Of a DNA stretch of 64,000 nucleotides, positions 1 to 64,000 are shown one piece after another. The position numbers and the translations under genes were made by a program. The notes beneath the pieces were generated by a model, which did no database searches, was not told where the DNA came from, and saw only the letters and a list, made by a program, of their open reading frames with translations. The first letter of the stretch is position 1; every line of letters starts with the position of its first letter. Source of the stretch: Prasinococcaceae sp. CCMP 1430 (Eukaryota > Plantae > Prasinodermophyta); assembly GCA_013416795.1 (NCBI GenBank), contig RQSC01000027.1, forward strand, positions 267,344-331,343, given 5' to 3'.

Positions 1-2916
1 CGGCATCCTGCCTGGAATGGTGGAGTTGAGCTGGCTCACGCCGATCTCGCCGTGCTGTACCATGGCGAGCGTGCGCGGGATTGGCGTGGCGGTCATATTG
101 ATCATGTGCGGGTGCGGGTAGTTCTTGCGCCGCAGCCTGGTTCTGTCACGCACACCGAACTTCTGCTGCTCGTCGATGACGGCCACCGCCAGGCTCTTGA
201 ACACGACTTGGTTGGCCTTGCCGTATACAAGAGCGTGCGTGCCGATGAGAACGTCCACCTCGCCCGAGCGCAGGTCGGCCAAGATGCTCTCCCGTTCGCG
301 CTGCTTGGTTGACGAGCTCAGCAGCTCCACCCGCGGCCGGGGCTGCCCCGGCGGCAGCGCATCCGCGAAGCTCGTGAATGCGTCAAAGAGCTGCCGCGCG
401 AGCACGCCCGTAGGCGCCATCAGCGCGCCCTGGTGGCCAGCGCCGAACGCTGCCATGAGTACCAGGTATGCGATGACCGTCTTGCCGCTGCCGACGTCGC
501 CCTGGATGAGCCTGTTCATCGGCTCATCTTTCTGCATGTCGCCGAGCACCTCCTCGTACACCTCACGCTGCCCCTCCGTGAGCTTGAAGGGCAGCGCGCT
601 CAGCGCGGACGCGAGCGTGGAGGACGGCTTTATGGGCGTCGCATGCGCGCCCGAGTCGCTCAGCCCTCGCTCGGCGAGGGCCTCGAGTCGCGTGTGCTCG
701 CGCACCAAGCTCAACCCGACCAGACCCTCGAACTTGAGGCGACCGTGCGCCTTGTCGAGGTCCGCGGCCGTCTGCGGGCGATGCATGAGCTTGAACGCGT
801 CGCGCTGCGACACTGGGTACATCCGCGCAGGCAACGGATCGGCACCCTCGGGGAAGCGCTCCATCAGCACCAGCACATCCCCGATGTGGTCTCCGATCTT
901 GTCGCCCTTGAGTGGCGTGCGATCGCTGTGCACGGGCAAGAAGAGGGGGCCCTCGCCGAACGCGCCGTAGTGTTTCACGTGATTGTAGGAGGTCGCCACG
1001 CCGCCCCTATTGACCTTGCCGCGCAGCGAAACGGCGGCGCCCGTGCTGTACGTCTGGCTGAGCTTGCGCAGCAGGTAGTAGTTGCTGAAGAGTGTCACGC
1101 GCACAGATCGTGGGGGTGCGACTCCGTCTCCTGCCTCAACCTGCACATCAAAGGTCGCCCTTGTCACGCCGCGATTGCCTTGGCTGATCTTGAAGTCGGC
1201 GGCCACTCGGCCGTTGACGATCACCTCGTCGCCGTCAACGTGTCGGTCGTGCAGAGGCTCGACGTCAATGTACTCGCGCGGCACGTGCCACAGCAGGTCG
1301 TGCATGGTGTGAAAGCCCGCCTTCTGCATGCTCCTGAGCGGCACATTGGGCAGCTCGCCCTTCATCTCGGACAGCGGGGTGTACACCGTCACGCGGCGAG
1401 TTAGGCGCGCCAAGGTTTTGCGCGTCTCGTCTATCGCCTGCTGCTCCGTCTTCTTGGGTAGGGGCGGTGCTGGTTCCAATGCGATCGAGGGCTCCCGGTC
1501 GCCCGGCCAGCCGTGCCGTCCGAGTTGGAGGAGGCTGTCGGCGCTCAGCGCGTAGTCATCCATCACCGCCTCAAGAACCAGCTGCAGGTGGCTGCAGTCG
1601 GACAGAGCGCGGTGCTCCTGCTCGTCGTCGATGCCGTAGTGCTCCATGAGCACCTCCAGCTTGCCCCTGTCGAGCACGGGCCTGCCCGCCTTGCTGCGCC
1701 TCGTTCCGTCCATGGCGGTCTTCTTTACCACGGTGAGCGTGTCACAGAGGAGCCAGTTGTCGGGACGCTCCAGCCCGCACTCGGGAAACCAGTGGGACAG
1801 CCACCTCGCGTCGAATCGACTGCCATTGTGCGCCATCATGACGGGGCGCGCGCGCGCGCCGTGTGACTCCACCGCCGCCTCGATGAAGCTGCTGAAGGCC
1901 TGCAGCGCATGGCGCAGCTCGACGCCCTCCGTAAGCAACATTTGCGGCGTAATGCCGGTGAGCTTCACGATGTTTTCCTGGAGGTCCACGTGCGCGTCGC
2001 CTGGGTGCACGAGGCGCGAGAAACGCGCGCCTGTGGCCACGTCGATCGCGGCGATTTCGATGATGCGATCGCACCTCTCGCTGAAACCGGTGGTCTCCAG
2101 GTCGAACAAGATCATTGGGTGCGACGCGCCGCTCCACGCGCTGGGCGAAATCTCCTCGGACTGAGGGGCGGACGCCTCTGCGCCAGAGAGCGCGCGCTCC
2201 GCGTCCGCGATGAGCCGATCCATCGTCGAAGCGCCGGATGATGTGGGCGCGGGCGCGGGCGAGGGCGCCGAAGGAGGCGTCGGCGGGCGCTGGTTGAGGT
2301 TCTGGGCCACCGCGACGACCAGCCCCTGCGACGTCGGCCTGTTCTTGGCGCTCTGGAACATATCCGCCACGCCATAGAATTCCACCACGCGCCTGACCAT
2401 GTCGGAGCGCTCGGGGACGGGCAGATGGTCGTAGCACAGCGCATCGCACAGCAGCGCCTCCGCCTCGTTGTGGCGCGAGGCGAAGCGCTCCGACTGCAGC
2501 GCACCTTGCAGCGCCTGCACTACAAATGTGCGGAAGTCGCCGCGCTTGCCCTGCGCGTTCGGGTACGACCGGCGTGCCTCATAGCTGCACGCCTTCGCGA
2601 TCCTTTCGGCCTGACTGCTCTGCGACGCACCGTACGACGCGCGCGCCATCGCCGCCGCGCGCCGCGCGCCACGCGCTCGCGCGGGCGTAGCGCAGCCCGC
2701 GTCACGCGCCCCGCCGCGCGCGACTGCGGGGTTCCCTACCGACCCACCCGCACCACCAACCACCACCTCTCCCCCGCTCGTCGCCACCCCCCCAACGCCC
2801 CCTCCGCCAGCAGCCCGCGGCCGCGCATGCATGTGGCGGCGGCGGCGGGGGGGGCCAGCCAGCGGCGCGCGCGCGCGAGAGCGCGCACGCACATTTCGAG
2901 TGGAGCGCATTCGCAT
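1..2916 (-). CDS. RECG: Organellar RecG DNA helicase with inserted DEDDh 3'-5' exonuclease domain (3'-partial, runs off the window)
   Basis: One minus-strand frame, absent from the ORF track because there is no stop before position 1. It has an Arg/Ala-rich transit-like start (MRMRSTRNVRAR; in-frame stop just upstream at 2917-2919) and the RecG motifs DLLWHVPREY, MNRLIQGDVGSGKT, IGTHAL, VIDEQQKFGV and MTATPIPRTLA. Exonuclease motifs FDLETTG, AHNGSRFD and HRALSD lie at about 1570-2120. Confidence 0.92.
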   Translation of the reverse strand, partial: MRMRSTRNVRARSRARAPLAGPPRRRRHMHARPRAAGGGGVGGVATSGGEVVVGGAGGSVGNPAVARGGARDAGCATPARARGARRAAAMARASYGASQSSQAERIAKACSYEARRSYPNAQGKRGDFRTFVVQALQGALQSERFASRHNEAEALLCDALCYDHLPVPERSDMVRRVVEFYGVADMFQSAKNRPTSQGLVVAVAQNLNQRPPTPPSAPSPAPAPTSSGASTMDRLIADAERALSGAEASAPQSEEISPSAWSGASHPMILFDLETTGFSERCDRIIEIAAIDVATGARFSRLVHPGDAHVDLQENIVKLTGITPQMLLTEGVELRHALQAFSSFIEAAVESHGARARPVMMAHNGSRFDARWLSHWFPECGLERPDNWLLCDTLTVVKKTAMDGTRRSKAGRPVLDRGKLEVLMEHYGIDDEQEHRALSDCSHLQLVLEAVMDDYALSADSLLQLGRHGWPGDREPSIALEPAPPLPKKTEQQAIDETRKTLARLTRRVTVYTPLSEMKGELPNVPLRSMQKAGFHTMHDLLWHVPREYIDVEPLHDRHVDGDEVIVNGRVAADFKISQGNRGVTRATFDVQVEAGDGVAPPRSVRVTLFSNYYLLRKLSQTYSTGAAVSLRGKVNRGGVATSYNHVKHYGAFGEGPLFLPVHSDRTPLKGDKIGDHIGDVLVLMERFPEGADPLPARMYPVSQRDAFKLMHRPQTAADLDKAHGRLKFEGLVGLSLVREHTRLEALAERGLSDSGAHATPIKPSSTLASALSALPFKLTEGQREVYEEVLGDMQKDEPMNRLIQGDVGSGKTVIAYLVLMAAFGAGHQGALMAPTGVLARQLFDAFTSFADALPPGQPRPRVELLSSSTKQRERESILADLRSGEVDVLIGTHALVYGKANQVVFKSLAVAVIDEQQKFGVRDRTRLRRKNYPHPHMINMTATPIPRTLAMVQHGEIGVSQLNSTIPGRMP

Positions 2917-3468
2917 TCAAACGAACGCGTCCTCGCCGCGCGCCGCGCGCCCCCTGACGGACTGACTGGGGAGAGTGCACTCGCGGCACGGGTCGCGTGC
3001 CTCGGTCGGTCGACGTCCTCCCCTTCTCACGCCCGGCCAGACAGTCTTGTCGGTCGGTCGGTCGGGCAGTGGGCGTCCCGCCGGACCCTTCGATGGATCG
3101 ATGGATCCATCCATCGATCGATCGTGCCGCCCACTCGTCAGCAGCATCCACGCGCTTACGCCGTCCTTTTCTGGGTTCGCGCCGCGTTCGTCAATCGGTC
3201 GGCGCGGGTCCACGCTGTCGGCGGGGTCGCTCTGTCAAGTGCTGTTGAGTGCGCGGCGCCGCACCCCCGGGCCACTGCGCGCCCGCGTGCGGCGCAGGGG
3301 GGAGGGGGAGCGGGGGGGGCGCTCGCTCAGACGGCGCGGAAGAGCAGGTGGGTGAGGGAGGCAGGCGCTGCTGCGCGACTGGCACGCGCGCCGCCGCGGT
3401 GCGCTTTTGCGGCGACGGTGGTGGCAGCAGTGGAGCCCAGCCGCGTGGCGCAGGCGGCGCGCTGCGCG

Positions 3469-5628
3469 ATGGCATCCGGGGGCAGGCCGCCAGCAGGAGG
3501 TGCGGGAACGCCGCCGCAAGGAGGCGACGGCGCGGCGGCCGGCGATGCGACGGCCTCGCCGATGTCGCCCGTCGATCTCGAGAACGCGCTGAGCGTCGCG
3601 CGTGCCGACACCGCCAAGGCGCGCTCCAAGCTTACGAGCGCCATCCGCAAGGGCAAGTCGATCGAGAAAGAGCGCGACGAGCTGCGCACGCAGCTGGCGA
3701 GCGCGCGCGAGGCGCTCGAGGACACCGAGGCGAGGCTGGCCACGGCAGAGGCAGAGGTAACCGCGGGTGGGCCCTCCATCACCGCGGCGGCGCTTGAGGA
3801 TCTGAGGGAGCAGGTCGCCGCGCTGCAAGCCAGCAGGGAGGCGGCCAGCGCCGCGCTCGCCAACGAGACCGCGGCGCGAGCGAGCAGCGAGGAGGCGCTC
3901 GCAGCTAAGACGGACAAGCTCAAGGCAGCCGTGCGCAAGGGCAAGGAGATGGAGCGCGAGCGCAATCTGCTGCGTGAGCAGCTGGAGGCGATAAGCGCCG
4001 CCGCTGCTGAGGGCACCGAGGAGGGCGACGGCGGCGGCGACGGCGACGGCGCCGCGGCGGCAGCCGCGGTCGCCAATGCGGCCGCGCTCGCGAGCGCGAA
4101 GGAGGACGCTCGCAAGCTCCATGCGGAGCTGGAGGCCGCGCGGTCCAAGGCCGCCGAGCAGGCAGCAGCCGCAGCGGCGGCCGCCGAGGCAGAGCGCGAG
4201 GCGCTGAACGAGCAGCTCGCGGATCTCAAGCGCCAAGCGGCGAAGGCTGCGCTCGCTCAGGCATCCCAGGCGGTGGACGACAAGAGCGAGGTGAAGGGCC
4301 TGCTTGAGCGCGCGGAGGATGCAGAGGCGGCACTGGCGGACGCCCGCGCGGAGAACGCGAAGCAGGAGGAGGAGCACGCCGCGGAGCTTTCTAAGGCGTC
4401 CAAGGAGGCCTCGCTGGCCGCAGAGGAGCAAGCCCGCGCGGAAGCTGACGCACGCGCCGCGCGCGCCGAGGTCGAGGCCGTCGAGTGGAAGCTGAAGGCC
4501 GCCGAGGCCGAGGCGCGCTCGGCCGCGGCCGCGCGCCAGCAGGTGGAGGAGGTGACGCATCTGCTGGAGGAAGCGAGGCGCGAGCGCGCCGAGCTGGAGG
4601 CTGCCGCCATGATCGGCGAGTCGCTCGCCGCCGACGCGAGCGAGGCGGGCAGCGAGGCGGCGCAGCGCAGCGAGCGCATGCTGCGCGACGCGCGCGAACA
4701 GCTGCAGGCGGCGCAGATGGACGCGGACACGCGGGCGGCGCAGCTCGAGCAGGCGACCGCTGCGGCCGCGCGCGCCCACGCCGAGGCCGTCGCTGCGAAG
4801 GAAGAGGGCGGGGCCGCGCATGCTGATGCGCGCGCGGCGCGTGCACAGCTTGCAGTGGTCGAGGAGCAGTCAGAGCGCGACATCGCGGCCGCCGACCGCC
4901 GAGCGGGCGAGGCCGAGGCGCAACGGCGCCTGACGGAGGAACGCGTTGAGGCGCAGGCTGCGCAGTTGTCGGCACTCAACGAGGAGCTCGCGTCGACGCG
5001 CGCCGAGCTCACCGCCGCACACTCGGCCGCGCGGGCTTCCGCCGCGGCAGAGATAGCTGAGGTGAACGCCGAGGCCGAGGAGATGCGCGCTCGGCTGCGT
5101 GCGGCCGAGGAGCGTCTCGCGGCCTCCTCTGAGCGAGTGTCGCGTGGCGAGGCGCGCCTTGCCGAGGAGATGGCGGCGAGGGAAGCCGCCGAAGAGGCTG
5201 CGCAGTTGGCCAAGAGAGGCGGTGGTGGCGGCGGTCTGGAACGCATGGAGGCGCTTCTCGAGGGCGGAGGCTCTGGCACGGACGCCACTACTATGGCCCT
5301 GCGCGCTGAGGTGCGGTCGCAGCGCGCGCGGATGGCGCAGCTCGAAGGTGAGAATCGAACGCTGCAGCTCCGAGTTTCGAGCGGGGGCGTTGGTGCCGCA
5401 GGCATGAAAGCGGGCGGTGGCTTTCGTGGCCTCGTGGGCGGCGAGAAGGGGCGTGGCATCTGGCGTCCGCGCGTGTGGCTCGTGTGCTATTTGGTCCTCC
5501 TACACGTGTGGCTCATGTACCACATCAGGAGGAGCTCACACGGCGTGTGGTCGGAGACAAGCCTCTTATCGGCAGGAGACGCGCACTCGTTGCCGGGATG
5601 GGAAGGTCATGAAGCCAAGCTCCCCTAA
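3469..5628 (+). CDS. Tail-anchored coiled-coil golgin, TNO1-like
   Basis: Long heptad-rich Ala/Glu coiled coil with repeated KLxxAxRKGKxxExER motifs and a C-terminal TM helix RVWLVCYLVLLHVWLM carrying the YxxxLH golgin signature. Start placed at MASGG (3469), inside the longer ORF 2425-5628. Confidence 0.65.
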   Translation: MASGGRPPAGGAGTPPQGGDGAAAGDATASPMSPVDLENALSVARADTAKARSKLTSAIRKGKSIEKERDELRTQLASAREALEDTEARLATAEAEVTAGGPSITAAALEDLREQVAALQASREAASAALANETAARASSEEALAAKTDKLKAAVRKGKEMERERNLLREQLEAISAAAAEGTEEGDGGGDGDGAAAAAAVANAAALASAKEDARKLHAELEAARSKAAEQAAAAAAAAEAEREALNEQLADLKRQAAKAALAQASQAVDDKSEVKGLLERAEDAEAALADARAENAKQEEEHAAELSKASKEASLAAEEQARAEADARAARAEVEAVEWKLKAAEAEARSAAAARQQVEEVTHLLEEARRERAELEAAAMIGESLAADASEAGSEAAQRSERMLRDAREQLQAAQMDADTRAAQLEQATAAAARAHAEAVAAKEEGGAAHADARAARAQLAVVEEQSERDIAAADRRAGEAEAQRRLTEERVEAQAAQLSALNEELASTRAELTAAHSAARASAAAEIAEVNAEAEEMRARLRAAEERLAASSERVSRGEARLAEEMAAREAAEEAAQLAKRGGGGGGLERMEALLEGGGSGTDATTMALRAEVRSQRARMAQLEGENRTLQLRVSSGGVGAAGMKAGGGFRGLVGGEKGRGIWRPRVWLVCYLVLLHVWLMYHIRRSSHGVWSETSLLSAGDAHSLPGWEGHEAKLP

Positions 5629-5736
5629 TAAATAAATGGAGGTTTCTGTTGGGGATTGCTGTACAATAGTAGCTGCTCTACTACAACTCTAGCTAGTTAG
5701 TCACTAGTCAGCGCGCCACGGCCCGCAGGCGATCCT

Positions 5737-6750
5737 TCAGCGACCGAGGCGAGAAACGAGCAACAGGCATGCGTACAACAGCACTACCGCTGCGGAGGGG
5801 CTTAGCCCACTGCGCGCAAAGAGGGTTCGCAGAGCTATCACCGCACGTTCGCCGTACCCCACCTGCTGTGCCCCTTCGCTCGACAACGCTGCCCGATGCG
5901 CGCTCTCAGCTTTGCGAGTGCCCCCGCCAGAACCCGTATCAAAGAGAAGAACATGCGTCACTCTGCAGAGATCAGCATTAGAGACGACGTGGTACCCGTT
6001 CTCCACACGGTCGGCGCCATCCTGGACGAGCTCCACGACGAGCACAGGCGCTGCGCGGCGTGGAAGCGTGGCCGCCGCCGACCAGCCATCCACGGCTGCG
6101 GGCGTCGCGAATGAGAGGGCAGTCGTCAGGTGCTCCGCCAGATAGATGCCATCGCCGAATACCGACCCATTGCGCTCGAGGGTCTCGCGGCCGCTCGCGC
6201 TAATGAGGCCACCGCAGCGGAATATGGAGTGCAGACGCTCTGCCGCTGTGCCATGGTAGAGACGTCGCGTTCCGTTGCGCACCGCAGCAGCTGCGAACGC
6301 GCTCGAGCGCGCTGACCGCCCGCCCGCGTCGAGATCGACGCACATCACGGCGCACGGCCAGGTGCCGTCGACGCCACCTCCAGCGGCCGCACACTGCCGC
6401 CGCAGCCAATCCGGCAGCGCAGATGGCTCCGTCTCCATGTGGCACGCGCGCATCCTTGCCGCGCCAGTGTGTATGAACTCTGCGAGCGCCTCCCTGGCGT
6501 TGCCTGCAGCGCTGCCGACGCAGACATCTCTCCACTTCTCCGCACGTGGCAGCGCGTCGAGCTCTATGCATGCTGCTGCGAACCTATCCGCCATGCCACC
6601 TAGCGCGCGCGGGAAGGGCGCGCAACAACTCGCCCGCCGCGGGCCTCGCGCCGCCCACGCAAAGGCGTGCGCGCACAGCTCCACCTCTGCCGCTGCCGCG
6701 GAGCACCCGTTGCCGCGCCCCCCTGGCGGTGCCGGCGGGCGCGCAGCCAT
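5737..6750 (-). CDS. PARP16/ARTD15-like mono-ADP-ribosyltransferase with C-terminal membrane anchor
   Basis: N-terminal ELCAHAFAWAARGPRRASCCAPFP resembles the PARP16 helical domain. Catalytic motifs are LYHGT...LHSI, FGDGIYLA and GYHVVSN (H-Y-Y triad), followed by a hydrophobic C-terminal tail AAVVLLYACLLLV. Confidence 0.8.
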   Translation of the reverse strand: MAARPPAPPGGRGNGCSAAAAEVELCAHAFAWAARGPRRASCCAPFPRALGGMADRFAAACIELDALPRAEKWRDVCVGSAAGNAREALAEFIHTGAARMRACHMETEPSALPDWLRRQCAAAGGGVDGTWPCAVMCVDLDAGGRSARSSAFAAAAVRNGTRRLYHGTAAERLHSIFRCGGLISASGRETLERNGSVFGDGIYLAEHLTTALSFATPAAVDGWSAAATLPRRAAPVLVVELVQDGADRVENGYHVVSNADLCRVTHVLLFDTGSGGGTRKAESAHRAALSSEGAQQVGYGERAVIALRTLFARSGLSPSAAVVLLYACLLLVSRLGR

Positions 6751-7171
6751 TGGCCCGGCGCCACTCGCGGGCGCTGCCGGCCGTCGCCGAGCTCGGAAGG
6801 CAGCCCCGCGCCGCCTCAGCGCGAGGCAGGACGCAGGCGCGGGTGCGCCGCCGAGCGCGCTCTGGCGCCAACACCCACTGCCCCTCACCCCCCACCCCCA
6901 CCCCCATGCCACCACGCCTCCCCTTGGTCCCAGCCGGTGATGCAGCGCTGCGTGCAGCAGGCACAGGGGCATTCGCAAGTGTTTTGACCTCACGTCATGC
7001 GGAGTGAAGTGACAGAAGTGTTCCGAGGCCAAAACATTTGCGCGGCGCTAACTCGGACAGCGCCAGCGCTGTCAACACTTTGCGCCGGCCGCCTGCCCGC
7101 GGCTCCCGCGCGGTGCCATACGTGCGCGCCCAGGTGCAGCCGGGCGGCGCCCGCCCTCCGACGGGGCGGGC

Positions 7172-9340
7172 ATGCCAGCGACCATGGGGCGGCATCGTTG
7201 TCGCGGTGCACTCGTCGTCGCGTCACTGTCGACGATGATGTTATTCGCGGCGGATCCCGTCGCACTGAGGGGTGCCGCGGCGGCCACGGGTGCTGTAGGC
7301 GCGGCCGGTGCGGGGGGCGACGACGCGCTGGCTGGTGTGCACTCGTATCCGCTCCTGCTCAACGCCCACGGCTGCAGTTCGAGCTCCTTTGCCCAGGCGA
7401 CAATGCGGCGGCTCCTGGCACTGCACGGGCGCACCTGGCACAAGTCACCATGGGTTGACGACGAGGCGTTCCGTGCAGCGAAGAACCACTGGGTCCAAGA
7501 GGAGGCGCGGCACTTGCCAATGGCAGACGCGTACCGGACTGGCATGACGCGCATGCTCGACGAGACGAGGTCGTCGGGGCTGTGGGTGATCACCAAACTT
7601 ACCGACTCACAGTGCTGGCAGTGCGACAAGGCCGGGGCCTACAAGGACGTGGTACGAAAGTTCGTCGAGCGAGGCGCGAAGGTGGTATCAGTCTGGCGCT
7701 CTAACATCTTGGACTACGAAGCGTGCAAAAGACACGACTGTTTCACGGACCAGGGGAGTTTGCGCTGGAAGGACAATGGCACCGACGCCACGAAGGCGGT
7801 GTGCGGCAAGGCGAGCGATTGGGTGCTGCGGTCATATAGCAGCAAGAACGGGAGCGCCCCCTCTTTTAGCGACAAGAGGCACGCACGCCGCCAGCTCACG
7901 GTCGTGGGCTTGAATCCCAAGACAGTCGCGGCGACGCTTGCAAGGGGCCTCGGCCTAGGTCAATACCAGGCTCGCGCGCTCCGTGCGCTCGGCTTCAAGA
8001 ACTTCGAGACGATCGCTGTGGAGTCGCTGGCAGCCTTTGAGGATAGCTGCGAGGAGCTGGAACATAGCGTCGCGGCGTGGATCAAGCTGCTACAGTCGCT
8101 GGGAGTTGATCCCGTCAACGCAACGGCAGTGCGCGAGGACCTAAGACCTCAGTGCGGTACGCGGCCGCTTAAGCCACACAGCAGCGTGCTATACGACTAC
8201 GAGAGAGTCGCGGCGGCCATACGTGCGTCTCCCAACCCGCAGGTCAGGGCCATGCTGCGCGAGCCCGCGCCGGCGCCAGCGCAGGCGCGAAACGATGCGG
8301 AGGTCGACGCACCTATCGTCGTTGGCAGTGGACAAAGCACTGGCACAGCAGGAGTGGCTGCGGGGGGCAACGACGTGCCTGCAGGAGTTGGCCCGCACCC
8401 CCTTCTAATCAGCGCCACCGGATGCAGCTCGAGCACGTGGACGGAGGCCATCACCCGGAGATTGGTGGCCGCGCATGGCCGCAAGCCAGCCTTTGTACCT
8501 AAGGAGGCATTCAAGACCGAGCAGAATCGCTGGGTGCGGGAGGAGGCGGCCAAACTGCCGCTGCCGGAGGCTTATCGTGCAGGCATGAAGCGCATGCTGG
8601 ACGAGGAGGGTCGGGCAGGACGATCAATAGTTACGAAGCTCACGCCGTGCTGCACCACATCCAACTGCAACAAGGCGTGCAACAGTAATCGGGCCTACGA
8701 GCGCGTTGTACGCGACTTCGTCCGTCGTGGATCTCGTGTGGTGAGCGTGTGGCGATCAAACATCCTTGACTTTGAAATTTGCAAAGTGCACGACTGTTTT
8801 CAGCAGTGCAAGGGGTGCCTCCGCTGGAAGGGCAATGGGACCGACGCGACTCACGCCGTCTGTGATGACAAGGCCAGCTACTGGGCTCTCAAATCGTACA
8901 GTAGCGATGGGGTGAGCAAGCCAACCTTCATGGATAAGCGACGTGCTCGCCGCGAGCTCACCACTGTCAGCCTCAAGCGCGACCCCAAAAAAATCGCGAC
9001 GATGCTGGCGAAGGGCTTGCAACGAGGTCGGGAGCAGGCTCGCATGCTCCACTGGCTCGGCTTTAAGAACTTCGAGACAATCGCTGTTGAGGACCTCGCG
9101 GCGTTCGAGCACAGCTGTGACAAGATCGAGCACAGCGTCGCAGCCTGGGCCAGGCTCCTCAGGTCGCTCGGAATAGAGCCCGTCAACAAGACAGCAGTGC
9201 GCGAGAACCTCATGGCTCATGATGGCTGCGGCGAGAGGCCGCTGGAGAAGCATTCGAGCTTGCTGTACGACTACGAGAGGGTCGCTGCGGCCGTACGCGC
9301 GTCGCCCAACGCGCAGGTCAGGGCCATGCTGCGCGACTGA
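7172..9340 (+). CDS. Membrane/secreted protein with two tandem ~310-aa sulfotransferase-like domains
   Basis: N-terminal hydrophobic segment and a clear internal duplication (PLLLNAHGCSSS / PLLISATGCSSS; SVWRSNILD twice; FKNFETIAVE twice; LYDYERVAAA twice). The P-loop-like and WRxNxLD motifs suggest a PAPS sulfotransferase fold, but this is a weak call. Confidence 0.55.
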   Translation: MPATMGRHRCRGALVVASLSTMMLFAADPVALRGAAAATGAVGAAGAGGDDALAGVHSYPLLLNAHGCSSSSFAQATMRRLLALHGRTWHKSPWVDDEAFRAAKNHWVQEEARHLPMADAYRTGMTRMLDETRSSGLWVITKLTDSQCWQCDKAGAYKDVVRKFVERGAKVVSVWRSNILDYEACKRHDCFTDQGSLRWKDNGTDATKAVCGKASDWVLRSYSSKNGSAPSFSDKRHARRQLTVVGLNPKTVAATLARGLGLGQYQARALRALGFKNFETIAVESLAAFEDSCEELEHSVAAWIKLLQSLGVDPVNATAVREDLRPQCGTRPLKPHSSVLYDYERVAAAIRASPNPQVRAMLREPAPAPAQARNDAEVDAPIVVGSGQSTGTAGVAAGGNDVPAGVGPHPLLISATGCSSSTWTEAITRRLVAAHGRKPAFVPKEAFKTEQNRWVREEAAKLPLPEAYRAGMKRMLDEEGRAGRSIVTKLTPCCTTSNCNKACNSNRAYERVVRDFVRRGSRVVSVWRSNILDFEICKVHDCFQQCKGCLRWKGNGTDATHAVCDDKASYWALKSYSSDGVSKPTFMDKRRARRELTTVSLKRDPKKIATMLAKGLQRGREQARMLHWLGFKNFETIAVEDLAAFEHSCDKIEHSVAAWARLLRSLGIEPVNKTAVRENLMAHDGCGERPLEKHSSLLYDYERVAAAVRASPNAQVRAMLRD

Positions 9341-9711
9341 GCTGCCACCGGGCGGAGTGGTGCTGGTCTGCGTACAGGACAGTGTGCAGCATGGGCGCCC
9401 ACTCACTTCAATAGGGTCGCCCCGCGCGGGCGGTGAGAGCGCCTTTTCGTGGCTTCGAACCCCGCGTATGAACCCTGTTGTGAAACAAAAAAGCTCCACC
9501 GAAACCTCCCGCGGACACGCATGCATTCTCGGCTGGCAGCTGCCGAGTGTCCGCACGCATACGAAATTTCGGGCGCGCGCGCGCGCGACGCTCGTCCCGC
9601 CACAAGGGGCGCTCGCCCCCCCCCCCCCCCCCCCCCCCCTCGCAAGGCGAGGGCGGGGACGGGCGCGCTCTAGGAGGTTGTTCACACGCCCGCGGCCGAG
9701 GATACTGGGAC

Positions 9712-12700
9712 ATGGCCACGGTAGACCTTGGCGCAGGCGCGAGTGGCTGGTCCGCGGAGCGCAGAGCGCGCGTGCGCGCGCTCGTCGGAGCGCTGGTTGA
9801 GAGGCTCACGGGGCTCGGCGGGGCACCTGAGCGGGGCGGCGTAGCGGATGCGGACGCCGAGGAGAACCGCGCGACCGCCGTGGCGTTCGTCGAGGGGAAT
9901 CTCAGGCACCACACGTTCCTGGATGTCAACCCCTCGCAGCTCGGGAGGAAGTATGGCGCGCTCGAGGAGCGCTTCCGCAGGCGCGCGCAGCTGCGCAAGG
10001 CCGAGGCGCTGCGCGCGCTCGCAGGGAGGCTCTCGCGCACGCCGTCGCCCGAGCAGGAGCCAGAGGCGAACTACGCGGTCCTGAGCGCGCTCCTGGCACT
10101 CGCGAACGAGCCACTCAAGTCCGAGGACGCCTACCCGCCAGAAGGGTGGGACACCACAGCCGCTCAGCGCTGGGAGGCCGATCCGGGCCGTCAAGGAGGG
10201 GCCAACGCGTTCGGCGAGTTCGACGGACCGCTGGGAGCTACGCTCGGCGACGGGCCGCGTGCCGCGGTGGACGTCGACGTCGACGACGACGCAGGGTCGA
10301 TGGGAAGCTGGCACTACTCGGAGCTGAGCGGGGAGGAGGACCTGTCCGACTGGAGCGAAGACGAGCCACAGAGCGAAGAGGTTGAGCGATGGAGGCGGCG
10401 GCGCGAGGAGGAGATCGCCTCGGCCGCGGCCGAGGCGCGCGCGAGACAGGAAGCCCAGCAGACGGAGGGGCAGGTGGGTAATGAGAGAGGGGACGGCCGT
10501 GCTGCGGCGTGTGATTTTGGAGGGCGGCTGTTGGGCGCCACGGTCGATGACGACAGCGAGGCGGGCACGCCGCAACGTGAGAGACGGAGGCAGCCACAGA
10601 CAGTGCTTGAAGCAACCCTCGCGCAAAGCGATCCCGGCCTAAGCACCGAGCCGACGCACACGGAACTGGAGCTCGTTCGCCAGATCGTCGCGATGGTGCG
10701 CTACGGTGCAGTCGGGGGCGCTTTCTTACTCGCAGATGCGGGCGCAGACGTGGGGAACATGGCGAGGACGCGTTTCGTGCTCGCGCCGATGGTGCAGGTG
10801 TCGCACCTGTCGCGTACGGCGCTGCGATCTGCCGTCGAGCCGCTGCTGGACATTGCCACAGCCTTGCTGAAGCTGAGGAGGGTATCTAGTGCATGCGCCG
10901 CGCCTGCACGAGGAGGCGCCCGGGCGATACCTACCGCGGCAGCCATGGGCGGGGCGCTGCGGCGCGCGCTGGACGCGGCGCTGGCGCCAACAGAGGGCAT
11001 CGAGGTTACGGCAATGTGTAGCGCTGAGGACGGCGGCACTGACCTATGCTCGTGCACGCTGGCGTGGTTGAGCACGTCCATGGCCGACGCTGGGCTTCCA
11101 TCCGCAGTGTGCGCGCTTGAAGCTGCCGTTTCGGCTGCCCGCCTGTATGAACTGTGTGGGATGAGCAAGGTGCGGGGCTCCGTCCGTGCTGACGCCGTGG
11201 AGGTGGCACGCAGCCTGTCAGGATTGTACGCACAGGCTGAGCGAGAGTGGGCCGCGGGACAGCCGCCAGACGAGGCATACGCGATGCCCATGCTCATCGA
11301 CGCGCTCCATCCCTATGCCGAGAGTCTGAGCGCGTGGCTGCACGAGGGGAACACCGAACCGGGTGAGACTCAGGGGGCGTTCGTGCGCGACGCTGGCGCT
11401 GTGGAGAAATCGCGCTTTTGGGCGGACAGGTACTCGATCGATGAGGAGCTGTGCCCGTCCTTCTTGCGACAGTCGGCTGCGGCGATTCTGGAGGCTGGTA
11501 AGTCTCTGCGTCTCCTCAGGGACGCTGGTCCGAAGTTGGACGAGGTTGGATCGGCGTGCGGAGCTGGTGGGGATTCGCCACGCGCCGAAGCAGGCGCGAG
11601 CAGCCCGCGCTCAACGCTCGTGTACTCGGCTGCAACGAGTGCGGCAGAGACAGATGAGATCGTCGCGCTGGCCGAGGCTGTCACCGAGCGGCCTGCCTCT
11701 CTGTCTGACCGCATGCGCGCGGGCACTGAGGACCTCGTCGCAGGCTCGCTGGCCGCGCGCGAACGCGCGCCAGGGGATGCAAGTCTGCTCGAGCTCGGCC
11801 TTGATCCGAGCACGCTATGTGGTGTCGCTCGTGATCCCGCAGATGGCGCCGCGGAGGGGGAGGACGCACGCGCGGGCGCTCGCGTGCCTGCCGCCCCCGC
11901 GTCCGCCTCGGCCCCGCGTTCGGCGACGCAGCTTGGACTCGATATCTTGCGGGGGGACGCACTGCTCGCCTCGGATGCGACGCGCGCGCCGTGGCAATCA
12001 TCAGAGGTCCCGTCAGGAGCCGCCTCTGGTGGGTCGTACGGCGTGGGCGCGCACGCTGGCGTGGCCGCGTCTTCCTCAGCCGCCGCTGCATTGGCACTCT
12101 CCGCCGGTGTGGCAAAGTCGCTCGAAGTACCCGAGCCGTCCGAACGAGTGGAATCGATGGCTGCGTCGGGAGCGGTGCGGGCTGCGCTGGTGGCTTCGCC
12201 ACCGTCCGCGGTGCTCGCCGCATCCCTGCTGGATCCTGTCACCGAGCGGTGCGAAGAGATCGCCGCAAAGGTGTGCGCAGTGGCACGGACCGTGTGGAAG
12301 CTGCCCGAGACGCTGGCGTCTCTCCGTGCAGTGTACCTGTGCGCGGCCGGTGACGCGATCCACGCATTTGCGTCTACGGAACTTTTTGACCGCATCGCCA
12401 AGCCCGCGGCTATCGACGACGAGAGCGCGCTGAGCGCCTCTCTGTCTGCTGCGCTGGCAGATTCGTGCCATGCTGAAGCGCGCGACGCTGCCGACGCAGT
12501 TCGCGTCCGCGTGCTTGGCGCTGGCGGCGCTCGCACGCGTGGCGCCCCTGCCATCGCGCGAGACGGTGGCCTCGACGCTATCTCCTCTCTTAGGGTCGAC
12601 TTCGACGTCGCGTGGCCAGCGAACATTGTGGTAGACGCAGCTGCTCTGTCGCAGTACAATGCGGTCCTGCGCCTCATGCTGCAGCTCAAGCACGCGCATA

Positions 12701-13251
12701 GCTCCCTCGCGGCCGTGCCAATATGTGCTGGAGAAGCTGCCGCCGAGGAAGACGCTGCTGCGGCGGCGGCGGGGCGGCGCGTGGCTGTGCTGCGCGCGAA
12801 GCTGCTGAATTTTGTATCCGCCCTGCGCTCGCACGTCATGCACCGCTCGCTGGACGGCTGCTGGCACATGCTCCAGAGCGCGATGGCCGCGGCGACTTCG
12901 CTGGAGGAGATGTGCGCGGCGCATCGTGCGTATCTGCACGCCCTTTCCCGGCAGTGCATGATTGCGCCTGACAAGTTCTGGTCGCTGGTGTCTGAGCGCG
13001 TGCAGTCGGCATTGAGCGCTGTGCTTGCCTTCACGGCCGCGGCGGGGACGCTGTCTGACGGGTACTGCTCGGCTGCTGAGGTCAGGCGAGCAATGGCAGC
13101 CGTCGAGAAGGCTGAACGCGCTTTTGACGAGTCGGTGCGCTTCCTCATCCAGGTACTGAACGCCAAGCTCAAGGTGGGCACATTTCCCGCCCTCGCGGAG
13201 CTGCGCGGTTCCCTGGACTTCAACGGCTTTCATGGCTCGCGCATTGGATGA
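9712..13251 (+). CDS. GCP5: Gamma-tubulin complex component 5
   Basis: N-terminal NLRHHTFLDVN...YGALEERF and NYAVLSALLALANEP, acidic WxExSGEEDLSDW segment, and Spc97/98 GRIP motifs (LRAVYLCAAGD, YNAVLRLMLQLKHA, LNFVSALRSHVM, L...LDFNGF). Confidence 0.88.
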   Translation: MATVDLGAGASGWSAERRARVRALVGALVERLTGLGGAPERGGVADADAEENRATAVAFVEGNLRHHTFLDVNPSQLGRKYGALEERFRRRAQLRKAEALRALAGRLSRTPSPEQEPEANYAVLSALLALANEPLKSEDAYPPEGWDTTAAQRWEADPGRQGGANAFGEFDGPLGATLGDGPRAAVDVDVDDDAGSMGSWHYSELSGEEDLSDWSEDEPQSEEVERWRRRREEEIASAAAEARARQEAQQTEGQVGNERGDGRAAACDFGGRLLGATVDDDSEAGTPQRERRRQPQTVLEATLAQSDPGLSTEPTHTELELVRQIVAMVRYGAVGGAFLLADAGADVGNMARTRFVLAPMVQVSHLSRTALRSAVEPLLDIATALLKLRRVSSACAAPARGGARAIPTAAAMGGALRRALDAALAPTEGIEVTAMCSAEDGGTDLCSCTLAWLSTSMADAGLPSAVCALEAAVSAARLYELCGMSKVRGSVRADAVEVARSLSGLYAQAEREWAAGQPPDEAYAMPMLIDALHPYAESLSAWLHEGNTEPGETQGAFVRDAGAVEKSRFWADRYSIDEELCPSFLRQSAAAILEAGKSLRLLRDAGPKLDEVGSACGAGGDSPRAEAGASSPRSTLVYSAATSAAETDEIVALAEAVTERPASLSDRMRAGTEDLVAGSLAARERAPGDASLLELGLDPSTLCGVARDPADGAAEGEDARAGARVPAAPASASAPRSATQLGLDILRGDALLASDATRAPWQSSEVPSGAASGGSYGVGAHAGVAASSSAAAALALSAGVAKSLEVPEPSERVESMAASGAVRAALVASPPSAVLAASLLDPVTERCEEIAAKVCAVARTVWKLPETLASLRAVYLCAAGDAIHAFASTELFDRIAKPAAIDDESALSASLSAALADSCHAEARDAADAVRVRVLGAGGARTRGAPAIARDGGLDAISSLRVDFDVAWPANIVVDAAALSQYNAVLRLMLQLKHAHSSLAAVPICAGEAAAEEDAAAAAAGRRVAVLRAKLLNFVSALRSHVMHRSLDGCWHMLQSAMAAATSLEEMCAAHRAYLHALSRQCMIAPDKFWSLVSERVQSALSAVLAFTAAAGTLSDGYCSAAEVRRAMAAVEKAERAFDESVRFLIQVLNAKLKVGTFPALAELRGSLDFNGFHGSRIG

Positions 13252-13256
13252 CCCAC

Positions 13257-13261
13257 TGTAA
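13257..13261 (+). promoter_or_regulatory. TGTAA polyadenylation signal (representative)
   Basis: Lies 6 nt after the GCP5 stop. The same motif appears near other 3' ends: + strand at 43409 and 48926; - strand at 23852-23856, 33694-33698 and 43475-43479. TGTAA is the known chlorophyte poly(A) signal. Confidence 0.7.
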
Positions 13262-13555
13262 AACTGTCGCTCTTACAGGTGTGTACTGTACTTTGAAGAA
13301 ACGCTGTCAGAGCCGCAAAGGGGGGGTGCGCGTGTGACTTGCTGCGCATCTCCCGCGTGTCTCATTCGGTGAGGCAGAGGGCAGAGCCATGCCCCTCAGT
13401 TAGCTGCATTCTCGCACACGTAGGTCTTTCGACGCCTCCGACAATCTCAACGGTGTCTCCCGCGGCTGGCGAGCGACGTAGCGTCCGTCGCGCAGGGTCC
13501 CTTCGCACGCGTCGCCAGCAATGCGGGTTCCAAGCTTGGGAGGCAAAGGGGTCGC

Positions 13556-15826
13556 TCAGACCCAACCGCGAGCTGCCGCCTGCTGGTTGCTGGGCGCGCG
13601 GCGGCCAGGGGGTCTTGGTTTTGGCGGTGGCCACGGCGCGAGTGGATCCATCTGTTCAGGAAGCATTGGTGGGGGAGGCTCCGCCGCGGGGTCCGAGGTT
13701 GGGCTCGGGCTCGGACTCAGACCGCGCTCGAGCAGCCACACTCGAGCGTTCAGGCTGCGGGCTTTGCTGCCTCCCTTGGCATCGCGAGGGGCTTCGTCGC
13801 TGGATACCATCAGGTTGGTCCTGTCCTCCAGCGCAGAGGTGGCTGCAATGCTGGGATCAGTTTCGAAGCGTATGTTCCTGCGCGCGTCAGTTTGCTGTGG
13901 CTCTTCCGCACTGACCCACTCCCCGAAACTGGACGACACTGACGTTGCGCTCGCGTGTCCACTGCTGGCGGGACGCGGCGGCGATGCCATGGCCGGGGCG
14001 TCATCGCACTCCTGCGGCATCGGCAGCGCCTTTGGCGAATCGCAGGGCCCCGCCACCAGAGTGGGAAATTCGGGCTGGCCCTCGCTGTCCGGGACAACGG
14101 AGGTAGGGCTCGAGTTGGCCGCGGCGGAGAGAGCGACCGCCTCAACGTCGCCCACGGACGCGGCGGGCGAGATCCGCGGCTCGTTGGGCGCGCCTTCCTC
14201 GTCGATGCGGCCCTTGCTGCTGCTAAACGGCGACGTGTCTGCTACCACTGCCTCCGCCGACCCAGCGCATTTGTTGGACGCATGTGCAGACTCGGCGACG
14301 TCGTTTTCCTCCGCCTCTGTAGCTTCGAGGTCTGCCTCCTCATGAATGGTGGGGGAGAGCGAGAAATGCGGCCTGCTTCCGACGCTGCCGCTGCTTGCCT
14401 GCGGCGGCGGCGACTGCTGTTGCCTCGCCTCCATGTGCTTTGGCTGCCCGGGCAATGGCGTTCCTCCCGGCGACCGCTTGAGGTTTGTCTTCCGTAGCGG
14501 ATTGTTCCCTCGCTGGCGAAGCTCAGCCATGAGCGCGTCGCGAGGCGTCACCGGCGGCAGTGGTGCGCGCGCCACAGGAGGCGGCGGTGGCGGCTTCGGC
14601 GGTGGCGGACAGGCGGCCGTCGGCGCGCCGGGAGCAGCTCCGCCGAGTGCCGATGGGAGCGGGGCCGGCGGGGGAGGAGGGGCCGGCGGAGGAGGCGCTG
14701 TCGCCTGCACGTGCGCGGCCGCAACAGCGGCGGTGCTGGTAAACGGCGCCTGCTGCGGCATTGCCGGGACGGAAGCTGGCAACGGAGTTGCTGCGACCAG
14801 TGGAGCTGCTTGCACGCGCGTCGCCATCTGCGGGCTACGGTTCACAGAGCTCGTGCTCTCATCGTCAGAGCCTGCGACGCTTGGTATGTAGCATCCTACG
14901 AAGCAGCCACCCTTGCGGCCGAAGAGCCCGCCGCCGCTGCGCTTGCTTTTCTTCTTCTGCTTGTGCTTCGCCGTCGAGGCCTTGCCCGTCGCCTCCGCGC
15001 GCACCGCCGGTGGCTGCTGCTGCTCTGCCACGCGCGCGCTCATCTGCTCCATGCGCGACCGCAGCTCCTTGATCTCCTCTTGCATCGCCGCGGACCTTGG
15101 GGACGGCCTCGACTCCTCGGCGGCGGCGGTGGGAATTGTCATTCCGGCCGCCGCGGACAGCGCCCTCGGTGCGTCCCTCGCCGCCTTACGCAGCGCTTCC
15201 CGCTCCGCCTTCGCTTGCTCGGGCACCGCGGCCAGCGCCGACACCGCGCGGGTAGGCGCTCTCGTCTTGCCCGCAGCCAGGTCGCGTGACGCTGTGCCTG
15301 GGGTCAGGGGCTGCCTGCGCCGCGCAACCCAGGGCGTCGCCGGCTCGGCCTTCCTCGGCGGCGACAGCGGCGCGCGTGCGGAGCCCAGCGACGTCCTGCG
15401 GCGCGGCTGCCCGGCCAGCGGCGAACGGCTGCGTGGCCTCGAGCGGGCGCCCTTCGCGTCGCCCGCGCGCGGGGGCGCGTTTTCCTTCCACGCCGCTCCG
15501 TCGCAGAGGCCACCGGCGCCACCGGTCTGAGCCTCGCGGGCTTCCTTCGACTTCGGCTTCGAAAACAGCCCGACGCGGCGAGTGCGCCGAGGGCTGGCGC
15601 TTCGGTAGTTGTTCCACGACGAGGTTGCAGTGCGCATCTCCGCCGCCGCCGACGACGCGTGGCGCTGCTCCTCAACGACGCGCGCGCCTGCGCGGCCAGG
15701 CCTGACACCCACGCTCGCCTCGCGACCGCCTGTGGCTGTCACGCGCGCGACATCGGCGCCTGCGCCTCGGTCGATGACGACGCGCTGTGCCGCCGCGCGC
15801 TCGCGCCAGCGCTGCGACATCGACAT
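13556..15826 (-). CDS. Proline-rich protein with WH2-like / PRR11-MTFR-type LRKT..RSPGGTP motif
   Basis: Basic N-terminus, short coiled coil, polyproline tracts, then RDALMAELRQRG..PLRKTNLKRSPGGTPL. The start (MSMSQRW) and the 3' end are uncertain. Confidence 0.55.
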   Translation of the reverse strand: MSMSQRWRERAAAQRVVIDRGAGADVARVTATGGREASVGVRPGRAGARVVEEQRHASSAAAEMRTATSSWNNYRSASPRRTRRVGLFSKPKSKEAREAQTGGAGGLCDGAAWKENAPPRAGDAKGARSRPRSRSPLAGQPRRRTSLGSARAPLSPPRKAEPATPWVARRRQPLTPGTASRDLAAGKTRAPTRAVSALAAVPEQAKAEREALRKAARDAPRALSAAAGMTIPTAAAEESRPSPRSAAMQEEIKELRSRMEQMSARVAEQQQPPAVRAEATGKASTAKHKQKKKSKRSGGGLFGRKGGCFVGCYIPSVAGSDDESTSSVNRSPQMATRVQAAPLVAATPLPASVPAMPQQAPFTSTAAVAAAHVQATAPPPPAPPPPPAPLPSALGGAAPGAPTAACPPPPKPPPPPPVARAPLPPVTPRDALMAELRQRGNNPLRKTNLKRSPGGTPLPGQPKHMEARQQQSPPPQASSGSVGSRPHFSLSPTIHEEADLEATEAEENDVAESAHASNKCAGSAEAVVADTSPFSSSKGRIDEEGAPNEPRISPAASVGDVEAVALSAAANSSPTSVVPDSEGQPEFPTLVAGPCDSPKALPMPQECDDAPAMASPPRPASSGHASATSVSSSFGEWVSAEEPQQTDARRNIRFETDPSIAATSALEDRTNLMVSSDEAPRDAKGGSKARSLNARVWLLERGLSPSPSPTSDPAAEPPPPMLPEQMDPLAPWPPPKPRPPGRRAPSNQQAAARGWV

Positions 15827-16350
15827 CGCCCGGCCGGGAGCCTGCGAGTGCCGAGCGCGGGCCACGGAGTCGCCCGCAGGTCCTCCGTCCGCGCCGCCGT
15901 CGCCGCGACCGCGCCTGGAGGCGCCACGCAGCCGCCTGCCGGCGCCGCACCAAGGGCGGCGGGGCTGAAATTCAAACTCGTTTTCGCGTCGCGCGTCTGA
16001 TCGCGCCCGACCTCGCCGGCCCGCGGCAGCCCTCCTCGGCGCCCCCCCCCCCCACGCGTCCCGCGGCACGCGCCGCGCGACAGGGGCGCCAACGGGGAGG
16101 GGGGAGGGGCCAACGCGGGGCCCTCGGAAACGCCCTGAGGCGGCTTGTCCCGCTGCCGCGCCGCGCGCGCGCTCTGTGGTGTTAGCGCCGTGCGCCGCGA
16201 CGCCGTCCCCGGCGGGGCGGAAGCGAGCGCGCGCGGTGCGCCGAACAGCTCGTTTTCGCGTTCAGACGGCTGTTCGCGCTCGCGGGCGCCGTTTGTGTGT
16301 GTGTGCCGCCCTCGGACCGACAGCGCGCTCGGGACGAACACGAGCACACC

Positions 16351-16386
16351 AAACAAACAAACAAACAAACCAACCAACAAACAAAC
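16351..16386 (+). repeat. (AAAC)n / (AACC)n microsatellite
   Basis: AAACAAACAAACAAACAAACCAACCAACAAACAAAC in the divergent intergenic region upstream of the NIT kinase. Confidence 0.85.
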
Positions 16387-17060
16387 ACCCCCTCTGCTGG
16401 GCGTCGGTCGTGCAACGGTACTGAGGAAATTGGAAGATGACGCGAGATCCATCATTTCCCCCGATCGACAGCGGGCCACCGTCCAGTTCCAACCAACCAA
16501 AAAACCGCCAACAGACAGTCATCAACCGACCGAAACCTCACCCCGACGTCACCCACGTGCCACGTGGGATTTATTTGTTGGGGTGAACCCGGGCTTGGAT
16601 CCGTAACTGGCGCACCCGGCACGAATGGCACGCACGTGCGGCCGTTACAAAAGCCTGCAGAATTTATCCAAAATCGCTGCCGGCGCGCGCCGCTTGCGCG
16701 CGCGCACGCCGCGCGCGCGCGAACCGAACTGCGGGCCAAATTCGCGCTCCGCGCGTTCCGCGGTTCGATATCACCAAGCATTGGGATCCCGGCGCACGTC
16801 TGCGCGGTGTAATTCCGAACCCGCTTCGCCTCCGCACGGACGGCGAGCCGGATTTGGGGCGCTCGGTGCTGTTCATACGATGACCCTTCGGCGCTGGCAG
16901 AGGCTCGGCGCATGCTCTTTTGATGGGGGCCAGCCAGCGGGCGAGTCGGTTCGCAGCCGCGCCGCGCGGCGGCCGCCGCCGCGCACCCCACCCGGGTTGG
17001 GCAGCAGGTGGCTGCGCCGGCGATGGGCGCCGCCCCACCCCAAACACACCCCGTTCAGTC

Positions 17061-19632
17061 ATGCCTGGCGCACGCTATCTGGAGACCACGGCACTCGCCA
17101 GTCCGGGCTCGAGCAGTGACACTCAAGGCACGCTCTCACGCTCGCTCTCCATGACGTCCTTGTGTGATAGCGAGGCCTCTCCGCGCTCACTTCGGCGTGG
17201 CACCCTGTCCCCCCTGTCCCACGGGCCCATGGGTGGCGATGGCGGCAGCATGCGCCGTCGCTACAGCATGCGCATCAACAGCGTGCGCATGTCCGCGGCG
17301 GGGCGCACTCCGGTGGACCGCGTATTCACCGCCGACGCGATCATGAACCTGGTGCACCTGATTCAGCGCGAGCGCGGAGTGACCTGCGCGCTGCTTGGCG
17401 GCTCTCGGGCCGAGTCGTTCGCGCCGGTCGTGCGGGCCGCGAGGCGGGACGTTGACAAGGTGATGGAAGAGCAGTGCTGGCCCGCCGCGCGGTGTGCGTG
17501 CCTGGCGAAAGCGCGTGCCTCTGCAGACCACCCGCTGGCGGACGCGCTGGCCGGGCGCAGAACCAGCAGGTCGGATGCGGCGCGGGTCGACGCGTTTTGC
17601 CGGGCGTTTGAGGATTACAACTCGTTGATGAGGCAGGAGATCGACCATGCGTTCGCCCAGGTCAAGGTGGACGGCTACGAGTGGGAGCTGGGCAAAATGT
17701 ACGCGACGTACGAGGCCTTCGCGCGGCTCAAGGTGCGTGCCGCCGCGAGCAAACGCTCCGCCGAGCGCGTGCGCGCCAGGGCTTCTCCTGCTCTTCCGCG
17801 GCCTTCTCTCTGACGCGCGCACATCCTCCTGCCCGCGTGCTTGCCGGTCGCGCGTACTCGCGTAGGAGGCAACGGGCAAGGAGCGCGCGTTCGTCTGCGG
17901 CATAACCTCTCTGCCCACCAAGAAGTCGGTTGAGCTCGTGTCGCAGCGCACCAGGGCCGACCTCATCGTGGCCCTCAACGAGCAGCAGCTGCACCGCACG
18001 TTCGTGAAGAAGCACGCGCCTCGCACGGTCATGCAGATCATCGAAACTGGGCTTACCTACGAAAGCACGGAGCTGCGCAACATCCACAGGACGCTCGAGG
18101 AGACGTTCGACTACATCTCGCTGTGGGGAGTGAACAGCTACTCGCTCTGGCTGAAGTATAGCGTCCACATCGACCGCACGCGCCAGCTGCAGGTGCTCTT
18201 GGACCAGCTGATGCGCAACGCCATGACCAAGGAGGAGGAGGACGAGAACGTGAATGAGGATCTCATCGCTCGCACGATGGCGCTCGTGCACGCGCCACCG
18301 GCCGTCAAGCCCGGCGAGGCGTGGGAGGGGCAACGGGACGCCATCATGCGCGAGCTTGTCGATGCAGACGCGGATGCGCTCAAGCGCGCACTGCTGAGGG
18401 TGGTCGACCTCGCAGGCACAGAGGAGGACGCGTCCCTCCGCTCATTTGACTCACCCCGTTCGCCACGTGGGGTGGGACCGGAGCCGTTCCGAGCGGCGAG
18501 GCCGATGTGGCCGAACTGGCTGTCGTGCCTCTGCGGTGGGAATGGGGCCACCGCGCCGTCTTCGCGCCCGCGCGTGGTCCCGGGCCGTTTGCCGCCTCAG
18601 GCCGCGGGCAAGTTCGAGAACGCGTCTTTCGTGCAGAAGTTCGGCATTGGCCTCTACGAACTTCAGTTCCAGCACAAGATTGGCTCCGGGGCAGCGGGCA
18701 CCACCTACGCCGCGGACTTTAAAGGCAAGCGGGTCGCCGTCAAGGTCGCCGGGAGCAGTGAGGTCAGCCTGGATGGATGGGAGGCTGAGGTGGTCGTGCT
18801 GGGCTATCTGAATCACGTCAACGTCGTGAGCTTCCTGGGGGCGGTGATGGAACCTCCCACCCACTGCCTGGTCATGGAGTTCTGCGAGGGAGGGGACTTG
18901 AGCGCGGCGCTCACGCGCAGCACGCCCAAGGGCTTCTTCATGCGCATGGCACGAGGAATCGCCAGCGGCATGGAATACCTGCACTCGAAGAGCATCCTGC
19001 ACAGAGACCTCAAGTCCTCCAACGTGCTGCTGTCTGCAGACCTGGAAGCCAAGGTCACCGACCTCGGGCTCTCCGTGGCGCTCCGCACCGAGGACGACGA
19101 GACCATCGCGCGCGCCCACGTGCTCACTTCGGAGATCGGCACGTACCGGTGGATGGCGCCCGAGGTTTTGCGGCACGAGTGGTACGTCACGTCGGCGGAC
19201 GTGTTCTCCTACTCGATGGTGCTCTTTGAGATCCTCACACATCAGCTTCCGCACGCGGATCGGACGCCGCTCAAGGCTGCTCTGTCCAACGCCACCGGCG
19301 ACGGCGAGCGGCCGCGGCTGCCGGAAGGCGTGCCGCCGGCGGTGCGAGCGCTCGTTGAGGCATGCTGGGACAGCATGCCGCACCGTCGCCCGGCGTTCGC
19401 CGACATAGTCCGGCGGTTGGACGCAATCGAGGCCGAACTGACTCCCGAGGAGCGCGCATGGCTCGACGCGCCTGAGGGCCATCCTGTGTACACCAAGGCG
19501 GAGATCGAGGCGGCCAGCACCAAGAAGAACTCCAGGACGGCGGAGCTCGAGACCGCCGACAGCAAGAGGTCGTCGAAGAAGTCGTCCGCAAGGTCGTCCG
19601 ATCACGGGACGCGCTCGACGACGCCCAGATGA
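17061..19632 (+). CDS. NIT (nitrate/nitrite-sensing) domain - Raf-like/TKL Ser/Thr kinase; 2 exons (17061-17732, 17866-19632)
   Basis: Removing the GT-AG intron 17733-17865 gives LVHLIQRERG...FARLK|EATGKERAFVCG...LWLKYSVHIDR, the NIT signatures. Kinase motifs are IGSGAAG, VAVK, HRDLKSSN, DLG and GTYRWMAPE. No TM segment is seen. Confidence 0.85.
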
Positions 19633-20031
19633 ATTGAAGGTGCCAGCGAATGCACAGTCCACCGCATTGCGATTTATTTTGCTGCATAATTTTGGAAAGG
19701 AAAAAACTTGAAAAGAAATGCAATTTGATGTACATGTACAGTATGTAGTATGTTCCCACACGAGGGTACACAAAAATTCAAACAGGCGCCATTCTTGCGC
19801 GAAGGCGCGCGGGCGGGCGCGCACGTGCCACATCGCGCGTGTGTCACACCGTGGAGGCGCCGGCCCGGCGCACGCGGGCTTTCGCCCCGCCGGCGTGTCC
19901 ATCGTGCGCGCATCGTCCACACTCTACGCACACATCCCGCCTGGCACCCTGTCTGGCACCTGTATCCTGGCCTGCGCCTGCTTCAATCTGCAGGGCTGTT
20001 GGCGTGCTGCATCCGTCTTGCGCACGGCACT

Positions 20032-23000
20032 ATGGCAGCCGACGCAGGCGGCAGCAACGCGGGCGCTGGTGGAGGTGCGCCCATGGGACCGACTGGTGTC
20101 TCCGTGACGCTGTACGCCCGCCGTGCATTGATGATGGGTGGAATGTCAGACAACGAGCAGGCACAGCCTTGGCGGCACGCGCGCGCATCTGGCGCAGCCC
20201 TCAACGAGGACGTAGTAGACATTGCAGGTTCCGAGGCGAGGCCGATGGCAACACGCGTGGCTGCCCCGCTGGGGCGTCACGCGGCTCGGCTCCAGCAGCT
20301 GCGGCTGCGCTCGGCATCTGGCCGCGGGGCGGCGAAGACCTTTGCGTCGTCTGAAGTCATCGGCTGCTCTCCTGTCGTGGCTGGACCGCACGGAGCGGGC
20401 ATCGCCGGGGCCGTCGCAGCGCAACAGAGCCTCGCGGCGATGTCGCGCTTCAAGCATCACCCATCGGCAGTCGCAGGGCCTTTACTGACCACCTTAACTG
20501 CGGTGGCTGCGGCTGATGAATTTGACCCCTCTCCTACCAAGGGCGATCGAAGCGCGCCAGGCGCAACATCGACCTCCGATGATGAGTGCACAGGGTGCGA
20601 GGGGCTTGCAGACGACGAGTGCTACGTCACTCTCAAGGACAGGATTCGCGCCCTGCTTCCCTGTGCAGACCTGGTAGTTGCGCAGCAAGCCTCGCTGATG
20701 AGGATGGGGGAGTCGATCGTACAGAAAGACCAGCAGGCCAAGCGAGACGGGCAGGCACTGGCGTCGACCATCATGAATATGGCGCGGGAGCTCCGCGACA
20801 CCCAGGCGGAGCTCGCTGACAAGGAGCGGAATCTCACGGAGGCGATGAAGGTATCGCTCGAGAGAGAGGAGCGATTGGATGAAGCAGAGGCGGAGCTTGA
20901 GAACCTGACCGCCACGTGGGAAGAGGCCGCGATCGAGGCTGAGGCTGCCAACGACGACCTCAAAAGCACCGTCGATAGACTAAGATCGGAGGCGGCGGCG
21001 CGAGCCGAGGCGCAGCGACGCTCTGCACAGGCTCTGGTGGCCGAGACCGGTCGTGCAGAGAAGGCAGAGGCTGACGCTGCCGGGCTAGAGGCACGTCTCA
21101 GCAGTGCGCTCCGCGAAATCGACGAGCTCGAGCGTGACGTGGACACCCTGAAGCACGCGTCGAGTCAAGTCAAAGAGATGCTCGACGCAGACGAAGGCGG
21201 GGCGCGAACGGCCATCCTCGGTGGCGCGTCGGAGTGCGCCTCACCAGACGGCCACGGAGGTCCCCACGAGACGCTCGCATCTCCGTTGCGTCTGGCAGAA
21301 GCTGCGATGATAGGTAGCAGGTTGCATGCCGAGGAGGTCGATTCCACGACGGACGAAGATAGCGCGAGCGCCAAGGCGGCGCGCTGCCGCGATGCCTTCA
21401 TGGACTGTGTGGACCACTGGGGTACCGTCGTGTTTGAGCTCGAGCAGGCTGCACGTGGAATCGCTAGAGAGCTCACAGCGATGACAGGAGAGCGCGACGG
21501 CGCGTGCGACACGATACGCGTACTCGAATCACGTGTGCGCCGACTCGAGCGAGACGTGGAGGCAGGCGCTGGTGAGCTCGCCGCATCTGCAAGGCTTTGC
21601 GACGCGGCGAATCAACGCGCGGCGGAGGCAGAGGCTCGCGCGACGACGCTCGAAGCGGAGTCGAGCAGGGCAGTGGCGTTTGCCCAGGCACAGGCCGAGG
21701 CATTTCGTGAGCGGTGCGAGCGTGCCGAGGGTGTCAGTGCCAAGGCATCAGAGCGCGTTGAGGCCACCGGTCAGGCCCTGGCGCTGCTGATTGACTGTGT
21801 CCGCGAGCTCCCGGCCGCGGGGCGGAGCGCGGAGATAGAGGAGGCACTTGCGCGCGCGAGGGCCGACGCAGACCATGCAGATGACGTGCTGGCTGATCTG
21901 TGCACTTCCGCCCGCGGCGAGGTCATGCGCGTCGCTGCAGAGCTCGCCGAATCGCGCCAGCTGAGCAGGGAGGCAGACGAGTCCTGGCGCCAGGTGGTCG
22001 GCGCCCTCGAGAGGCGAATTGACGAGCTCAGCAAGGAGCTTCGCGAGGCACTCACTCGGAACGCAGCGGCCGCGGCCGAGTGCGACGCTGCCACCAAGGA
22101 CGTCGAGCGAGCGTGCACATCGATGGAAGCCATCGAAACCAAAAACGCGAACATCATCACAGCCTACGCTGAGGCTGAGGCGGACGCTCGGACGCGCGAG
22201 AGCGAACAGGTCTCTGCCCTCGAGGCACGCGTGCGTGTACTGCAAGACCAGGCCGACGTCCAGATCGAGGAGCTTGCCACCGCCCACGAGGCCACCGCCA
22301 AGGCAGCGCACGAGGCGACACAGACTGTCGACAGGGCCCTGTCCGAGGCACGTGCGGTTGCCGAGGCAGCAGCTGCCAAGATCACAAAACTGCGCAAGAA
22401 GCGCGACGACGCCGTTGGGCGCGCCAACCAGGCCACCGAGCGAGGGGTCGAGCTGCAGCGGCAGGTGAAGGCACTCGAGGACGCAGTCGCGAGCGCTGTG
22501 CGCGACAGGGACGTGGCGACGACGCAGTGTGCCGCGGCTGAGGCACGTGCAGAGCAGGCTCGCACTGAACTTAGGGACGAACACGACGAGGTGCGCGAGG
22601 CGCTGGCGGCGGCTGTTGAGACGGTGGCAGCAACCGAGCAGCACAACGAACGCCTTAGCGAGCGACTTGAGGCGATCCACGCGGAACGAGATCGTGCTTT
22701 GAGTGACCTCAGAGAGGCTAGGACAGAGGTGCGCGAGACGAAGGAGGCATTGGCCCTCGCTGAGAGCGGGAGACTCGCTGCCGACAGCGAGCCTGGTGCA
22801 GAATCGCTCGGGGCGCTCATGGAGGCGGAGATGCGCGTGCGTGTCGAGATGGAGCAAGAGAGCGCCGAGGCGGAAGCAAAGCTCAGACACGACTTTGAGA
22901 ACACTCTCGCCAAGCGCGCCAAGGCCAACGAGGACCTGCAAGCCGCGCTGTCTGCGCTCGCGCTAGAGATGAAAGAGGCCCAGGACAAGGCGCACGCCTG

Positions 23001-23778
23001 CTGCGCCGATGCAAACGCCAAAGCGGCCTCGCTGCAGACACTGCAAGCGGCTGCGCGCCACGCCGTGTCAATGGCGCGCTCCGTCACGCCCGAAGCCGGC
23101 CGTCTGGATGATACCGCCCGCGAGGACGAGCAGCTCGAGGTCGCCCTCGTCGATACGGTGGAAGAGGCCGTGCAGATGCTTCGCACGTGGCAAGGTGCGC
23201 TCGACGGAGACCTGAGTCTTCAGGGTCTGGGTCTCAAGCCACATCTTAGGACAGCCAACCCAAATGATCGCAATGAGGGCTCCGCGCTCTCGCTCGCTCG
23301 TGTCGCTGAGCCCGAGAGACATAGCATGCCCCTCGAGACCGTGGGCGGTCAGTCGCTGCCCGAGCTCTTCAACTCCGTCGATGGATCTACGTCTGCGAGC
23401 CCGCCCTCGTCCTCCAGTCCGGCAGACGCGTCGTTGTCGTCAGATGCTGCAGCCCCGCATTCTGGCAGCTCACCCGGCGGGGACTCCATCGACGCGCACC
23501 TGGCTAGGCTGCGTGCCTCGTACGCGTCCTCGGAGGGCAAAGGTGCCGACGATATCGTGCGCGTCCTCGCCTCTATCACCAAGGTCAGCGGCGACTATCT
23601 GTTTTCAATCGGCTCCAAAAGGTGCACACTCGCGGTCATCGACGGCCACCTGAGCATCCGAGAGGGCGGATCAGGCGTAGGCTATCTGAATTTTGAGTCA
23701 TGGCTGCGCAGCCAGGCGCCAAATGAGGCAGCAAAGCTCGACCCCCTGCGTGAGCTCAACGATGCGCGCCGGGTGTGA
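20032..23778 (+). CDS. Large coiled-coil protein with a C-terminal GAS2/GAR-like motif
   Basis: About 900 aa of heptad-rich sequence, then ITKVSGDYLFSIGSKRCTLAVIDGHLSIREGGSGVGYLNFESWL. The start codon is uncertain. Confidence 0.6.
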   Translation: MAADAGGSNAGAGGGAPMGPTGVSVTLYARRALMMGGMSDNEQAQPWRHARASGAALNEDVVDIAGSEARPMATRVAAPLGRHAARLQQLRLRSASGRGAAKTFASSEVIGCSPVVAGPHGAGIAGAVAAQQSLAAMSRFKHHPSAVAGPLLTTLTAVAAADEFDPSPTKGDRSAPGATSTSDDECTGCEGLADDECYVTLKDRIRALLPCADLVVAQQASLMRMGESIVQKDQQAKRDGQALASTIMNMARELRDTQAELADKERNLTEAMKVSLEREERLDEAEAELENLTATWEEAAIEAEAANDDLKSTVDRLRSEAAARAEAQRRSAQALVAETGRAEKAEADAAGLEARLSSALREIDELERDVDTLKHASSQVKEMLDADEGGARTAILGGASECASPDGHGGPHETLASPLRLAEAAMIGSRLHAEEVDSTTDEDSASAKAARCRDAFMDCVDHWGTVVFELEQAARGIARELTAMTGERDGACDTIRVLESRVRRLERDVEAGAGELAASARLCDAANQRAAEAEARATTLEAESSRAVAFAQAQAEAFRERCERAEGVSAKASERVEATGQALALLIDCVRELPAAGRSAEIEEALARARADADHADDVLADLCTSARGEVMRVAAELAESRQLSREADESWRQVVGALERRIDELSKELREALTRNAAAAAECDAATKDVERACTSMEAIETKNANIITAYAEAEADARTRESEQVSALEARVRVLQDQADVQIEELATAHEATAKAAHEATQTVDRALSEARAVAEAAAAKITKLRKKRDDAVGRANQATERGVELQRQVKALEDAVASAVRDRDVATTQCAAAEARAEQARTELRDEHDEVREALAAAVETVAATEQHNERLSERLEAIHAERDRALSDLREARTEVRETKEALALAESGRLAADSEPGAESLGALMEAEMRVRVEMEQESAEAEAKLRHDFENTLAKRAKANEDLQAALSALALEMKEAQDKAHACCADANAKAASLQTLQAAARHAVSMARSVTPEAGRLDDTAREDEQLEVALVDTVEEAVQMLRTWQGALDGDLSLQGLGLKPHLRTANPNDRNEGSALSLARVAEPERHSMPLETVGGQSLPELFNSVDGSTSASPPSSSSPADASLSSDAAAPHSGSSPGGDSIDAHLARLRASYASSEGKGADDIVRVLASITKVSGDYLFSIGSKRCTLAVIDGHLSIREGGSGVGYLNFESWLRSQAPNEAAKLDPLRELNDARRV

Positions 23779-23878
23779 ATGCACGCCACCCCACCACCAA
23801 CGTTCATGGCATTGACATGGGCTGTCGGGAATGCCGACGCGTGCTTTGCGATTACAGAAAGTAAGAGAGTACTGTCAG

Positions 23879-26800
23879 TCAGTTCCCAAGGGTTGGGACG
23901 ATTTTTTTCGAGTGCCTTTTGGTTCTATTCGGCGAGCCGAGCAAATTGCGAAAGAGACGCGCGCCGCGGCTCTCCCTCTTCGGGCTCGACTGCGTGCTCT
24001 TGTTGTCGGGCTCTGGCGGGGTTGAGTGCACGAAGGGCGGGCTGGGGCGCGTACTCGACTCGCTAGTGCCGATGAATGTCTCGTACAGCTTGCGGCCCGT
24101 GACTGCCGCGCCGGCCTTGAGTATGGACCACACGATATCCCTGCGCACAGTGCCAAGCAGGTCCCTCCAGTCACCCTGCGCAACGCATAGGGGAGGGGTG
24201 GCACGGTTAGCACCACGGGGCTACGTGGACGACCATCGTCTGCCACGGCAAGGGCGATGCGGGCGCGCATGCTCGCAGCGCGAGAGGCAGGCATCCTTGC
24301 GCACCTCGTACGAGTGGAAGACCCTCGGCGGGAGCTGAAAGTGCGCTGAGGAGAAGCTGAAAGGCGAGCCCGCATATGCGATCACGACCTTCACCTCATT
24401 CATGCGGATGTAGTCCGCCGTGACGCGCGTGGCAATGCTGTCAGCTGCACGCGGCGTCGGCGTGGGGGTGCTCTTGAGCCGCCGCGCCGCGGGTGGCGGC
24501 CCAGGGTCGGCCACTGCATTGAGGCTATCGACGCCCATCCTGGCAAGGACGCTGGCATCAACTGACATGGACCGCGTGTGCTTCAGCTTGCGCTTGGCCA
24601 CCCCTTTTGGTAGCCGCGATGGGCCGACATCCGATGACGGGTCGAAAAGCGAGCTCGCGTCGTCGCTGCCTGCCGAAAATGTCGATGGGATCTTGTCCGA
24701 GTCTTGTCGCCTGTGCCGCGCCGCCGAGCCTCCCCCCTTGAGGGGCGAAAACGCAAGGCCAAGCACCGTCTCCGACCGCTGACGGCGGTGGTTGAACTTC
24801 GAGTTGGAGCCGGGCGCAGGCGGCAGGGGCGCGCCACCGCCGCGCGGATGCGGGGATGCAGGTGCCACCGAGCGCTCGCCGGATGCCCCCGTGCGGCTGG
24901 CGGTTTCAGCCCAAAGCGGCCCGAGAAAGCGTTCTGCCCTGAACATCAGACTCTCGGTCACATTGATGGACAGCGGGAAGACCTGTGTCTCCAGGTGCGT
25001 CAAGAAGGTTTTGCCAGGAACTGATCTGCCCTGCTCAGCACGCACGCGCAGCATGACGTCACCCTTGCCCCAACCCGCATCCTCGTGCACCCCAAGCACG
25101 CGCCACATGCCCTGACTCGGACTGCCTGAATCGGTCGAGCAACCGCTGCTCATTCGACCGGTCGACCGTCTACTGCTTCCCCCAGACTCGGCGCCGCTGC
25201 CGACGGCGTCCACCCAAACCTTCGACACAGTTGCAATGACCTCAGCGCTCCTGTCCTCGTGGCGTGCCATCGACAGCGTCGCGCCCCGCAGCTCAACTGT
25301 GGAGAAAGGCGCAGCGCTGCTCGACGGACCACTGTCGAGGATGTCGAAGCGCGCGTCGCCGAGCGACGCTTCGACATAAACAGCCGCCGGGCGCGCGCCC
25401 TGATTGTCGTTGCCTCGGCGAGCAATCCTCTCGCGTCTGGCTGAAGCAGCCATATCGAGTACGGTGCAAAACTCACGGCCGTGCTCGCTGACCTTGTGCC
25501 GCAAAGACTCCCCAAGCGGCAACACCAGGGCGTCTGCTTTGGACGATACCATCCAGAAAGGATCTGCATATGCGATGGCGTCGGCGGGGCCTTGTCCGTG
25601 CGTGGCGAGCAGCAAATGTCGCGCGTTGGCCATGTCGGTCAGGAGGCGCGCATCTGCCACCAGCGCACAGGCGACGGTCCTAATCTCGAGGCCACTCCCA
25701 CGCACGAGAGACGCTGCTCGCAAGGCCTCGTGCACAGCGGGCGCGGACACCGGCGAGCGGCGGAAAATAACGTCCATGCGACTTCCGAGGGTCAGAGCGG
25801 CGCCGACAAGCACAGAGAACTGGTGTCCGTCGACAGCGACAGCCAAAGACGGCGAGTTCACGACGACTTCGGTCTGCTCAGCCACAGCGGCCTCGGGCGG
25901 CGTGAACTTGCGCACGCTCAGCCCCACGCGACAGCCCTCACCGCTGATGTTGCGCATCGAGGCAGTGCTAGCGGCGGACTCGCCATTCTCTGGCGCCCAC
26001 GAAAAGGTCGCGCCGGGATTGACGTCGTTGCGCGCCACCCAGGTCCTCACATTCTGCAGATTTAGCGAGTACGACGTCAAAGTGCCGCCTTGGTCGAGCA
26101 TCCCATGGCGACCAAGCAAGCGCGCCTTGCGCGATTCGAGGAGCAAGTGGCCCTCGCTGGCCGAACCAGACTGCACGCACAGTTGCGCCTTGGAGACATC
26201 AACGACGAGAAAGATCGGATCGGCGCTTTCGGGGATCGCCTGGTCATGGGCGGGGCTCGTGAACTCATCCTCGTTCGTCTCCAGATGCTTGCCTTCGGCT
26301 CTGAGCTCGGATGTCAATACACCGCGGTTCAACAAGGCGAGCAGGTCATCTCCCTTCGATTCGAAGGACTTGCCGAGGGTGCGAGCGCGACGCGCCACCT
26401 GCGGGGCTTGCCCCGGAGATGACCCCGCACCGCTGCTCTGCCGACTGGACAGGCCATGTGACGGGCCGTGGCTCAAGATGGATGCCGCCAGCGCGGCAGC
26501 CGCACGCCCCGTCCGCGAGGCGTACGGGTGCCGCAGGCCAGCGACCGTCCCGAGCCAGCATGCCATCACGGACGCACGCGTTTGGTCGGTCCACATCATG
26601 TGGAGACCGACAATGGCAATGCGCAAGCACGTGGACGGCTCACTGTCGCGAACGGCCTGCCCAAGCCTCGGGGGGGTGCCCTGGCGCACCAGCATGGCTT
26701 GCAGGGCCTCGCGGTCGTCCGGCTCGAGATCTTTCATGCTCAGGTTTCCGTGTAACCGTTGGCGGACAGAGAGGCTCGAGGCGGACGCGACAAACGTGTC

Positions 26801-29800
26801 CCTGTTGTCCTGCGTCCATGCGGCCTCGTCGCAAGCGAACCCCTGCCCAGAGCTGCACACATCGTCAAGGTCCAGATGGACACGGACGGACAGCAGATCA
26901 ACTTTGAGCTCATCGAGTGTGTTGGCAACGAATCGCATCATCACAGACAGGCTCTTGGCACGGCCGTGGAGCGAGTACAGCTCGATGTCCTGGTCCTCAC
27001 TCGGTAGCCCGGCGACGTCGAACGTCGTCGCCAGTGGTTCGACCTCGAGTTTGAAGGTACTCTCCTCCAGAATTGAGCCGAGGGAGCGACCGCGATGTCC
27101 TCGCCTCCCCGACGATGGAGCTCGTCCGCACGTGGGTGTCTGGGGCGAGGGCGTCGCGACAGCAGGCTTGCTCGAGCGCAGAGGCGAGACCTGCACCACC
27201 GACACTGGCGGACGAACGATCGCAAGCACGAAGGCCTTGAAACGCATCATGGACTCGGGAGCGAGGGACAGGTGCGCGCCCCTTCCAGCAGCATCTTCGC
27301 TTCCCGGATCGCCCCGCACCCGCATCAGCACCGTTGCTTTCACTGCTGTCGCTCGGAACGCCCGCATGCGCCGCTGAAGATTCGTGATAGCAGAGCACCT
27401 GCTCGGCGGCGTCCAGCGCGGCGTCAGAGACTCCTGGTTGACGGTGTCTGGGGTGAAGGCGTGCAGGAAGTGTTGACTTGGGTCATGATCGAAGCCGCAC
27501 TGCCAATCCATGCCCATGGAAAACTCAGCTTCAGGGGCGCGCAGCAACTCCACTGCCTCAAGATCCTCTACGTGGCTGATGCGCACATTCTTGCTACGAA
27601 CGACGAGCGAGGAAGGTGGTGCCACCTGGATGGCGGCGCCCGATGCCACCGATACGAGCCGCTGCGACCGCTCCCCCTCCCCGAGCGCACCGCACCCGCC
27701 GAGGATGGTCAGCGATGCATTGCTCACCCAGATGTCAATCTGCCCGTGCACGAGGAGGCGAAGGTCGTCCCACCAGGAGAACGCTGCCTGAGACGGCGGT
27801 GATATGAGGGCCGGGGGAGATGGCACGGGAGGCACGCTAATGGTGAGTTTGGGGCGCTGGGCGCTGTCTGCCTTGAAGGGTGAGGGCGTGGGCCCTACGT
27901 ACGCTAGGTCTCCACTCGCGGCGTCGCCATCTCTGCCTCCCTCCGAGCTGTGGAAGGACATGGCTTGGATGACGTCGCTGAGGTCGGCCTCATACCCAGG
28001 CCCGCACACAGCCCTACCGTCCTCGACAGAGACTCCCACATCGACGTAGAACTTCGTCGGTGGCGAGTGCGGTTCAAGGGCTGATTCGACCCAGTCCAAC
28101 GTGTGGCCTAGGCTGACGCGACGTTGCTCAGCCTTCGCGCACGCGTTCTTGCACTCACTTGCAAGCAGGTTGCCGCGTACCTCGGCGACGCCGGCAATGA
28201 CTCCGTACGTGTGTCCAGAGGTGAGCTGCGCGAGCGGCGATGTGTGTTGCCGAAAATGCAGGGACGCGGCACCGGAAGTCATGCTGAAAGCAAATCCCCG
28301 AGCGCGGCTCTCGTCAAGCTCCACCTCGCGCGCCGCAGGGTCTACAGATCGGGCCACGGCAATTGCCACCGCGGGTCCTGAGAGGCGTGACACGCGCAGC
28401 TTCATGTCAACGCATGTCGCCGCAACCATGCCATGCGGCGGTGGGAGCGCGTAGCCTTGCGCGCTGGCCAAATGCGGGGGATAGCGAGCGTTCGCTGCCA
28501 TTGAAGCCGTTTCCCACGCCCGCTTGAAACTCGCGAAGAGCGTGTCGTCCAAGCGCGCTCGGGCACCGACCAGCTCTGCGTCACCACCATCGAGCTGCTC
28601 TCGCGCGGCCTGCTCGAAGAGCGCCTCGCGAGCGACGCGCTCGGGAAGCGTGGCAGCCATCGCAGCGGCGCGAATAGCCATCCATCGCTCCAAAGGCGAG
28701 TCTTGCAAAGACGTTGTCAGACGCGCGATGTTGAATTGCAACACGGGCCTGATACTGCCCTGGATTTTGGTGGGAGATCGCAGGCCATTGGCAGCATCAA
28801 ACGCAGCCTTCACTGCGTCGGCAGTACTCGTGATCATGTCCATCGTCTCGTCCACCGCATTGTACGTGGCGCGGAGTCCTGTCGTAAGCGGCGCATCCAA
28901 GGCCAGCATGCTTGACTCGAGCAGCCATCGAGCCGCCGGCGCCAGCACCCTCCGAGCAGTCTCGGCGACAAAAGGAATGCTCGGTGGACGGAAGGGGGCG
29001 TCATCCAGACCTGGGCACGTGACGCCGGATGCTGCATCCTCCGCTAGTAAGTATGACGGCGGGCGGACAGTCAAGTCCGCGGCCGTCAGCATTCTGTGTC
29101 CATCGACCTCCACAGCCAGGCGCTTCAACATTACCACCGTCGACGTGCCGAAGCGCTCGAGCGCCGAAGCGCGCACCACGAACGCCTTGCCGTTCATCAG
29201 CGCAATGACAGCGCACGCATCCTTGATTTGAAAGGACAAAGAGACCACGAGGGGAATCTCAGGGGCAACACCACTCCTTGTTGTGTCCACGTCGGCGCTC
29301 GCTCTCACTGTAGCTGCCACCGCCTGCAGTGCCACGGCCACGCAGCGCACGGCCACGCAGGTCTCGACGTCGACGCACGCCTCGACGCCGGAGACGAAAA
29401 TGTGCGTGCGGGGCATGCTGTCACGCTCGCAGGCCGCTGAGTTGTCCTGGGGCCAACGCGCCGCCAACGACGCTGAGTCGACAGTGAGCAAAGCCGACGA
29501 GCCCGGCACCTCACTGGTGCCCTGGTAGCCGCGCACCCATGTCTGAGAGAGCAGGACATCCGTGGACAGCGGCACGCCGCCCTCCACCAGCTCGCCACAC
29601 ACCTCCATCTCGCCTACAACGACAGACGTTGCGAAGTCAAGGCAGGCGCATCCATCGCTCTCACGCGGGGGGTCATCCTGGCCGCGCACCACCAAGGATG
29701 GCATCGCGGGGGCTGTCGTCAATACCTGCACCTCCACTTGCACCAACCTCACGGCAAAGTTCACCCCCCGCATCGATCCCCTCCGTTCGGAATGAACAGA

Positions 29801-31654
29801 GGTTGCACGCGGCGCGCTATGCCCGGTCCCTTTACGCCACTGCTGCGACATGCCTGCGAAGAGCTCGAGCTGCTTGGTGTGCACGCAAGCCCGCGCCCCT
29901 CTGATCTCGAGCTGGATGTCATGGGGACCGTGCTGCAGGTCTTCAGGGGGGAACTCGAGCGAGGTCACCACGGACGCTGCCTGCAACAGCGGCCACGCCG
30001 AGCTGTCCAGCCGCAAGTCTGCGCCACTCATTAGCACCGTGACCTCAGCGTTGTCGTTGGTTTCTCGCACGGGTGACGGAATCACTGCTGTCACGTGCAT
30101 GGTTGCGAGCTGGAGAGACGCACTGTCCCCTTGCAGTTGCTCTGGTTCTGTGAGCTGTAGCTGCCACCCCTGCCCCTCAAGACTGAATGTCCAGTCAAGG
30201 GACTTGATGTGCGACACGATTGAATGCTCCTTGACCTCGGCCGCCATTTGCGTGGACTGTCGTGCCCGTCGTATACGCTTCAGCTGGACGTGCACACGCC
30301 TTACGTCGTCGACCCAATGCAGCAGAGCAGGTCGGTGTACCGCGCTTGCATAGTCTAGCTGCATCTGCATGCTCGCACTCAGCTCCCTCGCAGCCGGTGT
30401 ACCGTTGTCCGGCCAGCACGTCGCGTCGATGGGAAGCGGCACATCCACTGTCACCGATGTGCTAGAGCTCCAAACCATGCTGAGCGCCTTCTCAGCCGTC
30501 GCAACTTCTCGGGGCCGCGAGGGATACCGCGCGTTCTCAGCCCGCAGGACGACCCTGGCCCTCGAGCACGCCGAGGAAAGTGACGCACGCCAGCAGTCCC
30601 GGTCAAACTTAACTGCAGTGCGAAGGGCAGAGCACTCGGCTTCGATGGGACGTATGGTCCTGCCTTCAGGATCTTCCATGAGCACGCACACACCAATCGA
30701 GCAAACCTGCAGCGACAGCTCTAGCGGGCACCCCTCAATCAGCTCGAGGAGGTCAGCCCCACGGTCTGCACTCTCGCCCGCGTTGCCACGTTGGTCGACC
30801 TCGGCGACTCGCAGGGCGGCGTGGGCTCGCACGAGCACCGCAGCGTCCGAGCATGAAACTGCAACACCGCTGCACAAACTCTCAACAGCATTCAGCCGCA
30901 GCATTGCCTGCACCTTCAAGTGCTCGAGGTCCGCATCGACGACATCCGTGGAAGCGCAGACGTGTCCCATTATTGCGACCACGTTGGCAGACTCTGGTTG
31001 CAGCGTCACGCAGCGCAGAGACATGTTACGCACGCCCACATTCCCGGTGGCCGCGCGGGTATCCGCCGCGCCGCTGAGGTGCACTGTCGCGTTGACGACG
31101 CGGACCTCGACAAGCTGCGCGAGCCGCTGCAGCGCGCCGAACTTGGCCTCATCGATGCGCCTCCCGAGGAGCCGCACGCCCTCGGCGCGCCTCTCGGAAT
31201 TTTCCGATCCGAGCTTGTGCCGCTCCCTCCTGGCGTCGGCCGCTTGCTGTCGTTGCCGCGCCCTCCTTTGCTGCTGCTCCGCCGCGCGCTGCCTGGTGCC
31301 AGCAGCATCCAAGCTCGCGAGCACGACTTCGACGTCTTTGACGACGACCGGGAACGCAGCGCCGCCCCTCGCAAATGCGAGCTTGAGCACCGATATCCAC
31401 GACGGCAAGAGCGCGATCTCGCCTACCCTGAGCGACTCAATCACACCATTGCCGCGTTCGAAGGCGACGCTCACGCCACGCAGCTTCCATTCCGCCGGTG
31501 ACGCGTGCCTCACTGACGCGCGCGCGCCAGGGACGAGCCCACGTAGCCACACGGCGACGCATGCGCCCAGTGCCCGCCGCGCCCAGTGGTGGACCGCGTG
31601 GACCGCGACGAATGCGAGCGTGAGCAGCACCGCAGCGGCAACTGCTGCTCCCAT
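23879..31654 (-). CDS. BLTP2: Bridge-like lipid transfer protein BLTP2/FMP27/SABRE family; intron 24176-24304
   Basis: N-terminal TM helix and about 2500 aa of beta-rich sequence with FSWWDDLRLLVHG, VDVSKAQLCVQS..GHLLL, LETQVFPLSINVT and YIRMNEVKVVIAYAG. Splicing joins HSYE|GDWRDLLGTVRRDIVWSILK, the conserved C-terminal block. Confidence 0.85.
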
Positions 31655-32211
31655 CGCGCCCGGGTACAGCGCAGCCCCCTACGCCGTATCCCCCTTCCCT
31701 CCCTTCCCAGCGTGCGCCTGCGCGTGCGCGCGCCACGCTGGCGTTTTCCTCCTGCGCGTGTTTCAAACGCCCACGAGGGCCGCCGGGTGCACCGGCCGCT
31801 GCCGCCAAAGCCGGTCTCCGCAGCGGCAACCCGCAACCCCCGGGCGGCCCTCGCGGCGGCCACGAAGGGTGCTGCGGCGGCGACCGCCGCCGCCGCCGCC
31901 GCGCCAGGGAGCGCCGCGCGCGCCCGCGCGCGCGCGCACGCGCCGGGCGCGCGCACTGTGGCTGGCGCGCAGTCGTGTCTTCGCGCCGCACAAGAAGACA
32001 CGCAAAAGTACAGTAAAAAAAGTGCCGTCTGGCATCTGCCATCGAATGCCATTGAACGTGCCATGAATGTGCCATGTGCCATTAATTGGCATGTGGATCA
32101 GGACCAGTCCAGGCGGCACTGACAGGACAGCTTGGGCTTCGGCGCTGGCCCTGGAGCGAGATCTGTGATCTGTGGTTTGTATTATTGATTACGTCACCCA
32201 CGGCGTAGCCC

Positions 32212-33654
32212 TTGCACGCGCGCGCGCGCGAGTGCGACCGCCTCGGCGCCGCGTGTGAGCGTGTGGCGCGGACGCACGCCGCGAGGCCGGCAGGTCGTCG
32301 CCCTAGCACCGCCGCTCTGGCGCTCGCGCTCGCCGCCGACGTGGCACTGGGCGACTACGATGCGTCGGCGCGCATGGCAGCGAGCGCGCCGTGCGCGGGC
32401 GCGGTGGGATCCGCCGCCGCGGGAGCGCATGACGTGGGGGACAGGCGGCCCGGCTGGCTCGGGGCGTTGCGCGCGAGCCTCGAGGGAGTCGTCAGCTGGG
32501 ACGCGGTCCACCTGCAGCGAGCGGCGAGATGCGGCTACGAGTACGAGCACAGCCGCGCCTTCTATCCGGGCGTGCCCCGCGCGCTCGCTGCGATAGCGAA
32601 GGCGCCAGGCTTTGGCGCGGCGCGCACCGCCATTGGCGAGGCTGCGACGATGTCGGCAATCTCACTCGTCATGAGCCTGCTGTGTACAGTGGTTGCCGCC
32701 GTCGCGCTGCATCGCCTCACAACGCGCCTGTGGCGCGACGGCGTGCTGGCGGACTACAGCGCGGCGCTCTTCTGCGCGTCGCCGGCGTCGCCGTTCCTCG
32801 CGCTGGGGTACACGGAGGCGCCGTTCGCGGCGCTTAGCATGACGGGGCACGTCGCGATGGCCTCGGGGCACGCGGGTCTTGCGACGCTCCTGTACGCGCT
32901 TGCCGCGACGACGCGCTCCAACGGCGTGCTCAACGCAGGCCACGCCTGGTGCGCAGCGCTGCTCTACTCGCTCCACTCCGTGGCGACGCGTGCGGCGCCG
33001 CGCGAGCGCGCGGCAGCAGTGGCAGGGGCGTGCACTGCCGCGGCTGCGCTCTCGTTGCCTGTGCTTGCCGTGCCCGCGTGGGTGGAGCTCGATGCGCATC
33101 GGGCGTTCTGCGAGGGTGCCAGCGGCACAGTCGAGGCAGTGCGGCCGTGGTGCGCGCGCTGGCCTCTGACGTCTGCGTACGGCTTCATCCAGGCGCAGTA
33201 CTGGGGACAGGGCCTCTTCTCGTTTTGGCGGCCCGAGCAGCTGCCCAACTTTGCGATGGCGGCGCCTGCGCTCCTTCTGGCGCTCGCGTCGGCGCGGTGG
33301 GGCCTCGGCCGCTGCACCGACGCGTGGCGCGAGCGAGGGCTTGAGACACTCGGCGCGGGCAAGCGCTTGCGGGTGCTTGGTGCGCCGCTGCCGCTCGTGG
33401 CCCCAGCGGACGCGCAAGCGCAGGCTGGGGCGCTCGCGCACTTCGTGCAGCTGGGCGCGATGGCGATTGTGGCGGCTTGCTGCATGCACGTGCAGGTGGC
33501 GGCGCGCTTCATGTGCGCGCAGCCGGCCCTGTATTGGTACGCGGCGAGCGTCGCCATGCGTGGCGGCTCGCGCGCCGCGGCGCTGTGGGCTTACTTCCTG
33601 TGCTTCGGTGCGGTCGGTACTGTTGCGTTCGTCAACGGCTTACCGTACGTCTGA
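32212..33654 (+). CDS. PIGV: GPI mannosyltransferase 2 (PIG-V/Gpi18)
   Basis: DYDASA, WDAVH..RAA..GYEYEHSRAFYPG, YTEAPFA, TRSNG, YGFIQAQYWGQGLFSFWRPEQLPNF, multiple TM helices. The 5' end is unresolved because the ORF track starts at a non-ATG codon. Confidence 0.9.
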   Translation: MHARARECDRLGAACERVARTHAARPAGRRPSTAALALALAADVALGDYDASARMAASAPCAGAVGSAAAGAHDVGDRRPGWLGALRASLEGVVSWDAVHLQRAARCGYEYEHSRAFYPGVPRALAAIAKAPGFGAARTAIGEAATMSAISLVMSLLCTVVAAVALHRLTTRLWRDGVLADYSAALFCASPASPFLALGYTEAPFAALSMTGHVAMASGHAGLATLLYALAATTRSNGVLNAGHAWCAALLYSLHSVATRAAPRERAAAVAGACTAAAALSLPVLAVPAWVELDAHRAFCEGASGTVEAVRPWCARWPLTSAYGFIQAQYWGQGLFSFWRPEQLPNFAMAAPALLLALASARWGLGRCTDAWRERGLETLGAGKRLRVLGAPLPLVAPADAQAQAGALAHFVQLGAMAIVAACCMHVQVAARFMCAQPALYWYAASVAMRGGSRAAALWAYFLCFGAVGTVAFVNGLPYV

Positions 33655-33709
33655 GCGCGCTGCGTGCAGGGCGTGTTGTATCTGTACTGTACTTTACATC
33701 ATTGCAAGC

Positions 33710-34264
33710 TCAGGTGGCACATGCGTGCCCGCACTGGCGCACGTGCGCTGGCGCGGCGGACGGCAAATGCGACGCGCCTCCGCGTGACGTCATCGCGACA
33801 AAGAACTCCCTGGCGGAGAGCCTCCCGTCGCCATCCTCGTCGAGCTCCTGGAATGCCGCGTCCAGCTCGAAGGCGAACTCCGCACCGCGCTCAGCGAGCA
33901 GGCCACACTCCTTGGCGGCGCGCTGCAGCGCCTCGCGCGAGATATGTCCCTCGCAGCGATCGTCAAGCGCGCGGAACGCCTCGCGCACCGCGGCCGCGTC
34001 GGCATCCGCCGCAGCGAGCGGCAGCGCTCGTTCCTGGGCGTACCTCCCCAGGGCGGTCGCGGTCACGCCCGCGTCCCCGCACGCGCCCACTAGCGCGTCG
34101 ATCTCAGCCGCGCACGGCACGCGCCCCGTCACCGCTGCGAGCGCGCAACGCACGCCGTGCCGGTCGAGCGCGCCCTCCCGCCCGCCTCCACCCGCACGGC
34201 AGAAGCGCGCATGCGCGGCCGTCGCGTGATCCACCACGCTTCCTTGCAGGCCCGCCGCCGACAT
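33710..34264 (-). CDS. EF-hand calcium-binding protein, EFCAB11-like
   Basis: AFRALDDRCEGHISREAL and AFQELDEDGDGRLSAREF EF-hands; the N-terminal lobe CALAAVTGRVPCAAEIDAL resembles EFCAB11. Confidence 0.75.
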   Translation of the reverse strand: MSAAGLQGSVVDHATAAHARFCRAGGGGREGALDRHGVRCALAAVTGRVPCAAEIDALVGACGDAGVTATALGRYAQERALPLAAADADAAAVREAFRALDDRCEGHISREALQRAAKECGLLAERGAEFAFELDAAFQELDEDGDGRLSAREFFVAMTSRGGASHLPSAAPAHVRQCGHACAT

Positions 34265-34525
34265 CGCGCCGGCCTGCCCGCACCCCGCCGCGCCTGTGGC
34301 GCGCAGCGCCCCTGCGCTCTGTGACGCCAACGCTGCACGAGCTGCGCGCGACAACGCCCGCCAGCGCGCGATTCAAAAAATGCAAACCCTGATGTGACTT
34401 TCAGACTGTTTGGACGTCTTTTGCACTCAAATCAACGTCACGAACCTCAAAGTTTTCAAAGTGTTTAAGACATGCAAAACATCATCGATGTGACTCTAAC
34501 CCTAACATGTCGCCACTGCGCGCTG

Positions 34526-37500
34526 TCATGTGCCCGTGATATCGCCGCTTGTGCTTGGAGGACGCAGCGGTTCGCTCGCCCTGCGGCTCAAGGCCCGTAT
34601 CTCGGCCATTCGCTCACCCGCCACGACCTGCACCTCCTCGAGTGCCGCGGGATGGCGCTGAACGGCCTCCTGCCACTCGTCGCGGTCGAGCCGGAGAAGC
34701 TGGCATCCCTCGTCGCCCGTCACGACCGTTGCGACGCGAAGGCTGTCTGGGTTTAGAAGCGCCATCTCGCCAAAGTAGTCGCCCGTGCGAAGAATTTTCT
34801 GGCCCTCGCCGTCCGTGATGGCGGAGTCGCTCCCGCTTCTCGCCATTGACTTCCCAGGATCTGCGTCGTGCAGCTGCACAATCGCGCTGCCACTGTGGAT
34901 GAAGTACATCGAGTCCCCCCGATCACCGCGTCTGACGACGACCTCGCCAGGATCCATTGTCTCAAGCGCGAGCTCGGCAAAGAGCTCGTCGCAAAGCTGC
35001 GGGTGGTGCTGCATGAATGGACACTCGCGCAAGAGCTGGGCAACGCCACGGGTGAGAAAGAGAGTGCTTGCTTGGCGCGTTGTGGCTGTGCGCCTAATTG
35101 CACGCAGCGTGTCGGGAAAGTTCGCCATGACGTGGCTAAAGTCGTCCTCGTTGAGCACCAGCACTTGCACGCCCCTCTCGCCAGCACGCACGTCTGCATT
35201 GCGCTTGCTGTGGGTTTCGATGAGCGCGCCCTCGCCGAAGAAGTCGCCTAATTTGAGGCGTACCACGCCACTGCGCGAAGCGCCGCCGCGTTCATGGGCG
35301 CGCGCGCCCGAGCTCCGAACCGACGCATCCTCAGGGATCGTCGCGGGCGCCGAGCGCCGCGAGCTCCGCAAGGTCTTGCCCGCTTTGCTTGGCAGAAGAA
35401 CTTCGGCAGTGCCGTCGTAACAAAAGAACATCTCCCGCCCGATGTCGCCTCTGCGCACAATGTACTCTCCCGGTCGATACGATCTGAGTTGCATGCGCGG
35501 GAAAAGAGCGACCGCGACCTCTGAGCCCTCGTCGCCTTGCGAGAAGAGCGGGCATACCGCGACGATGCGAGCAGCGTTGTGCATTGCGTTCTCAGTCTGC
35601 CTGCCCTCTGCCGTCGTGGACACCTTCTCGGCAAAGTCGGAATCTCTGATGAGGATGGCGTCCCTGTCGTCCTTGTCGAGCTTCATGAGCTCGCACCGCG
35701 GACTCTCAACGATGATGCTGGCCGTGCGCCCAGTGTCTGTAGCCATCTCGCCGAAGAACGCGCCCTGGCCGAGCCCAGCCACGCGGTCACCCGGCAGCTT
35801 GAGCTTGCCGTCGTCGCCGTCGGGCTTGGCGACGTACACACCAAGCTCACCCCTTGTGACAAAGTAGACGCCGTCGCTGGGATCCCCCTGTCGGAAGACG
35901 TGCTTGCCCTTGCGCAGCTTGACCGAGTGAAGTGCGTCCAGGATCTGCTGGATGGACTGAAACGACAGCCCGCTGAGGCTCGGCAGCTGGAGAAGCGTTC
36001 TTCCCAGGATGTCCAAGTGGTTTGGTTTATGCGCGCGGACGAACGCGGTCAGCAGATTCGTCTGTGCCAGCTGTTCCATCCACTCCTTGTTGCGCTTGTC
36101 GCCGCTGACACCCTCGACCATGGCGCCTTCGAGAAAGAGACGGAGGCGCTCGACAGCGCCATCCGGCGCGGTCACAGACTGGGTTATCACATGCGCTTCG
36201 ACGTGGGTCATCAAGGCACCAATATACTCGCGCATCACGCCGAGGAACTGGTTTGCAGCGGTAGCCTGGGCAGCCGTGACAGAGTGAAGAGGCCGAGAGG
36301 GCGGTGCACGGGACATGTACGTCGAGCTTTCGCTGCTGCCGGCAAACGAGACCGGGCGGCGCAGGCCGATGCCAAACATGCCACCGCCGCCTCCGCTCTC
36401 GGCAGGCAGCCCCTCGCGTGCGACGACGCGTCCTTCGTCCCACAAGATCTGGTGGCTTCCATGCAGGGCCGCTGCTAGGGCGGTCGCACCCGGCAGCGTG
36501 GGAAGCATCCCGGGAGCCTTGACTTTGTTCGCGGAAAGGTCGCAGATGACGAGGCGGTCCTTGTCGACGCCCGTCGCCTTTCCCGCCCGCTTTTCGTCCG
36601 GCATACCGACGACGAAGCCGTGCGTGCGCCCTTTCTGCACGCGGCGCTCGAAGCCGGGCCCAACGATGGGTACGAGGTTCGACATGGGAAGAAGCGGCCA
36701 AAGCAGGGGCGCCAACGCGAGCACCGAGGCCGTCAGCACGCCCAGGTTCTTGTGAGTCAGAACAACAGGATATTCCAGCAACGCCGCACTCATGAGGAGG
36801 AGGCAGTTGTCCACGCTGAGCGTGGCGCAAAGCGCCGGGATAGCCCAGGTCGCAATTGCTGATGCCTCCTCAGCCTCCTGCGCCCATCTCCTCGGAGGCA
36901 TGCCGTCTTGCAGCGGGAGGCCGCCTGCTCCACGCTCCAGCACCGCGTGGGCGGCGCTGTCTCCGTGCTCCGTGGGCACGTCAGCGCGCGGGACGCGTAG
37001 CTCAGCGCCACTGTCCTTGAAGTGCCCGATCTCCCCCCTCAAGGGCACTCGCAACTTGTGATAGGCGCGCAGCGTGTCGTCGGGCGGAGCGATGCCGGCC
37101 ACTTTGCCGCCGCAGAGCGCCCCAAGGCACCTCAGCCGCTGGCGCTCGGCCAGCGCGTGGAGCACATTCCACGTGGTGGTGAAGAGCGCCTGCCGGGTCA
37201 GGAAGCAGTATACGCGCCTGGTCACGACGAAGCGGCGTTGCCGCCCGCCCGCCATGCGAGCTGCGCCCGTCGCTGCCTCCCTCCGAAAGCCGTCGCTGTC
37301 CTCGCACAGCAGGGGCGGCGCGTCCAGGAGCTCGTCGGCAGCCAGGCACACAACCCAGAACGGGCGCCTTCCACCCATTTGCGCGCCTGGTTGGAATCGC
37401 AGCAAGTACGCTCCCTCAGTGGACTCGAGCGCCCCCTTGCGCATCGCCATGTCATCGAGCGCCCCGGCCAGCAGCGGGCTGCCCTGCGCACCGGGCAGCG

Positions 37501-38188
37501 CCGAGCAGCGCGCGCCCGCGGGCATGACCATTTCTGGAAGGTTTTTGAGAACCCGGCGCAGATTGGCGCCGCGTACGCCATCCCCGTCGTTGGTCCCATA
37601 CGCATGGATCCTGCCGGTGCTATTGAATGTCTTGCCGGGCGCAAACGCGGACAGCAGCACGGGCTTCTCCATCCATGCCAGCGTCCCTCCGCCGCGGCGC
37701 GGCGTGCCCTTCGACTGCCCGCTGGGTGGCTTCGCACCAGGTGGTGCGCCCACTACCGCGAAGAGCTCGTAGGCGGGATCCGAAAGCTGCGCAGCGGTCG
37801 CGGCTGCGGGTGACAGCGAGATGCCGGTGGCGACCTGCATGAGCGCGCTTCCGGCCCTGCCGCTCTGCGGCGTCGCGGGCGTTGGAGGTGACGCCATCGC
37901 GGAGGTCACAGATGGAGAGGCACTTGTCGCCTCCGAGGCCGCCGACGCGTGCCTCGAGTATGGTGGGCTCGACGCACTGACACTGCCGCTCGCCGCGGAA
38001 CTCGTTGCCGCATGGGTTGCGCGGTCGCGGCTCTCGGCCTGCGCCACGACTGCCAAGAATTCCATCTGCCAACCGAGCATCTCGGGATCGCGCAGAGCAA
38101 TCTCCTCAGTCAGCTTGAACTGCCGCCGGCGCTTCACTTGCCGGCGGAAGCGCCGCGCGATGCGCTCCCACATTGTGAACACCCCCAT
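34526..38188 (-). CDS. DENN-domain Rab GEF with three C-terminal cyclic-nucleotide-binding domains
   Basis: uDENN (YELFAVVG, LPEMVMPAG, RVYCFLTR), cDENN (WAIPALCATLSVDN.LLL..AALLE..VV...NLGVLTASVLAL.PLL.P) and dDENN (FL.VMREYI, AQTNLL..F). Three CNB domains have the phosphate-binding cassettes FGEMA....RTA, FGEGAL......RNA and FGEMALL.....RVA. Confidence 0.85.
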   Translation of the reverse strand: MGVFTMWERIARRFRRQVKRRRQFKLTEEIALRDPEMLGWQMEFLAVVAQAESRDRATHAATSSAASGSVSASSPPYSRHASAASEATSASPSVTSAMASPPTPATPQSGRAGSALMQVATGISLSPAAATAAQLSDPAYELFAVVGAPPGAKPPSGQSKGTPRRGGGTLAWMEKPVLLSAFAPGKTFNSTGRIHAYGTNDGDGVRGANLRRVLKNLPEMVMPAGARCSALPGAQGSPLLAGALDDMAMRKGALESTEGAYLLRFQPGAQMGGRRPFWVVCLAADELLDAPPLLCEDSDGFRREAATGAARMAGGRQRRFVVTRRVYCFLTRQALFTTTWNVLHALAERQRLRCLGALCGGKVAGIAPPDDTLRAYHKLRVPLRGEIGHFKDSGAELRVPRADVPTEHGDSAAHAVLERGAGGLPLQDGMPPRRWAQEAEEASAIATWAIPALCATLSVDNCLLLMSAALLEYPVVLTHKNLGVLTASVLALAPLLWPLLPMSNLVPIVGPGFERRVQKGRTHGFVVGMPDEKRAGKATGVDKDRLVICDLSANKVKAPGMLPTLPGATALAAALHGSHQILWDEGRVVAREGLPAESGGGGGMFGIGLRRPVSFAGSSESSTYMSRAPPSRPLHSVTAAQATAANQFLGVMREYIGALMTHVEAHVITQSVTAPDGAVERLRLFLEGAMVEGVSGDKRNKEWMEQLAQTNLLTAFVRAHKPNHLDILGRTLLQLPSLSGLSFQSIQQILDALHSVKLRKGKHVFRQGDPSDGVYFVTRGELGVYVAKPDGDDGKLKLPGDRVAGLGQGAFFGEMATDTGRTASIIVESPRCELMKLDKDDRDAILIRDSDFAEKVSTTAEGRQTENAMHNAARIVAVCPLFSQGDEGSEVAVALFPRMQLRSYRPGEYIVRRGDIGREMFFCYDGTAEVLLPSKAGKTLRSSRRSAPATIPEDASVRSSGARAHERGGASRSGVVRLKLGDFFGEGALIETHSKRNADVRAGERGVQVLVLNEDDFSHVMANFPDTLRAIRRTATTRQASTLFLTRGVAQLLRECPFMQHHPQLCDELFAELALETMDPGEVVVRRGDRGDSMYFIHSGSAIVQLHDADPGKSMARSGSDSAITDGEGQKILRTGDYFGEMALLNPDSLRVATVVTGDEGCQLLRLDRDEWQEAVQRHPAALEEVQVVAGERMAEIRALSRRASEPLRPPSTSGDITGT

Positions 38189-38376
38189 TGCGCCGACCTC
38201 TTGACGTGGTACCGCACAGGGCGGCGCCTTGCGTTTCCCCCCAGAGCACGCGGCCGGAGCAACGCGGTCGCTGCACGCCCGGCCCGGCGCGCCGCACGAG
38301 CCGCGCCGCGCGGCACGCCTGACGCCTGCGCCCGCGTTCTCCCCAGACGGCAGAAGCCTCGCCCGCAGTGCGCCAC

Positions 38377-38421
38377 GCCGAGCCGAGCCGAGCCGAGCCG
38401 AGCCGAGCCGAGCCGAGCCGA
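38377..38421 (+). repeat. (GCCGA)9 pentanucleotide microsatellite
   Basis: Nine perfect GCCGA units in the divergent intergenic region upstream of the DENN-CNB gene. Confidence 0.95.
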
Positions 38422-38884
38422 GCGATGCGCGCTGTGGCGCGCCCGCACGCGCGCGCGCACTCACGGCCCAGCTCGCAACAGCCTCGCACACACGTGCTGC
38501 GTGCGTGCTCGCTCGCCTGCATCATCGGCAGTGCATCGCTCCTCTCCCTTCGCGGGACGCTCCTACGTCACACGCCGCCCGCGGCAAAAGAATCAGGGCA
38601 ATGCATCGATGCCTTCCATACGTACTTTCCTCACGGCGTATATTCGTATGCGCGTCCACAGGTCAGGCGCACGCTCGCCGCGGCGCGCTTGTCGTATTTG
38701 GCGCGCGCGCGCCGCTTTTTCGCGTTTCGAAAGCAGTGCCGGCGCAGCGCGCGCGCGCGGCACACCCGGCGCGGGCGGCGCGAACAGCCGCCCTCGGTCT
38801 GAAGGCAGGCCTCTGACGCGGAGCGCGCGGGGCAAGGGGTGGGGGGCGCACGCCTCACGCGCCGCGCGCGCGGCCGCGGAGTGT

Positions 38885-40504
38885 ATGGCGCTTTTCGGGG
38901 GCGGAGAGGCCGCGCGCGCGGCGGGCGGAGAGGGGGAGGACGTTCTTTTGCAAGCGCGCCGGTTTCGCTTCCCGCCGCGCGATTCGTCTGGCAGCGAGGA
39001 GGAGGAGGGGGAGGGGGGCTGCACCGTAGAATCACCAGAGGAGCCCAGCCCGTCAGTGCTAGCGTTCGCTCGGGCCGTCCACGCGGTGGTCTGGGCGTGC
39101 GCGGTCGTGGCGGCCTCCGTTGGAATCGCCCTCGCGCGCGTCTGGGTGGCGATTCGCAGCGCCGTGCTGACCACGGCGGAAGAAATGTGGGACCTGCGCG
39201 AGGTTGTCGACGCAGCAGCGCTCCACGCCGTCGATGAAGCGAAGGCGGACCATGACGTCCAGAGCCAGAGCAGCATCGCGAGTAAGGAGCGCCTGGAGCC
39301 CACCACGCTTGTGCCCGCTGCGCGCCACGGCCCCGCAAACGTGGCCATGTCCCCGACGACGCCGATTCAAATGATGAACTTTGGAAGCGTGGATGTGCCC
39401 ACGCCAGTGACGAAAGGGCTGCCGATCGTGCACGAGGAGGACGGCCACGAAGGGGAGAGCTCGGGTAGTGACGACCCCCCTGCGACCGATGGGGGTGCCA
39501 AAGAGATGCCAGTGTTCGCCTCCGAGGCTGCGGCGGTGTCGCCCAGGCGCCCGGGCATTGGCCGGTACCGCAACGAAGGCCACTGCGGCCCAGATGACGG
39601 ACGAGAGCCGGGCATGGATGGCGTGCCCCCTCGTCGCCTGCGACGCTTTCGTCGCGGGCGCGCCTTAACCTCCGCGGACACCCGCAGGTCGAATCATGGC
39701 ACAAGGACACTGCCACCGCCCGAGGCCATCGCAATCTCAAAAGCCATGCTCGCAATCGGCGTGGAGAGTGTCGATACGAGCACTCCCTTGCCGCCGTCGA
39801 CAGCCGCCTGCTACAACAATGGTTTGAGCTCAGCAGACGACGGCGACTCAGACATGGACGTTGACGAAGATGGCACGCCTGTGCTGCCCCCGCCGATGCC
39901 GCTGAGCCCGGAGGAGTTTGTGATGCTCACGCCCATCGGCGCACCCCTGCCAGAGAGCTCGAGCAGCTGCAGCGACGACCTGGGCATGCGGAGCAGCGCG
40001 TTTCAGACCTCGGTGGCAAGCGTGCTAACGACGCCGTCGGCTGGCGACGACATCACATTCCACTCGTTCGCCGTGGGCAGCGACGATATTGAGAGCCCAC
40101 AGACCAGCTGGTTCCCGCGACGAGGAGACGCGCCGGCAGAGCCGGAGACGTGCTCTGCGTCCCAGACGCCGGGGTGCGCATGGCGCACGCCAGCGGCGAT
40201 GCCGCCGGCGGCGAGCCCACCCCACGCCGACGCTCGCGCGGGCCGAGGGCTCTTCAATAGCCCCTTGCCGCAGATGCCGGCGACGCAGCACCACACAGTC
40301 CGCGAAGGCCTCACAGGCTGGCGCAAGTGCGTCGCGGACAATTGGTGCGAGTGGGTGGCGAAAGGTGCTGACTTCTCAGCGCTCAAGCTGAATGGCGCAC
40401 GCCGTCCCGGCGCGACCGCTCGCCGCGTAGCGCGGGCAATGAAGAGCGAAGCAAGACGAGCGCTCGAGCGCATCGAGACGAACCGCGGTGGGGCCCACTT
40501 CTAA
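38885..40504 (+). CDS. Hypothetical protein with one predicted TM segment and long low-complexity regions
   Basis: Open frame from MALFGG; hydrophobic stretch AVHAVVWACAVVAASVGIALARVWVAI. No family recognised. Confidence 0.5.
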   Translation: MALFGGGEAARAAGGEGEDVLLQARRFRFPPRDSSGSEEEEGEGGCTVESPEEPSPSVLAFARAVHAVVWACAVVAASVGIALARVWVAIRSAVLTTAEEMWDLREVVDAAALHAVDEAKADHDVQSQSSIASKERLEPTTLVPAARHGPANVAMSPTTPIQMMNFGSVDVPTPVTKGLPIVHEEDGHEGESSGSDDPPATDGGAKEMPVFASEAAAVSPRRPGIGRYRNEGHCGPDDGREPGMDGVPPRRLRRFRRGRALTSADTRRSNHGTRTLPPPEAIAISKAMLAIGVESVDTSTPLPPSTAACYNNGLSSADDGDSDMDVDEDGTPVLPPPMPLSPEEFVMLTPIGAPLPESSSSCSDDLGMRSSAFQTSVASVLTTPSAGDDITFHSFAVGSDDIESPQTSWFPRRGDAPAEPETCSASQTPGCAWRTPAAMPPAASPPHADARAGRGLFNSPLPQMPATQHHTVREGLTGWRKCVADNWCEWVAKGADFSALKLNGARRPGATARRVARAMKSEARRALERIETNRGGAHF

Positions 40505-40709
40505 ATACCGCTCCGCATGTGTGAGCATCAGCTCAACACTACCGCAGGACGGGAGCACACGTCGCCAGTCCGTGCTCGCGCCCTCACGCGCGCGGCCGTG
40601 TCACGGCAGTGCCCCCCCACCCACCCATAGACCCACTGCGGGGCGCATACGTATTAAAAGGGGTTATTATGTCAGTCGTCACACCCCGCCAGTATTATGA
40701 AGCTGCTCC

Positions 40710-42484
40710 TCACTCAGCGTGGCAGCTGAACGGCATCCCCCAGGTCTTGCTGTCACGAACTGTGTGAGTCAGATTCGAGTACAGGCCAAGCACCATGAGC
40801 ACGAGAGTCATTGCGATCAGCGCGAACTGACCCACTCGCTCGAGCGTGGACAGCTGCAGGACACCCCTGGTAGCTGCCGCGAGCGCCAGCGCCGCCGGCA
40901 TGCCGAAGCTGATGTTGGATGCCATGAGCGAGCCGATAATGCCCGTCAGGTCATCGAAGAATGGCACACCGTTGCTCACAAAGATGCTCCACAGTAGCAC
41001 GCCACCTGAGATGACCGCCCAGTGCATTCGCCCTCTGGTGCCACGGTCCTCCACTGTCGCTGGCGAGACGCGCACATGAATGAAGCGCGAAAGCACCTGA
41101 CTTGTGATGAGGTAGCTGATGACCATGTGCACGAGCATGAAGCCATTGGCGAATCGCTTCACCGTACCATCCGGCAAGGACTCCATGATGTTGGCTGGAG
41201 TCGCCGCTCCCAGGTGCCCGTAGCCCACCAGGCTTACGAGGAGATATATTCCCACCATGAAGGGCGCCGCAGCAAGCAGCGCGCGCGGGAAGTGTGCGGG
41301 CGTGCACATCTCGGCGATCACTGAGCCGCAGAGAAGTGGAGGTCAGGTACGGCACGCGGGTCAGCCCAGGCGCACGTGCGCGCACGGCGGCGACAGTAGG
41401 CGTGTGCTCGGCGCGGGAGTGGATGTCACAAAAACGACACGAGGGAGGATGCACATAGGCGAGCGGGCGCCCGCGCCCGCGCGCGCCCGCGCGCCTGCGA
41501 GCGCTACGCACTCTCCAAGAACACCGACTGGCCGGCATACGCAAACACGATTCCAGTGAGTGCCGTAAACTTGTCCATGAAGCTCGAGTTGGCCACCCAC
41601 ACCGGCCCCACGTACTCCTCCACAGTGTCACCGTAGTCGCCGATGCCGCCCCCAGCTTCGGTTGCCTGCGCAGGAGGCGGCGCCGCGCCAACCCCGCCAT
41701 CGCCCTCGTCCGAGTGCACGCCTAACCCCCGACCCGCCATGAGCTCGACCATGCAGATGCCGACCGCCAAGAGGATAGTCACGGCAGAGACGGCAGACAG
41801 GCCCGCGAGGCTGTGCAAGCTGCGCAGCTGCACTGGCATCACAAGCAACAAGCCCGACACCACGCTCGCTGGGAGCAAGCATAGTCGCTTGCCGACAGCG
41901 AGGCCCTGGACCGCCTCGGCGAGTACCAGCACGTATCCGCCGAGGACAGAAAGAAAATACGTGGCCATGAAAGCGTGGCCCATCTGCGCCCAGCGCCGCC
42001 CAGCCGCCACGCCGGCGAGCTCGCCATACGAGAGCGCGTTGGGGTACCGCAGCGACAACCGCGAGAGCATCCAGCCCGTGTACAGGTTGATGGGTGAGAA
42101 CAGCACGATCAAGAACATACCGGGCCCCCAGCCGAGCTTGCGTACGTTGCCGGGCAGTTCGAGCACGCCCGTGCCGACGGTGTCTGCGATGAGAAGCAGC
42201 GCAACGTGCCACCACTGCGAGCGGCGCTTGGGCGCCGGCCCTGCTGCTGGCGTACCATTGAGCTCGAGGCCGTCGCTGCTTCTCGACGGCCTGCCATCCA
42301 GCAGCTCGACGGTGTCGAAGCCGTCGAGATTCGCTGCCACGCTGCTGTGCGTGCTGCTGTTGCCGGTGCTGCCTCCGCGCGCGCGCGTCCCGGCATGGGA
42401 GCGCAGCGGCACGCTCTCCTCATCGACGCCCCCACCGCCGCCGTTTCTCGCGTCCAGCTCGGCGACGTCCGCATCCACTCCCAT
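40710..42484 (-). CDS. Amino acid/auxin permease (AAAP; ProT/GAT-like) transporter; intron 41321-41511
   Basis: WWHVALLLIADTVGTGVLELP...LGW, GIVFAYAGQSVFLE|MIAEM..P..F, YLITSQVL, GVPFFDDLTGIIGSL. Confidence 0.88.
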
Positions 42485-42607
42485 ATGCGTTCACGCCCCA
42501 CACCACCGCCGGCGTGAAGGGGGGAGACGCTCGGCGGCACGAGACCGTGTGTGCGCGCGTGCGTGTGTGTCTCGCGAGCCGCGCGGCCGGCGCGGCGCGG
42601 CGGCCCG

Positions 42608-42679
42608 NNNNNNNNNNNNNNNNNNNNNNNNNNNNNNNNNNNNNNNNNNNNNNNNNNNNNNNNNNNNNNNNNNNNNNNN
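42608..42679. other. Assembly gap (72 N)
   Basis: Run of N. Further single-N joins occur at 59176, 60585 and 62672. Confidence 0.98.
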
Positions 42680-43142
42680 CGCCGAGTTCGCCGCCAGCGA
42701 GCCGCGCGGTGCGGGCGCGCGGTGACGCACGATCGGGCGCGAGTGCGCGAGCGCGCGCGCGGGCGCACTGCGAATGCAGTTCTGGCCGCGCCAGTGCGCA
42801 CGCGGTCTTCCCTCTTAGAGCACTCCACCGTTGTTGACGCGATTGCTGACGCACGTGATTGTTCTCCTCCCTCCCCACCTGCATCCTCTCCGTCCTCGTC
42901 CGGCGTGCCACTCAATGGGCACACGCAGCGCTGCGAGCGGCGGCGAGCGCGTTCACGGACCTGCTAGCACTCGCCTGCGCCGGCGTCGACAAGTTCGGTG
43001 GCGAAGACACCAAGGGTACCGCCGCGTGAGCCCGCCAAAGGGCGCGCGGTCGGCTCGTCTGCGGGTGGAGCGTGTGGGTGCTGCTCGGAGTGGGGTGACC
43101 TCCCCAAACGCGCTGGCTCGCCGTCGGGCTACGCCTGGTGGG

Positions 43143-43403
43143 ATGAGCGCGCTGAAGGCCGAACTTGGGAAGTTCATCGCTGGCGCCGCAGCGCGCAAGC
43201 TTTATCGCTCAGCGCTGCGTGTTGCCAGCGATGCGCCTGAGCCGGCGCGGAGCGAGATCCGCAAAGAGGCGCGGCGCCAGTTCGAGTTGGGCAGGAACGT
43301 CGACGCGAGCGACACCTCGCAGGTGCAGTGGCTGCTCAACGAAGGCACGCGGCAGCTCAAGGAGCTCAAGGACATGGTCGGGCTGAGCTCGCGCACGCTC
43401 TGA
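43143..43403 (+). CDS. LYR-motif protein (LYRM2-like)
   Basis: L..FI....ARKLYRSALR...EIRKEARRQFE...LLNEG.RQL; TGTAA follows the stop at 43409. Confidence 0.85.
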   Translation: MSALKAELGKFIAGAAARKLYRSALRVASDAPEPARSEIRKEARRQFELGRNVDASDTSQVQWLLNEGTRQLKELKDMVGLSSRTL

Positions 43404-43503
43404 GTGCCTGTAATTGACGTGTACTATTCTTGATCGAGGAGAGCATTGAAGCCATCAACTGCTGCTCCAGTATCTTACATCACTGCCGACTACGAGGGTC
43501 TTC

Positions 43504-45327
43504 TCAGCGAGGCGCACTGCACGCGATCTCATCCGTCCCTCCGTGCAAGCCAACAGCGCCAAAGCGACCCGCCAGCAGCGACACGCCCTTCGAGCTGTGA
43601 ACGGACACGGGGACGCTCGCTGTGCTCGGTGCTCGCATCGGGCGCGGCGACTTGCGCGGCGATATGGCCACACGGGCACTTCCGAAGTCGTCGATGCTCT
43701 GCGCCACAGCCGGCGCCGGTGGGTCCTCACAGCAGCCCCTGTGAATGTCGTCAAGCGACTCGAACTGCACGCGTATCACGGGAGTGTCTGATTTTGTCTT
43801 GCCATCGGCGATGCTGGTCACGAGGTCCCGCCGCTTGCACCGGCCCCTGCCGGGTCGGTGGGGGACGAGGACGGCGAGTGTATTGGCGGGCAGCAGGTGC
43901 CACTTAGGGGATTCTCCCGAGGCATCGTCGCCCTGCAGGTTGAGAGGCTCGCTGGCGAAGATCAGAGTGTCCGAGGTCATGTGGCTGGCACGAGGGCGGC
44001 CGCCTTCTGTGAACGACTGCGACTGTGCTTCGGCGTGGCAATCACCCTGCTGTTGGGGCTGCTGCAGACTCGATGTCAGGGCAGACCTCGCAGGCTCCGC
44101 TGCGGGCGCAGGCAGCGTGGGCGTGCTCGCCACCTTGCGGTCCGCCCTTTGACGGGGCGCGCTGGAATCGCCACCCCCACAGGCGACCGCCGGCAGCGAG
44201 GCCGTCCTCGCCACCTCACGGGCCGTCCCATGGCGGGGTGCGCTGGAACTGCCGCTCCCACAGGAGGAGGACAGGGAGAGGGTACCTTCCGAGTGTGCCT
44301 GCGGCTGCTGCTGCTGCCGAGGCTGCTGATTTTGAGGCTTGGGCGTACAGGGCGCCCCGTCGCCTGCCATCCGATTGTTGTCCTCCATGGAAGAAACCTC
44401 CAACATGCTGCCCTTCATGTGGTTTACCATGGCGCCCGTCTTGGAGAAGTTCCACTCCTTGTCTCCTCGAAAAGGCCGGTGCAGGCAGTAGTAGAGCGAG
44501 GGCGGCTGCTTGCCCTTCTCTTTCTCGACGAAGCTGCGGTAGCGGGTGGCCACCGTGGTCTCCCCGTCCGTCACAGCTATGTTGAGGCTCGATGCCACGC
44601 CAGGTGTCAGCTCGACGACCTTCCGAAGCATGGTGCGAACCGCTTCCTTTATCACCGCAGGGTCTTGCAGCGTGTGTGCGTCTGGCAACTGGTCGAGGAA
44701 CAGGGCAAAAAGCAGCTCGCTATCCGTGGTGCCGCTGATGTGCTCGAAGTTCTCGTCGCGGAGCGTGCTGAGGAGCTTCCGCCGGATGCTCGAGAACATC
44801 GCCACCTCGCCGTTGTGCATGAACAAGTACCGGCCTTTCGAATAGGGGTGGCAGTTGTATTCGTGCACGGAGGCCATATGGCCAGCCGCACGCACGTGGC
44901 CGAAGATGAGCGAGCTCTCGATGGCGCGCGAGATGCGTCGCAGGTTGCGGTCGTGGTTGGGCGCGTGCGTGGACGTGTACACTGCCGGGCGGCTGTACGC
45001 GGTGAGTCCCAAGGCGTCCTCGAGCCCGACGGCATGCGACATGTACCATCCGACACCGCAGCCATGGACGTTCACGACCCTGTTTGCATTCCCGTCGGGT
45101 ATGCACCCGGGTGTGTAGCCAGCAGCCTAGGATTGCCGCAGGCGGCGCGGGCGCGTGTCAGCGTGCCGCGCCGAGCGCCGAGTGCCGAGCGCGGCGCTGA
45201 GCGCTCGCGCCGCGCGCGCTCAGCAGTGCGCTCGAACCTCGCTCTGCGCTGCCAGGGAGTGAGACGTGCCGAAGAGCAGGTCGTGGCAGCACACGTCCCT
45301 GCCGATGTAAAAGAGCCACCTGCACAT
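43504..45327 (-). CDS. Class II glutamine amidotransferase (GATase_4; DUG3/EgtC-like); intron 45127-45237
   Basis: N-terminal MCRW (Ntn nucleophile Cys2). Splicing gives HSLAAQSE|AAGYTPG...NVHGCGVGWY, then IFGHVRAA, NCHPY..GRYLFMHNG, GTTDSE, LNIAVTDG..VATRY and IFASEPL. Confidence 0.88.
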
Positions 45328-46086
45328 CGTCCCGGCTGCGCGCTGCGGCCGCTCCCAGCCCCCCCTCCCCCTTCTCCGGCCCCCAGTTCCCCGCCAGGAG
45401 CAGGGCCCTGCCGCCCGCGCTTGTGGCCCCGCGCTCGCAACGCGCTGCGAACGCGACCCCTGCCCCTCCCGCCGCGGCCGAGGCCCCTCCCCGCGGCGCT
45501 GGTGTGGCCCCTCCCTCGCTCCGTCCAACCCCTCCCACCCTCCTCACCCAGCCAACGGCCAGCCTCGACGCCAGCGGGGGCTTCCGCTGTCCAGCGGGGC
45601 CTTGAAGGGGCCACACACCACGGCGCTGAGGAGGATCAGGATCTTCGATTCTTGCTACTAGGGTTTCGGGCTGAAGGGTTTCACCAAAGCCCGACCGAAA
45701 CCGTCTGACCCGGAGCTCATCCTGGGCTCCTTGGTTGGCGCGCCAGACTCGACCGACGCGACGCAGACCCTTTCTTTACCCCGAGGCGCGAGACCACGGC
45801 CCGAAAATATCCGAGCGCAAAAAAGATCCCGAGGGAAAGCGTTCCCCGAGTGCGCGCGCACGCCTGCGAGCGCGAGTGCGCGCGCGCACGAGAGCGACCG
45901 GGCGAAGAGCGCGAGCCGTGCCAACCGAGGCTAATTTCAAAGGCAAGAAGTGAAGGACGACGAGAAACTACTGCAGCGTCCGTAGATTGGACAGCGAGCA
46001 AGCGGGCGGCCTTCTCTGCTGGGTAGTAAGAGGGGGGGGGGGACGCAGAGGTGCGACCTCACCCTGTGGTCCGCCGGGGTGGCGCA

Positions 46087-47085
46087 CTACTTGTCCGAGA
46101 ATTTGAAGTACCCGTCGCCGGCTGGGATCATCAGGTGAACGTAAGGCGTGCCAGGGAACATTTGGTACGGCGATCCGCTGTAGGGATCGGTCGGGAACTT
46201 CTCGAGAGACTTGGGGTCCTTGGGCATCAGCATGAGGTGACTGCCGCTCTCGATGTACTGAGAGGGGTCCTCCGCGTCGGCCTTGGTCAACACCATCGGC
46301 TTGGTGTTGTCCTGCGTGGGTGGGGGTGCGCAGCGCGCGAGGCCGCGTAGCGCACGTGCGCGCCGCGCGGGCAGCGACTGTCAGCTTTGAGGAGCACCTG
46401 GAGAAGTAGAGGTCCTACGGTGCGGCCACACGCTCGCGCTGGCGCGCGCGTGCACACGTGCCTCCCCCATGTCGCCATGCAACATGTACATGATGGAGTC
46501 GCGCTCCATCTTAGGAGCCTCGCCATTGACGTAACCAGTGATCCACTTCATGCCCTCCTCATCAGCGCAGAGAGGCATGGCGTCGTGTGCGCTCGCCCAG
46601 CCCTTGCCCTCAGGGTACGGGCGCGGGTTGCCCGCGAGGCAGGTCCAGCCGTTGCTGCCCTCGCGTAGCACGCTGTTGGCCTCGCCTTCTTCGCTCACGC
46701 CAATCACCGTGGCGCTCTCTGCGATGTAGCTCGGGGCAGCCGTGGAAAACGCCCAGGTCTGCCACTCGGCGCTGGTGTGCGGCTTCTTGGGCTCCTTCGG
46801 GGAGGACGCTGTGGGTGCCATGCCGTCGTCCATGTCCATGTTCATGCCGCCCATGCCCATGCCGCTGAGCGGTCCCATCGCCGACGCAGGGGCGGCCGCG
46901 AGCACCAGTGCGGCCGCCGCGCCCAACGCGTGAGAGGATAGCGCGGCCGCGCGCTCCGCGAGCCCGGCGCGATCTGCAGGGCCGATCGGGCCTGACGCGC
47001 GGGGCGCGCGCCGAAGTGCGGCCCGCGGCGCCGCCGCGGCGCGAGGCGCAGGCAGGGCAGACAAGGCGGCAGCGCGGTGCATCAT
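46087..47085 (-). CDS. Predicted thylakoid-lumen protein of a bacterial-type uncharacterised family; probable GC-AG intron 46312-46461
   Basis: Bipartite signal (Arg/Ala-rich transit, hydrophobic LVLAAAPASA), Met-rich mature N-terminus, then STAAP..IA..ATV...LREGSNGWTC, MPLC.D, YMLHGDMGE|DNT.P, GSHLMLMP and PYQMFPGTPYVHLMIP. Confidence 0.72.
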
Positions 47086-47227
47086 GGCACAGTCCGGCGA
47101 ATTGGAATTCGTGCGCAGCCTGAGCGCGCGGTGCACGTGGTGTGCGCGCACGCGTACGTGCACCCGCCTCGGGCAGGGACGCCTCGACCCTCCCGCCTTC
47201 CCCCGCACCCGAGGCAAATGGTGCGCA

Positions 47228-47260
47228 GGCAGGACGCGCAGGAGTCCTGCGCGTCCTGCC
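47228..47260. repeat. Perfect inverted repeat, 16-bp arms with a 1-nt spacer
   Basis: GGCAGGACGCGCAGGA-G-TCCTGCGCGTCCTGCC, lying between two divergently transcribed genes. Confidence 0.9.
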
Positions 47261-47577
47261 GTAACAACCGCCGTAACTACCGCGCCCGGCGCGTTCCCCC
47301 AAATGCGCCTTGGCGTCGGAGGTCAAAGCGAGCGCAATGACCTACAAACCCTAAAACGCATCAACACCAACATTTTGACCCTAAACCAAAAACCGTATCC
47401 GCGCTGGTTGCGGCGGCTGCCGGCAGCGGGGCGGTGGCGGTGGCGGCAGGGGTAGCGGTAGCGGTGGTGGCGCGGTGGCGGCGGCGGAGGCCCGCGCCGC
47501 CACACTCCGTTCTCCGTCGGCCGTGGCGGTCGCGGCGGTCGTAGCGGACACGCCCTCAGCGCGGTGGCAGGGCGCTG

Positions 47578-48918
47578 ATGGCGCCCAGCCGCCGGGCGAC
47601 CGAGACCAAGGGCGGGCTCGCGGTGCTCGACGCGCTCGACGACGCGCCCGAGCGCGGCGTGCTGACCAACTGCCTCCGCTGCGGCAAGGTGTACGACTGC
47701 CGCACTGCGCTCAACCAGGAGAAGAATGAGTTCCTCCATTCCGGCGGCGTGTGTGTCTTCTGCGGCACGCAGGTGCTGCTCAACGGCGAGCCCCTCAGTG
47801 AGGCCGAGGTGCTCGGGTGCGCCGACTCGGGAGAGGCCGCCAGGAGCGCCGAGGCGCGCGCAGCGACGCTCGTCGCAGCCGACAAGAATTCCGGAGCGCG
47901 CACGCACGTGCACGATGACCAGGCAGACTACTTTGAGACCTCCTCCGACGCGTGGCTGACGCCCGAGGAGAAGGCGGAGCTCGACAGGCGCCAGGCGGAG
48001 AAGGAACGCCTCGAGGAGGAGAACAGGCGCAAGGTTGTGGTGAGCATTGACCTGGTGGGGCGGCGAGTGGTCATGGACGAGCCTGTGACGGCTAGTAGCA
48101 GCGGGGATGTCTCCAGCGCGGGCGTGGCGGTGGGCGGCGCGGGCGGCAGCGGCGCCACGGCAGGAGGCGCTGGCGCCTCCGTGCCATCGGAGCTTCCCCC
48201 AGACCTCGCAGGCGCGATGGATGCGATGGCGATCGCGGACGCGCCGTACGGGCTCGGACCAGCGGCGACCGCGGCGGCGATTGAGCGCGCCGTCGACGCA
48301 ATGTCAGGCGGTGCGCAGTCCATGCCGGCGCCGGACCTACCTGAGGGCCGCGCGCCGCTGTTTGTCAAGCCCGCGAAATCGGTGGGCGTCTGTCGCGAGC
48401 CTCGGGACAAGGAACAGGTAGAGCTTCTGGCAGCACTAAAGGGTGGGGAGGGCAGGGTTCAGCACAAGGACCAGACACTCGCCGACATCGCACGTGACAT
48501 GCCCGCCGACAGCCTCGAGCGCAAGGCCCCGTTGCCTGGCAAGGCGGCCAAGCGACCACAGCGGGGGGGGCATAGCAAGCGCGAACCGCAGGCGCGGCGC
48601 AGCACCGAAAAGACCCAGTCGAAGGCCAATGGACGCAAAGCAGAGCCATCAACATCTGCGCCGAAGTCTACGACGCAGCCACAGCGCCGACCTGCTGAGC
48701 AACGAGCAGCCATTGTGCCACCGCCGTCTGCAGCCGCGGGCGTCGCGGAGCCAGCAGCACAGTCGGTGCAGCCGCCGCCGCGCATGTCGGCAGAGGACAG
48801 CGCGGTGAGTGCGCCAGTGCGACCAGCGGCCAGCAGCGCCAGCGGCACCTCTGCCGCTCCCGCACGTCGGAGGGACCGCGCATCGCGTGCCGCGCTGCTT
48901 CGCAACGCTCGCAGCTAG
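47578..48918 (+). CDS. ASC-1/TRIP4/Rqt4-like C2HC5-type zinc-finger protein (5' end uncertain)
   Basis: NCLRCGKVYDC...CVFCG, LV..DKNSGART.VHDDQADYF, WLTPEEK and KVVVSIDLVGRRVV; TGTAA at 48926. Confidence 0.75.
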   Translation: MAPSRRATETKGGLAVLDALDDAPERGVLTNCLRCGKVYDCRTALNQEKNEFLHSGGVCVFCGTQVLLNGEPLSEAEVLGCADSGEAARSAEARAATLVAADKNSGARTHVHDDQADYFETSSDAWLTPEEKAELDRRQAEKERLEEENRRKVVVSIDLVGRRVVMDEPVTASSSGDVSSAGVAVGGAGGSGATAGGAGASVPSELPPDLAGAMDAMAIADAPYGLGPAATAAAIERAVDAMSGGAQSMPAPDLPEGRAPLFVKPAKSVGVCREPRDKEQVELLAALKGGEGRVQHKDQTLADIARDMPADSLERKAPLPGKAAKRPQRGGHSKREPQARRSTEKTQSKANGRKAEPSTSAPKSTTQPQRRPAEQRAAIVPPPSAAAGVAEPAAQSVQPPPRMSAEDSAVSAPVRPAASSASGTSAAPARRRDRASRAALLRNARS

Positions 48919-48949
48919 TGCTCGCTGTAATACAAATAATTGATTACCT

Positions 48950-51900
48950 TCACCCCAGGAGCTCTTCGAGGAGACTTGCGGCGGCTGCCGCATCGGCACC
49001 CATGACCTCGCGCCGCACCGTGTCATCCACGTCAACCAGCTGCGCGAGCACGTCTCCGCTCACAAAACCCGGGTCGTGCGGCTCATGCATGTTGTACTCG
49101 CCGTCCCACGGCTCGCTCGGATGCTTCGCACCCACCAGCGACGCGAGCTGCTCGTGCTTGAGGCACCGCCGCTGGATGCGCATGAGCACTTGATAGTGCT
49201 CATCGGACAAGGACTCGAAGGTGAGCACGCGCCCGAGCACGGTGACCGCTACGAAGGGATCGCCGCCGCCCAAGGAGGCGTGCGCCCGGCGCAGGCTTGG
49301 ATGGAGGACAGCGAGTCCGTCTGCAGCATTCTCGGGGGGGAGCATGTCGCCATCCCCAGCCCGGAGGGTGCGATATGTCACGTATTCCCCGCACACGGCG
49401 TCCGGACAAAAGTCGAAGCCCGCGCCCGACCTGCAGAACTCTGTGAAGGCCGTGAAGGCCTCGTGTGTCTCCGCCACGCCAACGCCGTCCTCGCCATCAG
49501 CAGCCACGACAGGAGTCGCTCGCTCGGGCGCGCCGGGCGTTTGCGTCTGCGAAAGCGAAAGCATGCCAGGCCGGATCCGCAGCATGCCTTCGTTGACGTC
49601 TGTCACACACTCGATCTGCAAGTTGCGCTCGGGGCCGGACGAAATGGTTGCCACTGATGGCAACGCCTGCAGTTGGCCAGGCGGTGGCAGCGGCGGTGCG
49701 ACAGCCGCCTCCTGGTGTTCACCCGCGCGCTCGGGCGCGTCTGCTGGCGGGGCACACAGGACGATCTGGCCAGCCTTGTCTACGGCAATCGCACCTTGGT
49801 GCGCGCAGGCGGCAACGCTAGATACCAGCCTGTGGTGTGGGTCCGACCAAAGGCGCTCCAGCCCGCGGTTTCCGTACACCTCGTCCTGCTCGAGAGTTGG
49901 CTTCAGCACGACAAGGCCGTCAAGTGAGTCGCCGGCGATGATGCGATCACCATCGCAGCTCACGCTAACGATGGGATTGCGACATCGGTGCACGGCAGCG
50001 ACGCGGATCCCCTTGCTCATGTGGGGCACAAGCACCATGACACGCCTGCCGATGCCAGCCACGAGGCCGTGCTCGCGATACGTAGCAAGGGCGCGCACAG
50101 CGTATCCGGGCTCGAACCCCTCCTCGTGGAATAAGGCAAACGCCCAGCCGGAGCCAGCCCCGTCCTCGCCCCCGCCGTCGCCTTTGCTTGCGGTGGGATG
50201 CCGCAGCTGCAAGAGATGGATGGTTCCGGCGCACGACTCGACGTCAGCTGGTCCAGCGTGCGAGCTGCATCCGACGGCGATGAGCTCGTAGCCACCGTTA
50301 CCCCGCCCCGCCGACTGGGCAAAGCTCATGGGAAATACTTTGAGCGTAGCGATGGCACAGGCGACGTGGTAGCCGGGCACCTTGATGCTCGCGAGCGTGG
50401 CTCCTGTGAAGGGGTCTACCGCGCAGACTTCCATACTGTCACCCAGGATGCTGTGGCTGCGTGGGGCGCATGCAACGATGAGCGCGCCGCTCGATGAGTG
50501 CAGCTGAACCCTGCGCGGGCGTTCGGCGCACTCGAGTGGTAGCACACTTATGTCGTAGGTGCCGGTCGTTGCCGCGCCACTTCCGCCGCCCCACACGCCA
50601 CCGGTGCCAGCCTTCAATGCAGTGAGGTGTAGCGCGCCATCCCCAGTTGCGAAGAGGACCCCCGATGGCACGCTAGGCTCGGCGCACGCGAACGGTGCGG
50701 CCCGAACGCATGATCCCACACCTGGCGGCAGCGCCACCGCCGTACAGGCGAGGCGCGCGAGCGACCTGGAGGGACTGATCACCCAGGGCCAGTCGCTCAA
50801 CGCGAGCACGGGCACTCGCGCTGCACGGACGAGGGGCACAAGCGACACGGGCGTCCGGCCTAGCTGAGTACGCGACACGAGCCGCAGCTGTCGCGCGTGC
50901 ATGTCTGCGCCGGAGGCAAACGACGCCCGGTGTTGCACCCACTGCAGCGCTCCAGGCCACTCGAAGCGCACAAGGCACCCGTTGCGCAAGCCGACCATCA
51001 CGTACGGCTGGTCGTACACGACGATCGCCACGCTCTCGGGAACAGCGCTTCCCATGGCGGCTCGCTCGCGGCGCTCGCCATCGCCCTGCGAGGATGGGGT
51101 GCCGCTTGCTTGCAGAGACGCCATGGCAAGCAATTCGGGGGCCTCTGCCCCGAGCGGCTCTTGTCCACCTGCGCCTATGTCAACAAGCTCCGCCGAGGGC
51201 AGGTATGTGCCAACGACGCACAAGTTTGCCGGCAGCGTCGCGACCATGTTCTCGGGCGGAAGCGAGAGGCAGCTGACTTCGGCCCGCATCTCAATGCGCC
51301 TGGTGAAGGCAAGCTCCGCATCGCTGCCCACGCCCCGCACGACTTCCATCACAAGCAGAGCAGGCGAGGGCCTTGACACGGCCATGACGACAAAATCCTC
51401 ACCGACGGCAGCGCACTGCGTTGATCCGCTGTCAGTAGGCAGAGGCAACGTGCGCGCGCTCCCACGCAGCTGGCTTGACTGCGAGCTCGCAAGTCCAGCC
51501 TGAGATCCCTGCTGTGTCTGCGATTGGGATTGGAGCTGAGACGACGCCATCCAGCCGCCGGCTTCTCGCGCGAGGGTGGCTGAGACGACGAACGTGTCGC
51601 ACACTTGCACCATCAGGCCATCAGCTACGCGCCCACAAGCGAGGGTGGCCGCGCTCGGGTTCAGTCCAACGCTCTCTGTGACGTCCATCAGAGTCGCACC
51701 AAGCGCGAGCGCACGCGTGGCGAAAACGAACGACAGGACGAGCAGCGCGTCGCAGGGGTCGGCGCGGCTGACTGGCACACGCCATGCACCTGTGACCCCC
51801 TGGTAGTCGCAAGCCGTGCGTAGCAGGTGCTCCACGCCGACCCCGTGCCGCACCACACGCAGGCTCGGCCTTCCGCTGCCGCTTACGGCGAAGAGCTGGT

Positions 51901-53482
51901 CTTGCCCTTCGCCGTACAGGTCTGCCAGCTCGAAGTCAACCACCGAGGCCAAGCCGGGCGTCGTTTGTGCGAGCGTCAAGCCGCCGCTAGCATCATCCAG
52001 CAGGAGCACATGTGCATCGCCGCTCGCCGCGTGGCAAAGGAGGGCCCTGCGCCCGCGCCAGGGAAGGGGCAGCCACACCGCGCTCGTGCACTCGTCGGGG
52101 AGCGCCAGTGGCGCACTCAGCATCTCCATCCCCCGAGAGGATGTCTGCACCAGCTGGGCTATGCCTCCCTCCATAATGAGCGCTGCCAAACCAGGCAAGG
52201 ACTCGTCTGTCGCAACTACTGATACCAGCCCCCCGCCGCTCCGCAGATCGGTTGTGTCGGCGCCACGTCCGGGCCCCGCGGCGCCTGCATCGCCGATGCC
52301 CTCCGCGCCTACCCCGCTGCCGCCGCCTGGGCGTTCTGCGTGTTCGGCTACCTCCATGTCCATACCCTCAGGCTCTGCTGCGGCGGCAACCATCCGGGCG
52401 CACTGCGGCAGAGCAACCACGTACGTGTCGCGCGGCGCTGCGGTATCCTCGGTGTCTACATACACTGCAGTGCCCTCGCCCAAAAGCAGGGCACTCTCAG
52501 GACCCCCGCTCCCGGGCTGCGCACCCGCGCGTTGCGGCAAACGTGCGATGTGCGAAAAAAGGACGCGGGATGTCGCGCCCACCACCCCGAGCGAGGATGA
52601 GCGAGGGAGTGAGGGCGTGGGCACACACGCCAGTACCGTCAGCGCACATCTCGCGTCGAACCCGCCACCGTGCATTTCCTCGCGCTGCCGCGCCATGACG
52701 GTGTCGACGCCCACCAGGTGCAGGTCGGTGTTGGCCTGGCCTGGGCGTGAGTGCAGCAGCGCGAGCACCGGGACGTCTGGCTCACGGCCGCTGAGGAAGG
52801 CCATGTCCCACAGCGTGCCCCAGCGCTCGCCCACCTGCGCCCAGCCCTCCTGCGGTGGCTCGGCCGCGACCATCGAGCTCTGTCCGACGTTAGCACGGCC
52901 GCTGTCGCCCTGCTGAGCAGGCAGCACGGAGTGCCCGCTCGGATATCTAGCCATGAGGTCACGGTGCGTGACACAGACCTCCACGCGACTTCGAGTCTGC
53001 AGCGCGGGCGCGGCGGTGGTGAGGAAGACCGCCACGAGCTCCTGCATCGCTGCGACGGCGATGGCGCCACTGCCTGGCGCCACCGCGACCATGTGCCCGA
53101 GCTCGCGCCTGCCGAAGCCAGGGGCTGCGACATCGACGCCCGTGATCGGAACGAAGCGCTCCTTGGCGCGACTGTAGCCCACGAAGGAGAGCTTCCCAGA
53201 TGCGGACGTGAGCGCGAGGATGTCACACCCAACGAGCTCGTGCCCCTCAGGAAGTAACCCCTTCCTCCAGCCCACGCGCGCCACGCTGCGCAGCACGCTG
53301 AAGACCGGGTGCACGCACACCGAGGTCAGCTCGCCGCCATCACCGGGCTGACGTAGCATCTCAAGCACGGTCTCGCGCGCGAGAACGATCCCACGAGTGC
53401 CTGCCCCGCCGGAGGCCCCACAGAAGCCGCCCGACACCGCGGCGAGGACCGCGCCGGGAGCGAGCGGCGCGCGAACGAGCAT
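48950..53482 (-). CDS. SF3B3/DDB1/CPSF160-family triple beta-propeller protein (plant RSE1-like subfamily)
   Basis: IVLARETVLE, DILALTSASGKLSF, PG..RRELG.MVAV, SLRVVRHG.GVE, DY.GVTG.W, LVLSFV.ATR.L, VMVGLRNG.LVRF, IIAGDSLDG (CPSF_A) and GDVLAQL. Confidence 0.82.
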   Translation of the reverse strand: MLVRAPLAPGAVLAAVSGGFCGASGGAGTRGIVLARETVLEMLRQPGDGGELTSVCVHPVFSVLRSVARVGWRKGLLPEGHELVGCDILALTSASGKLSFVGYSRAKERFVPITGVDVAAPGFGRRELGHMVAVAPGSGAIAVAAMQELVAVFLTTAAPALQTRSRVEVCVTHRDLMARYPSGHSVLPAQQGDSGRANVGQSSMVAAEPPQEGWAQVGERWGTLWDMAFLSGREPDVPVLALLHSRPGQANTDLHLVGVDTVMARQREEMHGGGFDARCALTVLACVPTPSLPRSSSLGVVGATSRVLFSHIARLPQRAGAQPGSGGPESALLLGEGTAVYVDTEDTAAPRDTYVVALPQCARMVAAAAEPEGMDMEVAEHAERPGGGSGVGAEGIGDAGAAGPGRGADTTDLRSGGGLVSVVATDESLPGLAALIMEGGIAQLVQTSSRGMEMLSAPLALPDECTSAVWLPLPWRGRRALLCHAASGDAHVLLLDDASGGLTLAQTTPGLASVVDFELADLYGEGQDQLFAVSGSGRPSLRVVRHGVGVEHLLRTACDYQGVTGAWRVPVSRADPCDALLVLSFVFATRALALGATLMDVTESVGLNPSAATLACGRVADGLMVQVCDTFVVSATLAREAGGWMASSQLQSQSQTQQGSQAGLASSQSSQLRGSARTLPLPTDSGSTQCAAVGEDFVVMAVSRPSPALLVMEVVRGVGSDAELAFTRRIEMRAEVSCLSLPPENMVATLPANLCVVGTYLPSAELVDIGAGGQEPLGAEAPELLAMASLQASGTPSSQGDGERRERAAMGSAVPESVAIVVYDQPYVMVGLRNGCLVRFEWPGALQWVQHRASFASGADMHARQLRLVSRTQLGRTPVSLVPLVRAARVPVLALSDWPWVISPSRSLARLACTAVALPPGVGSCVRAAPFACAEPSVPSGVLFATGDGALHLTALKAGTGGVWGGGSGAATTGTYDISVLPLECAERPRRVQLHSSSGALIVACAPRSHSILGDSMEVCAVDPFTGATLASIKVPGYHVACAIATLKVFPMSFAQSAGRGNGGYELIAVGCSSHAGPADVESCAGTIHLLQLRHPTASKGDGGGEDGAGSGWAFALFHEEGFEPGYAVRALATYREHGLVAGIGRRVMVLVPHMSKGIRVAAVHRCRNPIVSVSCDGDRIIAGDSLDGLVVLKPTLEQDEVYGNRGLERLWSDPHHRLVSSVAACAHQGAIAVDKAGQIVLCAPPADAPERAGEHQEAAVAPPLPPPGQLQALPSVATISSGPERNLQIECVTDVNEGMLRIRPGMLSLSQTQTPGAPERATPVVAADGEDGVGVAETHEAFTAFTEFCRSGAGFDFCPDAVCGEYVTYRTLRAGDGDMLPPENAADGLAVLHPSLRRAHASLGGGDPFVAVTVLGRVLTFESLSDEHYQVLMRIQRRCLKHEQLASLVGAKHPSEPWDGEYNMHEPHDPGFVSGDVLAQLVDVDDTVRREVMGADAAAAASLLEELLG

Positions 53483-53514
53483 GCGCCGCCGCCTCCGCCG
53501 CGGCGCTGCTTCGC

Positions 53515-53518
<4 letters not shown>

Positions 53519-53567
<49 letters not shown>
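53519..53567 (+). repeat. Poly-G tract (49 nt)
   Basis: Homopolymer 37 nt upstream of the ATG at 53482. A second G30 tract lies at 53820-53849 and a C24 tract at 9616-9639. Confidence 0.9.
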
Positions 53568-53818
53568 CGCGTGTGGCTTGCCCGTCTCGCAGCAGCGCGG
53601 GTGTGCTATGCTGCCAGCCGGGCAAAGGACTTCTGATTTTGACGAGGCGGGAATGCGCGCGCGGGGCGCTCCACGTCGCACGCTGCTCTGTGCCACACCA
53701 ACCCCTGTGCGGCGCGGCGCGGGGCGCTGGCGCTTGCAGCGGCGCTTTGACCGCGGCGGCCGCCGGCGTGGAGGCGTCCTTGCCTATCCGCCCCCGCCCC
53801 CGCGCCTGCGTCCGCGCT

Positions 53819-53850
<32 letters not shown>

Positions 53851-53949
53851 GGGGTGGTGGTGTTGGCGTGGCGTGTCGGTGACGTGGCGGTTGCCACGGC
53901 TCTCGCTCCTACGACCGCGCCGCCGTGGCGTCTGCGTGCAGGCGGAGGG

Positions 53950-55206
53950 ATGCGCACGCGGCGCGCGCCACCCGGGCGCGGCAGCGCCTGCGCACTCGCG
54001 CTGCTGCTGTGCGCGGCGAGTCCCGGCAGCGCGGCGGACTTTTCGTACTCGAACTTCGCGAGCGCAGACGCCACGCTGCGCATGGTGGGCGTCGCAAACC
54101 GCACCGACGACAGGCTGCGGCTGACGCCTGCGAAGCAGAGCCTCGCAGGCGCGGCGTGGCACGCGGAAAAGGCCTCCGTCGAGGGCGGCTTCAGCGCGGA
54201 CTTCTCCCTGCGCATTTTCGGAGACGAGGGTGTCGTCTCGTCGCCGTGCCGCACAACGGAGAATCTGCCCGAGCTGTGTGAACGGCGCGGTGGTGACGGG
54301 CTCGCGTTTGTGGTGCAGAACGTGGCCGCGGGCGCGCTCGGCGGGCCGGGGGGTGCGATGGGCTACGGTGGGATGCACAACGCACTGGCCGTGGAGCTGG
54401 ACACGTGGTTCGATGCTGACGCGCGCGACCCGTACCAGAACCACGTCGCGGTGCTCACAGCGGGCACAGGCCAGCTGAGCGCCGCCCATGCGGTGGCGCT
54501 TGGGTCGACGGTTCGCGTGCCCGACTTGGCGGACGGGGAGGTGCACTTCGTGCGCGTGAGCTATGAGCCCGAGTTCCATCCCGCGGCCACGCTGCACCCT
54601 GCGTTCAAGGCCGCGCCGCAGGTCGGACGCATCGCGTCTGGCCAAGCGCGCACGCCAGCGCTCGGCAAGGGTGCGCTCGGCACGCTCGCCATCTTCGTGG
54701 ACGACCTGAGCGAGCCGGTGCTTGTCGTCCCCGTCAACCTCGCAAACACGCTGGAGCTGGACAACGGACGAGCCTGGCTCGGCTTCACGGCCGCCACCGG
54801 CGAGGCCGTCGACAACCACGAGATACTCAGCTGGTCGGTTCGCGAGCGCCTCAGCGAGACGATGGCGTTCACTGCGCGCGCCGGCGAGGGCGTGCGTCCC
54901 GACGTGAGTATCAGCTGCGGCCAATGCGCTGCTCTGCGGCGCGCCTTAGGGCCCGCTGTGCGGCGCGCGCGCGTCGCCGCCGCTACCACTCACGCGCCCA
55001 CGCGCGGATGCGCACACACACAGCCGCTCATGCTGTGTGTACTGACGGATGCGCCTCGCGACTCTGGCACCCGCGTCGAACACACCTGCACTGCTGCGCA
55101 GCTCGACGACCCGTATGTGCCTCCGAGAGGCTACATGGCCGTCGTCGAGGCAGACAACGGGACCGCGCCCGGGGACGACTTCAATCCCACGCTCGGAGAC
55201 GCGTGA
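53950..55206 (+). CDS. Secreted L-type (legume-like) lectin; probable in-frame intron 54904-55023
   Basis: Signal peptide, LRLTPA....AGAAW, GGDGLAFVVQN, LAVELDTW.D....DP..NHVAV, AWLGFTAATG and HEILSW. GTGAGT...CAG intron boundaries are both phase 0. Confidence 0.82.
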   Translation: MRTRRAPPGRGSACALALLLCAASPGSAADFSYSNFASADATLRMVGVANRTDDRLRLTPAKQSLAGAAWHAEKASVEGGFSADFSLRIFGDEGVVSSPCRTTENLPELCERRGGDGLAFVVQNVAAGALGGPGGAMGYGGMHNALAVELDTWFDADARDPYQNHVAVLTAGTGQLSAAHAVALGSTVRVPDLADGEVHFVRVSYEPEFHPAATLHPAFKAAPQVGRIASGQARTPALGKGALGTLAIFVDDLSEPVLVVPVNLANTLELDNGRAWLGFTAATGEAVDNHEILSWSVRERLSETMAFTARAGEGVRPDVSISCGQCAALRRALGPAVRRARVAAATTHAPTRGCAHTQPLMLCVLTDAPRDSGTRVEHTCTAAQLDDPYVPPRGYMAVVEADNGTAPGDDFNPTLGDA

Positions 55207-55336
55207 GCGAGCAGCGAGGAGCTGCCGGGCGCGCCGCGAGCCTGCGCATGTACTTCAGTATCATGTATCATAGTACAGTACAATCTTTGGCAACAACGGC
55301 GTGCAGAACCGAATGGACGCGCGCGCTCCCGTCGCG

Positions 55337-56551
55337 TCACAGCGCGGCGTACATGCCCTGGCCGTCCACGTATATTGCGCCTAGAAGCTGCAGCTCCTCC
55401 AGGGCCGAAAGGCACCTCTCCTCTGTCTCCTGCGTCCGCGACGTGATCGCGGCCAGAGACACACCTTCTCGCACCTCGAACAAGATCTCCTGTATGCGGG
55501 CGGTCAGGGGCCGCGGCTCTGCGCTCGCCTGCTCCTTCGGCTGCTGCCGCCGCGGGCGACAGAGCTCGCGCGCGAGCTCGCGGAGGAAAGCAACTTTGAG
55601 AACCCCTCGCTGGCCCCAGCCGAGCGTTCCCTGAGGCACATTCGGCCTGAAGCGCTCATAGAGTGCGTACGCCCCGCGCCCGAGCGCATCGTCGGGCTCG
55701 AGCCCGCGCGTCAGCTCGCACATGGCGAACCAGACTGACGGCCAGTGTTCTGCGAAAGCCCTCTCCAGATACCGGGCGACGTTGGCTGGATGTTTGATGG
55801 TGCCTTGCGCGTCCATGGCGCGGAGCGGGCCGTCTCCGCGGACGATCGGCACTAGCCGCCCCAGGACAGTACGCGTCTCACCGCTCACTGCCAGCGCGCC
55901 GCCGTGCCCGTCGGCGGCGCTCGGTGCGAGGATGCCCAATGAAGCTCCCTTCGACTGCGCGTTGAGCGCGGTGCACGCTGATGCGAGCGAGAGCGCCGCC
56001 TCCCAGTCCAGCCCGGCACGCACGCAGCACGCCGCGGCCCATGCACACATCACCGGCGCGCGGTTCGTGCTCACATCGGGGCTGGGCGGCGCGCCATCCG
56101 GCCCTCCGCTTGACGGCGGCGGCGGCGGCGGCACCGTAACGGTTGGGCCTTTCTGCGGAGACTCTGCGTGTGCGCCGCCCGCCGCGCGCTGCTTGCCTCC
56201 CCTCTTCGTCGGGGAGGCGCCGCCCTCCGCGTCGCCCTGCGATCGCAGCTTCTTGACGCACGCGTCCAACTTGCGGCGCAGGCTCTTTGGCACGGAGTCC
56301 TGCGCCCTGGCGAGCGTGCGCTCGTCGCCGCGCGCAAGCCGCGCGGCGTCGACGCCCGCGCTCGCAAGCGCGTCGGCGCACGCAAGCGCGTCGGTGATGG
56401 GCATCGCGCCTGCCAGCACGCGGCAGAGCGCGCTCGTCGCTGCCGCCGCAGTGGTATCGGCAGTCTCGGCCACGTCGGCCGCGGCAGGCCCGTCCGCCGC
56501 GGCGGTCGCGCCGGCTTCCCCACCGGGGACCGCTCCGGAGCCTGCCTCCAT
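55337..56551 (-). CDS. Conserved uncharacterised domain (NRAPV...WGxxG type) plus C-terminal winged-helix-like domain
   Basis: TNRAPVMCAWAA...LNAQSKG.SLGI...VLGR.VP...YL.RAF...AYALYERFRP.VP.G..GWGQRG.L, then GVSLAAI......EE....ALEEL.LLG.IY, which resembles RPA32-C. Confidence 0.6.
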   Translation of the reverse strand: MEAGSGAVPGGEAGATAAADGPAAADVAETADTTAAAATSALCRVLAGAMPITDALACADALASAGVDAARLARGDERTLARAQDSVPKSLRRKLDACVKKLRSQGDAEGGASPTKRGGKQRAAGGAHAESPQKGPTVTVPPPPPPSSGGPDGAPPSPDVSTNRAPVMCAWAAACCVRAGLDWEAALSLASACTALNAQSKGASLGILAPSAADGHGGALAVSGETRTVLGRLVPIVRGDGPLRAMDAQGTIKHPANVARYLERAFAEHWPSVWFAMCELTRGLEPDDALGRGAYALYERFRPNVPQGTLGWGQRGVLKVAFLRELARELCRPRRQQPKEQASAEPRPLTARIQEILFEVREGVSLAAITSRTQETEERCLSALEELQLLGAIYVDGQGMYAAL

Positions 56552-56924
56552 TGCCGCCGTGGCGAGGGCGGAGGCGCTGCGCCGCCGGGGCGGCGCCCCT
56601 GGGCGGCCCCGCGCGCAGCGTGTGGTCGACGGCGGTTCGCGGTTGAGCACATGGAGATGTTTAACGTCCATCGCCAGGCACCATGCGGGCGGTGTCGGGT
56701 GAGGGGTTACTTAGTGGGGATGGCGCCTACGCGCCTCGCGGCGGAGATGGTTGCGCTCCCTTCGCTTGCGGTCGGACGTCTCTTGAGCATAGAACGCCCT
56801 GCATCAATGCGACCCAGGTACAGCCGTGCGCGAGAGAGACGTGTGGAGTGACAACGTTTAGACAGTGTGCAGAGACATAATGCCCGCGCAAGGGGCACAG
56901 GCGCACATTGAACCAGCTGGAAAC

Positions 56925-57779
56925 TCACTCGGTCGGTGCTTCCGGACCACCCGGCACGACTATCACCGGATGGTGCAGGTTGTTCAGAAGGTAGTGCGAG
57001 ACGCTGCCCAAGAAGAGCCTCTCGAGCCATGACTTGCCGGTTGAGCCGACGACGACGCACTCTGCGTTGTAATCGTCAGCCACTTGCGACAGGACGTGGG
57101 CTGTGTCCTCGAAGGTCTGCTCTACGACGACGCTGATCTCCACGGGGAGGCCGCGCGCAACCAGAGGCTCGGCGAGACCTATGAGCAAATCCTCGTTGCG
57201 CTCGAGCGCCTCCTTGATGAGGTCTTCCCTGACCTCGAGCGGCAGGGCGGTCGGGGTGAGCCCCGGCCCCGGCCCAGCGAACTCGACCGCCACACTCGAA
57301 CCGGCGATCGTCTCATCGTACGAGATCACGTGCGCGAGAAGGAACAGGTCGCCATCGCGCGCTAGATTGTCCGCTGCCCACGTTACCGCATTCTTGCTTG
57401 CCTCCGAGCCATCGGCGGCAATGAGTACGTGCCTCAGCACCTTCTCGCGGTCGAGGATAGCTGCAGCCTCCGCCCCGCTTTCTTGCACTGTCGGGAGGTC
57501 AGCATTGTTCACGACGCTCCACCACAGGGTGTCAGTCAGGAGCTTTGAAGGGCGAAGCGCGAGATGGTGCTCTGCTGTGCCCTTGTCGGCGTCGGCTGAT
57601 GCGGCACACGCGGCGAGCGAGCGCCTCGTGCAGCTCGCCGCCGCTCGCGTCCCTGAGGCGAAGTGTGCTGTCGAGAGGTGCGCGCGCACGCTGGCAGCGC
57701 CGCGGCAGCGCTGCACGGCGGCTGAGGCCACTCCGTTCAAGAGCGAAGACGCGCGCGCCGCTGAGACGGCCGACATCAT
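56925..57779 (-). CDS. Universal stress protein (USP) with organellar transit peptide
   Basis: HVLIAADGSEASKNAVTWA, VVVGSTGKSWLERLFLGSVSHYLLNNLHHPVIVVP; Ser/Ala/Arg-rich N-terminus. Confidence 0.88.
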   Translation of the reverse strand: MMSAVSAARASSLLNGVASAAVQRCRGAASVRAHLSTAHFASGTRAAASCTRRSLAACAASADADKGTAEHHLALRPSKLLTDTLWWSVVNNADLPTVQESGAEAAAILDREKVLRHVLIAADGSEASKNAVTWAADNLARDGDLFLLAHVISYDETIAGSSVAVEFAGPGPGLTPTALPLEVREDLIKEALERNEDLLIGLAEPLVARGLPVEISVVVEQTFEDTAHVLSQVADDYNAECVVVGSTGKSWLERLFLGSVSHYLLNNLHHPVIVVPGGPEAPTE

Positions 57780-58206
57780 GCGTATTGCAACCGATCGTTC
57801 GAGCGTACGCAGAAACTCGAGTCCAGCAAAGCAAAGCGCACAAGCGCAGGCTCCCTGGGGCAGGGAAGGCCGGCGCGCTCGACGACTCCGCAGTCGTGTG
57901 GGGTTCCGGCGAGGATGTGCACGCGAACCGCGGGTGCGGGCGGTCCGGCGTATGGCGTGCGCGCGCGCGCCACGCACAAGGCACGAGGCAGCGCAGTCCC
58001 TGGACTGCGCAGCGCGCGCGCAGTACGCAGCGCAATTGCCGGAAAAATCTGCTGCGCCAAGTGTCAAAAACACAATGAGTCTTGATCTGTCTGCAGTGAA
58101 GCTGCTCGTGGCACGGCATTGCTCATCGCGACGCACGTTCTTCTCGAGCGTGCGGGCCACGTCAGCGCTCTGGCGGCGACCCGACATCGGAAGAGGGAAT
58201 TTTTCC

Positions 58207-59175
58207 TTACAATTTCGCGTCGTGCGCTGGTCTGAGCAACACAGCAGTCGCCACACCTGCGGCGACGGCCCCACCGCGCGCGAGGGCGCGCAGCCATCGT
58301 CGGGACGACGGTCTCGAAGCAGCGCCAGAGCGCCTACCCGCCGCGCCTCCCGTGCTGTGCGGATCCTTCGCTTTGCTATGTCGCCGCCTCCGCCTGAACG
58401 GCGCGAGGGGCAGCAGAGCAGCCGCCTTGACAGCGCGCTGCGCCGCACCAGGGCTCGAGGCAGTCGCGCCAGCACCACGATGGCCATCACCACTGCCGCT
58501 ACAAGCACTGTTGTGAGCACCTCGCGTCCCGCGGTCTTTAGCCCTCATGTCCATCACAGTCTCGACCACAGCATCGCACAGCTTGGGTCGAACGCGCAGG
58601 ATCTCGTCCCCCGAGTGTCGCCACGCGCGAGGGTGCACAGCGTTGGAGAGGAGCATAACATACATGTTGCGATCCGGGTCAATCCACAGGCTTGTGCCGG
58701 TGTAGCCCGTATGTCCGAAGCTGCGAGCGGACAGGAGGCGTCCTGCAGCGCCCTTCGCGCGGTCCTTCGCTCGCGTCGCGACGTCGAATCCCAGCGCGAA
58801 TGGCCTCGGGTTGTGGCGCGTGCGCGGCGCGGCGCGTGTGAAGAGCCGGGCAGTATCCTGCCGCACCAGCGCCCCCGGTTGCCCGGCCAGGCTCGCGAGC
58901 ATGGCTTTGGCAAATTTTCCAACGTCAGCGGCCGTTGAGAACAAGCCGGCGTGCCCAGCGACACCTCCCATCAAGTAGCATGTCGGGTCGTGGACCTCGC
59001 CCCACAGGAGGCGCCCACGGCGGGTATCGACCTCCGTTGGGACCACGCGTATCGAGGGGGCAGGTGGTGGCCCGTGCCCCGCTTTGACTTTTCGGAAGTG
59101 CGTGTCAAGCATGCCGAGAGGGTCGAAGATACGTTCGCGGCAGAAGCGCTCCAGCGACATGCCTGAGCACCGCTC
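58207..59175 (-). CDS. Beta-lactamase-related serine hydrolase, C-terminal part (5'-truncated at N)
   Basis: ER.SGMSLE.F..ERIFDPLGM.DT.F, GEVHDP....MGGVAGHAGLFST..D, FGHTGYTGTSLWIDP and LLSN.VHP. The SxxK half is missing upstream of the join at 59176. Confidence 0.8.
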   Translation of the reverse strand, partial: ERCSGMSLERFCRERIFDPLGMLDTHFRKVKAGHGPPPAPSIRVVPTEVDTRRGRLLWGEVHDPTCYLMGGVAGHAGLFSTAADVGKFAKAMLASLAGQPGALVRQDTARLFTRAAPRTRHNPRPFALGFDVATRAKDRAKGAAGRLLSARSFGHTGYTGTSLWIDPDRNMYVMLLSNAVHPRAWRHSGDEILRVRPKLCDAVVETVMDMRAKDRGTRGAHNSACSGSGDGHRGAGATASSPGAAQRAVKAAALLPLAPFRRRRRHSKAKDPHSTGGAAGRRSGAASRPSSRRWLRALARGGAVAAGVATAVLLRPAHDAKL

Positions 59176-59981
59176 NCTCGCCCGGCGCGGCGGCGCCCCG
59201 GCGCCGTGCCCCTTCGCCCAACGGGCGCGAGACGCCCAACAACCAACCAAACCCGCTCCGCCGGACCACCTTTTCCTTGGGCTTGGAAAAAAAAAAAAAA
59301 AGCAGCGCCGCACCGCGCGCGCACGACGGTTTTATTTCATCGAAGATTTCCGGCGGATTTCGGCAGCAAAATTCGGCCGCTTTTGATTTTGCAGGGCCGG
59401 GCCGGAGGCCCCTGGACCGGCCGGATGGTTGGCAGCGCCGGGCGGGCAGACGTGGGCTCGCGATGAGGCAACACGCCGCCTCCGGCCACGAATCATCACG
59501 CCGCCCCACCGCCATCAGCAAAAAAAAAAAAAAAAAGCTCAGGCGAGGGTCGAGGCACTTCCAGGGAAAAATAATCGGAAGGAGAATTTTGGGAAGCGCT
59601 CCGCAATTTGTGATTACGATACGCACGCTTGCAGAACCACCGGAACTGGGTTCGGGGTTGCAGTAAGATCGAGGTGCGGTGCGCCGCGGTCGCGCGGCGC
59701 TGCGGATCGGGCGGAAAAGGAAAATCGCGCACGGGGCGCGGGGCGCCAGAGGTCAAAACGCACCCGACTCCGCGCCGCACAAAGAACAACGAGCGTGCAT
59801 CCCGTGGGTAATTGTGATATATACAATAACAATCCATCCTTGGGTTTGCGTGCGCACACTCACCCGCAGCCCCCGCCGGCGGCGGCGGCGGCGACGACGG
59901 CGGACGGGGGAGAGGGGGGGTCAGTACGCTTGCGCTTGCGTACGCGCGCGTGCGTTTGTGCGACTTCGCACACATGCGCAC

Positions 59982-60584
59982 CTCCGAGGACGCCTCGTAC
60001 CCGCGGTAGTCCACCTCGATGGACTCGCCGTACAGGTTGGGGTTGGAACCCGCGCCCGCGCCTGCCGCCCCACCGGCGTACACAGCGGGCGCCAGCGCGT
60101 TGCGCGCGTCGCAGGCCACGTCGTCGCCCAGCATAAGCACGATGCGCTCATCGGGCACGCCCAGCCGCTTCACCGTGCGGTACATCGCCAGCGTGTTGGC
60201 CACGTGGCGGTAGTTGAACCAGTAGCGACTCGTGCACGCGAGCACCGCCTTGCGTGCGCGTGTGTGCGCGCATGCGTGCGTGCATGCGTGTGTGTACGTG
60301 TGTGTGTGAGACACGGATGGTTGGTTGGGTGCGCATCGGCGCAGATGCGAGATTGCGAATAGGCGCGCACGTGCGTGTCCGCATGAGCTGGGCGCCACAG
60401 GCTGGCGGTGCGGTACTAAAGCACGCGCCCGCGCGCGCGGATAACGCACCCACGTCGAAGTGTGGTTGCCACCAAAGGCTGCCGCCGCCTCTGCGGCAGC
60501 CTGCGCCGCTGAGCCTGCGTGGACAGCTCTCGCGCGCCCCGCGGTCGCGGCCCCATCGCCCGCCCCCGCCGGCGCCGCCGCCGG
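59982..60584 (-). CDS. GPI8: GPI-anchor transamidase Gpi8/PIG-K, 5' exons only; intron 60249-60449
   Basis: Splicing gives NHTSTW|AVLACTSRYWFNYRHVANTLAMYRTVKRLGVPDERIVLMLGDDVAC...LYGESIEVDYRGYE. The start is cut by the N at 60585 and downstream exons are not recognisable. Confidence 0.88.
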
Positions 60585-60585
60585 N

Positions 60586-61407
60586 GGCAGCGACGATGGC
60601 GAAGATCCGCGTGAACACCTAGCACTGGCGGCGGCGAGTGCGCCACAGAGCGGGCGAGCGCCGCGAGGTGCGCTCGGATTTTGTGCGGACCCGCAGCAGG
60701 GGGGGAGGCACGGGAGCGCATTGGGTGGCGCTGCGTCTGACTCGGAGGAGGAGCGCTTCGAGATGGAGCAGCTACGCCGCGCGCGCGTGCAGGCGCACAA
60801 GCAGAAGGCAGCGGGCGCAGGTAGTCACTCAACACGTATACGCGGAGGCTCAGCTGGCGTGCGCGGAGCCCCCGGGGGACGTGGCGATGTCTCCCTCATG
60901 GACGTCGATGCGGCCGCTGACCAGGCGATGGAGGCGCTGCGCAAGGACGCGGCGCAGCTCGAGAGTCGTGCCGAAGCGATGAAGCGAGAGGCTGCGTCCG
61001 CAAAGGCGCGCCATGCGCAGGCGACCAAGGCGGCCGCGGAACTCGCCGAGTCACTCACCATCGCGGGCGAACGTTTCAGTCTCGCACAGCGTGCGCGGAC
61101 TTTTGTCCGGGATCTGTGCGATATGCTCCAGGAGAAAGCACCTCTACTTGAGGAGCTCGAGGAGACGCTACGCGTGGCCGCCGAGAGGCGCGCCGATGCC
61201 GACACCGAGCGGCGCACTGCCGATGATGCAGAGGCGACGGCACAGGTCGAGGCAGAGGCTGCTGCAGCTCTTGGTGCGCTCGGCAAGGGTGTAGCGGCCG
61301 GCTCGAACGCGCTCGCCGAGGCCGTCGCGGCCGCGCCCCCCGCGGCGGCGGCCCCCGCCAAGAAGCGCCGCAAGGCGCGCCGCAAGAAGGCGCGGAAGAA
61401 CGCGTGA
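60586..61407 (+). CDS. ILP1/PAXBP1 (GCFC family) fragment, probably chimeric at its 3' end
   Basis: DSEEERFEMEQLRRA and ERF...Q..R.FVRDLCDMLQEKAP.LEELEE...ERRADAD resemble the ILP1/PAXBP1 central region. The frame then ends in AAPPAAAAPAKKRRKARRKKARKNA without the GCFC domain. Confidence 0.55.
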   Translation, partial: GSDDGEDPREHLALAAASAPQSGRAPRGALGFCADPQQGGRHGSALGGAASDSEEERFEMEQLRRARVQAHKQKAAGAGSHSTRIRGGSAGVRGAPGGRGDVSLMDVDAAADQAMEALRKDAAQLESRAEAMKREAASAKARHAQATKAAAELAESLTIAGERFSLAQRARTFVRDLCDMLQEKAPLLEELEETLRVAAERRADADTERRTADDAEATAQVEAEAAAALGALGKGVAAGSNALAEAVAAAPPAAAAPAKKRRKARRKKARKNA

Positions 61408-61507
61408 GACGGCGCCGGCGAGTAGCGGCAGATTGTGCGAGCGGCGTGGTCATGTGAACCAAAATTGAATGGCTTACACCGCCCTCTCCGTGCGCTTCGC
61501 CGCGTCG

Positions 61508-62043
61508 CTACTTCATCGCGCCCTTGGCGAGCGCGCGCAGGTGCTCCGTGCGACGCTTGAGGTCGGCCTTGGTATCCTCGGTGAGGCTGTGCATGTACAG
61601 CGGCTGCCGCCACCCCACGGTCACGGTCACGGGCCGGCCGGTCAGCGCGCGGGCGCGAGGGCACAGGCGCGCTGTGTGTGTGGGGTGTGGGGGGTTGGGG
61701 TTGGGGGAATGCGTGGGCGGGGGGCGCGTGCGCGTGCGCGGGCGCCGGCCCTTGCGCTCTCGCTCACCTGCAGCGGCGCGGGTTTCTTTGCCGTCGATCC
61801 CTGCACCATGTAGTAGTGGCGCGGGTACGGAATCTGGTAGTGCACACCCAGCTCGAGCCTGCTGGACGCCTCGAAGAGCTTGGCGTCGATGGTCTCCGGG
61901 TCGGTGGCTCCCCTGTTCTTCCGGAAGAGCGCGCCGGCCTCCTCGCGGATGTATGCCTGCTCCTCGGCGCCGCCCTCCCAGGTACGCGCGGTGCGCAGTA
62001 TCGCGCGGTACAGCGACAGCGCCTTGGCTCGGCGCCCGCCCAT
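61508..62043 (-). CDS. LYRM1: LYR-motif protein LYRM1-like; intron 61604-61767
   Basis: ALSLYRAILR...YIREEA..LFRKN...TD...I...EA..RLELGVHYQIPYPR; CAG|GTGAGC donor and CAG acceptor. Confidence 0.82.
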
Positions 62044-62057
62044 CGCGCTCTCTCCAG

Positions 62058-62261
62058 CGCAAGGGTGATGAGCCAGCGGGGTTTGCGGCGGATGAGAGAA
62101 GGCTCAACGTGGCGCTCACGCGCGCGCGCCATGGAATGGTGGTCCTGTGCCACGCGCGGACGATGAGGAGGGCTGGGGGCGCGCTCAAGGAGGTGGTGGA
62201 GGATGCGAGGAGGAGGGGGTTGCTGGTGAGCGAGGAGGAGTTGCGGAGGAGCTTTTCTTGA
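62058..62261 (+). CDS. Orphan terminal exon of a Upf1/Sen1-like SF1B helicase
   Basis: After CTCTCTCCAG the frame reads RKGDEPAGFAADERRLNVALTRARHGMVVLCHARTM...stop; TGTAA follows. No upstream exons are visible. Confidence 0.6.
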   Translation, partial: RKGDEPAGFAADERRLNVALTRARHGMVVLCHARTMRRAGGALKEVVEDARRRGLLVSEEELRRSFS

Positions 62262-62417
62262 GGTAGTCTAGTGGTGATAATTTGGGTAGATAAAGTAGGG
62301 TCTGTATATATTCTGTGGTGTGATGTGTGTGTAATGCAGGTTCGCTTTCGGTGCTTCGTCTCGCCGCGCGCCCGCGCGTGCAAAAAAAAAATTGCGTGCG
62401 CATGCGCATGCGCATGC

Positions 62418-62422
62418 AAAAA
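62418..62422 (-). terminator. RNA polymerase III terminator (T5)
   Basis: TTTTT four nt downstream of the tRNA discriminator base. Confidence 0.8.
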
Positions 62423-62426
62423 GATG

Positions 62427-62506
62427 TGACATCGGCAGGATTCGAACCTGCGCTCTTTCGAACTAGCACCTGAAGCTAGCGCCTTAGACCGCTCGGCCAC
62501 GATGTC
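62427..62506 (-). tRNA. trnL-CAG: tRNA-Leu (anticodon CAG)
   Basis: GACATCG acceptor stem, D-loop TGGCCGAGCGGTCTAAGG, anticodon arm CTAGC-TTCAGGT-GCTAG, long variable arm and GGTTCGAATCC T-loop. Confidence 0.95.
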
Positions 62507-62672
62507 ATCACGGCTGCTGTCACAAAATGGAAACATATATAGGTACAATACAACGGAACGTCCGCGCCTATCAAAACGCACCAATTGCCAATTCCGAAAT
62601 CGGCGCGGAACCGTCACTTCCTTCCCGCGCGCCCGGCGAGCCCCCCCGGTTCCCCCCCACACACACCCTCCN

Positions 62673-64000
62673 GCGCGGCGGCTGCATTCGCGGGCGCCGC
62701 GGCGTCGCTGTGGGCCGCAGCCCCCGCGCTCGCCGAGGACATTGCCGCGGCGGTGCCCCCCGAGGCCGCCGATGCCGCCGCCCAGGCTGCGTCGACCATC
62801 CCCGCGTACCTGCAGAACCCGCGCTCGGGCGCGCTCGGCCCGCTCGTGGGCTTCCTGGAGGACTTTCTGAAGGTGCTCGAGAGCGGCCTGGAGACGGTGG
62901 GCGTGCCGTACGCCTACGGCTGGTCCATCGTCGTCCTCACGCTCACCGTCAAGGCGGTCACGTTCCCGCTCACCAAAACGCAGGTCGAGTCGAGCCTCAG
63001 CATGCAGCGCCTCCAGCCGCAGATCAAGGCCATCCAGGCGCGCAACCAGGACAACAAGGAGGCCGCCCAGCAGGAGATCGCGCGGCTGTACCGCGACGCG
63101 GGAGTCAACCCGCTGGCGGGCTGCCTGCCGACGCTGGCGACCATCCCCGTCTTCATCGCGCTCTACCGCGCGTTCGGCGCGGCGTCCGTGGAGGGATACC
63201 TCGACGACGCGGCGTTCTACTTCATCCCCTCGCTCGGCGGGCCGACCAACGTCGGCGGCGGCACCGGCTGGCTCTTCCCGCTGGTCGACGGCCACCCGCC
63301 CCTCGGCCCGTGGGAGTACTCCGGCCGCTACCTCATCCTGCCCGCCATGCTGCTCGTGTCGCAGTACGCCACGCAGGCGCTCGTGCAGCCGCCGGCCAAC
63401 GACCAGGACGAGTCGCAGAAGAGCACGCTGCTGATCCTCAAGTTTCTGCCGCTCATGATCGCGTGGTTCTCGCTCAACGTGCCCGCGGGACTCGGCGTCT
63501 ACTGGTTCACCAACAACATCGTCACCACCGGCATTCAGCTGTACCTCAAGCAGGGCGGCGGTGCCGCCGTGTCCATCCCAGACCCCAAGGACCTCGAGCT
63601 CAAGGCGGGCACCGCCAAGCGCTCCACGGCGGAGGACCGCGAGGCGCGCGAGTCGAAGCGGCTGGAGGAGCAGGAGGCGCGCCGCGCGCGCTTCGCAGCG
63701 AAGCGTGCAGCCGAGGAGGAGAAGGCCGCCCAGCGCAACGCGGAGCGCGATGCCACCGAGAGCGCGCGCAAGGCGGAGCGCGCCAAGCAGGCCGCCGCCG
63801 CGCAGAAGGCCAAGGAGGCGCTCGAGAGCGCCAACGCCGCCACGGCGCAGGCCGAGGTGGCCGCCGAGGTGGCCGAGACGGTCGAGGCCACCTTCGAGGA
63901 GGTCAGCGAGGAAGGGGAGGAGCAGCAGCAGGAGGAGGCCGCCGAGGTGGTGGTCGCGGCGGAGGCCGCCGCTGCGCCGGCGGCCGCCGAGGCCGTCGCG
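62673..64000 (+). CDS. ALB3: Thylakoid membrane insertase ALB3 (YidC/Oxa1 family), partial at both ends
   Basis: VPYAYGWSIVVLTLTVKAVTFPLTKTQVES...MQRLQPQIKAIQ, GVNPLAGCLPTLATIPVFIALYR, FYFIPSLGGP, LKFLPLMIAWFSLNVPAGLGVYWFTNN. Confidence 0.95.

Follow-up and report, generated by a model that had tools for sequence, protein, structure and literature searches.

A NIT-domain TKL kinase of the Prasinodermophyta as a candidate sensor of nitrogen oxyanions

The window (the whole 64-kb stretch of DNA analysed here, with a G+C content of about 67%) contains on its + strand, at positions 17061-19632, a gene of two exons whose spliced product is 812 residues long and free of internal stops. On balance, we consider it probable that this product is a soluble one-component signalling protein, in which a NIT domain would sense a nitrogen oxyanion and control a TKL kinase. 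Both the architecture and the hypothesis attached to it have already been published, and what is new here is the lineage, Prasinodermophyta, and a corrected gene model. The initial annotation of this DNA did not know the architecture as characterised; it was in fact described in 2022 in Pelagomonas, with the same sensing hypothesis, and the remark stands only insofar as no biochemical test was included there (PMC9481584, PMC12054182).

Gene structure and public gene models

In the window, the open reading frame that starts at ATG 17061 extends to 17813, and a second one, on the + strand and in another frame, ends at the stop at 19632. Exon 1 (17061..17732, +) runs from ATG 17061 to the GT donor at 17733 and encodes residues 1-224, namely an N-terminal extension and the initial half of NIT. 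Next comes a spliceosomal GT-AG intron of 133 nt (17733..17865, +; GTGCGT...CGTAG), which lies in phase 0 between K224 and E225. Exon 2 (17866..19632, +) encodes residues 225-812 and the stop, and contains the second half of the NIT domain, a helical extension, a linker predicted to be disordered, the kinase and a C-terminal tail. The borders read ...CTCAAG/GTGCGT at 17732/17733 and ...CGCGTAG/GAGGCA at 17865/17866, and the frame is restored across them.

Related proteins supplied 25 NIT domains for a family profile, from which the Prasinoderma clade was left out. Exon 1 matched positions 1-117 of this profile (68.8 bits) and exon 2 positions 118-244 (92.0 bits), so that intron removal joins positions 117 and 118 with zero residues lost or gained; reading exon 1 through into the intron gave 67.7 bits, i.e. 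no gain. The spliced protein matched positions 1-244 as one domain with 177.7 bits, which bears out the initial annotation where it held that the open reading frames split the gene and that removal of this intron rebuilds a full NIT domain. With Pfam NIT (PF08376), exon 1 on its own scored 35 bits (cut-off 24.9; E 2.6e-8) over positions 1-130 of the 239 in the model, half a domain thus stopping precisely where the exon does. The opening 155 residues of exon 2, scanned separately, had no match, and the contiguous domain of the sister-species ortholog scored 49.2 bits (E 1.2e-12) over positions 7-238 of 239. The genomic locus of this sister species (L001, from Logan run SRR30000420) encodes a protein 61% identical to the window protein. 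Its open reading frame is unbroken across the window's splice junction, reading ...YEAFARLKEAIGKQRAF..., and its own GT-AG intron lies at another site, inside the first Arg motif, between ...IHHLQ and RERG.... The Pfam half-domain, the family profile and L001 are thus three independent lines of sequence evidence supporting the 17733-17865 splice as real.

The same comparisons make it very improbable that exons 1 and 2 are separate genes, one for a half-NIT protein and one for a kinase, with the splice never used. Such a division is suggested by the public model PRCOL_00002451, whose start falls in exon 2, and by prokaryote-style gene callers, which derive products of 250 and 564 aa from metagenome contigs. 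Against it, half a NIT domain would fail to fold, the two exon pieces abut exactly on the family profile, the junction lies within one open reading frame in the sister species, and full-length relatives always carry NIT and kinase on one polypeptide.

The intron is also retained in conspecific contigs from the Tara metagenomes; these contigs are more than 99% identical, and with 0-1 intron differences they are too alike for rates to be compared. In Tara strain contigs, divergence jumps just upstream of 17061, where there is also an indel of about 280 nt, and it rises again just after the stop; because divergence climbs just outside both positions, the ends of the coding sequence are supported. 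An in-frame ATG at 16923 was considered as the start and rejected, since the Tara contigs show the indel of about 280 nt and 3.6% divergence there, compared with 0.15% in exon 1. A synteny test of L001 against the window's downstream gene gave no match.

The window derives from Prasinoderma coloniale, and the EukProt protein PRCOL_00002451-RA of this alga is 100% identical to the window protein over the aligned part. This public model begins in exon 2 at the internal Met 280 and hence loses the N-terminal half of NIT. A further omission is the stretch at 18871..19053 (+), an in-frame GT..AG sequence that the model takes for an intron and that is coding (residues 560-620, including HRDLKSSN); this stretch is open and in frame, and its removal deletes the catalytic loop. 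Aligned with that of the ortholog, the kinase domain is 80% identical with zero gaps, the 18871-19053 region included. The missing NIT half and the deleted HRDLKSSN probably explain why domain surveys overlooked this protein. The corrected gene model reveals a NIT-kinase in Prasinoderma, an early-diverging alga of the green lineage, that is masked in public annotation.

The NIT domain and its candidate ligand

The NIT domain occupies residues 98-352 (17352..18249, +, interrupted by the intron) and is the region of the single family-profile match. A structure model was made on the NIT domain of the sister species, which is 54% identical to that of the window, with 26 family members in the underlying alignment, and came out as an all-helical double bundle with a pLDDT of 90.8. 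A Foldseek search with this model returned NasR of Klebsiella oxytoca first (4akk_A), with weak E-values (0.075), and VIA-align superposed it on NasR 4akk_B with Z 19.4 and an rmsd of 3.2 Å over 220 aligned residues, the runner-up having Z 10.7. By sequence, the family profile matched NasR 4akk with E 3.8e-4 and aligned both Arg motifs; when the ortholog NIT domain was searched singly, without a profile, the PDB sequences yielded nothing useful. The modelled domain would thus consist of two four-helix bundles, as in NasR, and the NIT assignment first made for the spliced N-terminus holds both for the profile and, through the ortholog, for the predicted structure.

Both Arg motifs and the C-terminal W...HID helix, which the initial annotation had recognised, are retained. 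The first motif, LVHLIQRERG (residues 97-106; 17349..17378, +), aligns to VHMLQCERG of NasR; Q102, E104, R105 and G106 are invariant in the family, and R105 corresponds to NasR R50 by a chain offset of 27. The second, LKEATGKERA (residues 223-232), is divided by the intron, which separates K224 from E225, L223-K224 lying at 17727-17732 in exon 1 and the remainder at 17866..17889 (+). It aligns to KELAGQERAL of NasR, so that E230/R231 correspond to NasR E175/R176, and R231 is invariant in the family. In the profile alignment, QrERG falls on QCERG of NasR and GxERAF on GQERAL. Further family-invariant NIT residues present in the window protein are R128, R152, F233 and R252; all invariant residues are kept, the single change being V to I at position 258. 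W319...H325-I-D327 is also present, the W...HID helix being part of the family consensus.

In NasR, E175 and R176 are predicted to form part of the nitrate pocket (PMC7496416), and two NIT arginines at the interface of the bundles are 'thought to be involved in ligand binding' (PMC7400543). The initial statement that two arginines bind nitrate or nitrite therefore needs tempering: the motifs of the window protein do align to the NasR residues, but contact with the ligand in NasR is proposed and not shown (PMC7496416, PMC7400543). A role of R105 and R231 in ligand binding is, in the same way, predicted from the alignment.

Among the NIT domains considered here, those with an identified ligand bind nitrate and/or nitrite (PMC7496416, PMC12358799). 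NasR binds RNA only if nitrate or nitrite is present (PMC7496416), and the NIT ligand-binding domains of PscN and Dd15070 bound both anions with micromolar KD (PMC12358799). McpN, which the initial annotation had listed with these proteins, does not belong here, as its nitrate sensing is the task of a PilJ domain (PMC6381276). We consider it rather unlikely that the NIT domain of the window protein senses a different signal, for example a protein partner, some other small anion, or NO itself or a species derived from it, and is not a nitrate sensor. This alternative draws on the NIT domain of PA4520, which bound neither nitrate nor nitrite and led its authors to propose a NIT superfamily with differing ligands (PMC6381276), and on NIT-GC1 of Platynereis, which makes cGMP on exposure to the NO donor SNAP in a manner requiring its NIT domain, although the authors leave nitrite or nitrate possible as the true ligand (bioRxiv 10.1101/2023.08.02.551600). 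The algal NIT domains are, moreover, only about 18% identical to NasR, and no nitrate- or nitrogen-assimilation genes were found within the 64-kb window. Set against these points, neither Arg motif varies within the algal family, and it is to these motifs that the proposed nitrate-binding residues of NasR correspond; nitrate and/or nitrite remain our preferred candidates.

NasR (PDB 4AKK) is also the closest model for the design of the protein as a whole, being a soluble one-component regulator with the same fold and aligned Arg motifs. In NasR, nitrate or nitrite relieves the autoinhibition of an RNA-binding ANTAR output domain, which is joined to the NIT domain via a helix. In contrast, the window protein has a eukaryotic kinase as its output and a long linker predicted to be disordered. 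The fusion of NIT to guanylate cyclases in animals, to which the initial annotation had pointed, is documented (PMC7400543), and in placozoan members TM helices flank the NIT domain (PMC7400543). These eukaryotic proteins likewise couple a bacterial-type NIT domain to a signalling enzyme. They differ from the window protein in having a cyclase output and a TM region (a predicted one in Platynereis NIT-GC1), where the window protein has a kinase and no TM helix, and the stimulus shown for them is an NO donor.

The kinase domain and the remaining protein

The TKL-type Ser/Thr kinase domain (residues 486-745; 18649..19428, +) matched Pfam PK_Tyr_Ser-Thr with E 5.8e-52. Its nearest solved kinases are MAP3K12/DLK (1.9e-41) and CTR1 (1.2e-39), followed by MLK1/MLK4, TNNI3K, B-Raf, Raf-1 and ZAK, and the JGI annotation of one cluster member is MAP3K11. 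It is on these nearest solved kinases that the assignment to the TKL group is based; the earlier description as Raf-like was fair, and 'TKL, MLK/Raf-like' is more exact. The kinase domain thus resembles those of CTR1, Raf, MLK and DLK, but the N-terminal regulatory domains of Raf and CTR1 are replaced by NIT in the window protein.

The catalytic motifs recognised initially, with intact VAVK, alphaC Glu, HRDLKSSN and GTYRWMAPE and with DLG in place of DFG, are each found in the expected place. They comprise GSGAAG at 497-502, VAVK at 514-517, E532, HRDLKSSN at 603-610, DLG at 623-625 and GTYRWMAPE at 649-657, and family-invariant columns hold K517, E532, H603-R604-D605, K607, N610, D623, G625, the APE of 655-657 and R732. 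Since all catalytic residues are present, the kinase is predicted to be catalytically competent. The DLG codons (GAC CTC GGG) lie at 19060..19068 (+). DFG is found in 56 of the 59 family kinases scanned and DLG in the other three, all of the Prasinoderma clade: the window protein, a strain protein 98% identical to it (P0001) and the sister-species protein (P0003). The substitution is unusual, yet conserved in the sister species.

Its restriction to this clade, when 56 of 59 relatives have DFG, could suggest that the change from Phe to Leu has turned the protein into a pseudokinase or scaffold that signals by binding partners and not by phosphorylation. We regard this as improbable. The window protein preserves the catalytic Asp and Asn together with the Asp that binds Mg, and the Lys of VAVK, the Glu of alphaC, APE and the Gly-rich loop are likewise undamaged; Leu is, moreover, a conservative hydrophobic substitute for Phe. 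Some active kinases carry DLG. The 80% identity between the kinase domains of the two species also argues for strong constraint on this domain, and an active kinase remains the preferred reading.

The N-terminal extension encoded by exon 1 covers about 75-90 residues and is rich in Ser, Thr, Pro, Gly and Arg. It was considered as a conserved targeting peptide and rejected as such, being absent from the sister-species model. Between the NIT domain and the kinase (18250..18648, +) lie a helical extension with the conserved sequence LKRALLRVVD.AGT and then a linker of about 65 residues, of low confidence in the model, with a conserved WLSCLC; both sequences are conserved between the two Prasinoderma species. 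A second model of the ortholog, spanning the first Arg motif to the C-terminus, places helices at residues 265-279 and 283-308 after the NIT domain, with pLDDT below 50 at residues 302-366 and the kinase next. Following the kinase is a family-specific motif, WLDAPEGHPVY (residues 756-766; 19459..19491, +). Across 30 full-length family members, conservation of W, L, D, G and H in this WLDAP.GHPVY motif is 90% or higher, and the motif is confidently placed in the ortholog model.

As the initial annotation had stated, a TM helix is absent. Kyte-Doolittle averages over 19 residues peak at 1.70, inside the N-lobe strands of the kinase, with no hydrophobic segment beyond the kinase core. No signal peptide is predicted for the window protein, and the Pfam scan gave no match to an ANTAR output domain or a cyclase domain. 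Judged from these features, solubility of the protein is supported, and we infer that it is located in the cytosol.

A marine-algal family and its proposed function

Querying 1.84 billion representative proteins with the ortholog NIT domain by phmmer returned only 70 matches, and metagenome proteins make up most of the family matches. Sixty of these were scanned, with NIT found in 52 and a kinase in 18, the remainder being mostly fragments. A word-based search from one member (P0018) retrieved 18 further full-length proteins, all 18 of which carry both NIT and kinase. For relatives matching in the two domains, identity to the window protein amounts to 41-57% over the kinase and 24-34% over NIT, and this match in both domains argues for one inherited fusion. 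On this sequence evidence the window protein belongs to a marine-algal family of NIT-TKL kinases, in which the members with taxon names are haptophytes only (Scyphosphaera apsteinii, Isochrysis galbana and Chrysotila carterae). Domain order, invariant NIT residues and the post-kinase WLDAP.GHPVY are shared between the window protein and this haptophyte-containing family; it differs from the other members, which have DFG, by its DLG and by the added Ser/Arg-rich N-terminus of 75-90 residues. In an unrooted maximum-likelihood tree, the Prasinoderma pair forms a separate long branch (1.78) outside any labelled clade, and nothing in the tree points to a recent transfer. Taken together, the family comparisons provide evidence that the fusion is conserved as a family that includes haptophytes. 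The occurrence of NIT domains in eukaryotes has reportedly been announced in the title of a 2023 paper by Monteagudo-Cascales et al.

The closest described parallel is found in Pelagomonas calceolata, for which three NIT genes were described by Guerin et al. 2022 (PMC9481584). One NIT gene of Pelagomonas is up-regulated in nitrate-rich waters (PMC9481584), and culture transcriptomes followed later (PMC12054182). As in the window protein, NIT is followed by a Ser/Thr/Tyr kinase in a marine picoalga, with no TM helix, and these NIT-kinases were proposed to report intracellular nitrate or nitrite through phosphorylation (PMC9481584, PMC12054182). Homologues were found in that study only in pelagophytes, dictyochophytes and one putative cryptophyte (PMC9481584). 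Pelagomonas is a stramenopile, whereas the window derives from the Prasinodermophyta, in the green lineage, and the two are likened here by domain description alone.

A possible mode of action may be outlined by analogy. The ligand would be a small oxyanion of nitrogen, nitrate and/or nitrite being the likeliest, bound between the two NIT bundles at R105/R231, and the resulting change in NIT might lift an intramolecular inhibition of the kinase or promote its dimerisation. Parallels would be the freeing of the NasR ANTAR domain by nitrate and the restraint of Raf-like kinases by their N-terminal regions. Docking between NIT and kinase seems likelier than a rigid signalling helix, given the length and predicted disorder of the linker. 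Once released, the kinase would phosphorylate downstream targets in nitrogen acquisition. For the window protein, we infer both the ligand and the gating of the kinase. Its function would be analogous to that of the plant nitrate sensors NRT1.1 and NLP7, to which we know of no sequence relation.

Nitrate limits ocean productivity, and nitrate perception by marine algae is poorly known. If the protein is a soluble sensor-kinase, it would be a direct receptor that is easy to test, with one domain for titration, one enzyme for assay, and R105, R231, K517, D605 and L624 as candidate residues for mutation. We tentatively suggest, as a possibility that deserves attention though it is not yet the probable outcome, that these kinases are ligand-gated and constitute a one-component eukaryotic nitrate/nitrite receptor, in which an anion on NIT would directly switch a MAP3K-like kinase. 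They may then represent an ancient family common to haptophytes, Prasinodermophyta and perhaps pelagophytes, and would provide a route of nitrate perception independent of NRT1.1/NLP7.

Gene models and 5' region of the NIT-kinase gene

The gene encoding the NIT-kinase is represented differently by the available annotation procedures. Within the stretch 17938-19632, the public model PRCOL_00002451-RA (472 amino acids) starts at an internal methionine, corresponding to residue 280 of the NIT-kinase, and removes as an intron an in-frame stretch of 183 nt that contains the codons of the catalytic loop (window 18871-19053). Additionally, prokaryote-style gene callers break the locus into products of 250 and 564 amino acids. 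Compared with the reference, Tara metagenome contigs of Prasinoderma carry about 280 additional bases immediately upstream of the start codon (L004:3679-3969 versus window 17018-17030), and this difference in length of the 5' region is an indel polymorphism.

Other open reading frames in the window

A large open reading frame (ORF) on the reverse strand (34529-38491) encodes a DENN domain together with three cyclic-nucleotide-binding domains. On the forward strand, the ORF at 53578-55203 contains a legume-type (L-type) lectin domain, the match of 78.8 bits being marginally over the Pfam cut-off of 78.3, and a weak match to the PARP catalytic domain (27.6 bits, cut-off 26.7) is found in the reverse-strand ORF at 5740-7032. 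An ORF of 837 amino acids with long proline-rich tracts (PPPPAPPPPP and PPPKPPPPPP; 13559-16069, reverse strand) had no match in a Pfam search; in DNA so rich in G+C, it could be a genuine proline-rich protein or an ORF arising by chance.

Motifs outside the catalytic domain

C-terminal to the kinase domain, the motif WLDAP.GHPVY (window 19459-19491) is kept in nearly all members of the NIT-kinase family in alignment A3, and the predicted structure of the sister-species ortholog positions it with high confidence. It may constitute a family-specific tail that packs against the kinase. The disordered linker contains the motif WLSCLC (residues 442-449; window about 18520-18540), which the sister species retains as WLSACLC. 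Speculatively, these paired cysteines could form a candidate S-acylation site; were WLSCLC so modified, the 'soluble' NIT-kinase would sit at a membrane.
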